Below, in pieces: positions 1 to 34,425 of a stretch of 34,425 nucleotides of DNA. Source of the DNA: Gemmatimonadales bacterium (GTDB lineage Bacteria > Gemmatimonadota > Gemmatimonadetes > Gemmatimonadales > GWC2-71-9). The stretch is taken from assembly GCA_036560625.1 (NCBI GenBank), contig DATBQV010000372.1, positions 1 to 34,425 on the forward strand, given 5' to 3'. Each line of letters opens with the position of its first letter. The first letter of the stretch is position 1. Below the pieces are notes generated by a model. The model saw only the letters and a list, made by a program, of their open reading frames with translations. It searched no databases and was not told the DNA's origin. The position numbers were made by a program, and so were the translations under genes.

Positions 1-44
1 TGCTGAAGCCGAGGGCGGCGGGCGTAGGAGAGGCTGGCATCAGG

Positions 45-135
45 TGAGAAGTGAGAAGTGAGAAGTGAGAAGTGAGAGGGGCGAGGGGTGGCACGCCGTC
101 CTTCTCACCTCTCACCTCTCACTTCTCACCTCTTG
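45..135. repeat. Long imperfect hairpin made of tandem heptanucleotide repeats. Left arm is GTGAGAA x4 plus GTGAGAG at 44-78. Right arm is TTCTCAC/CTCTCAC x4 at 102-129.
   Basis: Read directly. Position i pairs with 180-i from 45/135 to 83/97: 39 positions, 3 A.C mismatches and a few G.T pairs. The loop is 13 nt (84-96). The right arm overlaps the stop codon (112-114) and the last 7 codons of aguB on the minus strand. Confidence 0.85.
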
Positions 136-1023
136 GTCCAGGTATCGCTTGGTGAGGTCGCCGTAAGCGTCTATCCGCCGGTCTCGCAGGAACGGCCAAT
201 GCGTGCGGCTTGCGTCCACCTTGCCCAGGTCGCACGCGGCGATGAGGACCTCCTCGCCCTGGCCGGCCTTGGCGAGAACGCGACCGCCGGGGTCGGCGAC
301 GAAGCTCCCGCCCCAGAACTCGATACCGCCGGTGGCGGGGCCTTCATGGCCCACGCGATTCACCGCACAGACGTACACGCCATTCGCGATGGCGTGGCTT
401 CGCTGGATCGTCTCCCACGCGGCCTGCTGCTGGGCACCGTGCTCCGCCTTTTCGGCCGGCAACCAGCCGATCGCCGTCGGATAGAAGAGAATCTGCGCGC
501 CCGCGAGCGCGGTGAGGCGCGCGGCCTCCGGATACCATTGGTCCCAGCACACGAGCACGCCGATACGCCCGACCTTCGTGTCCCACGCCAGAAAGCCGAG
601 GTCGCCGGGGGTGAAGTAGAACTTCTCGTAGTACTGCGGGTCGTCGGGGATGTGCATCTTGCGGTACTTGCCGAGGTACCGGCCGTCGGCGTCGATGATC
701 GCCGCGGTGTTGTGATACAGCCCCTCGGCCCGTCGTTCGAAGAGTGATGCGACGATCACCACGCCGAGCTCAGCCGCGAGCTTTGACAGCGTGCTCGTGG
801 TCGGGCCCGGCACCTGTTCCGCGAGCGCGAAGTGGCCGTGGTCTTCCGTCTGGCAGAAGTACTGGCTGCGGAACAGCTCCTGAAGACACACCAGCTCGGC
901 GCCCTTGGCGTGCGCCTCGCGAACGCCCGCGACGGCCTTGCGCACGTTTTCGTCGGGGTCGAGCGTGCAGCGGCTCTGCACCAGGCCCAGCGTGACCGAT
1001 CGCGCGGGAGTCGAATTCGCCAT
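112..1023 (-). CDS. aguB: N-carbamoylputrescine amidase (carbon-nitrogen hydrolase / nitrilase superfamily)
   Basis: 303-aa ORF. It carries CN-hydrolase motifs: ELVCLQELF (catalytic Glu), YRKMHIP (Lys), VLVCWDQWYPE (catalytic Cys) and ILFYPTAIGW. The overall layout matches AguB proteins I remember. Confidence 0.9.
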   Translation of the reverse strand: MANSTPARSVTLGLVQSRCTLDPDENVRKAVAGVREAHAKGAELVCLQELFRSQYFCQTEDHGHFALAEQVPGPTTSTLSKLAAELGVVIVASLFERRAEGLYHNTAAIIDADGRYLGKYRKMHIPDDPQYYEKFYFTPGDLGFLAWDTKVGRIGVLVCWDQWYPEAARLTALAGAQILFYPTAIGWLPAEKAEHGAQQQAAWETIQRSHAIANGVYVCAVNRVGHEGPATGGIEFWGGSFVADPGGRVLAKAGQGEEVLIAACDLGKVDASRTHWPFLRDRRIDAYGDLTKRYLDQEVRSER

Positions 1024-1042
1024 GGGGCAAAGATAGCGACGG

Positions 1043-2977
1043 CTACGGCTCGGGGGGACCGAGCTCGAGGCGCGCCCGTCTTAGGGGAAGCGGCCACCGG
1101 AGCGTGACGGATTCTCCCTGGCACGTGCGGTCGAGGCCGCGCTCCGACTTGGCGACGGTCTCGATTGGAAACTTCCAGCGATCGGGCTCGGGGGTTCCGG
1201 TGAGGGCGAGCGGCCGGAAGAGCGAGAGCTCGACCGCGAAGACCGCGTGCTCCGCGTCCGCGGTGGCGGGCCACTCGTAGTCGACGGCCAGTCGGCCGTC
1301 GGCGGCCACGTGCACCGTCTTCCGGAGCGGCGCGCCCTCCGTGTGAAAGCTGAGCCGCACTTCGATGCCGCCCGCGGCATCGGCAATCTGAAAATGCGCC
1401 GGCGCCCGCGCCCAGGAGCGCAACGGGGCATACGCCCCGCGGGCATAGGCGTCGAGCGAGAGATCGCCGGGAAGGACGCGATCGACGAAGATCGCGCGGT
1501 CGTCCGCGTCCACAGGCGGCTGCTCCGCGAGACGCAAGCCCGTTTCGAGGTCGTGAATGCTCGGCGCACCGCCGCCGGCGCCGTCGTGCCCGCCGCCCTG
1601 CTGGAGGGCCGTCACGTGATAGGCCTCGAGTCTTCGGGTGAGCACGTTGGCGAAGTTGATGCCCGGCCCGAACAAGGTCAGGTCCTCGACCGCGCCGCCC
1701 CGCCACGGGCTCACGACCACGGAGCAGCGGTCGGAGTGCACCCAGATTTCGTCGTGGCCGTCGGCGTCGAGATCGAGCACCTCCCAGGTGAGGCCCTGGC
1801 CCGCGCGAAGGCGAGCCTCCGCATCGGCCAGGTTGCGCCAGATCGCCTCGCGAAGGTGCGGCAGATAGAGTCCGCCGAAGACGCCGTGCCAGTACGCGTC
1901 GTTGCACTGTGCCCGCCCGATCGCCCGGCGCGCCTCGGGCGGATCGCCGCGGCGGCGGCACAGCGTGGAGAGCACCTGCATCTTCTTGTGCATCCGATTC
2001 GATTCGGGGTACTTCGCGAGGAAGTTCCGCCAGTGCGACCCCCGGACGAGCGCGCCGTCCGGCCCGGCCATCCGTTCCTCGCCGAGATCCTGCTCGAGAC
2101 GGTTGAGGCGGAGCGCGGGCTCGGGCGGGAGCGACCACGCTTCCATCTCCCGATAGGATGCGGTCGGCAGGTAGGCGATGCCGGCGCTCGGCACCTCCGC
2201 CAGCGCCTGCCCCAGCGTGCTGAGTCGGACCTCGCCCCGCGCGACCAGCTCGCCGATCGTGTGCACGAACCGGTCGAGCCAGCCTTGCTCGTACACCCAC
2301 TCTCGCGTCCCCGGCCAACCGCCGAACTTCTCTCCATCGTCGGCGAGCACCGCGAGCTGATGGCCCGCGGCTCGAAGTCCCTGCAGGTACGACGCGGTCT
2401 CCTCGGGTGGCCGGAAGGGGATGAGATAGCGAAGCCGCTCGTCGATCGGAAAGAGCGCCACGCGCCTGGTGTCGGACTCGGTCCAGTACGGGGCGTGCAG
2501 CCGCTCCCGCGGGAACCCGGAGACCACGAAGTGCCGGTCGTCCACCAGCGCGTACCGGACCCCCGCGTCGGCCAGGTCGGCGGCCAGCTCCGGCTCCCAG
2601 ACCCGCTCCGTGAGCCAGAGGCCGGTGGCGTCCACCCCGAAGCGGCGTCGCAGGGCCTCGCGCATCCACTGGATCTGCTCGACACGGTCCCGACGGGGGA
2701 GCGACGCCAGCACCGGCTCATAGAATCCCGACAGCAACAGCTCGACCCGGCCCTCTGCCGCGAGCCCGCCGAGCCGATCCATCCAGGCCGGAGCGCGCGC
2801 ATCGAGCCAATCGAACAGCGGTCCGGAGACGTGGAGGACCATCGGGAGAAAGTCCGCGCCCGCGAGTCGGTCGAGCAGCGGTGCATAGACGTCATCGAGG
2901 TGCTGCTGGAAGACGTGGTCGAAATTTCCGACCGGCTGGTGGAGATGCAGGCCGAAGACGAAGCGGATCGGCGCCAT
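1043..2977 (-). CDS. GH57-family 4-alpha-glucanotransferase / alpha-amylase-like protein (about 644 aa)
   Basis: GH57 signatures: FGLHLHQPVGNF near the N-terminus, WLTERVWEP (nucleophile Glu region) and LADDGEKFGGWPGT (acid/base Asp region). The start is set at ATG 2977 (MAPIRFVFGLHLHQP), 1 nt after the upstream gene's stop (TGA 2979-2981). The ORF-track start at 3055 would overlap the upstream CDS by 77 nt. Confidence 0.85.
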   Translation of the reverse strand: MAPIRFVFGLHLHQPVGNFDHVFQQHLDDVYAPLLDRLAGADFLPMVLHVSGPLFDWLDARAPAWMDRLGGLAAEGRVELLLSGFYEPVLASLPRRDRVEQIQWMREALRRRFGVDATGLWLTERVWEPELAADLADAGVRYALVDDRHFVVSGFPRERLHAPYWTESDTRRVALFPIDERLRYLIPFRPPEETASYLQGLRAAGHQLAVLADDGEKFGGWPGTREWVYEQGWLDRFVHTIGELVARGEVRLSTLGQALAEVPSAGIAYLPTASYREMEAWSLPPEPALRLNRLEQDLGEERMAGPDGALVRGSHWRNFLAKYPESNRMHKKMQVLSTLCRRRGDPPEARRAIGRAQCNDAYWHGVFGGLYLPHLREAIWRNLADAEARLRAGQGLTWEVLDLDADGHDEIWVHSDRCSVVVSPWRGGAVEDLTLFGPGINFANVLTRRLEAYHVTALQQGGGHDGAGGGAPSIHDLETGLRLAEQPPVDADDRAIFVDRVLPGDLSLDAYARGAYAPLRSWARAPAHFQIADAAGGIEVRLSFHTEGAPLRKTVHVAADGRLAVDYEWPATADAEHAVFAVELSLFRPLALTGTPEPDRWKFPIETVAKSERGLDRTCQGESVTLRWPLPLRRARLELGPPEP

Positions 2978-2978
2978 G

Positions 2979-4667
2979 TCAGCCCAGGGCGAGACTGCGG
3001 GAGCCGCTGAGCGCGGCGGCGACCGCGGGCAGGATGTCCGGGAACAGGTGGTCACGCCGGCTCAGCGTGGCCGCGAGCGCCTGGCCCTCCGCGAGCGAAG
3101 TATCACTCCCCGGCGTCATCGCGGCGAGCAACTTCTCAGTCTCGACGCAATGCTGGGTGAACCGGCGTACGGCGTAGTCCGCGACAGCGCCCGTGGAAAT
3201 GATGAACTGCCAGTCGGACGACTGGGTGAGCAGGAGTGATCGCGCGGCCTGCGCCAGCACGGGCCGGGTCGACGGCTGCGCCATGGCGTCGCCGGCCAGG
3301 TCCCAGAAGCGTTGTTCGAGCGGCCAGATCCGCTCCCAGGTCCAGGCGGTCTCGGGCCCGAGCCACATGGAGTAATCCCCGTTGGCACCCCAGGTGCCCT
3401 CCGGGAGCCGGATCGCCACGCGGGGTGCGTGATCCGTCATGTGCCTGGAGCCCGTCACCGGGCGCACCCGGTCCTGCTGCGGCAGGGCCCGGTAGACGTC
3501 GCCCAGAAAATCCGGTCCTTCGAACCACCAGTGCCCGAAGAGCTCGGTGTCGAACGGAACGGCGATGACCCCGTCCGGGCCGGGCGAGGCGGTCTCGGCG
3601 ATCCGGCCGAGCAGCGCGGCGAAGTGCTGCGCATGGCCGTGCGCATGGCCGCGGGCGTCGGCCGGATCGTAGGGCTGCTTGCCGCCGAGATCGACTCCGT
3701 CGCCGGTGACGCGCCAGAGCTTGAGCCCGCCGGGCCAGCGGATCTTGTGGAACTCGAGATATTGGGCCGACCCGGGATATCCGTGATGCCGGCTCCAGAC
3801 CTGCATGGACGCGCGGGGATCGCGCACGTAGGCGGCGACGGCGTGGGTGCCTCGTGAGGGCGAGATGCGATACGCGCGGTACGGCGACCGGAGCGCATGC
3901 TGCGCGGCCAGCTCCTCGCCCTCGGCGGCTTCACGCGGGCCCACGAGCGGATCCCCGTACACGCCGAGCGGCCGCCCCGCCGCCGCGAGGTGGGCGTCCA
4001 CGAAGAAGAACGTGAACCCGGCGTCGGCCAGGTGCTCTTCGATGCCCCGGCGGACGCCGGCCTTGGGTGCCGTGGGCCAGGGCGCCCAGGGCCCCCGTGC
4101 CCGGTACGCGCACTCCGGCAGCCAGCAGCCGGCCGGAGCGCGGCCGAACAGCCGCCGGTGCTCGGCCACGCCGACGGCGAGCTGGAGCCGGATGCTCTCG
4201 TCCCGGGCGAGGAGCGGCAGGAAACCGTGGGTAGCCGCGGAACCGAGGATCTCGATCCGGCCGCGCGTCTCGAGGTCGCGGAATGCGCCCACGAGATCGG
4301 AGCCGGTAGCCCGGAAGAGGTCCCGGAGCCGCACGAACCGGTCACGCCAGTAGCGCACGAGCGGCAGGAGATGCGGCTCGGTCGCGGCGATGTCGAGCGC
4401 GGCCTGGTCACAGGCCTCGAGCCGCTGGGCGACGAACGCCTCCAGCTCCTCGACGAAGACGGGGCTCGCGAGCTGGTTGGCGAGCACCGGCGTGAAGCCG
4501 ATAGTGACGGGAGCCGGGACGTGCTCGTGGTCGAGCGCGCGCAGCGTCTCGAGCAGGGGCAGGTAGGTGTCGAGCGCGGCTTCGCTGAGCCAGTCGCTGC
4601 CGTGGGGCCAGCGCCCGTGGTTGAGGACCCACGGGAGGTGGCTGTGGAGCATCAGCACGAAGTCCAT
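2979..4667 (-). CDS. GH57-family 1,4-alpha-glucan branching enzyme
   Basis: 562 aa. MDFVLMLHSHLPWV at the N-terminus, CWLPECAY (nucleophile Glu) and PFDTELFGHWWFEG (acid/base Asp) are the hallmark motifs of Thermus/Thermococcus-type GH57 branching enzymes. Confidence 0.9.
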   Translation of the reverse strand: MDFVLMLHSHLPWVLNHGRWPHGSDWLSEAALDTYLPLLETLRALDHEHVPAPVTIGFTPVLANQLASPVFVEELEAFVAQRLEACDQAALDIAATEPHLLPLVRYWRDRFVRLRDLFRATGSDLVGAFRDLETRGRIEILGSAATHGFLPLLARDESIRLQLAVGVAEHRRLFGRAPAGCWLPECAYRARGPWAPWPTAPKAGVRRGIEEHLADAGFTFFFVDAHLAAAGRPLGVYGDPLVGPREAAEGEELAAQHALRSPYRAYRISPSRGTHAVAAYVRDPRASMQVWSRHHGYPGSAQYLEFHKIRWPGGLKLWRVTGDGVDLGGKQPYDPADARGHAHGHAQHFAALLGRIAETASPGPDGVIAVPFDTELFGHWWFEGPDFLGDVYRALPQQDRVRPVTGSRHMTDHAPRVAIRLPEGTWGANGDYSMWLGPETAWTWERIWPLEQRFWDLAGDAMAQPSTRPVLAQAARSLLLTQSSDWQFIISTGAVADYAVRRFTQHCVETEKLLAAMTPGSDTSLAEGQALAATLSRRDHLFPDILPAVAAALSGSRSLALG

Positions 4668-4678
4668 CTGGGCTCCGG

Positions 4679-6118
4679 TCAGGCGCGGGGCCCCCGGGCC
4701 ACGACGCGCCGATAGACGTCAATGTACGCGGAGACGGATCGTTCCCAACTGAAGTCCCGCGCCATGGCCTCGCGCATCATGCGCGTGCGGTCGGCGGGGC
4801 GTCCGTAGAGCGAAAGCGCCCGGAAGGCCGCCTCCTCGAGCGCCGTGGCCTCGTAGGCGTCGAACAGGAAGCCGGTCACGCCGTCCTCGATCGTGTCCGC
4901 CAGGCCGCCGACGCGCCGGGCGACCGGCAGTGAGCCGTATCGCTGGGCCCGCATTTGCGTGAGGCCGCACGGCTCGTAGAGGGAGGGCATGAGGAACAGG
5001 TCGACACCGGCCATGAGCCGATGCTCCAGCGGATCACGGAACGCGAGCTGTACGCCGATCCGCCCCGGTGCCGCGCGGGCGAGTCCCGCGAGGGCTTCCT
5101 CATAGCGCGGATCGCCGCTGCCGAGAAAGACGAACTGGGCATCTTCCTGGAGCAGCTGCCGGCTCTCGAGGATCAGGTCGAGGCCTTTCTGCTGGACCAG
5201 GCGCCCGGCCATGCCGAAGAGCGGCGTCGCGGGATTCTCGGGCAGCCCGTACGAGCGCTGCAACGCCGCCTTGCAGCGCTGCTTGCCCGCGAGGTCCTGC
5301 ACCCCGTAGCGCGCGAGAATCTGCGGATCGGTCGCGGGATCCCACACCGTCTGATCGATCCCGTTGACGATGCCCACCAGCCGGTCACCAAGCGCCTGGT
5401 ACATGTCGTGCAGCCCGAAGCCGCCGCCCGGCGTGCAGAGCTCGATCGCCTGCGTCGGGCTTACCGTGATGGCGCAGTCGGCGAACGCGAGTCCGCCCTT
5501 GAGGAAGTTCACCTTGCCGTACCATTCGAGCTGGTGCCAGTTGTACAGCTCGACCGGGAGCCCCAAGTCCAGCATGGCCTCCGGCCCGAAGTGACCCTGA
5601 TAGCCGGGATTGTGGACCGACAGGATGGCGAGCGCGTCCCGGGCCCACGGCTCCCGGGCCACGACGGTGCGCAGGTAAATGGGCGCCAGGGCGGTGTGCC
5701 AGTCGTGGGCGTGAAGGATCAACGGCCCGGACGCCACGCGCGGCAGGGCCAGGCAGGCGGCGAGCGCGAAGAAGGCGAAGCGCCGCGCGTTGTCGGGATA
5801 GTCCCGACCCTGCTCGCCGTAGATGCCGGCGCGGTTGAAGAAGTCGAGGTGCTCGATGAAGAACACCCGCGGACCGGACTGCGCGGCGCTGCCCGCGATC
5901 CGGAAGATCCGCGCTTCTTCGACCCGGGATCCCAACGGGACGCGGATCGGCGGACCGACGGGTTCCAGGTCGGGCGCTTCGTCGTGCACCGTGCGATAGA
6001 GCGGCAGGAGGACGGTGGCCGGGAGGCCGGACGCCTGCTGGAACGACGCGAGTCCCATCACGGCCTCGGCAAGCCCGCCGGTGCGCGCGTAGGGAAAGTA
6101 CTCGGCCGTGAGGTGCAC
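4679..6118 (-). CDS. glgA: Glycogen synthase (GT5, ADP-glucose type)
   Basis: Motifs: HLTAEYFPYARTGGLAEAV (K/R-T-GGL motif), HAHDWHTAL, and PSLYEPCGLTQM near the C-terminus. The start is uncertain. GTG at 6118 gives a typical N-terminus and no overlap with glgP. ATG at 6199 would add 27 Arg/Pro/Ser/Thr-rich residues and overlap glgP by 68 nt. Confidence 0.88.
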   Translation of the reverse strand: MHLTAEYFPYARTGGLAEAVMGLASFQQASGLPATVLLPLYRTVHDEAPDLEPVGPPIRVPLGSRVEEARIFRIAGSAAQSGPRVFFIEHLDFFNRAGIYGEQGRDYPDNARRFAFFALAACLALPRVASGPLILHAHDWHTALAPIYLRTVVAREPWARDALAILSVHNPGYQGHFGPEAMLDLGLPVELYNWHQLEWYGKVNFLKGGLAFADCAITVSPTQAIELCTPGGGFGLHDMYQALGDRLVGIVNGIDQTVWDPATDPQILARYGVQDLAGKQRCKAALQRSYGLPENPATPLFGMAGRLVQQKGLDLILESRQLLQEDAQFVFLGSGDPRYEEALAGLARAAPGRIGVQLAFRDPLEHRLMAGVDLFLMPSLYEPCGLTQMRAQRYGSLPVARRVGGLADTIEDGVTGFLFDAYEATALEEAAFRALSLYGRPADRTRMMREAMARDFSWERSVSAYIDVYRRVVARGPRA

Positions 6119-6131
6119 GACCGAGAGGGAA

Positions 6132-8285
6132 CTATCCGGTGGGTGGGTCGTCGGCGGACGACTCGCCCCGGAACGCGGGCGCGTAGTACTTCTGGACATA
6201 CTCTTGCATCATCCGCCGGGCCGTGAATCGCGCCCCGCCGAGCCGAATGGAATAGCGCATCCTTTCCACCCAGCCGAGCGGCACGCCCCGCGTATCCCGG
6301 TTGTAGTAGAGGGGGATCACCTGCTCCTCGAGCAGGTTGTAGAATCGCTCTGCATCTGCGGCGTCCGCGTCGTCGTGCTCACCCGCCTGGGGAATCGCCC
6401 AGCCGGACAATCCATCGTACGCCTCTTTCCACCACCCGTCCAGCGTGCCCAGGTGCGGCACGCCGTTGAGCGCGGCCTTCATCCCGCTCGTGCCGGACGC
6501 CTCGAGCGGCACGCGGGGAAGATTGAGCCACAGATCGGTGCCCTGGACCAGCACGTGGGCCAGGTGCATGTCGTAATCTTCGATAAAGGCCACGCGGCCC
6601 TCGAACGCCGGGTCGCGGGTGAACTGGTACACGCTCTGGAGCACTTCCTTGCCCGGATTATCCGCCGGATGCGCCTTGCCGGCGAAGACGATCTGCACCG
6701 GCCGCCACGGGTTGGTGAGCAGGCGACGCAGGCGCTCGAGGTCGCGGAAGATCAGGTTCGCGCGCTTGTACGTCGCGAAGCGGCGGGCGAACCCGATCGT
6801 CAGCGCGTGCGGGTCGAGCAGCGTCCCCGCGCCCACCACCTGGGCGGCCTCCTTGTGCTGGCCGGCGAACCGGTGGCGCGTATCCTCGCGGATGTAGTCG
6901 TGGAGGACGTCCTTGAGCTGGCCGTGCGCCTGCCACAGGGCCGCATGGTCGAGCGTGAGGACGTGATCCCACATCGCCACGTCGTCCTCGCGGTCGCTCC
7001 ACCCCGGTCCCATGTGCTGGTCGAGCAGTCCCATGATCGGCGCGGCCATCCACGTGGCCAGATGCACGCCGTTGGTGACGTGGCCCACCGGGATCGTTTC
7101 CCACGGCCGGTTGGGCCAGAGGTCGCGCCACAGGTGGCGGGAGACCTGACCGTGCTGGCGGGAGACGCCGTTCACCTTCGACGAACAGTGGATGGCGGTC
7201 ACGGTCATGTGGAAGCGATCGGGCAGGGCCGGATGGCGCCCCAGGTGGAAGAACGCGTTTCGATCCACGCCCATCTCCTCCCACACGGGGCCGATGCAGG
7301 CCGCGACGTCGTCGGCCGCGAAGGCATCGTGCCCGGCGGGCACCGGCGTGTGGGTCGTGAAGATGCTGCGGCTCCGCACCTCGCGGACGGCGTCGGTGAA
7401 CGACGTGCCCTTTGCCGTCAGCTCGCGGATGCGCTCGATCATCATGAACGCGGCGTGGCCTTCGTTGGCGTGCCACACGGCGGGGTTGATCCCGACCGCC
7501 CGCAACATCCGGACACCGCCGGCCCCCAGGATCCACTCCTGGCGCAAGCGCAGCTCCGGTCCGCCGGCGTACAGCTTGTTCATGAGCAGGCGGTCTTCCG
7601 GATGGTTCGCCTCGAGGTTGGTGTCGAGGAGATACACGGGGACCCGCCCCACCGTCATGCGCCACGCACGGAGCTGTACCGGTCGGCCGCCGGTCTCCAC
7701 CGTGGCGAGAAATGGCTCGCGGCCCGGGCCCGTCACCCGCTCGAGCGGGGTCCGGCTGACGTCGTACTCCTCGTCGCTGTCTTCCTGCCATCCGTCGAGC
7801 CGCAGCCGCTGGTCGAAGTAGCCCTTCATGTAGAAAAGCCCGACGCCGATCATCGGCACGCCGAGATCCGACGCCGACTTGCAGTGATCGCCGGCGAGCA
7901 CCCCGAGGCCGCCGGAGTAGATGGGTACCGAGGCGTGGAGCCCGAACTCGGCGCAGAAGTAGGCAAGGGGACCGTCGCTGTACCCGTCATACGCCCGATT
8001 GAACCAGGTATCCGGCGTCGTCAGGTCGTGGGTCATGCGGCCCATGACCTCGTCGTAGCGCCGGAGGAAATCGGTATCGCTCGCGCACGCGGCGATCCGC
8101 GCCGGATCGACGCGGCAGAGCAGGTCGATGGGATTGTGCCGGACGCGGTGCCAGAGCAGTGGGTCGATGGAGCGGAACAGCGTCCGCGCCTCCCGCGTCC
8201 AGCTCCACCAGAGGTTCATGACCATCGAGGACAGGCCCTCGATGCGGGCGGGCAGGTACGGAACGCGGGATTGGGCCGTAAGCAT
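6132..8285 (-). CDS. glgP: Alpha-glucan (glycogen/maltodextrin) phosphorylase, GT35
   Basis: Motifs: NLWWSWTREA near the N-terminus, YSGGLGVLAGDH, and EASGTSGMKAALNG (PLP-Lys region). The start is set at ATG 8285 (MLTAQSRV...). The extra 23 codons of the ORF-track start (8354) are encoded by the heptad-repeat hairpin. Confidence 0.9.
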   Translation of the reverse strand: MLTAQSRVPYLPARIEGLSSMVMNLWWSWTREARTLFRSIDPLLWHRVRHNPIDLLCRVDPARIAACASDTDFLRRYDEVMGRMTHDLTTPDTWFNRAYDGYSDGPLAYFCAEFGLHASVPIYSGGLGVLAGDHCKSASDLGVPMIGVGLFYMKGYFDQRLRLDGWQEDSDEEYDVSRTPLERVTGPGREPFLATVETGGRPVQLRAWRMTVGRVPVYLLDTNLEANHPEDRLLMNKLYAGGPELRLRQEWILGAGGVRMLRAVGINPAVWHANEGHAAFMMIERIRELTAKGTSFTDAVREVRSRSIFTTHTPVPAGHDAFAADDVAACIGPVWEEMGVDRNAFFHLGRHPALPDRFHMTVTAIHCSSKVNGVSRQHGQVSRHLWRDLWPNRPWETIPVGHVTNGVHLATWMAAPIMGLLDQHMGPGWSDREDDVAMWDHVLTLDHAALWQAHGQLKDVLHDYIREDTRHRFAGQHKEAAQVVGAGTLLDPHALTIGFARRFATYKRANLIFRDLERLRRLLTNPWRPVQIVFAGKAHPADNPGKEVLQSVYQFTRDPAFEGRVAFIEDYDMHLAHVLVQGTDLWLNLPRVPLEASGTSGMKAALNGVPHLGTLDGWWKEAYDGLSGWAIPQAGEHDDADAADAERFYNLLEEQVIPLYYNRDTRGVPLGWVERMRYSIRLGGARFTARRMMQEYVQKYYAPAFRGESSADDPPTG

Positions 8286-8308
8286 GAAGGAAGAAGGTAA
8301 TCCGACCG

Positions 8309-8393
8309 GGTGAACAGTGAACGGTAAACAGTGAACGGGAGTTTCATGCGTCATCGCAAACGCCCGTTCACCGTTGACTGTTCACCGTTCACC
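8309..8393. repeat. Heptanucleotide-repeat hairpin, GTGAAC flavour. Left arm is GTGAACA GTGAACG GTAAACA GTGAACG GG. Right arm is CC CGTTCAC CGTTGAC TGTTCAC CGTTCAC.
   Basis: Read directly. Position i pairs with 16702-i from 8309/8393 to 8339/8363: 31 positions, 3 mismatches and 1 G.T. The 23-nt loop can fold further (GTTT 8341-8344 with AAAC 8358-8361; GCG 8348-8350 with CGC 8355-8357). It lies 5 nt downstream of the ettA stop (8398-8400) on the minus strand. Confidence 0.85.
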
Positions 8394-8397
8394 GCAG

Positions 8398-10074
<1,677 letters not shown>

Positions 10075-10169
10075 AGGGGGCCAAAGATACACTGCGGAGC
10101 ACCGAACGGGGACCGCTCGACGACCTACAATTCTGTGGCCCGACTCGATCAGACCCTGGGGGAGGCAGA

Positions 10170-11648
10170 GTGAGAGGCCGCCGCGTGGTGGTGGTCGGCG
10201 CAGGGATCGGTGGTCTCGCGGCCGCGATCCGGCTCGCGCATGCCGGCTATCAGGTGACCGTGGTCGAGCAACACGACGTCCCGGGCGGTCGCGCGGGCGT
10301 GTGGCGATCGGCGGGCTACACGTTCGATACCGGACCGTCGATGGTGATGATGCCGGACTGCTGGGACCGGCTCTTTCACGACGTTGGGCGACGGCGCGAG
10401 GACTACATCGACCTGGTGCAGTGCGATCCCTGCTATCGGCTGCACTTCGCCGACGGGTCCACGCTCGAAATGACCAGCCGACTCGACCAGCTGGTGACGA
10501 ACTTCGAGCGGATCGAGCCGGGGTGCGGTCCCCGCGCGCTCGAGTGGCTGGCCTTTACGGGGCAGCTCTATGATCGCGGCATCGAATTCATCCGCCGGGA
10601 TATGCATCGCCCGCTGGCGATGCTGCGCGTGGGCGGGCTCGGGCTGCGCTATGGGGCGGCCGCGCTCGGCGACCTCCAAGCGCTGGCGGCCCGGTTCTTC
10701 CGCGACGAACGGCTGCGGCAGGCGGTCACGTTCCAGTCCCTCTATCTCGGGCTCTCGCCGTTCCGCTCGCTCGCCATCTACGGCCTCCTCGCGCATGCAG
10801 AGGTCGCGGGCGGGATCTACTATCCCATGGGCGGGATGCACCAGCTGGCGGCGGCGCTCGAGCGCCTCGGCGGCGAGCTGGGCGTGACCTTTCACTACGG
10901 CACACCCGTCACGACCCTGCATCGGGTCGGCCGTCGGGTCGCGGCCGCGCGCCTGGCCGACGGCCGGGAGCTGCCGGCGGACGTGGTGGTGGCGAACGCC
11001 GACCTGCCGTATACCTACCAGGCGTTGCTGGGCGAGCCCTATCCGGGCATCGAGCGGAAGGAATTCAGCTGCTCGGTGGTGCTGCTCTCCCTCGGCGTGA
11101 ACCGAACGTACCCGGGGCTGTTGCATCACAATCTGGCGGTCTCGCGTGACCTGGCCGCCGCGTGCCGGATGCTCTGTGACGAGCACCGGATGCCGGACGA
11201 TCCGCCATTCTACGTTGTCGCGCCGACGCGGACCGATCCCGGGCGGGCGCCGCCCGGCTGCGAGAGCCTGTTCGTGCTGGTGCTGGCGCCGAGTCAGAAT
11301 CCCGCGAACCCGACCGACTGGGAAACAGAAGGGCCGCTGGTGGAGCAGCGAACGATCGAACGGCTGGAGGCGCTCGCCTGTCCCGATCTCCGCCGGCACA
11401 TTGTGATCCGGCGGCGCGTGACGCCGGCCGATTTCACCAGTCAGTTCGGCAATCTTCGCGGCGAGGCGTTCGGCCTCTCCCATGGGCTACGCCAGATCGG
11501 CTATTTCCGCCCGCACAACCGTCACCGCCGCTACCGCAATCTCTACTTCGTGGGCCAGAGCACCCACCCCGGCTGCGGCCTCCCGATGGTGCTCATCTCC
11601 GCGGAGCTCGCCGCGCGCCGCATCACGCGCGAGCTGCCGGCACGCTGA
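10170..11648 (+). CDS. crtI: Phytoene desaturase-family (CrtI-type) carotenoid desaturase. A CrtD/CrtN-type specificity cannot be excluded.
   Basis: The N-terminal FAD fold is [43 protein letters not shown] is present, as is the C-terminal motif FRPHNR...[18 protein letters not shown]. These are collinear with CrtI as I remember it. The start codon is GTG. Confidence 0.85.
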
Positions 11649-11669
11649 GGTGTCCGGCTACAACGACAA

Positions 11670-11700
11670 AGGGCGCTCCGGCGGGAGCGCCCTCTTGTCT
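11670..11700. terminator. Bidirectional intrinsic-terminator-like hairpin between convergent genes
   Basis: AGGGCGCTCC (11670-11679), loop GGCG, GGAGCGCCCT (11684-11693): a perfect 10-bp GC-rich stem. It is flanked by CTCTTGTCT on the + strand and by TTTGTCGTTG on the - strand reading. It sits between the crtI stop (11648) and the SWIB gene stop (11718). Confidence 0.75.
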
Positions 11701-11717
11701 GCGTGGGGATCGACGAC

Positions 11718-12059
11718 CTAGCTGAGGTGCTTGGACACCAGCTTGGTCATTTCGAACATGTTGACGACGTCCTTCTTGAAGATCGGGCGGAGCGCCTCGT
11801 CGGCGTGGATGTTCCGCCGGTTGACCTTGTCCTGGAGCCCCTTGCGCTTGATATACGCCCAGAGCTTGCTGGTGACTTCGGTGCGGGGGAGCGGCCGGCT
11901 GCCGACGACTTCGGCGAGTGCGGCGCTCGGCGTCATGGCCTTCATGAACGCGGGGTTCGGCTTCCGCTTCGCCGCCGTTTTCTTCTTTGCGGGCTTCTTG
12001 GCCGCGCGGCGCTTGGCGGTGGACTTCTTGGCTTTCTTGGACTTCTTCTTGGCTGCCAT
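11718..12059 (-). CDS. SWIB/MDM2-domain protein with a lysine-rich (histone H1-like) N-terminal tail
   Basis: 113 aa from ATG 12059. The tail is MAAKKKSKKAKKSTAKRRAAKKPAKKKTAAKRK. It is followed by a SWIB-like core (PSAALAEVVG...PRTEVTSKLWAYIKRKGLQD...RNIHADEALRPIF). The longer 274-aa ORF-track version was rejected. Confidence 0.8.
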   Translation of the reverse strand: MAAKKKSKKAKKSTAKRRAAKKPAKKKTAAKRKPNPAFMKAMTPSAALAEVVGSRPLPRTEVTSKLWAYIKRKGLQDKVNRRNIHADEALRPIFKKDVVNMFEMTKLVSKHLS

Positions 12060-12231
12060 CGCGAGTCTCCCGTGAGGGTGTGGAAACCGTGCGTGCCTGC
12101 GAAGGAGCGAATCCAGACGAATCCGACGCCCATCAAAGTATGACGCTTTTCTCCCACGGCAATAGGGCGCGCCACTGATCGCCCCGCGCACGGTAGCCGG
12201 AGCGGCGGCTGTGGGGCCATATTTTAGGCAT

Positions 12232-13533
12232 ATGTCCCCCCCCTCCTCCATCGGCCGTTTGGCGATCCCGCTGCTCGCGGTCGGTACCATCATCGTGGTC
12301 GCGGCCGCCCTGCGCCGTCCACAGACCGGACTGGCGCCGCGCCACGCCGATCGGCCGGTCTGCGCCGCCGGCAATGGCGGGCTCACCGTGCCGAGCGGTC
12401 TCTGCGCCCTCGTTGTGGCGAAGGGACTCGGCCACGTTCGCCATCTCGTGGTCGCCCCCAACGGCGATGTCTTCGCCAACGTGGACGGGCGCGGCATCGT
12501 CGCGCTCCGGGACACCTCCGGTGACGGCGTGGCCGACATCATTCGTCAGTTCGGCAGCTCGGGCGGCACCGGCATCGCCCTCACGGATCAGTATCTGTAC
12601 TACAGCACCGACGACGCCGTGTACCGGTATGCGTGGACCAACGGGCAGCTGGAGCCGACCGGCTCCCCGGAACCGATAGTCGCGGGTCTGCCCTCCAACG
12701 GCAATCACACCTCCAAGAGCATCGCGCTCGACCTGCAAGGCAACCTTTTCGTCAACATCGGGTCGGCCACGAACAGCTGTCAGGAGCAGAACCGCGCCGC
12801 CCGTTCCCCGGGGCGGGATCCCTGCGTGGAGCTCGAGACCCGGGCTGGGATCTGGCGCTTCGCCGCCGATCGTCCGGGACAGCGATTCGCCGACGGCGAG
12901 CACTGGGCCACCGGACTGCGGAACACGGTCGCTCTTCGGTTCGACGCCGTCGACGGCGCCCTCTACGGGGCGATTCACGGCCGCGACCAGCTCGGCGCCA
13001 ACTGGGGGTACACCAACGAGCGGAGCGCGGAGAACCCCGGCGAAGAGTTCGGGCGCATCGACCGGGGCGACAACTACGGGTGGCCGTACTGTTACTACGA
13101 CGTCGATGCCCGCGCGATGGTCCTCGCGCCCGAGTATGGCGGCGACGGGAAGGACGTGCGCCGCTGCACGACGGCGAAGCCGCCGCTGGCGGTTTTTCCG
13201 GGCCACTGGGCTCCGATGGCCCTCGCATTCGGCCCCGCCCGCGCGATGGGGAGCACTTACGACGAGGGCGTCTTCATTGCGTTCCACGGCTCGTGGAATC
13301 GCGCCCCGTTGCCGCAGGCGGGCTACCGTGTCGTGTGGCAACCGCTGCGGGGCGGCGTTCCGTCGGGCCCGTACCAGACGATCATGCGGGAGACCTCGGA
13401 CCCGACGGGTGTCCGGCCCTCGGGCCTCGCGATAGGACCGGACGGCTCGCTGTACATCGCCGCCGATGCCAATCAAACGATCTGGCGCATTCTCAGCGAT
13501 TCGGGTGCCGCGCGCACCAGGGAGGGCACATGA
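12232..13533 (+). CDS. PQQ-dependent sugar dehydrogenase / sorbosone dehydrogenase-family beta-propeller protein with an N-terminal membrane anchor or signal
   Basis: A hydrophobic N-terminus (IGRLAIPLLAVGTIIVVAAAL) is followed by family-typical stretches: GHVRHLVVAPNGDVF, NHTSKSIALDLQGNLFVNIGSATNSC, ATGLRNTVALRFD, GDNYGWPYCYYD and FHGSWNR. The start is ATG 12232, with GTG 12211 as an alternative. Confidence 0.8.
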   Translation: MSPPSSIGRLAIPLLAVGTIIVVAAALRRPQTGLAPRHADRPVCAAGNGGLTVPSGLCALVVAKGLGHVRHLVVAPNGDVFANVDGRGIVALRDTSGDGVADIIRQFGSSGGTGIALTDQYLYYSTDDAVYRYAWTNGQLEPTGSPEPIVAGLPSNGNHTSKSIALDLQGNLFVNIGSATNSCQEQNRAARSPGRDPCVELETRAGIWRFAADRPGQRFADGEHWATGLRNTVALRFDAVDGALYGAIHGRDQLGANWGYTNERSAENPGEEFGRIDRGDNYGWPYCYYDVDARAMVLAPEYGGDGKDVRRCTTAKPPLAVFPGHWAPMALAFGPARAMGSTYDEGVFIAFHGSWNRAPLPQAGYRVVWQPLRGGVPSGPYQTIMRETSDPTGVRPSGLAIGPDGSLYIAADANQTIWRILSDSGAARTREGT

Positions 13534-14108
13534 GCTTGGCACGATGGGCCGGAGGAGTCGCGGTAGTCTTGGCGGCCGGGGCGACTCCGGGAGCAGCACA
13601 GGCGCAAACCGGCTCGGAGCAGGGACCGGCCGTCGGCCAGCCGGCACCCGACTTCGCTCTCGTTCCCGCGACCCGCGCGGGTGTCGGCAAGAAGCCCGTG
13701 CGGCTGTCGAGCTTCAAGGGCAAGACCGTCGTCATTGCCTTCTTCTACAAGGCCCGAACCAAGGGCTGAACCATCCAAATGAGCGCGTACCGTGATCAGT
13801 ACGCGACCCTGTTCCACGGCGGGAAAGATGTCGTCCTGCTGGCGATCAGCGCCGATGTCGCCGACACGCTTGCCGCCTGGGCGAAAGACGCGGACTTCCC
13901 GTTCACGTTCTTGAGTGATCCGATCGGTGCGGCGGGGCAGCTGTACGGGGCCTGGCTGCCGGAGCATCAGCTCGACAACAGGAGTCTGTTCGTGGTGGGA
14001 CCGGACGGGAAGATCGCCTACAAGGCGACACCCTTTCGCGAGGTGGACCCGCAGGCCTACACCGAGCTTGGCGAGGCCGTCACTCGCGTGGCTCGGAAGC
14101 GGAGCTAG
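13530..14108 (+). CDS. Exported BCP/PrxQ-type peroxiredoxin with an in-frame TGA (13767-13769, codon 80) at the peroxidatic-Cys position. Candidate selenocysteine-containing protein.
   Basis: The ORF-track frames ending at 13769 and starting at 13779 are the same frame. Read-through gives ...KTVVIAFFYKARTKG-[TGA]-TIQMSAYRDQY...LAISAD...FPFTFLSDP...LFVVGPDGKI. This is collinear with the BCP motif FYPKxxTPGCTxQ...LRD. The N-terminus MSLARWAGGVAVVLAAGATPGAAQAQ looks like a signal peptide. ATG 13530 overlaps the upstream stop (ATGA) and follows GGAGGG. Confidence 0.75.
13784..13805 (+). promoter_or_regulatory. SECIS-like hairpin downstream of the in-frame UGA
   Basis: CGCGTAC (13784-13790) and GTACGCG (13799-13805) form a perfect 7-bp stem around an 8-nt loop, CGTGATCA, which contains G and U residues. 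The stem starts 15 nt after the UGA, and the loop starts 22 nt after it. Confidence 0.5.
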
Positions 14109-14289
14109 GCGGGACGTACCGCTCGAAGTACGGGTTCTCCGACTCGGGCCCGCTCGTCGGCTTCGGCCGGCGGCGGGCCCGCAGCTTGTACGCCGCGTAG
14201 CTCGCCGCCGCCAGCGCCGCCGTCACGGTGACGGATACGACGACGATGATGGCGAGCAGGGTGTTCAGGCTCATCTCGATGAGCGGCAC
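14080..14289 (-). CDS. Small single-pass membrane protein (hypothetical, 69 aa)
   Basis: GTG 14289 sits 4 nt downstream of a strong SD-like GGGGAGGGG (minus-strand reading of 14292-14300), immediately after the upstream gene's TAA (14302-14304). One hydrophobic helix (LLAIIVVVSVTVTAALAAASYAAY) is followed by KLRARRRPKP. The 3' end overlaps the convergent peroxiredoxin gene by 29 nt. Confidence 0.5.
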   Translation of the reverse strand: MPLIEMSLNTLLAIIVVVSVTVTAALAAASYAAYKLRARRRPKPTSGPESENPYFERYVPPSSASEPRE

Positions 14290-14301
14290 GGCCCCTCCCC
14301 G

Positions 14302-15789
14302 TTAGGCTGGCTGCGCGCGCACAAAGGCGCGAATCCACTCCTCTTCCGCCGGATACCCGAACGTCTCAACCGCGATATCGTCGGCCGCGACGCCGCGCCA
14401 CTCGTCGTGCAGCCGGCCCAGGAACGCCGTCAGGTCCTTGGGCCGGGCCGCGTCCAGATAGAGCAGCACGCTCCGCCCCTCGAAGCCGACCAGGTCGCCC
14501 GTGGCCATGCGGCTCGTCCGCAACGCGAGGTCGGCGAGCGCCATCACGTCGCCGTTGCCGGGCTCGGCCCGGGCCACCGTGAAAAACGGCGCGCGCTCGC
14601 GCGCGAGGTGGAGCCCGACCGCCTTCCGGAACTGGGCGCCGTCGAGCAGCAGGTACGACTCGCCGTCCGTCGTCGGCTGGAGAATGAGCGGCGCTTCGGA
14701 CTCGGCGTCGGGAGTGTGCTCCGACCCGCCCCGCTGGGCGATGCTCTGCACCCGGGCGATGAATTCTTCGGGCTGGAGGTTGGTGGACAGGCAATCGTCG
14801 GCGCCCGCCCGGAGCGCGCGGGTCCGGTCGCTGGAACGCAGCTGATAGTTGGTGACGACGACGATCGGGATGGTGCTCTTGGCGGCGCGTACGTCGCGAA
14901 TGAGCTGGCGCGCGTCCTGGATCACGTCTCGTCGCACATTGAGCAACAGCACGCCGGCTTCGCCGTGCACGAGGTCGGATGAGGCGCCCGTCACTCCGGT
15001 GCGGACGATCACCGTGTGGTCGCGCTCCAGCAGGCGCAGCAAGTCGCCCGGGAACGGATCCGCGAGGCTGAGCACGAGCAGCTTCCGCTGGACGTCCGGC
15101 GAGGGCGGCTCCGCCGGATCGTGCACCGGGACGAACCCGGCGCCGGCCTGGATTCGGAACGCGATCGGGCCGAGCGACTTGGCCTCATACCGGAGTTTCC
15201 GGATCTCGAGCGTCCCGTCACGCCGGGCCTGGTTGCGGCTCGCGAGGTGGAAGACCCCGGCGGCCCGCTGCACCAGCGGCTCGAGCCGCGCATCGTACAG
15301 CCCCGCGAGATCGCCGGGATACGTGAGCATCGTCGTGGCGCCGAGGTCGTCGAGCAGGTGGATCAAGGCGAACACGGCTGCGCCGCCGCTCTTCCCGCCC
15401 TCGAGGGCCGGCACGATCGAGTCGATCGCAAGCCGCACCGGCGTCCGCGGACCGAGTGCGCGCCGGAACTCGGCGAACACGGCCTCGGCGCTCGGCGCGC
15501 GCGCCGCGAGCCGCACGAAGTTGGGCCGGTATCGGACGAGGACAAACCGCTCCTCCACCAGCGCCCGCTGCAGGTCGATGCCGAGAAACGCCGCGGAGGA
15601 GAGCACGTCGGTGGGATCGTCGTGCGTGAGCAGGGCCGCAACCTCGCCGCGCTCCAGTGCGACGTCGAGAAACTCGAGACACGACACACTCTTGCCCGTT
15701 CCGGCGCTCCCGCTCAGGAGATACGCCCGCCCGGGCAGGAGTCCGCCCACCAGATCGTCGAGCGGGACGATCCCGCTTTGAATCAGCAT
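14302..15789 (-). CDS. Multidomain protein: KaiC/RecA-like ATPase domain, pseudo-receiver (REC-like) domain and an unassigned C-terminal domain
   Basis: N-terminus: GGLLPGRAYLLSGSAGTGKSVSCLEFL (Walker A in a KaiC/RadA context) and VRLAIDSI (Walker B-like). Middle: a CheY-like pattern (KLLVLS..., GVLLLNVRRD, PIVVVTNY, GADDCLS) that lacks the acidic pocket, the phospho-acceptor Asp and the conserved Lys. The ATG overlaps the thrC stop (ATGCTGA). Confidence 0.75.
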   Translation of the reverse strand: MLIQSGIVPLDDLVGGLLPGRAYLLSGSAGTGKSVSCLEFLDVALERGEVAALLTHDDPTDVLSSAAFLGIDLQRALVEERFVLVRYRPNFVRLAARAPSAEAVFAEFRRALGPRTPVRLAIDSIVPALEGGKSGGAAVFALIHLLDDLGATTMLTYPGDLAGLYDARLEPLVQRAAGVFHLASRNQARRDGTLEIRKLRYEAKSLGPIAFRIQAGAGFVPVHDPAEPPSPDVQRKLLVLSLADPFPGDLLRLLERDHTVIVRTGVTGASSDLVHGEAGVLLLNVRRDVIQDARQLIRDVRAAKSTIPIVVVTNYQLRSSDRTRALRAGADDCLSTNLQPEEFIARVQSIAQRGGSEHTPDAESEAPLILQPTTDGESYLLLDGAQFRKAVGLHLARERAPFFTVARAEPGNGDVMALADLALRTSRMATGDLVGFEGRSVLLYLDAARPKDLTAFLGRLHDEWRGVAADDIAVETFGYPAEEEWIRAFVRAQPA

Positions 15790-17081
15790 CGGCTGCCCTC
15801 CAGCACCCGGGCGACGTCATCGATGGTGGGCTCGATTTCGATCGGCCGGTTCGCTCCGACGGGCGGGGGATCCATCTCCCGGTGATAGTGCAGCAGGGCG
15901 TCCGGGTCTTTGAGAATATGCCCCGTGAGCACGGCGATGACCCGGTCCGTCGGCTTGATCGTGCCCGCCGCGACAAGGCGCTTGACGCCGGCGACGCTCG
16001 CGGCGCTCGCCGGCTCGCAGCCGACGCCGGACGCGTCGACCACCGCCTTGCCCGCGAGGATCTCTGCGTCGCTCACCGCGAGCACGACGCCGTCGGTTTC
16101 CCGAATGGACTTGACCGCGCGGTCGTAAGAGGCGGGATCGCCGATCCGGATCGCGGTCGCGACCGTCTCGGCCTTCACCCGATGTCGCCGCGCGAATCCC
16201 TCGGCGAAACTCTGCGCGAACGGCGCCGCCCCGGCTGCCTGTACCGCCGCCAGTCGCGGGAGCCGGTCGATGAGGCCCCACGCGCGCGCCTCGACCAGCG
16301 CTTTGCCGAACGCGGCGGTGTTCCCGAGGTTGCCCGCCGGGAACACGATCCAGTCGGGCGGGTCCCACCCGAGCTGCTCCAGCGTTTCCAGGACGATCGT
16401 CTTCTGGCCCTCCACCCGGAATGGATTGATCGAGTTGAGCAGGTAGACGCCGAGCCGCTCGCTCGCCTCTTCTACCAGCCGGAGACAGTCGTCGAAGTCG
16501 CCGCGGACGAGGAGCGTCTTCGCCCCGTAGGCCAGCGACTGCGCCAGCTTGCCCAGCGCCACGTTGCCCGCGGGCACCAGCACGAGCGCCGGAATGCCCG
16601 CCAGCGACGCGTACGCCGCAAGCGACGCGGAGGTGTTCCCGGTGGAGGCACACGCCACCGCCCGCGCCCCGATTCGTCGGGCCTGGGTCACCCCGACCGT
16701 CATGCCGCGGTCCTTGAACGACCCCGTCGGATTGTAGCCCTCGTGCTTGAGCAGCAATCCCTCCACGCCCGCCCAGCGGTCGATCGACGATCGCTGGAGC
16801 AACGGCGTGTTCCCCTCCGGGTGCGAGACCACTTCGGTGGCTGACGGCAACACGATGTCCTTGTAGCGCCACACGCCGGACGCGGATCCGCCCCTGGGCG
16901 CGCCCCGGCGCTCGGTAAAGCGGCGCAGCAGCTCCTCCGGGGCCATCCGGGGCACGCGGTGCTCGATCTCGAGCAGACCACCGCAGCGAACGCAGCGGGC
17001 GTGCGGGTCCGATTCCACCATCTCGTTACCACAGACGATGCAGACCTGCCAGGTCTCCGGCCGATCAATCCCGAATTTCAT
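15783..17081 (-). CDS. thrC: Threonine synthase (with N-terminal Cys4 zinc-ribbon)
   Basis: 432 aa. CIVCGNEM...CVRCGG zinc ribbon, PTGSFKDRG (PLP-Lys motif) and ASTGNTSASLAAYA. The start overlaps the thrB stop (ATGA). Confidence 0.93.
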   Translation of the reverse strand: MKFGIDRPETWQVCIVCGNEMVESDPHARCVRCGGLLEIEHRVPRMAPEELLRRFTERRGAPRGGSASGVWRYKDIVLPSATEVVSHPEGNTPLLQRSSIDRWAGVEGLLLKHEGYNPTGSFKDRGMTVGVTQARRIGARAVACASTGNTSASLAAYASLAGIPALVLVPAGNVALGKLAQSLAYGAKTLLVRGDFDDCLRLVEEASERLGVYLLNSINPFRVEGQKTIVLETLEQLGWDPPDWIVFPAGNLGNTAAFGKALVEARAWGLIDRLPRLAAVQAAGAAPFAQSFAEGFARRHRVKAETVATAIRIGDPASYDRAVKSIRETDGVVLAVSDAEILAGKAVVDASGVGCEPASAASVAGVKRLVAAGTIKPTDRVIAVLTGHILKDPDALLHYHREMDPPPVGANRPIEIEPTIDDVARVLEGSRC

Positions 17082-18013
17082 GCGATCACCCGGGCGCCCT
17101 CCCGGTCCACAGCGCCGACCCGGACCGAGGCGCTGACGCCGACGCCGGCGTACGCCGCCTGCATGGCCGCGCCGGCCGCCCGCGCGCCGACCTCACCCCG
17201 CGCGAGCGCGAAGGCCGTGGGACCGCTTCCCGAGATCGAGGCGCCGAGCGCGCCGGCCGCGAGCGCGGCGTGCTTAGCCTCGGCGAACCCGGGCAGCAGG
17301 CGGGCACGCGCGGGCTCGGCGATCCGATCATCCAGCGCCCGTCCCAGTAGCGCATAGTCGCCCGCGCCGAGCGCCGCGACGATGGCCGAGACCTGGGCCG
17401 CCTGGTGCAGGGCCGTGGCGAGCGGGACCTCGAGCGGGAGCACGGCGCGCGAATCCCTCGTGCGCAGACGCTGGTCGGGATGCACCAGAGCGACCCAGAG
17501 GTCGGCCGGGAACGGGAGGCGCACGACGTCCGGTGGATCGATGGTCCGGACCAGCACGATCCCGCCGAGCAACGACGGTGCCACATTGTCCGCGTGCCGA
17601 CCCGCCACGGCCGCCTCGGCCTCGAGACAAGCCGCCAGGAGCGCGGTGCAATCGAGCGGCGAGCCGAGCAAGTGATTCGCCGCCACGGCGCCCGCGACGG
17701 CGGACGCCGCGCTCCCGCCTTGCCCGCCGGCGAGCGGCAGGCCCTTGCGGACGGTAAGCGCCAGCCCGATGCCGCCGGCATTGGCGCGACGCAACACCTC
17801 CCTGGCAGCGAGTGCAGCCGTGTTCCGCGCCGGGTCGCTTGGCAGGTCCCGGTGGCCGGGATCGCGGACCACGATGCGCTCGCCGGTCGTGTGCTCGACC
17901 GTCACTTCGTCGCCGGCCCCCGCTACGGCGAGGCCGAGAATGTCGAGACCCGGGCCCACGTTCCCGATCGATCCGGGCGCGAACGCCGTGACGCGGAGCA
18001 GCGGCGGGGTCAC
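17078..18013 (-). CDS. thrB: Homoserine kinase
   Basis: GHMP kinase motifs: APGSIGNVGPGLDILG and KGLPLAGGQGGSAASAVAGAVA. The start is set at GTG 18013, overlapping the thrA stop (GTGA) and giving 311 aa. The ORF-track start at 18274 lies inside thrA. Confidence 0.9.
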   Translation of the reverse strand: MTPPLLRVTAFAPGSIGNVGPGLDILGLAVAGAGDEVTVEHTTGERIVVRDPGHRDLPSDPARNTAALAAREVLRRANAGGIGLALTVRKGLPLAGGQGGSAASAVAGAVAANHLLGSPLDCTALLAACLEAEAAVAGRHADNVAPSLLGGIVLVRTIDPPDVVRLPFPADLWVALVHPDQRLRTRDSRAVLPLEVPLATALHQAAQVSAIVAALGAGDYALLGRALDDRIAEPARARLLPGFAEAKHAALAAGALGASISGSGPTAFALARGEVGARAAGAAMQAAYAGVGVSASVRVGAVDREGARVIA

Positions 18014-20526
18014 GACACGCCGAGCTGCAGGATGTCGTTGAGCACCCCGGCCGCGGTCACGGCCGGTCCCGCACCAGGTCCCGTGATCACGAGCGGATTC
18101 GTCTTGTAGCGTGCCGTCGTGAACACGACCGTGTTGTCCGCACCCTTGAGCGTCGCCAGCGGACTCGACCGATCCACCTCGCGAAGCCCCACGACGAGCG
18201 AGTGCCGGGTGACGCTCGCGACGTACCGGAGCACGCGGCCCCGTGCCGCGGCCGCGGTCACTCGCCGCTCCCATTCGGGGTCGAACCGCTCGAGCTGCTC
18301 CAGGAACTGGTCCCGCCCCAACCGCCGTGCCGCCCGCGGCACCAGCGACTCGACGTGCCGCGGGGCCAGCTCGCCACGGAAGCCCAGCAGCCTGCCGAGA
18401 ATGAGGGCCTTCCTGCCGACGTCCATGCCCGAAAGATCGTCACGCGGATCGGGCTCGGTATAGCCCTTGGCCATCGCTGCCCGGAGCGCGGTGGAGAATC
18501 GTCGTCCGCGACCCAGCTCCCACAGGAGAAAGCCGAGCGTGCCGGAGAGACAGCCCTCGATCTTTTCGATCCGGTCGCCCGATTCGATGAGCTTGTAGTA
18601 GGTGTCGATCACGGGGAGCCCCGCGCCCACCGTCGTCTCGTGCCGGATCCGCCGACCGTAGGCACGGGCCAGCTCGAACAGGCGGTCGCTCTCTTCGGCC
18701 GGCGCGGCGAGCGGCAGCTTGTTCGAGAGGACGAGGTCCATGCCCGAGGCGAGCGCTTGCTCGAGCAGCCGGGTCGTGTGCGTCGCGGTGAGATCCACCA
18801 GGATCGGGCGACGGAGGGCGTGCCGTGAAATGAACGCGATCGCCTCTTCCGGCGTCCCCGGCCGGCCGCCGGCCGCGGCCGCCAGCGGATGCCCCCGCTC
18901 CTTGGCCGCGGCCAGCTCGACCAGCCGGCGGTCGCCGAGACCGTAATGATCGAAGACGAACCCGCTCCGGTCGATGAGGCCGACGATGCGAAGGGCTGGG
19001 CGGGGCCGCCGGACGCGCGCTACCAGGCCCGTGAGCATGCGCCCGATCTGCCCGAAGCCGAGCAGGACGATCTCCACCCGCTCGGGCCGACTGACCGTGC
19101 CGCCGCCGATCCGGGAGAGCTGGAACGCCGAGTGGATGCGGCGCTGCGCCTCGGGCGCCCGATCGCCGTCGACCACGACCGAGATGTTCAGCTCGCTCGA
19201 TCCCTGGGCGATGGCGACCACGTTGATCCCGCCCGACGAGAGGGCGGAGAAGACGCCCGCCGCCACACCCGGCGTGCCCGCCATGCCGAGCCCCACCACC
19301 GCGATCGTCGCGACGCCGTGGCGGACCTCGACACCGTCGATCTCCCGGCGCTCGATCTCATCGCGAAACTCGTGCAGCAGGGCCGTCCGCGCCTCCCGCG
19401 CCGCGGGGTCGGGCACGCTGAAGCAGATCGAGTGCTCCGACGACGCCTGGGAGATGAGCGACACCGAGATGCGCCGCTGCTGCAGGGCGGCGAAGGTGCG
19501 GGCGGCGATGCCCGGGACGCCGAGCATGCCGTTGCCGGCGACCGTGACCAACGCTTGATGGGTCGCGGCGGAGAGCGCTTTCACCGGCAATTGTGCCGCC
19601 GCCACCCGCTCGGAGACCTCGGTACCGTTCGACGATGGGTCGGCGAAGGGGCGCACGTACAGCGGGATCTTGCGTCCGGCGAGCGGGATCAGCGCGCGCG
19701 GGTGGAGCACCTTGGCCCCGTAGTACGCCAGCTCCGCCGCCTCGCGAGTGTGCAGGGCAGGGATCACGCGTGCGTCGGGGACGATCCGGGGATCGGCCGT
19801 GAGCAGGCCCGGCACGTCCTTCCAGAGAGAAATCCGGCTCGCGCCGAGGGCCCGGGCGAGCAGGGTGGCGGTGAGATCGGAGCCGCCCCGTCCCAGCGTC
19901 GTGAGGTCGTCGGCGGGGGAAGCGCCCAGGAAGCCCGGCACCACGGGAACGATCCGCCGGGCGAGCAGCGGGCGCAGCACGCGCCGGGCCGCCCGGTCGG
20001 TTCGATCGTAGTCGGGCGACGCGTGGCCGTAGTGGGCGTCGGTGCGGACGATCGCGGTGGCGTCCACATAGCGCGCGCGCACGCCGCGCGCGACCAGGGC
20101 CGCCGTCACGAGGTGGGCGCTGAGCCGCTCGCCCCGCGCGACGATGAAATCACTCGTCCGCGGACTCAAGTCGCGCAGGAGCCGGAGCCCGGACGCGAGC
20201 GCCACCAGCTCGTCGAGCTGCCCGGCGATGTAGGCGAGGAGCGCGGTCCGGGCTCGGCTGCGGGGGACCACCGCACGCGCGGCGCGCGAGTACTTCATCC
20301 GGAGCGCGCCGATCAGCTCGGCGACCCGGGCCTCATCACCGCGGACGGCGTGGCCGGCCACCGCGAGCAGCGCGTCGGTTGCGCCGGCCATCGCGGAGAC
20401 CACCACGACGGCGGGCTCGGGGCGGTGCTTCCGGACAATAGCCACCGCGTGGCCGATCGCGGCGGCGTCGGCCAGCGAGGCCCCGCCGAACTTGTGGACG
20501 TGCGGGGCCGACCTCGATAAAGGCAT
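18010..20526 (-). CDS. thrA: Bifunctional aspartate kinase / homoserine dehydrogenase
   Basis: 838 aa. N-terminal aspartokinase (VHKFGGASLADA, GRGGSDLTATLLA), ACT-like middle region, and C-terminal homoserine dehydrogenase (LLGFGQIGR Rossmann motif, GTLGFLL). Confidence 0.93.
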   Translation of the reverse strand: MPLSRSAPHVHKFGGASLADAAAIGHAVAIVRKHRPEPAVVVVSAMAGATDALLAVAGHAVRGDEARVAELIGALRMKYSRAARAVVPRSRARTALLAYIAGQLDELVALASGLRLLRDLSPRTSDFIVARGERLSAHLVTAALVARGVRARYVDATAIVRTDAHYGHASPDYDRTDRAARRVLRPLLARRIVPVVPGFLGASPADDLTTLGRGGSDLTATLLARALGASRISLWKDVPGLLTADPRIVPDARVIPALHTREAAELAYYGAKVLHPRALIPLAGRKIPLYVRPFADPSSNGTEVSERVAAAQLPVKALSAATHQALVTVAGNGMLGVPGIAARTFAALQQRRISVSLISQASSEHSICFSVPDPAAREARTALLHEFRDEIERREIDGVEVRHGVATIAVVGLGMAGTPGVAAGVFSALSSGGINVVAIAQGSSELNISVVVDGDRAPEAQRRIHSAFQLSRIGGGTVSRPERVEIVLLGFGQIGRMLTGLVARVRRPRPALRIVGLIDRSGFVFDHYGLGDRRLVELAAAKERGHPLAAAAGGRPGTPEEAIAFISRHALRRPILVDLTATHTTRLLEQALASGMDLVLSNKLPLAAPAEESDRLFELARAYGRRIRHETTVGAGLPVIDTYYKLIESGDRIEKIEGCLSGTLGFLLWELGRGRRFSTALRAAMAKGYTEPDPRDDLSGMDVGRKALILGRLLGFRGELAPRHVESLVPRAARRLGRDQFLEQLERFDPEWERRVTAAAARGRVLRYVASVTRHSLVVGLREVDRSSPLATLKGADNTVVFTTARYKTNPLVITGPGAGPAVTAAGVLNDILQLGVS

Positions 20527-20596
20527 GGTATGACTGACGATATACTGCGCGACGCATAAAGTCCAATACGCGCCCGCGACCTGCGGCAGGACCGGA

Positions 20597-22006
20597 TCAG
20601 TGCATGCCGGAGCCGCCCGAGAGCTGCTTCACCAGCTCGCCAATGACGCTCTTGGCGTCGCCGAACAGCATCCACGTCTTGTCGGAGAAGTACAGCTCGT
20701 TGTCGATGCCCGCGAAGCCGGGATTCTTGCTCCGCTTGATGGCGAACACCGTGCGCGCCTTGTCCGCGTCGATGATGGGCATGCCGTAAATCGGGCTGCT
20801 CTTGTCGTAGCGCGCCGCCGGATTCACGACGTCATTGGCGCCGACGACCAGCGCCACGTCCACCTGCGGCATGTCCGGATTGATCTCGTCCATCTCCACC
20901 AGATCGGTGTACGGGATGTCCGCCTCCGCCAGCAGCACGTTCATGTGCCCCGGCATCCGGCCCGCCACCGGGTGAATCGCGAATTTCACCGCGATGCCCC
21001 GCTTCTTGAGCTGATCGTACAGCTCCCGGACCTTGTGCTGCGCCTGGGCCACCGCCATGCCGTAGCCCGGGATGATGACGACCTGGGCCGCCTGCTCGAG
21101 CACCTGGGCGGCTCCCTCGATCGTCTCGGACTTGTAGACCTTCTCCTCGCCGCCCGCTTTTACCTGCTGCACCTGGCCGAAGGCGCCGAACAGGACGTTC
21201 GTGAACGAGCGGTTCATTGCCTTGCACATGATGATCGCCAGGATGAGCCCGCTCGAGCCGTCGAGCGCGCCGGCCGTAATCAGAAGCTTGTTGTCCAGCA
21301 CGAAGCCCATCGCGACCGCCGAGAGACCGGCGTACGCGTTCAGGATGGCGATCACCGTCGGCATGTCGGCCCCGCCGATCGGGATAATGAGCAGGACCCC
21401 GAACAGGAGCGCGAGCGCGATGATGACGGGAAAGAGCTGCGGCGCCCAGTCCGCGGTCGGGTGCAGCACCAGCGCGGTCCCTACACCGGCGGCGACAATC
21501 AGGAGCCCGAGGTTCGTGAGGTTCTGGAGCGGGTAGGTGACGGGGCGCTGCGGAATCCACTTCACCTCCTGCAGCTTGCCGGCGGCCATGAGGCTGCCGG
21601 TGAACGTCAGGAAGCCGAGGAGGATCTCCACGACGATCGCGACCATCCGGAACGCCGTGAGCGTGTCCGGCCCCTCGCCCACGCCGAGGTAGTACTCGGC
21701 CGTCCCGACGAGGCCGGCTGCCAGGCCGCCGAAGGCATGGGAGAGCGCCGTTCGCTGAGGCACCGCCGTGAGCGGGACCATTGCCAGCGGCACGCCGACG
21801 GCAAATCCGGCGACGATCGCGAGCACGATCCAGCCGTGATGCACCACGGCCGGCTGCGCCCAGGTGACCGCCACGGCGAGCGTCATGCCCGCGACGCCGG
21901 CGTACACGCCCCGGCGCGCGGTCTGGGGCGTGTTCATCCAGTGCAGCGCGAAGATGAACAGCGCCGTCGCGACGATGTACGCGGGATGGACGAGCGTGGT
22001 CATCAT
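20597..22006 (-). CDS. pntB: NAD(P) transhydrogenase subunit beta
   Basis: 469 aa. The N-terminal half is polytopic membrane. The C-terminal dIII domain carries IIPGYGMAVAQAQH, HPVAGRMPGHMNVLLAEA and VVGANDVVNPAA. Confidence 0.93.
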   Translation of the reverse strand: MMTTLVHPAYIVATALFIFALHWMNTPQTARRGVYAGVAGMTLAVAVTWAQPAVVHHGWIVLAIVAGFAVGVPLAMVPLTAVPQRTALSHAFGGLAAGLVGTAEYYLGVGEGPDTLTAFRMVAIVVEILLGFLTFTGSLMAAGKLQEVKWIPQRPVTYPLQNLTNLGLLIVAAGVGTALVLHPTADWAPQLFPVIIALALLFGVLLIIPIGGADMPTVIAILNAYAGLSAVAMGFVLDNKLLITAGALDGSSGLILAIIMCKAMNRSFTNVLFGAFGQVQQVKAGGEEKVYKSETIEGAAQVLEQAAQVVIIPGYGMAVAQAQHKVRELYDQLKKRGIAVKFAIHPVAGRMPGHMNVLLAEADIPYTDLVEMDEINPDMPQVDVALVVGANDVVNPAARYDKSSPIYGMPIIDADKARTVFAIKRSKNPGFAGIDNELYFSDKTWMLFGDAKSVIGELVKQLSGGSGMH

Positions 22007-22317
22007 GCGCGACCGCCGTCGCCGGGCTTGCGCTCGGTCTTGAACATCTTGAGCATGCGATCCGTGATCAGGAAGCCGCTCACGATGTTCGTCATCGAGG
22101 CGAACAGGGCGATCCCGCCCATGAGGCGGATGACCGGGGGATAGTCGGCGCCGGTGACGATGATCGATCCCACCACGGCGATCGCGGAGATCGCGTTCGT
22201 GATCGACATCAGCGGCGTGTGCAGCAGCCGGGAAACCCGGCGAATGACGCCGAGGCCGATGAACGAAGCCAGCACGAACACGAACAGTTGCGACCAGAAC
22301 TCGGACGTCTCGGTCAT
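22003..22317 (-). CDS. pntA: NAD(P) transhydrogenase subunit alpha part 2 (membrane)
   Basis: 104-aa hydrophobic protein (FVLASFIGLGVIRRVSRLLHTPLMSITNAISAIAVVGS) lying between pntAA and pntB. Its stop overlaps the pntB start (ATGA). Confidence 0.9.
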   Translation of the reverse strand: MTETSEFWSQLFVFVLASFIGLGVIRRVSRLLHTPLMSITNAISAIAVVGSIIVTGADYPPVIRLMGGIALFASMTNIVSGFLITDRMLKMFKTERKPGDGGRA

Positions 22318-22333
22318 GATCGGTGTGTCCCTT

Positions 22334-23494
22334 TCAGGCTCGCGAGCCCGCGGGTTGGAGCGCGTCCTTCGTCCGCGCGTGTCGCACGTCGCCGTCGTGG
22401 GTGATCAGCGCGCCGGCCTGGATGTCGTCGTTCAGGTCGAGCTGGAACGCCTTGTCCCTGGTGAACGCCTGGATGAAGGCCGTCAGATTGCGGGAGAAGA
22501 GCAGGCTGGCGTGGACCGGCATCGTGGCCGCCAGGTTGAGCGGGGCGAGGATCGTCACCCCGCCGACGACCGTGGTCTCGCCGACGCGCGACAGCTCACA
22601 GTTGCCGCCGCCGTCCGCGGCCAGATCCACGATCACGGCGCCCGGCTTCATCGCCCGCACCATGTCGCCCGTGATGAGTTTCGGCGCGAACACGCCACCG
22701 ATCAGCGCGGTCGTGACCACTACGTCCGACAGCGCGCACTGCTCCGCCAGCAGCTGGCGCTGGCGCTGGCGATCGTCCTCCGACAGCTCCTTGGCGTAAC
22801 CGCCTCCGGCCACGGCACTCTGCGCCAGCTCGATGCCGACGTACTTCGCGCCGACGCTCTCGATCTGCTCCTTCACCTCCGGCCGGACGTCGGTCGCCGC
22901 CACGTGAGCGCCGAGCCGGCGCGCAGTCGCGATCGCTTGCAGCCCCGCCACCGCCGCGCCGACGACGAAGACCTTGGCCGGCGGCACCATGCCCGCCGCG
23001 GTCATCAGCATGGGGAAGTACTTGCCGAGCTGGCCCGCGGCCAGAAGCACGCCCTTGTAGCCCGCGATGTTGGCCATCGAGGAGAGCGTGTCCATGGACT
23101 GCGCCCGGGTGGTCCGGGGGATCGCGTCGGTGGAGAACGCGGTGACCCTCGCCGCAGCGAGGGCACGGACCGCAGCGAGATTGCGGAGGGGCATCAGCGA
23201 CCCGACGTAGATCGTTCCAGGTCGCATCCAGCCGGGCTCGTCTCGACCGGAGTCGGCGAGGGCGGGGGCGTTGATCTTGAGCACGATGTCGGCCGATCCG
23301 AGCAATGCCGCCGGATCGGTCACGACAGTGGCGCCGACCTCCTGATAGGCGGCGTCGGAGAATCCGGCGGCGAGGCCGGCGCCGGACTCGACGGCGAGCT
23401 CGTAACCGGCTTGGCCCAGCTTCTTGCACGATTCAGGTACCAGTGCGACACGCAGTTCGCGCGGCGCACTCTCCCTCGGCACTGCGATTCGCAT
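22334..23494 (-). CDS. pntA: NAD(P) transhydrogenase subunit alpha part 1 (alanine dehydrogenase-like dI)
   Basis: 386 aa. MRIAVPRE..., AFSTDAIPRTTRAQSMDTLSSMANIAGYK and VFVVGAAVAGLQAIATARRLGA (Rossmann). Confidence 0.92.
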   Translation of the reverse strand: MRIAVPRESAPRELRVALVPESCKKLGQAGYELAVESGAGLAAGFSDAAYQEVGATVVTDPAALLGSADIVLKINAPALADSGRDEPGWMRPGTIYVGSLMPLRNLAAVRALAAARVTAFSTDAIPRTTRAQSMDTLSSMANIAGYKGVLLAAGQLGKYFPMLMTAAGMVPPAKVFVVGAAVAGLQAIATARRLGAHVAATDVRPEVKEQIESVGAKYVGIELAQSAVAGGGYAKELSEDDRQRQRQLLAEQCALSDVVVTTALIGGVFAPKLITGDMVRAMKPGAVIVDLAADGGGNCELSRVGETTVVGGVTILAPLNLAATMPVHASLLFSRNLTAFIQAFTRDKAFQLDLNDDIQAGALITHDGDVRHARTKDALQPAGSRA

Positions 23495-23693
23495 CCGGGA
23501 CTCCGGGGCTGCGGGAGAGGACGGGGACTAATCTTCACCCGACTTGAACATGGTCAAGGCGACGTTCGATCTGGAGCGAATTAGGGCCCGGGGGGGACGG
23601 GAGCTAAGCCATGACGGGACAGGGCGTTGGCGGTGGCTATTCATGTGGAAAATTTGTGCAAATCATGTGAACACAGCAGCTTACGCTAAGATA

Positions 23694-23722
23694 TTGAATT
23701 TTCGCGGCTTAGCTATTATATT
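23694..23722 (+). promoter_or_regulatory. Candidate sigma-70-type promoter for the sigma factor gene (TTGAAT-N17-TATATT)
   Basis: TTGAAT at 23694-23699, a 17-nt spacer, and TATATT at 23717-23722. It lies inside the only AT-rich island of the window, about 75 nt upstream of GTG 23797. This is a sequence match only; the organism's promoter consensus is unknown. Confidence 0.4.
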
Positions 23723-23796
23723 CACTGTCTGAATATGATGCGCCACCGCTTGGGATCCTTGCCGTTGGGTCCAGCCCCCCATAGGAGGTTCCAAGA

Positions 23797-24690
23797 GTGA
23801 GTGTGAAGCCACGTGCCAAGCGGCGCCCGGTCCGGCCGGCCCAGATCGCTCGTGCAGTGGATGAAGGCAGGGAAAGTCTCGACCTCTACCTCGATGAAAT
23901 CAGTCGTGTTCCCCTCCTCAGTCGCGATGAGGAGATGGAGCTTGCCCGGAAGGCGTTCAAGGGCAGCATTGTCGCGCAGGAGCGCCTCGCGCGCCATAAC
24001 GTCCGGTTCGTCGTCTCAGTGGCCAAGAAGTTCCAGAATCGCGGGGTCCCGCTCGTCGATCTGATCGGCGAAGGCAACCTCGGCCTCATGACGGCGGCCC
24101 GGAAGTTCGATCCGGACCGCGGCGTGAAGTTCATCTCCTACGCCGTGTGGTGGATCCGGCAGGCGGTACAAGCGGCCATCGCGCGCCACGGCCGTCCGGT
24201 CCGCGTGCCGCTCAACCGCACGGCCGATCTGAGCCGGCTCGGCCGCACCACGACGCTCCTCAAGGACCGCCTCGGGCGCATGCCCACCACGGAAGAGCTG
24301 GCCCGCGCCACCGGTCTCACGGTCGAGGCGGTGCGCTCGCTCAGCGCGCTCAACTCCGAGGCGGTGCGGCTCGACCATCCCACCCGGGACGGCGAAGGTA
24401 ACGAACGCATCGAGCGCTTTGCCTCCGGGGAGCAGGAGAGCACCGACACCTCCGCCCTGGCCAACAGCCAGACGCGGGACATCGAAACGGCGCTCGCTTC
24501 GCTTCCCCCGCGAGATGCAAAGGTGCTCCGGCTCTACTTCGGTCTGGACGATGGCAACAGCCGCACGCTCGAGGAAATCGGCCGGATGATGGGGGTGACG
24601 CGCGAGCGCATCCGCCAGCTCCGCGACCGCGCGCTCCTCCGCCTCCGCGAGGGTGAGACCGGCGACCGGCTGCGGGATCTCGTGGCGTAA
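23797..24690 (+). CDS. RNA polymerase sigma-70 family factor (RpoD/SigA-like, compact form without region 1.1)
   Basis: 297 aa. Region 1.2 (LDLYLDEISRVPLLSRDEEMELA), region 2 (NVRFVVSVAKKFQNRGVPLVDLIGEGNLGLMTAARKFDPDRGVKFISYAVWWIRQAV) and region 4.2 (TLEEIGRMMGVTRERIRQLRDRAL). The GTG start is preceded by AGGAGG. Confidence 0.9.
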   Translation: MSVKPRAKRRPVRPAQIARAVDEGRESLDLYLDEISRVPLLSRDEEMELARKAFKGSIVAQERLARHNVRFVVSVAKKFQNRGVPLVDLIGEGNLGLMTAARKFDPDRGVKFISYAVWWIRQAVQAAIARHGRPVRVPLNRTADLSRLGRTTTLLKDRLGRMPTTEELARATGLTVEAVRSLSALNSEAVRLDHPTRDGEGNERIERFASGEQESTDTSALANSQTRDIETALASLPPRDAKVLRLYFGLDDGNSRTLEEIGRMMGVTRERIRQLRDRALLRLREGETGDRLRDLVA

Positions 24691-24712
24691 CCCACCCGGC
24701 CCCGCGCGCGCA

Positions 24713-24750
24713 GAAGCCCTCCGATCCATCGGAGGGCTTCGTTTTTCTCT
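24713..24750 (+). terminator. Rho-independent terminator
   Basis: GAAGCCCTCCGA (24713-24724), loop TCCA, TCGGAGGGCTTC (24729-24740): a perfect 12-bp stem followed by GTTTTTCTCT. It lies 23 nt after the sigma gene stop and just before the convergent acnA stop. Confidence 0.85.
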
Positions 24751-24776
24751 GTGTCCTCCGTGGTTTGCAGTTGCAG

Positions 24777-27560
<2,784 letters not shown>

Positions 27561-27619
27561 GGCTCGAGATGAGTAGTCGGACCGGGAATGTAATAGCCCG
27601 ACTCCTGATAAGTTACGTC

Positions 27620-27946
27620 ATGCCGCTGCCCCCAATGCCGTACGCGATTACCCGCGAAGCGACCGGTATCCTGATCGAATGGGACACCGCCGGCCACACC
27701 TGGCTGTACCCCGCGCGCGAGCTGCGACTCGCCTGTCCGTGCGCCGGCTGCGTGGAGGAGATGACGGGGCGGCGCCTGCTCCAGCCGGACGCCATCCCTC
27801 CCGAGATCCGGCCGGAGACGCTGTCCCTGGTCGGGGCGTACGGGCTCCGGATCCGGTGGAGCGACGGGCACGACACCGGGATCTACACGTACGAGCTGCT
27901 GCGTGGGCTATGTCGTTGTCCCGCCTGCCGCCCGGAACGGGGCTAG
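27620..27946 (+). CDS. DUF971-family protein (gamma-butyrobetaine hydroxylase-like N-terminal zinc-binding domain)
   Basis: About 108 aa. L.IEW.DGH...Y....LR..CPCA.C-type pattern (ILIEWDTAGHTWLYPARELRLACPCAGC), followed by IRWSDGHDTGIYTYELLR. The start is set at ATG 27620; ATG 27635 is also possible. Confidence 0.75.
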   Translation: MPLPPMPYAITREATGILIEWDTAGHTWLYPARELRLACPCAGCVEEMTGRRLLQPDAIPPEIRPETLSLVGAYGLRIRWSDGHDTGIYTYELLRGLCRCPACRPERG

Positions 27947-28011
27947 TCAAGCTGTGCCGGGCTGAGTATCGTAGGCCGCCCCCCCTACAGGCCCTTCCCG
28001 CGAGGTCGGCT

Positions 28012-28338
28012 GTGATCGTTGGCCGGCGCTACTGGATTCTGATCTGGTACGGGATCCTGCTCCTGGGCATCCTGGGCCTGCTCGCCTCGGTGCACTGGGG
28101 TCGCCGCACCCATTGGCGGAACCTCGACGAAGTGCTCCGCGCCGTCGGCACCATCCTGGTGTCGGTCGGCATGCTGGTGCTGTTGTACCCCCTGCCGTGG
28201 TTGTACGCAGGGCTCCTGGGCGAAGGGCTGCTGGGCGTGGCACTCGTCGCGTTCGTGGCGGCGTTCATCCTGGGACGCCGTGCTGAGCGCGAGCGGGAGC
28301 AGCGCAGGTCCGGCGAGGTGGTCCCTCCCCCCGAGTAG
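28012..28338 (+). CDS. Hypothetical small membrane protein (about 3 TM segments)
   Basis: GTG 28012 lies 6 nt after GAGG. GC3 bias is strong in this frame. Hydrophobic segments: WILIWYGILLLGILGLLA, VGTILVSVGMLVLLY and LLGVALVAFVAAFIL. I recognise no family. Confidence 0.55.
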   Translation: MIVGRRYWILIWYGILLLGILGLLASVHWGRRTHWRNLDEVLRAVGTILVSVGMLVLLYPLPWLYAGLLGEGLLGVALVAFVAAFILGRRAEREREQRRSGEVVPPPE

Positions 28339-28393
28339 GCCGCTCTTGCGCCGGCCGGGACGGCGCCCCACTGTACCATTGGGGGAGGGAGCC

Positions 28394-28897
28394 ATGGCTC
28401 AGTCCAACATCTCCACCGGCGACGAAGGAACCTTCGCCGGTGCGATCGGCGCCGGGTGCGTTGCACTCTGGTTCTTCGTCATCGATCTCATTCAGGGTCA
28501 CCCCCTCCGCACGCCCAGCGTCCTCGGCCAGGTGCTGCTCTTCGGCCGGGAGCATCCCAATCTCGGCCAGGTGGACTTCAGCGCCGTCGTGGCCTACACC
28601 GCCGTGCACTTCGCGGTGTTCCTGGCGTTCGGGATCGGCTTGGTCGCGCTCATCCGCTGGGCGGCACGCGAATCCGCGGTGCGCTACGCGGTGCTCCAGG
28701 TGTTTCTCGTCTTCGAGGTGCTCTTCTACGGGCTGCTCTCGCTTGTGTCGGAGACGACCCGCGAGCTGTTCCCCTTCTGGACCGTGCTGGGCGCGAACAC
28801 CCTCGCGGCGGTGGTGATGGGCCTCTACCTCTGGCGGCAGCATCCGGAGTTCCGGCAGCTGCTGCGCGAGACGCCGCTGGGGGCAGCCCCCCGGTAG
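28394..28897 (+). CDS. Hypothetical membrane protein (about 4 TM segments)
   Basis: ATG 28394 is preceded by GGGGGAGGGA. The frame is GC3-rich and there are four hydrophobic stretches. I recognise no family. The stop TAG (28895-28897) lies 5 nt before the third heptad-repeat hairpin. Confidence 0.65.
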   Translation: MAQSNISTGDEGTFAGAIGAGCVALWFFVIDLIQGHPLRTPSVLGQVLLFGREHPNLGQVDFSAVVAYTAVHFAVFLAFGIGLVALIRWAARESAVRYAVLQVFLVFEVLFYGLLSLVSETTRELFPFWTVLGANTLAAVVMGLYLWRQHPEFRQLLRETPLGAAPR

Positions 28898-28902
28898 ACA
28901 AC

Positions 28903-28969
28903 GTGAGAGGTGAGAGGTAAGAGGTGAGAGGGAGGAACGCCCTCTTACTTCTTACCTCTCACCTCTTAC
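28903..28969. repeat. Heptanucleotide-repeat hairpin. Left arm is GTGAGAG GTGAGAG GTAAGAG GTGAGAG. Right arm is CTCTTAC TTCTTAC CTCTCAC CTCTTAC.
   Basis: Read directly. Position i pairs with 57872-i from 28903/28969 to 28931/28941: 29 consecutive pairs on the + strand (26 Watson-Crick plus 3 G.T) and no mismatches. The loop is 9 nt (28932-28940). Confidence 0.88.
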
Positions 28970-29007
28970 CCGTTTAGCTTCCTCCCTCTCTCTCGCCGGG
29001 CGGGGTC

Positions 29008-31653
29008 GTGAGTCGCTTGTGTATTGCCCTCGCGTATCTCACGGGCTCCGTTCTCGCCGCCGCTCCCCGCCTCGCCGCGCAGCTCGAGCCGCCGTCAACG
29101 GGCGGCCTCGTCGCCATCGACCACGAGCTCCGACTCCTCGGCCACTACAAGCGCGTGCTGGTGATCGGCGCGCATCCTGACGACGAGGATACCGAGCTGC
29201 TCACCGTGCTCGTGCGCGGTGAAGGTGCGGAGGCCGCGTATCTCTCGCTCAACCGGGGCGAGGGCGGCCAGAACGTGATCGGCCCCGAGCTGGGCGAGGC
29301 GCTCGGTCTGCTGCGGACCGAGGAGTTGCTGGCGGCGCGACGCCTGGATGGCGCGCGCCAGTTTTTCAGCCGAGCCTACGACTTCGGCTTCTCCAAGACG
29401 CAGGATGAGACCTGGACCCACTGGCCCCGCGACTCCGTGCTCAAGGACGTCGTGCGCATCGTGCGGCGGTTCCGGCCGCAGATCATCGTCTCGGTCTTCA
29501 GCGGCACGCCGAGGGACGGGCACGGGCAGCACCAGGCGGCGGGCTGGGCCGCCCAGGAGGCGTTCCGTATCGCGGGCGACGCGACCCGGTTTCCCGAGCT
29601 GGCGAGCGAGGGCCTGAAGCCGTGGAGCCCGCTCAAGCTGTACCGCAGCACCCGGTTCGACAGCGCGGCCACGACGCTCGTGCTCGAGGGCGGCGTCCTC
29701 GACTCGGCGGTGGGCAAGTCCTATCACCAGATTGCCATGGCCGGGCGGAGCCTGCACCGATCCCAGGACATGGGACAGTTGCAGCGTATCGGCCCCTCGC
29801 TGGTGCGCCTGCGCCTCGCCGAGGATCGCACCGGCCGGGGTGGTGACGGGCTCTGGGCCGGGATCGACACCACGCTCGCCGGGATGGCCGCGGTCGCCGG
29901 CCCGGGCGCCGGGTCGCCCGCGCTGTGGGATTCGCTCGCCGCGGAGATCGAGAGCTACCGGCGGTCGCGCTCGCCGGCGCTGACGGCGACGCTGGACCGG
30001 TTCGCCTCGGCGTTGCCGCAGACCGGCGGGGAGGGGGCGGTGCGCGTCGGCGTCGCGACCGCGGAGCAGTGGGACCAGCTGACCCGGCTCCAGCGCGCGA
30101 TCCAGCTCGCGTCGGACGTGGTGTGTGACCCGGTGGCCGACGACCAGCGGGTCGTGCCGGGGCAAGTGTTGCATGTCGTGGTCACCTGCTGGAACGCGGG
30201 GGCGCGTTCCGTAACCGTTCCCCTCGTCGGTGTTCGCGGTAACGCGACCTGGCCCTGGCTCCACGCCTCGCAGGACGGCGGGCCGATCCAGCCGGGTGGC
30301 GTCGTAAGCTGGACCTTCGACATCGCGATTCCGGACAGCGCGGCCCCGACGCGGCCGTATTTCCTCGATCGGCCACGAAACGGTGATCTCTACACGTGGC
30401 CGACGGGGCCGGCGGATCTGCTCGGTGCACCGTTCGACGACCCGCTCATCACCGCGGAGTTCGGCGTCGACATCGAGCCGCGCGAAGCCTCGTTTCGCTA
30501 TCGCGACCAGACGGCGGGCGAGGTCCGACGGCCCATCACGGTCGTGCCGCGGATCGACGTGAAGATCGACCCCGACACGCTGGTCTGGCCGGCGGCGGCA
30601 CGAGAGAGCCGGCGCTTCACGGTGACGCTGACGCACGGCGCCCGCGACACGACCACCGGCACGGTCCGGCTGGTGGCACCCAGCGGCTGGGTCGTCGGGT
30701 CGCCCCAGTCGTTCACGTTCGGCCGGGAGGACGAGACGCGCACGTTCGCCTTCGACGTCCGACCCCCGGTGACTGCCCACCCCGGCGTCGTAAGGATTCG
30801 GGCGGAGGCCGAGGATCGCGCGGGGCGCCGCTACGGGACGGGCGTGTTCGCGGTGGACTATCCCCACATTCGCCCGCGCACGTTCGCTCGGCCCGCTGCC
30901 GCCACCGTGCGGGTGGCGCCGCTGGCGTTGCCGCGACTCGCGCGCGTCGGCTACGTCCGCGGCGCGGCCGACCGAGTGCCCGAGGCGCTCCGGAGCGTCG
31001 GAGTGCCGGTGACGCTCATCGATGCGCCGATGCTCGAGCGCGGTGATCTCTCGCGGTTCGATGCGATCGTGATCGGAAGCCGCGCGTACGAAACCGAGCC
31101 GGCTCTCGTGAGCCACAATGGGCGGATCCTCGACTATGCCCGCCGGGGAGGGCTCGTGCTGGTGCAATACCAGCAGTACGACTTCTTCACCCGCGGATAC
31201 GCGCCGTTTCCGATGACCGTAGGCGGCCAGCCGCTCCGGCTCGAAGCGATCACCCGGGGTGGTGGACCCGCCGGAGCGGCGGCCCCGGCCGTGCGTGCCG
31301 CGGCTCCGGTGAGCCACGATCGCGTGACCGACGAGAACGCGCCCGTCCGCGTGCTCCAGCCGACCAGCCCGGTGTTCCGGGTGCCGAACCGGATCGGCCC
31401 CGATGATTGGGCGGGTTGGGTCCAGGAGCGCGGGCTCTATTTCGCCCACAGTTGGGATCGAGCGTACGTGCCGCTCCTCGAAACGCACGATCCCGGCGAG
31501 GGGCCGCTCGAGGGAGCGGTCCTCGTGGCCCACGTCGGAAAGGGGACGTATGTGTATACCGGACTCAGCTTCTTCCGGCAGCTGCCCGCGGGCGTCCCCG
31601 GTGCCTACCGTCTGTTCGCCAACCTGCTCGCGCTGGCGTCACCGTCGCATTGA
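29008..31653 (+). CDS. Large PIG-L/LmbE-family (N-acetylglucosaminyl deacetylase-like) protein with a signal peptide and a long C-terminal extension
   Basis: 881 aa with a GTG start. The signal-like N-terminus (LCIALAYLTGSVLAAAPRLAAQ) is followed by the LmbE motif VLVIGAHPDDEDTE, then NRGEGGQN and GHGQHQA. About 600 further residues have no function I can assign. Confidence 0.85.
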   Translation: MSRLCIALAYLTGSVLAAAPRLAAQLEPPSTGGLVAIDHELRLLGHYKRVLVIGAHPDDEDTELLTVLVRGEGAEAAYLSLNRGEGGQNVIGPELGEALGLLRTEELLAARRLDGARQFFSRAYDFGFSKTQDETWTHWPRDSVLKDVVRIVRRFRPQIIVSVFSGTPRDGHGQHQAAGWAAQEAFRIAGDATRFPELASEGLKPWSPLKLYRSTRFDSAATTLVLEGGVLDSAVGKSYHQIAMAGRSLHRSQDMGQLQRIGPSLVRLRLAEDRTGRGGDGLWAGIDTTLAGMAAVAGPGAGSPALWDSLAAEIESYRRSRSPALTATLDRFASALPQTGGEGAVRVGVATAEQWDQLTRLQRAIQLASDVVCDPVADDQRVVPGQVLHVVVTCWNAGARSVTVPLVGVRGNATWPWLHASQDGGPIQPGGVVSWTFDIAIPDSAAPTRPYFLDRPRNGDLYTWPTGPADLLGAPFDDPLITAEFGVDIEPREASFRYRDQTAGEVRRPITVVPRIDVKIDPDTLVWPAAARESRRFTVTLTHGARDTTTGTVRLVAPSGWVVGSPQSFTFGREDETRTFAFDVRPPVTAHPGVVRIRAEAEDRAGRRYGTGVFAVDYPHIRPRTFARPAAATVRVAPLALPRLARVGYVRGAADRVPEALRSVGVPVTLIDAPMLERGDLSRFDAIVIGSRAYETEPALVSHNGRILDYARRGGLVLVQYQQYDFFTRGYAPFPMTVGGQPLRLEAITRGGGPAGAAAPAVRAAAPVSHDRVTDENAPVRVLQPTSPVFRVPNRIGPDDWAGWVQERGLYFAHSWDRAYVPLLETHDPGEGPLEGAVLVAHVGKGTYVYTGLSFFRQLPAGVPGAYRLFANLLALASPSH

Positions 31654-32684
31654 CCGGCTTCGGAGCCTGGCGCCTCCCCGCCGTGCTCACCGTCGCGCTG
31701 GCGGCCTGCGCCGCCGACCCGCGCACGCCGCTGCTGCTGTACTCGCCCCACGGGCGTGATCAGCTGACCCTGCTCGAGCACGAATTCGAGCGGCGCCGGC
31801 CCGACATCGATGTGCGCTGGCTGGATATGGGGAGCCAGGAGATTCTCGATCGCCTGCGCTTCGAGCGGGTCAACCCGCAGGCCGACGTCTGGTTCGGCGG
31901 CCCGACGACGCTCTTCGACCGCGGGGTCGAGGATTCCCTGCTCGCGCCATTCCGCCCGGCCTGGGCGGAGCACGTCGGTCCTGAAGGGGTGGGCCCGGAC
32001 GATCTCTACTACCCGGTGTATCGCACGCCAGCGGTGATCGCGTTCAACAGCCGCGCCGTCAAGCGCGATGATGCGCCGGCGGACTGGGACGATGTGCTCG
32101 CCCCGCGCTGGCACGACGAGGTGCTGATCCGCGATCCGATGGCCAGCGGAACGATGCGCGCCATCTGGGGGTTGTTCATCCAGCGCAGCATCCGATCCAC
32201 CGGCGATACCGCAGCAGCCTGGGCCTGGCTCCGCCGCCTCGACGCTCAAACCCGTGCCTACACGCTCAATCCTGCCGTGCTCGACGCCAAGCTCGCCCGG
32301 CAGGAGGGGCTGGTGACGCTCTGGGACCTCCCGGACATCCTGATCAGCCGGTCCAAGGGGATGCCCTTCGATTACACCTTCCCCCGCAGCGGCACGGTCG
32401 TCATCGACGACGCCATCGGGCTCGTGCGCGGCAGCCGGCACGCCGAGGCGGCCAAGGCGTTCATCGATTTCGTGGGGAGCGTGGAGGGGCAGCTCCTCGC
32501 GGCGCGACGGGTTTACCGTCTCCCGGCGCGGCAGGACCTTCCCGCGGATTCGGTTCCCCCCTGGGTCGCCGACGTCGAGCGGGAGATGGTCGTGGCGGAC
32601 GTGGACTGGTCCCTGCTGGCCAAGGAGGGCGCCGGCTGGATGAGCTACTGGGACCGCCACGTGCGCGGGAGCGGCCGGCACTGA
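31650..32684 (+). CDS. ABC transporter periplasmic substrate-binding lipoprotein (iron(III)/polyamine/thiamine-type family 1 SBP)
   Basis: A lipoprotein-like signal (TGFGAWRLPAVLTVALAAC) is followed by LLLYSPHG...LLEHEFERRRPDIDVRWLDMGSQEILDRL and DVWFGGP. The start is proposed at TTG 31650, overlapping the upstream stop (TTGA). The start is uncertain. Confidence 0.78.
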   Translation: MTGFGAWRLPAVLTVALAACAADPRTPLLLYSPHGRDQLTLLEHEFERRRPDIDVRWLDMGSQEILDRLRFERVNPQADVWFGGPTTLFDRGVEDSLLAPFRPAWAEHVGPEGVGPDDLYYPVYRTPAVIAFNSRAVKRDDAPADWDDVLAPRWHDEVLIRDPMASGTMRAIWGLFIQRSIRSTGDTAAAWAWLRRLDAQTRAYTLNPAVLDAKLARQEGLVTLWDLPDILISRSKGMPFDYTFPRSGTVVIDDAIGLVRGSRHAEAAKAFIDFVGSVEGQLLAARRVYRLPARQDLPADSVPPWVADVEREMVVADVDWSLLAKEGAGWMSYWDRHVRGSGRH

Positions 32685-33760
32685 TGTCCTTCCTCACGGT
32701 GGAAGGCCTCAGCCGGCGGTTCGGCGGCACAACGGCGGTGGACGACGTCTCGCTCGGCATCGCGCGGGGCGAAGTGCTCGCGCTGCTGGGGCCGAGCGGC
32801 AGTGGCAAGACGACGACCCTGCGACTGCTCGCAGGATTCGAGACACCGGACGCCGGGCACGTCAGCGTCGACGGCCTCGACGTGACCCGGGCCCCGCCGG
32901 TCACGCGCCGGTTCGGCATGGTGTTTCAGCACTACGCGCTGTTTCCCCACCTCGACGTGCGCGGCAACGTCGCTTTCGGCCTCGAGTCGCTTGGTGTCCC
33001 GGCGGCCGAGCTCGAGCGACGCGTGACCGCTGCCCTGGAGCTGGTGGACCTCCGCGGATTCGAGCGGCGAAGGATCGCGCAGCTTTCGGGCGGACAGCAG
33101 CAGCGGGTCGCGCTGGCGCGTGCGCTCGCACCAGAGCCCCGCGTGCTCCTGCTCGACGAGCCGTTGTCCAACCTCGACCCCGCCCTTCGGGAACGCACTC
33201 GGCGGGAGCTGCGCGATCTGATTCACCGCATCGGCATCACCACCGTGCTGGTCACGCACGAGCAGGAGGAAGCGTTCGACCTCGGTGACCGGGTGGCGGT
33301 GCTGCGCGCGGGACGACTGGAGCAGGTGGGCACGCCCGACGAGCTGTACGGCGCGCCCGCCAATCCCTTCGTCGCCGCGTTCGTGGGGCGGGCCTCGACC
33401 ATCGACGGCGTGGTGGTCGAGCGGATGGACGGCGGCACGCGGGTGCGGGTCGAGGGCGTCGAGTGGGGCGTGCCCTCGGAAGCTGGTGTGCAGCAGGGCC
33501 TCACGGTCGGACAGCGGGTCCGCCTGCTCCTCCGGCCTGAGGCGGTCTGGATGGCGCGGCCCGAACCCGGCGCGCTCATGGCGGTTGTCGAGTTGCGCCG
33601 ATTCACCGGCGCCACGTCGCTCTTCAGCGTGCGGACCGATCGCGGCACCACGCTCGAGGTGAGCGGTCCCAGCCGGCAGATCTCCGTGGGGGAGCGCGTT
33701 GGACTGGTGCCGAGTCGCCGGGCGGGAGGCGGGATTCACTTGTTCCCGGCGGAGCCGTGA
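32684..33760 (+). CDS. ABC transporter ATP-binding protein (FbpC/PotA-like importer ATPase)
   Basis: Walker A LLGPSGSGKTT, Q-loop VFQHYALFPHL, signature LSGGQQQRVALARAL and Walker B VLLLDEP, plus a C-terminal TOBE-like tail. The ATG overlaps the SBP stop (TGATG). Confidence 0.92.
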   Translation: MSFLTVEGLSRRFGGTTAVDDVSLGIARGEVLALLGPSGSGKTTTLRLLAGFETPDAGHVSVDGLDVTRAPPVTRRFGMVFQHYALFPHLDVRGNVAFGLESLGVPAAELERRVTAALELVDLRGFERRRIAQLSGGQQQRVALARALAPEPRVLLLDEPLSNLDPALRERTRRELRDLIHRIGITTVLVTHEQEEAFDLGDRVAVLRAGRLEQVGTPDELYGAPANPFVAAFVGRASTIDGVVVERMDGGTRVRVEGVEWGVPSEAGVQQGLTVGQRVRLLLRPEAVWMARPEPGALMAVVELRRFTGATSLFSVRTDRGTTLEVSGPSRQISVGERVGLVPSRRAGGGIHLFPAEP

Positions 33761-34425
33761 CCGGAGAGGCGCGTCGCGCGCCGCGGGGCCAGCTGGTGGC
33801 GTGGGCGCTGCTGCTCGCGCTGGCGTGGCTGGTGGTGTACCCGCTCGGGCTCGTATTGCTCGAGGCGGTGCACTCCGGCGGCGGCTGGACGGCGGAGTAT
33901 GTGCGACAGTTCGCTCGGCGGCCGAACGAATGGCAGGCACTCTGGGGCAGCCTGTGGATCTCGGTCGCCAGCGTCGCGCTGGCTGGACTCGTGGGCATCC
34001 CGCTCGCGGTGCTGGTGACGCGTTACGATTTTCCCGGCCGCCGCCTCCTCGGGGCGGTGATCGCGCTGCCCGCCGTTCTTCCGCCGCTGGTCGGCGTGAT
34101 CGCGTTTCTCTTTCTCTACGGCGAATCCGGCTTCGTCGCACGCGCGGTGCAGGCGCTCTTCCGGCTGGACGAGGCGCCGTGGCGGCTCGAGGGTGCCGCC
34201 GCGATCCTGCTGGTCCATGCGTACTCGATGTACGTCTACTTCTATCTCTTCACCCGCGCCGCCCTGCTGTCGCTGGACGGCTCGATGCTGGAGGCCGCGG
34301 CGAGTCTTGGCGCCGGGCGGTGGCGCACGATTCGGCGCGTCGTGCTTCCGGCGCTCCGCCCCGCGCTCACCGGCGGCGCGCTGCTCACCTTCATGACGGC
34401 GTTGGCCTCCTTCAGCGCCCCCTAC
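33757..34425 (+). CDS. ABC transporter permease (partial; runs off the 3' end of the window)
   Basis: My own translation from GTG 33757 (a GTGA overlap with the ATPase stop) stays open to the window end. It gives VTGEARRAPRGQLVAWALLLALAWLVVYPL..., hydrophobic segments, and the EAA-loop motif LEAAASLGAGRWRTIRRVVLPALRP. Confidence 0.85.
   Translation, partial: MTGEARRAPRGQLVAWALLLALAWLVVYPLGLVLLEAVHSGGGWTAEYVRQFARRPNEWQALWGSLWISVASVALAGLVGIPLAVLVTRYDFPGRRLLGAVIALPAVLPPLVGVIAFLFLYGESGFVARAVQALFRLDEAPWRLEGAAAILLVHAYSMYVYFYLFTRAALLSLDGSMLEAAASLGAGRWRTIRRVVLPALRPALTGGALLTFMTALASFSAPY

Follow-up and report, generated by a model that had tools for sequence, protein, structure and literature searches.

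The stretch of DNA analysed here (34,425 nt; referred to as the window) carries three long hairpins built from tandem heptanucleotide repeats, each lying at or next to the stop codon of a gene. The hairpins and the genes around them are as follows:

1..40, minus strand: start of aguA (agmatine deiminase); ATG at 40-38, the gene running off the window
44..78, plus-strand reading: first array of site 1, five units (GTGAGAA four times, then GTGAGAG)
79..101: GC-rich turn of site 1, GGGCGAGGGGTGGCACGCCGTCC, adding a few pairs atop the stem
102..133, plus-strand reading: complementary array of site 1 (TTCTCAC, CTCTCAC, CTCTCAC, TTCTCAC, CTCT)
112..1023, minus strand: aguB (N-carbamoylputrescine amidase-like CN hydrolase, 303 aa), from Pfam PF00795, NCBIfam TIGR03381 and homolog C-termini
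133..135, minus strand: Gln codon CAA where the ancestral aguB stop stood, from orthologous intergenic sequences
6132..8285, minus strand: alpha-glucan phosphorylase gene; ATG at 8285-8283, 23 nt after the site 2 hairpin
8309..8393: site 2 hairpin; arms 8310-8337 and 8365-8392, turn 8338-8364
8398..10092, minus strand: ABC-F gene (EttA-like); stop at 8398-8400, 4 nt from the base of site 2
28280..28897, plus strand: unnamed gene; TAG at 28895-28897, 5 nt before site 3
28903..28969: site 3 hairpin; arms 28903-28930 and 28942-28969, turn 28931-28941

The aguB product scores 314 bits against TIGR03381, under the 410-bit cut-off, and the stop codon now in use, the TGA at 112-114 (minus strand), falls within a repeat unit of site 1. 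We take the first ATG of aguA as its start, since the conserved motif P..LGF/YRMPAEW precedes the second methionine; this ATG lies 3 nt past the last repeat unit of site 1, so that the hairpin would occupy the entire aguB-aguA gap. The phosphorylase likely starts at the ATG at 8285-8283, judging from the equivalent start in the relative L002 (L numbers designate the sequences compared). A longer ORF of this gene, reaching 8354, would start in the turn of site 2 and was taken as an artefact of ORF listing. The frame of the unnamed gene is backed by its G+C content by codon position (0.69/0.50/0.88), and its true start is probably downstream of 28280. The repeats matter for annotation, as gene callers put starts and stops inside them (e.g., the start at 8354). 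Metagenome contigs were also seen to break at heptamer repeats.

At all three sites (45-135, 8309-8393, and 28903-28969), four to five GTRARNR units are followed by a GC-rich turn and then by reverse-complement units. On the gene-sense (minus) strand of site 1, the 5' arm reads GAG, GTGAGAA, GTGAGAG, GTGAGAG, GTGAGAA, coding for EVRSER and a stop, and the 3' arm reads CTCTCAC and then TTCTCAC four times. The left arm of site 2 consists of GTGAACA, GTGAACG, GTAAACA, and GTGAACG, and that of site 3 of GTGAGAG, GTGAGAG, GTAAGAG, and GTGAGAG. The original prediction had fitted all units to the pattern GTRARMR; this holds in general, with the exception of one unit of site 2 (GTCAACG, minus strand). 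Tandem Repeats Finder reported period-7 arrays at 44-77 and 103-133, 8310-8336 and 8364-8394, and 28903-28931 and 28941-28970, with 3.9-4.9 copies per arm, as in heptanucleotide long simple sequence repeats (LSSR). The arms returned by an inverted-repeat search measure 37-39 nt with 82-86% complementarity at site 1, 36 nt with 86% at site 2, and 30 nt with 90% at site 3; at each site, convergent arrays thus lie on opposite strands, close enough for a stem-loop, as in the array pairs of Xanthomonas (see below). Folded as RNA, the sites reach -45 to -67 kcal/mol, and comparison with shuffles gives z-scores between -4.8 and -10.7. We also scanned the window for three tandem GTRARMR units with at most two mismatches: every one of the 16 matches falls within the three sites, and 100 dinucleotide shuffles gave none. 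The shared design proposed for the three sites is well supported by these results, and we conclude that they represent one family, whose window copies have only the heptamer in common and are unlike in turn, flanks, and arm length.

The proposed tie to stop codons and gene 3' ends was confirmed as well, the hairpins lying 0, 4, and 5 nt from a stop codon and 3, 23, and ~38 nt from the next start. As predicted, they have no U-tract: a scan for hairpins followed by a T-run flagged none of the three sites, yet flagged the terminator at 24713-24740. The claim that a period of 7 is incompatible with coding proved right for one strand. The GTRA strand has a TGA or TAA in each unit and, 7 not being a multiple of 3, three units shut all frames, whereas the complementary strand is open.

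At site 1, the array provides the end of the aguB coding region. When the best 120 homologs were compared, a seven-residue C-terminal extension was found only in the window and its three closest relatives, whereas the 117 others end in ...RY(L/R/I)D(D); this agrees with the prediction that site 1 supplies the stop and last residues of AguB. Downstream from aguB, L002 and L231-L233 read GAC TAG CAA GTGAGAA, with an intact TAG directly before the array, whereas L234 reads GAC CAG GAA GTAAGAA...ACG TGA and the window reads GAC CAA GAG GTGAGAA...AGG TGA. The former stop position is thus TAG in L002 and L231-L233, CAG in L234 and L001, and CAA in the window. Comparison of these sequences indicates that the native TAG decayed to CAG or CAA in the window lineage and that the TGA of the array took over; with either Gln codon, translation proceeds seven codons to the TGA inside the array. 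The right arm had been predicted to encode QEVRSER and the stop, which is correct for EVRSER and the TGA; Q stems from the mutated old stop (CAA, 133-135), which is no repeat unit. Similarly, the array had been thought either to have invaded the gene or to have been recruited as its 3' end: invasion can be rejected, as the array follows an intact TAG in relatives, whereas the TGA of the array does now serve as stop. A second, independent extension of aguB occurs in L167, into a GTGAGGA array. The aguB gene may thus be regarded as a natural experiment, in which the array rescued a lost stop within seven codons.

We observed substantial variation at these sites among relatives. L231, L232, and L233 have an identical AguB protein, yet carry 5/7, 4/8, and 4/9 units at site 1, which is the copy-number variation between close relatives expected of heptanucleotide LSSR; L002 carries 4/7. 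The turn is identical in these four sequences, bar a one-base insertion in L232, and the turn of the window is unlike that of L002 or L234. Arrays therefore gain and lose units quickly, the number differing in both arms. The unit type also varies at site 1: it is GTGAGAR in the window, L234, L002, and L231-L233, and GTGAACR in L235, L236, and L152, and L153 retains a remnant. The site is occupied in five of about ten lineages, down to 80% AguB identity, and absent from the orthologous intergenic sequences of L151, L154, L155, L237, and L239. Site 2 is present at the orthologous position in L235, where the changes relative to the window copy are uncompensated between arms, and absent from the orthologous sequences of the close relatives L002, L231, and L232; the empty allele already carries CTGAACA, one mismatch from a unit. 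These absences at both sites indicate, at the level of sequence comparison, that the elements are dispensable. L239 has plain GC hairpins at equivalent post-stop positions. Two copies in L235 have a common left flank, TGAACTGCG, and a turn beginning GGGGG(T)CTCCG; the odd units GTAAACA and GTTGACT are found both in site 2 of the window and in the L152 copy after aguB; in L235 and L152, CTTTT(T) comes directly behind the copy at aguB; and the viral contig L010 has three similar copies inside 4 kb. The repeats could have been assembly artefacts, as the original prediction had cautioned, but this is ruled out by orthologous copies in at least seven independent assemblies (L002, L231-L236, and L152); L001 ends inside the element.

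The prediction had proposed to see which strand gives G·U pairs rather than A·C mismatches, an asymmetry that might have spoken for an RNA structure. In the window, the ratio favours the gene strand (7 versus 1), but the bias is gone across 30 hairpins between co-directional genes, with 35 G·U-type mismatches for the transcribed strand and 42 for the other. In a register-free comparison, both strands were folded with RNAfold: the stronger fold was sense in 22 cases and antisense in 14 (p = 0.24), and in L234, the closest relative of site 1, the antisense strand folds 11 kcal/mol better. Of 36 related hairpins, 4 have a T-run of at least 4 after the stem, whereas the three window copies have none; T-runs after the stem do not differ from A-runs before it. 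There was no bias of arm length with respect to transcription (13 versus 8); at aguB, the 3' arm is the longer one (4-5 versus 7-9 units). Rfam covariance models gave no match at gathering score in the whole window. The missing U-tract, G·U bias, and sense-strand folding advantage lead us to conclude that the hairpins are not canonical intrinsic terminators. Such strand symmetry is as compatible with a DNA-level palindrome, or with a by-product, as it is with an RNA element; in stems so long, single mismatches may be near neutral, so that tests of strand symmetry have little power.

In 802 kb not chosen for repeats, period 7 is favoured, with 38 arrays versus 15, 24, 6, and 2 for periods 5, 6, 8, and 9, and many genomes use unrelated heptamers instead. 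A wider sample covered genome contigs and metagenomes, the latter giving mostly distant aguB loci, with genes called crudely from ORF length and codon-position G+C. Among the matches listed, GTGA-type arrays were found in many phyla, with Parabacteroides sp. ASD2025, Terrimonas ferruginea DSM 30193, Cnuella takakiae RG1-1, Mesorhizobium hawassense AC99b, and Winogradskyella costae among the cultured carriers, and an ORF of at least 100 codons ends -12 to +30 nt from the arm base in 38 of 55 hairpins, compared with 15.5% of random positions. Such an ORF end is present on both sides in 12 of these 55 (0.7% at random positions). Orientation is nearly fixed: among the matches listed, 26 gene ends are flush with a solo array on its GTGA strand, compared with a single one on the TCAC strand, and in 17 of the 26 the array itself contains the stop codon. 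Solo arrays up to 100 nt from stops are sense in 32 cases and antisense in 9, and the reverse-complement arm of hairpins lies downstream in 34 and upstream in 1 (again among the matches listed). The flush, stop-containing orientation of the arrays would explain the polarity of the hairpins. Moreover, unit order is mirrored between the arms, the 3' arm being closer to the 5' arm than permuted arms are in 29 hairpins and less close in 2, by a test that is biased towards the observed pairing.

Other regularities were considered and rejected. The core G-T-x-A of the unit is retained and positions 5-7 vary, a conservation partly due to the search pattern. One might expect a purine to be retained at position 3, as either TGA or TAA would serve as a stop. 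Arrays chosen independently of the pattern, however, carry GTAA and GTCA equally often (12 each), and position 3 is simply the most variable one. Pairing of GGTGA with the 3' tail of 16S rRNA was discarded, since, in a biased set, GTGA is preceded by A in 136 cases and by G in 84. A preference for stop-containing units among all arrays amounts to a modest excess (144 of 191, where shuffling of the units predicts 116; the set includes some pseudo-replication). A start codon flush with the 3' arm is found at aguB-aguA, but elsewhere the downstream gaps are usually 6-70 nt. Finally, growth of arrays out of the native stop finds little support in the stop-flanking bases, which at best weakly match the unit, except for CTGAACA at the empty site 2.

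We suggest, with about as much doubt as conviction, that these are slippage-driven repeat hairpins placed after stop codons, possibly with a role like that of REP elements. Each consists of (GTRARNR)4-5, a short GC-rich turn, and (YNYTYAC)4-9, and lies flush with the stop of the gene before it. Arrays would grow and shrink through replication slippage. Only a stop-containing array could adjoin or replace a stop codon without much lengthening of the protein, and its partner arm could be placed only downstream of the gene, which would yield the near-invariant order, with the GTGA arm leading and the TCAC arm trailing. Once transcribed, the two arms would fold into a stem of ~30-37 bp starting 0-5 nt past the stop codon. 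By analogy with enterobacterial REP, this stem might stop 3' exonucleases, or it might be a site of processing that uncouples the fates of neighbouring cistrons, and a terminating ribosome may have to melt it in part.

A possible but clearly less probable explanation is that the hairpins are a functionless by-product, slippage making the heptamer arrays and template switching the inverted copies, which persist where they are harmless, just after stops and with the frames closed. The hypervariable unit number, the presence or absence at a given site among close relatives, the different unit types at one site, the full symmetry of the strands, seen in mismatches, folding energy, and flanks alike, and the uncompensated changes between the site 2 copies of the window and L235 all fit this scenario, and slippage is the published suggestion for the excess of heptamers (Mrazek et al. 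2007, as cited in PMC4692102 and PMC4679880). However, the arms remain complementary, with mirrored unit order, and site 1 stays occupied over the range of lineages given above. The plain hairpins at the same post-stop positions in other lineages hint that a structure is wanted there. Tolerance alone, moreover, would admit antisense arrays slightly farther from the stop, where sense still leads by 32 to 9 within 100 nt.

A bolder and rather doubtful reading would make GTGA arrays a pan-bacterial, orientation-specific post-stop module that functions in ending gene expression, a three-frame stop cassette tuned by slippage. The sense arm would catch read-through and frameshifted ribosomes, and the stem would have a gene's stop codon at its base, joined at aguB-aguA by the start codon of the following gene. 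Slippage, by resetting the number of units, would adjust termination, ribosome stalling or recycling, and the coupling of cistrons. Such a module would explain the 26-to-1 orientation, the spacing of 0-5 nt, and the persistence at one site.

Still less probable are non-canonical bidirectional terminators or attenuators, in which a purine/A-rich 5' arm and a pyrimidine/U-rich 3' arm would replace the A- and U-tracts around a GC core. The hairpins do lie at gene 3' ends and exactly fill convergent gene gaps, with a GC-rich core at the turn. The ordinary terminators of the window (~11668-11697 and 24713-24750) have a like layout, with an A/G-rich left flank, a GC stem, and a T/C-rich right flank, and the CTTTT(T) after the aguB copies of L235 and L152 points the same way. 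Against this stand the rarity of T-runs (4 of 36, and 0 of 3 in the window) and pairing that gives the sense strand no advantage. Furthermore, site 1 touches the coding regions of both aguB and aguA, two steps of one pathway, and efficient termination there would silence aguA unless it had its own promoter.

Small mobile elements (MITE-, REPIN-, or IS200/IS605-derived) inserting beside stop codons are very unlikely. The clean filled and empty alleles of site 2, the flank and turn start common to the L235 copies, the GTAAACA and GTTGACT units that site 2 shares with L152, and the three copies in the viral contig would suit them, but no target-site duplication was found between the filled and empty site 2 alleles, and in-place growth or deletion explains these alleles equally well, given the CTGAACA of the empty site. 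Termini and turn are not conserved among the three window copies, unit number and type vary continuously, and no linked transposase was seen in the loci read. With copies that are not near-identical and site 2 lacking a target-site duplication, the data speak against a typical MITE. Least probable of all is that a DNA- or RNA-binding protein occupies the arrays, its sites placed head to head and each heptamer taken by one protein, as described for cold-shock proteins: the retained core with variable positions 5-7, its recurrence in many phyla, and CspB, which according to PMC4679880 takes heptamers with one protein per unit, are outweighed by the lack of a candidate protein, by unit types that differ between sites of one genome, by a core conservation that is partly a product of the search, and by the unrelated heptamers of many genomes.

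Our preferred reading, that of slippage-driven hairpins after stop codons, yields a testable rule: stop-containing heptamer arrays should lie flush after stops in the sense orientation and form a hairpin upon gaining a downstream partner array. If the hairpins affect mRNA ends or translation termination, slippage of the unit number would provide a simple heritable dial of expression in many phyla.

REP, BIME, and REPIN elements are abundant extragenic palindromes found at gene 3' ends and between cistrons, forming hairpins without U-tracts; REPINs are inverted doublets. REP units are 20-40 nt long, have a conserved head (GTAG or similar), are copied whole, and are linked to RAYT transposases. 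The window elements have in common with them the hairpins at gene 3' ends, the missing U-tract, and the closeness to stop codons, but consist of tandem 7-mers of variable copy number, with no discrete conserved unit of 20-40 nt. About half of the REPs of E. coli are able to stall ribosomes just before the termination codon, according to the account of Liang et al. 2015 given in PMC12306157. With bidirectional intrinsic terminators, the window elements share a GC stem, a purine/A-rich left and a pyrimidine/T-rich right side, and a post-stop or convergent placement; unlike them, they lack a U-tract, are built of repeats, and have stems three to four times longer.

STRR elements are tandem intergenic heptamers, with several unit types per genome (units CCCCAGT, TTGGTCA, and CAACAGT). 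They were reportedly described by Mazel et al. in 1990 from heterocystous cyanobacteria. Such heptamers are also mentioned in PMC4692102. They belong to one cyanobacterial group, are not known as paired arms on stops, and differ from the window units; the names of the AguB homologs point to a Gemmatimonadales-like host for the window. Heptameric LSSR are over-represented at period 7, mostly intergenic, and sporadic across phyla, and slippage has been proposed as their origin (Mrazek et al. 2007, via PMC4692102 and PMC4679880). The excess of period 7 and the slippage-like variation in copy number are common to the window elements; LSSR are a statistical class and, as summarised in those papers, imply no paired-arm architecture or rule of orientation towards stops. 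TAACTGA direct repeats, known from Beggiatoaceae, cyanobacteria, and Bacteroidetes (MacGregor 2015, PMC4679880), form arrays of 2-6 units, mostly intergenic, with stops in all three frames, and 13 of them overlap the stop codon of the upstream gene. They likewise are stop-bearing heptamers that shut all three frames, but the unit is another one, and almost all arrays are direct and just upstream of start codons, with one inverted pair in 170 sets (PMC4679880).

The closest likeness in design is found in Xanthomonas (Rehm et al. 2015, PMC4692102), where GGGAATC arrays consist of 7-nt tandem units, commonly about four per array. Such arrays are 89-93% intergenic, and their mean distance is 28 nt to the end of the ORF upstream, against 160 nt to the next ORF; 70-75 convergent pairs per genome (~40%) are potential stem-loops, and the arrays are transcribed and vary in length and sequence between close species (PMC4692102). 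Intergenic position, closeness to the upstream ORF end, convergent pairs, and variable length are thus common to both. The Xanthomonas unit, however, is G-rich (GGGAATC/GGGANTN), forms G-quadruplexes, and has no stop triplet, whereas the window units GTGAGAR and GTGAACR have no GGG run, do not qualify as G-quadruplexes, and contain one stop triplet each; the window copies also lie 0-5 nt from or on the stop codon, in a phylum other than that of Xanthomonas. The original prediction had held the architecture to be undescribed, which does not stand in view of the inverted heptamer pairs near upstream ORF ends in Xanthomonas (PMC4692102) and of the TAACTGA arrays over stops (PMC4679880): the hairpins belong to a known class of heptamer repeats. 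What is new here is a clear family of heptamer hairpins in a little-studied phylum, the difference in unit number among strains with identical AguB, and the presence in many phyla of GTGA-type arrays that lie flush after stops almost only in the stop-containing orientation.

We resolved the heptamer-repeat hairpins of the window (69% G+C) with Tandem Repeats Finder into three pairs of period-7 arrays, at 44-77/103-133 (site 1), 8310-8336/8364-8394 (site 2) and 28903-28931/28941-28970 (site 3). All three pairs are inverted repeats with arms of 30-39 nt and 82-90% complementarity, spaced by 2-28 nt depending on the register chosen; because the arms are themselves tandem repeats, several registers, shifted by 7 nt, are possible. 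Long stems are predicted on both strands (-45 to -67 kcal/mol; z-scores -4.8 to -10.7). The window contains 16 matches to three tandem GTRARMR units (two mismatches at most), all at these sites, versus none in 100 shuffles. The three sites of the original prediction are real and were well described. An Rfam search of the whole window matched no family. The genes concerned are:

Genes around the three hairpins
40-38, minus strand: opening ATG of aguA (agmatine deiminase), 3 nt beyond the end of site 1
112-1023, minus strand: aguB, stop codon (112-114) inside site 1
within the cluster 1043-8285, minus strand: two GH57 genes (4-alpha-glucanotransferase-like; branching enzyme)
within the cluster 1043-8285, minus strand: glgA
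6132-8285, minus strand: alpha-glucan phosphorylase, start 23 nt from site 2
8398-10092, minus strand: ABC-F gene, scoring as EttA, stop 4 nt from site 2
28280-28897, plus strand: gene with a TAG stop, frame backed by codon-position G+C; site 3 begins 5 nt after the TAG
38 nt beyond site 3: PIG-L family gene

Every gene around sites 1 and 2 lies on the minus strand, and site 2 has the EttA stop on one side and the phosphorylase start on the other. The stretch 1043-8285 is a glycogen-type cluster whose synteny is kept in all close relatives, with aguB-aguA next to it on the same strand. The homologs of the window's AguB are named Gemmatimonadales or Gemmatimonadota in the source databases. The protein scores 314 bits against NCBIfam TIGR03381, under the 410-bit equivalog cut-off, and we use the name AguB because of the family resemblance and the neighboring agmatine deiminase gene. 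The longest phosphorylase ORF (extension 8286-8354, minus strand) starts at an ATG in the site 2 turn and crosses one arm, the start in relatives being the ATG equivalent to 8285; at two related loci (L002 and L231), aguA starts are called right at the arm end. At such repeats, gene callers will probably misplace starts and stops.

Among the best 120 AguB homologs, 117 end in ...RY(L/R/I)D (two of these add one D), and a seven-residue tail of the QEVSER/T type occurs only in the window's AguB and its three closest relatives. The stop and C-terminal tail of aguB do come from a hairpin arm, as had been claimed. In four related loci (L002, L231-L233) the gene end reads GAC TAG CAA GTGAGAA..., an intact stop and then the same array, which is thus older than the loss of the stop. 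The window reads GAC CAA GAG GTGAGAA GTGAGAG GTGA... and L234, the nearest relative of site 1, GAC CAG GAA GTAAGAA GTGAGAC GTGA.... As read from these sequences, the first base of the aguB stop has changed, and the protein now terminates at the next in-frame TGA, in the third unit. The suggestion that the element invaded aguB or was recruited as its 3' end can therefore be narrowed: the orthologous DNA of relatives indicates that the array was there first and the stop decayed later. A separate AguB extension, into a GTGAGGA array, arose independently at L167.

Unit number changes fast. L231, L232 and L233, from different samples, encode identical AguB, yet have 5/7, 4/8 and 4/9 units (first/second arm), with hairpin turns alike but for a single extra base in L232; the count in L002 is 4/7. 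The aguB-aguA gap has long been occupied, with changing unit type: it holds a hairpin of GTGAACR units, the type of window site 2, in L235, L236 and L152, a single arm in L153, and no such hairpin in L151, L154, L155, L237 and L239. Contig L001 stops 16 nt past the aguB hairpin's first arm (7160-7209), its last bases resembling an aguA start; either the second arm is deleted, or the assembly is broken or chimeric at this inverted repeat. In the more distant L178 (about 5600-5720) and L183 (about 960-1090), another hairpin with CGGAAA-type motifs lies 3' of aguB (in L178 ...ACGGAAATAACGGAACAGACGGAAGG..., pairing with TTCCGT...), so that the same position is occupied by another repeat family. 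The site 2 hairpin is shared by the window and L235, with unrelated turns, and is absent from L002, L231 and L232, where the genes are 21 nt apart. Comparison of filled and empty site 2 alleles revealed no target-site duplication, and CTGAACA is already present at the stop in the empty allele; mobile elements are a less likely reading of the hairpins. L239 (85% AguB identity) has plain GC-rich palindromes at 1309-1335 and 10889-10925, both post-stop positions that hold heptamer hairpins in the window; the one at the site 2 position lies 3 nt past the EttA stop (GACGGGCAGACGTCTGCCCGTC).

The arrays carry stops in all three frames on one strand, here called the GTGA strand, and they lie flush after genes in sense orientation. 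In 38 of 55 hairpins, an ORF 100 codons or longer ends between -12 and +30 nt from the base of an arm, on the GTGA strand of that arm, versus 15.5% at random positions; ORF ends are found at both sides in 12 of 55 (0.7% at random positions), and the gap to the stop is typically about 4 nt. Unpaired arrays follow suit: their flush gene ends (12 nt away at most, or within the array) number 26 on the GTGA strand versus one on the TCAC strand, counting low-G+C and high-G+C loci apart and applying a codon-position filter to the latter. The stop codon lies within the array itself in 17 of these 26; array-supplied stops, as in aguB, are common in this class. We examined 118 GTGA-type arrays that had sequence on both sides: 34 have a reverse-complement arm downstream within 120 nt, one has it upstream and 83 lack it, hairpins with two pattern-matching arms entering twice. 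If a primary array sits flush and sense-oriented after a gene, room for a partner is left only downstream, and such placement alone would produce this polarity. The few reversed pairs (L101, L102 and L239:20100-20192) are in divergent intergenic regions, according to crude gene calls or the tool's calls. The L239 pair, between divergently transcribed genes, and another at L169 9327-9417 consist of GCTATCG/CGATAGC, with opposite polarity and the stop-containing arm second.

Scanning one genome per species, we found at least 119 stretches of four GTGA-type units, versus about 4 expected by chance on our own arithmetic with uniform base composition. Among the matches listed are nine Gemmatimonadota, seven Pyrinomonadaceae and many Bacteroidota, together with Planctomycetota, Verrucomicrobiota, Cyanobacteria, Chloroflexota, Nitrospirota, Armatimonadota, Campylobacterota, Bacillota, several proteobacterial classes and one candidate-phyla-radiation genome. 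Viral contigs have such arrays as well: in L010 (473-4330), 4 kb contain three GTGAGAA hairpin elements that resemble one another and share sequence outside the heptamers too (…TTCTCTCTTCTCATTTCTCAATTCAATCTTCCCA…), which suggests a repeat dispersed in a phage genome. In 802 kb chosen for aguB and not for repeats, period-7 arrays number 38, versus 15, 24, 6 and 2 for periods 5, 6, 8 and 9. Contig L193 (42% G+C) has very high repeat density, with many composite arrays of GAGTTAT beside GTGAGTG, some in inverted pairs (2918-2989, 4159-4276, 4760-4822, 7579-7680).

None of the three window sites has a T-run. Ordinary terminators at 24713-24750 and about 11668-11697 indicate that this genome has conventional post-gene hairpins too; both have a GC-rich stem and a T/C-rich tail, and the A-rich left flank of the latter gives it a bidirectional look. 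The strand comparison suggested earlier, G·U versus A·C mismatches, gave 7-to-1 for the gene strand in the window, a preference that did not hold in the wider sample, where hairpins between co-directional genes show 35 G·U on the transcribed strand versus 42 A·C. With the other null results on the same hairpins, this makes the window's preference probably a matter of chance: the better fold is that of the sense strand in 22 and of the antisense strand in 14 (p = 0.24), a run of at least four Ts lies after the stem in 4/36, and arm length is unbiased. At L234 the antisense strand folds 11 kcal/mol better. The mismatch, folding, T-run and arm-length tests rule out a canonical intrinsic terminator. 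These directional tests gave no positive sign of RNA-level selection, and they are weak, because in stems so long one mismatch costs little folding energy.

We consider a REP-like role of the stems the most likely. Slippage would be the motor of array change; a general heptamer excess and the slippage idea are attributed in PMC4692102 to Mrazek et al. 2007. The stop-containing orientation would let arrays touch genes, and the transcript hairpin would then begin within 0-5 nt of the stop. There the stem may act as a barrier or processing site on the 3' side of the cistron, and as a structure that the terminating ribosome must open; in E. coli, roughly half of the REPs reportedly make ribosomes stall immediately ahead of the termination codon (PMC12306157, citing Liang et al. 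2015). The main rival reading takes the hairpins to be functionless and simply tolerated where found, which agrees with their full strand symmetry and easy loss in relatives. Against it, one site has long been occupied, other lineages have plain hairpins at the same positions, and the arms are mirrored: in 29 hairpins the unit orders match better than after permutation, in two they match worse, a test tilted towards the observed pairing, which had been picked as the best one. Non-canonical terminators are less likely than a REP-like role, as are protein-binding arrays.

The architecture had been thought undescribed, but inverted heptamer arrays in Xanthomonas precede it. Two genomes hold 186 and 183 GGGAATC arrays, mostly of four units and 89-93% of them intergenic, at a mean distance of 28 nt from the end of the upstream ORF, with 70-75 cases of convergent pairs able to fold as a stem-loop; the arrays are transcribed, their role being reported as unknown (Rehm et al. 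2015, PMC4692102). TAACTGA arrays likewise shut all three frames, and 13 overlap the upstream stop codon (MacGregor 2015, PMC4679880). To these our analysis adds an orientation rule towards stops, a cross-phylum spread of GTGA-type units and a documented stop replacement. The Xanthomonas inverted arrays are the nearest known system, and the GTGA-type hairpins belong to the same heptamer-repeat class, with a new unit and in a new phylum.

Follow-up and report, generated by a model that had tools for sequence, protein, structure and literature searches.

The window analysed here, a stretch of 34,425 nucleotides from a Gemmatimonadales bacterium, carries two overlapping genes on its forward strand. 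The first, taken from the ORF list, spans positions 12211..13533 and is of the TrAA12/GSDH type (PQQ-dependent sugar dehydrogenase-like); Pfam PF22807/PF07995 is present in its orthologue in relative L001. Its TGA stop codon (13531-13533) overlaps the ATG of the second gene at 13530 in an ATGA arrangement, so that the TrAA12/GSDH and peroxiredoxin genes are probably co-transcribed and translationally coupled, and a Shine-Dalgarno-like element, AGGGAGGG, lies at 13519..13526 (+), 3 nt 5' of that ATG. A TrAA12/GSDH-type neighbour was found upstream in 23 of the 125 loci with enough upstream sequence, and homologue P0003 is a natural in-frame fusion of a TrAA12/GSDH-type domain with a Cys-form peroxiredoxin.

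The second gene, at positions 13530..14108 (+), is predicted to encode a complete selenoprotein in 192 codons, one of them the Sec codon, and is closed by TAG at 14106-14108. As determined by reading the sequence, a TGA at 13767-13769 is the sole interruption between the ATG and the TAG; the same frame resumes after it and contains no other stop codon or frameshift. This is exactly what an earlier sequence-only reading of this DNA had described, namely a frame from ATG 13530 that stops at the TGA, resumes in frame and shows no further lesion. Reading through the TGA generates the junction peptide ...VVIAFFYKARTKG-[UGA]-TIQMSAYRDQY..., with predicted masses of ~20.2 kDa for the precursor and ~18.0 kDa for the mature protein.

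The sequence-only reading had also anticipated that the gene would be annotated as split, and gene callers do give a 109-codon ORF (13779..14108, +, ORF list) instead of the full gene, which we regard as a mis-annotation. Fragments of 109-110 residues starting at the equivalent of Met 13779 accounted for 21 of the best 120 database homologues, under the names 'peroxiredoxin' or 'redoxin domain-containing protein'. When a Shine-Dalgarno element comparable to that of ATG 13530 was looked for 5' of ATG 13779, none was found. In homologues P0046 and P0073, the TGA at the Sec column was translated as Trp under code 4 by some pipelines, and Trp and Leu at this column were rejected as real substitutions in most cases: the Trp is this TGA, and one Leu is a TTA on a contig of 1.6x coverage with an intact hairpin (see below). 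As for the spread of the family, the UGA and the hairpin are conserved in about 150 soil Gemmatimonadota sequences, and the product is routinely mis-annotated as a truncated protein of 109 residues.

Conservation of the in-frame UGA

The codon read as selenocysteine (U80; 13767..13769, +), at the peroxidatic position, was compared across 165 related DNA sequences from genomes and metagenomes, almost all from Gemmatimonadota. It was TGA in 157 and TGC/TGT in 8, the TGA forms being drawn from metagenomes and no fewer than 80 species-level genomes, and the recurrence of TGA at the identical column is far beyond chance. Near-complete genomes are among the carriers of the TGA form, as in contigs CAWKMU010000003.1 (3.65 Mb, L031), CAWETG010000001.1 (1.2 Mb) and JAXLXW010000001.1, and a relative at 92% identity is GCA_964519805.1. 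Among 150 distinct genes the in-frame codon was TGA in every one and never TAA or TAG, whereas the true terminator varied (TAG in 87, TAA in 33 and TGA in 30). The frame was open and conserved on either side of the UGA in all orthologous loci, and the pN/pS values of 0.33 upstream and 0.41 downstream (pS ~0.5) indicate purifying selection on both sides, with conservation undiminished 3' of the UGA.

In full-length homologues, the UGA column corresponds to the single Cys of ...AFFPKARTxGCTxQM.... Cys-form proteins contained exactly one Cys, located at this column, in 80/80 cases, while the Cys content of the 148 Sec forms was zero. The position of the UGA on the peroxidatic Cys, as claimed from the letters alone, is thus borne out by the alignment, with UGA in the orthologues and Cys in more distant homologues. 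On this comparative evidence, there is hardly any doubt that the in-frame UGA genuinely encodes selenocysteine.

The Sec forms were also considered as a single clade, which was rejected because Sec and Cys clades are intermixed in the neighbour-joining tree. The tree gave 11 Fitch changes between Sec and Cys, a figure that includes artefacts, and since its internal branches are very short the number and direction of the switches are not established.

Active site and fold

With Cys written at the UGA, the protein gave a Pfam AhpC-TSA match (E = 8.9e-28, 97.2 bits, cut-off 26) that covers residues 35-164 and therefore spans the UGA. The active-site motif is T77-K-G-U80. Thr77 (ACC, 13758..13760, +), which is the catalytic Thr in TxxU, is retained by nearly all sequences, with Ser in two, and the conserved catalytic Arg151 (AGG, 13980..13982, +) does not vary in alignments A1, A4 and A5. 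The Pro expected of peroxiredoxins in the PxxxTxxC motif is replaced in the window protein by Tyr73 (TAC, 13746..13748, +). According to the alignment counts, the 157 TGA forms divide at this position into 78 with Tyr, 78 with Phe and 1 with Pro, as against Pro in 8/8 TGY forms, and the combination of Pro and Cys was observed in 92 full-length database homologues. The aromatic residue in the Sec forms suggests an active site tuned for selenium.

The mature protein lacks Cys altogether, which would make it a 1-Sec peroxiredoxin. At U+5, the resolving position, the residue was N (69), H (50), D (19), E (8), R (1) or S (1), and never Cys. A resolving Cys at Cp+5 is typical of the BCP/PrxQ subfamily, although not universal in it.

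The structure modelled was that of a natural Tyr+Cys homologue, P0021, which is 57-61% identical to the window protein. The AlphaFold model has a pLDDT of 89.2, and in it Cys81 begins helix 79-90 (alpha-2). A Foldseek search with this model returned only peroxiredoxins as top PDB matches, with Bcp4 ranked 1, AhpE 3 and Bcp1 4, AhpE being higher in identity and TM-score; as modelled, the fold is closest to Bcp1/Bcp4 and AhpE. The window protein scored below every cut-off of the named peroxiredoxin equivalogs of NCBIfam. The earlier label of BCP/PrxQ is therefore an approximation: the protein scores below the equivalog cut-offs, has no resolving Cys and, in structure, is no nearer to Bcp proteins than to AhpE.

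A SECIS-type hairpin downstream of the UGA

RNAalifold and pair counts identified a SECIS-type hairpin at positions 13784..13805 (+), composed of a 5' arm CGCGUAC (13784-13790, +), an apical loop CGUGAUCA (13791-13798, +) and a 3' arm GUACGCG (13799-13805, +). It is separated from the UGA by a 14-nt spacer (ACC AUC CAA AUG AG; 13770..13783, +), which includes a CAA codon specific to the Sec forms: CAA at codon +3 was present in 135/150 Sec forms and 0/10 Cys forms (Fisher p = 1.4e-9). The 7-bp stem and 8-nt loop CGUGAUCA, the latter 21 nt past the UGA, have a free energy of -9.4 kcal/mol alone and -10.7 in context. The bacterial SECIS (bSECIS) model calls for an apical loop of 3-9 nt, an upper stem of 4-16 bp, a G in the first two loop positions, a UGA-to-loop distance of 16-37 nt and an MFE of -7.5 kcal/mol or lower (PMC13188914). 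The hairpin agrees with this model in all constraints, with the loop G at position 2 followed by U, and so bears out the SECIS check that had been proposed for this region.

All seven pairs formed in 80/80 distinct Sec-form sequences (RNAalifold and pair counts). The closing pair was CG in 39, UA in 32, GC in 8 and UG in 1 of these and was never broken, and 0/500 shuffles attained the covariation score that was observed. The other six of the seven stem pairs are invariant, so that formal covariation comes from the closing pair alone. The codons GCG TAC CGT GAT CAG TAC were essentially invariant in 148 distinct Sec genes, whereas the same six hairpin codons drift in the Cys forms (Fisher p between 2e-4 and 2e-9). 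The full hairpin with 7/7 pairs was kept in 0/10 Cys-form genes, and in relative L167 (Tyr+Cys) it is dismantled. The stem also overlaps the conserved peptide AYRDQYA; given this overlap and the one variable pair, the argument from the hairpin leans on the constraint at synonymous sites and on the Cys forms as a control (n=10). Conservation of the hairpin in the UGA-containing orthologues, which had been named as a check on the proposal, was thus seen in every one of them, with compensatory change, and the element decays in the Cys forms.

When the 81 nt surrounding the UGA were folded as a whole, the result did not stand out from that of shuffles (z = -0.88). RNAalifold on the region from -30 to +96 found no helices beyond the local 7-bp hairpin, and the idea of a longer lower stem enclosing the UGA was therefore dropped. 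An Rfam scan of the window gave no family at gathering score, and a permissive scan of 13700-13900 gave chance-level matches only; the Rfam models of bacterial SECIS are few and lineage-specific. Taken together, the conserved UGA, the constraint on both halves and the conserved hairpin support the view, advanced in the sequence-only reading, of the gene as a candidate selenoprotein.

Export signal and gene neighbourhood

The N-terminus contains a predicted Sec-type signal peptide, MSLARWAGGVAVVLAAGATPGAAQA (13530..13604, +), with a cleavage site after AQA that was placed by eye. A hydrophobic N-terminal segment, defined by a best 12-residue Kyte-Doolittle mean >1.5, was present in 95% of 144 Sec forms, in agreement with the earlier description of the protein as signal-peptide-bearing, and residues 1-30 of the P0021 model have low pLDDT and no secondary structure. 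From this hydropathy heuristic and the gene neighbourhood, we infer that the peroxiredoxin is exported.

Genes for a CcdA-like and a TlpA-like protein were located immediately downstream of the peroxiredoxin gene in 74 of 107 loci. The CcdA-like membrane protein has the motif TPCIYP...APCGAP, and the TlpA-like protein a signal/anchor and WATWCPxC. The two genes are transcribed towards the peroxiredoxin gene rather than in its direction, and the pair was not found in the 34-kb window.

Selenocysteine machinery

Neither the 34-kb window nor the 858 kb of related DNA contained selA, selB, selC or selD, and scans of the 858 kb with SelD, SelB and SelA signature motifs produced no match. A tRNA scan of the window found none, and ARAGORN detected no tRNA in any of the 165 related sequences and worked on a control. 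Published data on marine MAGs, which did not cover selB and tRNA-Sec, give a fraction of 0.864 of the Gemmatimonadota MAGs for selA and selD (PMC8938466, Source Data Fig. 3a). Gemmatimonadota are not mentioned in the text/supplements of Peng 2016 and BSepDB 2026, and according to a review, aerobic bacteria rarely keep selenoproteins (PMC13188914).

Discussion

We consider it very likely that positions 13530-14108 form a single coding sequence, whose product is a secreted peroxiredoxin with one selenocysteine. Translation would begin at ATG 13530, probably coupled to the TrAA12/GSDH gene via the ATGA overlap, and at the UGA (13767-13769) the ribosome would insert selenocysteine rather than terminate, where the hairpin at 13784-13805, as a bacterial SECIS element, would recruit SelB loaded with Sec-tRNA(Sec). 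The N-terminal signal peptide would then export the 192-residue precursor to yield an 18-kDa periplasmic enzyme, in which the U80 selenolate, activated by Thr77 and Arg151, would reduce peroxide and be converted to a selenenic acid. Because the mature protein has no cysteine, an external thiol protein would have to recycle it. In most relatives, the likely reductant is the adjacent TlpA-like CxxC thioredoxin, which may be fed by the CcdA/DsbD-type membrane electron carrier. Tyr73 in place of the canonical Pro may fit the active site to selenium.

Other explanations of the interrupted frame were weighed against the same data. That the gene is dead, its Cys codon having mutated to TGA, or that the TGA arose as an error of sequencing or assembly, has next to no probability, and the comparative data already refute it. 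TGC or TGT is indeed one substitution from TGA, gene callers do split the gene, and the TTA in one relative, on the 1.6x-coverage contig, indicates that errors or mutations do occur at the Sec codon; however, TGA is shared by 157 sequences of independent assemblies, the two halves are intact, free of frameshifts and subject to purifying selection, and the codon is never TAA or TAG. We regard as extremely unlikely that the locus holds two separate genes or a split protein, with a 79-residue exported peptide followed by a 109-residue C-terminal redoxin from ATG 13779. This ATG is conserved, lies 9 nt past the TGA and has many database entries of 109-110 residues to match it, but the Met is equally conserved in the unsplit Cys forms (TxQM) and is thus part of the fold. 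The ATG also has no Shine-Dalgarno element, and the downstream piece would have no signal peptide, catalytic residue or first strands. A plain stop would be expected to swap with TAA or TAG like the real terminator, and not to be TGA in 150/150 genes, and under this arrangement the hairpin with its compensatory change would be left without a role.

It is improbable, finally, that the UGA is recoded without selenium, either by genome-wide reassignment to Trp or Gly or by hairpin-stimulated near-cognate insertion of Trp, Cys or Arg. Read-through can be promoted by hairpins downstream of stop codons, pipelines that apply code 4 give Trp (P0046, P0073), and the Sec machinery was not found in the 34-kb window. 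Against reassignment, TGA truly terminates the peroxiredoxin gene in 30/150 genomes and the upstream gene in the window, so that UGA is not reassigned; moreover, the column is that of the catalytic Cys in homologues, and an enzyme with Trp, Gly or Arg there would be dead. The hairpin matches a SelB-type SECIS in loop size, spacing and the GU at loop positions 2-3, the correlated change from Pro to Tyr/Phe implies a residue chemically unlike Cys, and many members of the phylum have selA and selD (PMC8938466).

Under the preferred reading as a one-selenocysteine peroxiredoxin, the selenoenzyme would be kept across a phylum that is common in soil, in 80 or more species-level genomes, as against the rarity of selenoproteins in aerobes stated in the review (PMC13188914), and soil selenium availability would be tied to oxidative-stress defence in Gemmatimonadota. 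Since the gene is systematically mis-called, as fragments or with a Trp under code 4, the active enzyme would be invisible in soil metagenome annotations. The coupling of Pro to Tyr/Phe replacement, the zero Cys content and the adjacent CcdA/TlpA pair could provide a clean system in which to ask why Sec is used over Cys, and the hairpin would represent a textbook RNA element inside a coding sequence, with frozen synonymous sites, one compensatory pair and decay after a change from Sec to Cys. More tentatively, and with somewhat less than even confidence, we propose that these proteins form a distinct, phylum-wide extracytoplasmic 1-Sec subfamily whose active site has been remodelled for selenium, with the otherwise near-universal Pro accompanying Cys, Tyr/Phe accompanying Sec, and several joint switches between the two states. 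In that case the Gemmatimonadota, which are abundant in soil and largely aerobic, would constitute a large reservoir of selenoprotein use that has gone unrecognised, and the Pro/aromatic pair would amount to a natural experiment on the selenolate versus the thiolate pocket.

Among known systems, the closest in kind are the Sec-peroxiredoxins. The Prx selenoprotein family (PF00578, TxxU) includes PrxU of Eubacterium acidaminophilum (Sohling et al. 2001) and members identified by bioinformatics in Deltaproteobacteria and Clostridia (Zhang et al. 2006, PMC1794560). The window family has in common with them the AhpC/TSA fold with Sec for the peroxidatic Cys in TxxU, a SECIS hairpin within the coding sequence just downstream of the UGA, and coexisting Cys-form homologues with Sec/Cys switches in the phylogeny; judged from its sequence, the window gene is a new member of this known kind. 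It is not, however, a PrxU orthologue, since it scored 58.4 bits against the PrxU equivalog NF040737 (cut-off 270). It also differs in its motif, which is [Y/F]xxxTxxU and not the PxxxTxxU called highly conserved in a review (PMC13188914), in the lack of a resolving Cys, in the predicted signal peptide and in its host, the largely soil-dwelling Gemmatimonadota rather than an anaerobic deltaproteobacterium or clostridium.

By sequence identity (31-33%) and TM-score (up to 0.88), the nearest solved structure is that of the 1-Cys peroxiredoxin AhpE of Mycobacterium tuberculosis (PDB 1xvw, 4x0x, 4xih), which likewise relies on one redox residue and lacks a resolving Cys, a lack that implies the need for an external reductant. 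In contrast to the window protein, AhpE works in the cytoplasm with a Cys and retains the Pro of the motif, and the two proteins share only about a third of their residues. The top matches from Foldseek and phmmer belong to BCP/PrxQ (E. coli Bcp; Sulfolobus Bcp1 and Bcp4, PDB 3drn and 3hjp; S. tokodaii 2ywn), which are also small peroxiredoxins with a similar N-terminal VGxxAPDF start, but the window protein reached only 55.5 bits against the Bcp equivalog NF006960 (cut-off 140) and 44.5 against the PrxQ equivalog NF053650 (cut-off 260), and its family never has Cys at Cp+5 and is predicted to be exported. As to the source of electrons, the periplasmic reducing pathways of the CcdA/DsbD-TlpA/ResA type feed extracytoplasmic thiol peroxidases/reductases, and a like pair adjoins the gene in the 74 loci described above; here the pair is convergent and absent from the 34-kb window, and it is the gene neighbourhood that points to an electron link between such a pathway and the peroxiredoxin.

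Conservation of an in-frame UGA in a peroxiredoxin gene

In the window, which has a G+C content of 69.4%, the coding frame of the candidate selenoprotein runs on the plus strand from ATG 13530 to TAG 14106–14108 (192 codons), is preceded by the Shine-Dalgarno-like sequence AGGGAGGG (13519–13526) and shares an ATGA overlap with the upstream gene's stop codon. The TGA at 13767–13769 was its sole interruption and the frame resumed unshifted after it, as the sequence-only reading had described. When the UGA was translated as Cys, the product matched Pfam AhpC-TSA over residues 35–164 (E = 8.9e-28), a region that spans the UGA.

A protein search returned full-length homologues of about 190 residues, 55–72% identical, with the motif ...AFFPKARTxGCTxQM...; the closer relatives (81–94% identical) were all fragments of 109–110 residues beginning at a Met four codons past the UGA, the output that a gene caller gives at a conserved in-frame stop. 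Orthologous contigs presented the identical split into 79 and 109 residues, and a contig of GCA_964519805.1 (uncultured Gemmatimonadaceae bacterium, L001) was collinear with the window, with 92.3% of nucleotides identical across 20 kb. We then assembled 165 sequences, comprising 80 loci from a scan of species-representative genomes (nearly all Gemmatimonadota MAGs), 80 further loci from a scan of metagenomes that used Cys forms as seeds, four orthologous contigs and the window. The active-site codon was TGA in 157 and TGC or TGT in eight. In every locus the frame was open on both sides of this codon, and sequence was conserved downstream as well as upstream (VGxxAPDF...GKTVVLAFF[Y/F]KARTxG). 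Among 148 distinct Sec-form genes, pN/pS was 0.33 over the 42 codons upstream of the UGA and 0.41 over the 100 codons downstream, with synonymous divergence near saturation (pS 0.52–0.57), and both halves are therefore under protein-level selection. Judged by these comparisons, the UGA is a conserved codon and not a lesion. One TGA-form locus, L041 (QHWJ01000199.1), came from a MAG labelled Acidobacteria gp6, a label that could reflect a binning error or horizontal transfer.

If the in-frame TGA were an ordinary stop codon, it would be expected to swap with TAA and TAG. The true terminators of 150 distinct genes did so (TAG in 87, TAA in 33, TGA in 30), whereas the in-frame codon was TGA in 150 of 150, which excludes this explanation. 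Genome-wide reassignment of UGA is likewise excluded, since TGA ends the same peroxiredoxin gene in 30 genomes and also ends the upstream gene in the window.

A few database proteins had another residue at the Sec column. Trp was called in P0073 and in P0046, a JGI gene call and the one Trp case for which we examined the DNA; the codon there is TGA (L165:484–486), indicating that genetic code 4 had been applied to the contig, a second route by which this selenoprotein is mis-annotated. Leu was found in P0005 and P0048. In the latter the codon is TTA (L166:332–334), on a contig of 1.6x coverage with the hairpin intact and the CAA codon described below present; this is probably a read error, and possibly a recent inactivating mutation.

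A SECIS-type hairpin downstream of the UGA

Fourteen nucleotides after the UGA, on the plus strand, begins a hairpin with a 7-bp stem, formed by the 5′ arm CGCGUAC (13784–13790), the 8-nt loop CGUGAUCA (13791–13798) and the 3′ arm GUACGCG (13799–13805). RNAalifold, applied to 80 distinct aligned sequences, predicted this helix and no other. All 560 of 560 pair cells were standard pairs, and the closing pair was CG in 39, UA in 32, GC in eight and UG in one, without a single broken case; both of its bases fall at the third position of a codon, in one case for a variable residue and in the other for Ala. None of 500 shuffles matched the observed covariation or pairing, and every register shift collapsed. 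The remaining six pairs and the loop were invariant in Sec forms despite spanning synonymous sites: codons +6 to +11 relative to the UGA are GCG TAC CGT GAT CAG TAC, five of them at 148/148 and GAT at 144/148 distinct Sec genes, CGT and GAT being unexpected choices at 69% G+C.

Since the stem peptide (Ala-Tyr...Tyr-Ala) is also conserved in Cys forms, their DNA served as a control. For the same residues, Cys forms used TAC/TAT, CGC/CGT/CGG and GAC/GAT (Fisher p 2e-4 to 2e-9 for Sec versus Cys codon differences), and all seven pairs were kept in none of 10. In L167/L168, a rare relative with Tyr and a TGC codon, the hairpin is dismantled and the peptide altered too (ACC TAC CGC GAC CGC TAC CCC). 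The bacterial SECIS model calls for a loop of 3–9 nt, a stem of 4–16 bp, 16–37 nt from UGA to loop, a G among the first two loop nucleotides, the next base usually being G or U, and a minimum free energy of −7.5 kcal/mol or lower (PMC13188914). The window hairpin, whose loop starts C-G-U 21 nt from the UGA and whose energy is −9.4 to −10.7 kcal/mol, agrees with all four constraints. Outside the hairpin, CAA at codon +3 (13776–13778) occurred in 135/150 Sec forms versus 0/10 Cys forms, and CGA for Arg at −4 (13755–13757) in 84/148 versus 0/8; possible roles for these A-ending codons are in UGA context or in keeping the spacer unstructured.

Taken together, the conservation of the UGA, the purifying selection on both sides and the SECIS-type hairpin support the original selenoprotein proposal, and on this comparative evidence UGA 13767–13769 very probably encodes selenocysteine in a peroxiredoxin that is functional and exported.

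Active site, protein family and export

The Pro position of the PxxxTxxC motif (13746–13748) was aromatic in 156 of 157 TGA forms (Tyr 78, Phe 78) and Pro in 8/8 TGY genes and 92 full-length database proteins, with single exceptions in L141 (TGA with Pro), P0021/L167 (Tyr with Cys) and P0090 (Phe with Cys). Sec-peroxiredoxins have been described as PxxxTxxU (PMC13188914), so that the Gemmatimonadota Sec clade differs from them in carrying an aromatic residue where they have Pro. Because a poorly resolved neighbour-joining tree interleaved Pro+Cys and aromatic+Sec clades, and because P0001, a Cys form, was 71% identical to the window protein while many Sec forms were 55–60%, the motif residue and the Sec/Cys site may have changed in concert more than once.

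For this protein, no named NCBIfam peroxiredoxin family, AhpC and Tpx included, reached its curated cut-off (PrxU 58 vs 270, Bcp 55 vs 140, PrxQ 44 vs 260), and the nearest solved relatives by sequence were Sulfolobus Bcp-type proteins and M. tuberculosis AhpE. We modelled P0021, a natural homologue with Tyr and Cys, in place of the window protein (pLDDT 89.2, pTM 0.81; N-terminal 30 residues unstructured). Its active-site residue lies in the first turn of the helix that follows strand TVVLAFF, and the top Foldseek ranks were Bcp4, Bcp1 and AhpE (TM up to 0.88; AhpE identity 31–33%). The earlier BCP/PrxQ label is approximate: structural resemblance is to Bcp proteins and AhpE alike, the family scores are too low, and position Cp+5 (counted from the peroxidatic Cys) was never Cys. 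The mature protein contained no Cys in all 148 Sec forms and exactly one in all 80 Cys forms, which places the enzyme in the 1-Cys (here 1-Sec) type, with a need for an external reductant. The catalytic residues Thr77 and Arg151 were conserved in the alignments. Export, as proposed initially, is predicted: the N-terminal segment is strongly hydrophobic in about 95% of Sec forms, and in the window it reads MSLARWAGGVAVVLAAGATPGAAQA, then QT.

Gene neighbourhood and selenocysteine machinery

Directly downstream and convergent, genes for a TlpA-like thioredoxin (signal/anchor segment and WATWCPxC) and a CcdA/DsbD-type membrane protein (TPCIYP and APCGAP motifs) were each found in 74 of the 107 loci whose sequence extended far enough downstream, for example on the minus strand at L018:3481–4700, L060:3534–4741 and L167:3573–4588, with about 70 other loci likewise. 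Such a pair is the standard route of reducing power into the periplasm; it is therefore likely to be the reductant system of the Sec-peroxiredoxin, and independently supports an extracytoplasmic location. Within the 34-kb window we found no such pair, and the window's sub-clade has a different gene arrangement from the majority. Here a TrAA12/GSDH-type dehydrogenase gene (12211–13533, plus strand) lies upstream with the ATGA overlap, and P0003, encoded on a contig of 1961 nt, is a natural protein that joins a TrAA12-type dehydrogenase C-terminus in frame to a Cys-form peroxiredoxin without its own signal peptide; together these hint at a functional connection within the sub-clade.

On the minus strand, a 69-codon ORF (14080–14289), predicted to have a single membrane helix, shares 29 nt with the end of the peroxiredoxin gene; it was conserved in 12 loci of the sub-clade (58–94% identity) and called as a gene in L001–L004. 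A 495-residue KaiC-like ATPase (14302–15789, minus strand; Pfam PF06745 in the L001 orthologue) comes next downstream, an arrangement seen in only 7 of 107 loci. Orthologue Pfam labels elsewhere in the window indicated a glycogen-metabolism cluster (GH57, glycogen synthase, phosphorylase), a SWIB-domain protein, thrA-thrB-thrC-like genes, pntAB and a sigma-70 factor.

Neither a tRNA nor any signature of SelA, SelB or SelD was detected in the window or in a further 858 kb of DNA from related loci. In hadal-sediment genomes, selA (K01042) and selD (K01008) were each present in 0.864 of Gemmatimonadota MAGs (PMC8938466, Source Data Fig. 3a), a value that fits 19 of the 22 listed in another supplementary file of that study, whose phylum breakdown covers selA and selD, not selB or tRNA-Sec.

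Comparison with known Sec-peroxiredoxins

The literature that we searched held no discussion of Gemmatimonadota selenoproteins. BSepDB (2026), for which 64,762 genomes were screened for families already known, may include Gemmatimonadota Sec-peroxiredoxin genes in its catalogue.

The Prx TxxU selenoprotein family was reportedly founded on experiments by Sohling in 2001. As 'Peroxiredoxin (Prx), PF00578, TxxU', it counts many predicted members, and Cys-to-Sec conversions have been documented within it (PMC1794560, PMC13188914), and the window gene is of the same kind, with the same working. The variant features of the Gemmatimonadota form are worth testing: the gene is not an orthologue of PrxU, from which it differs in phylum, in export, in having no resolving Cys and in its aromatic motif residue.
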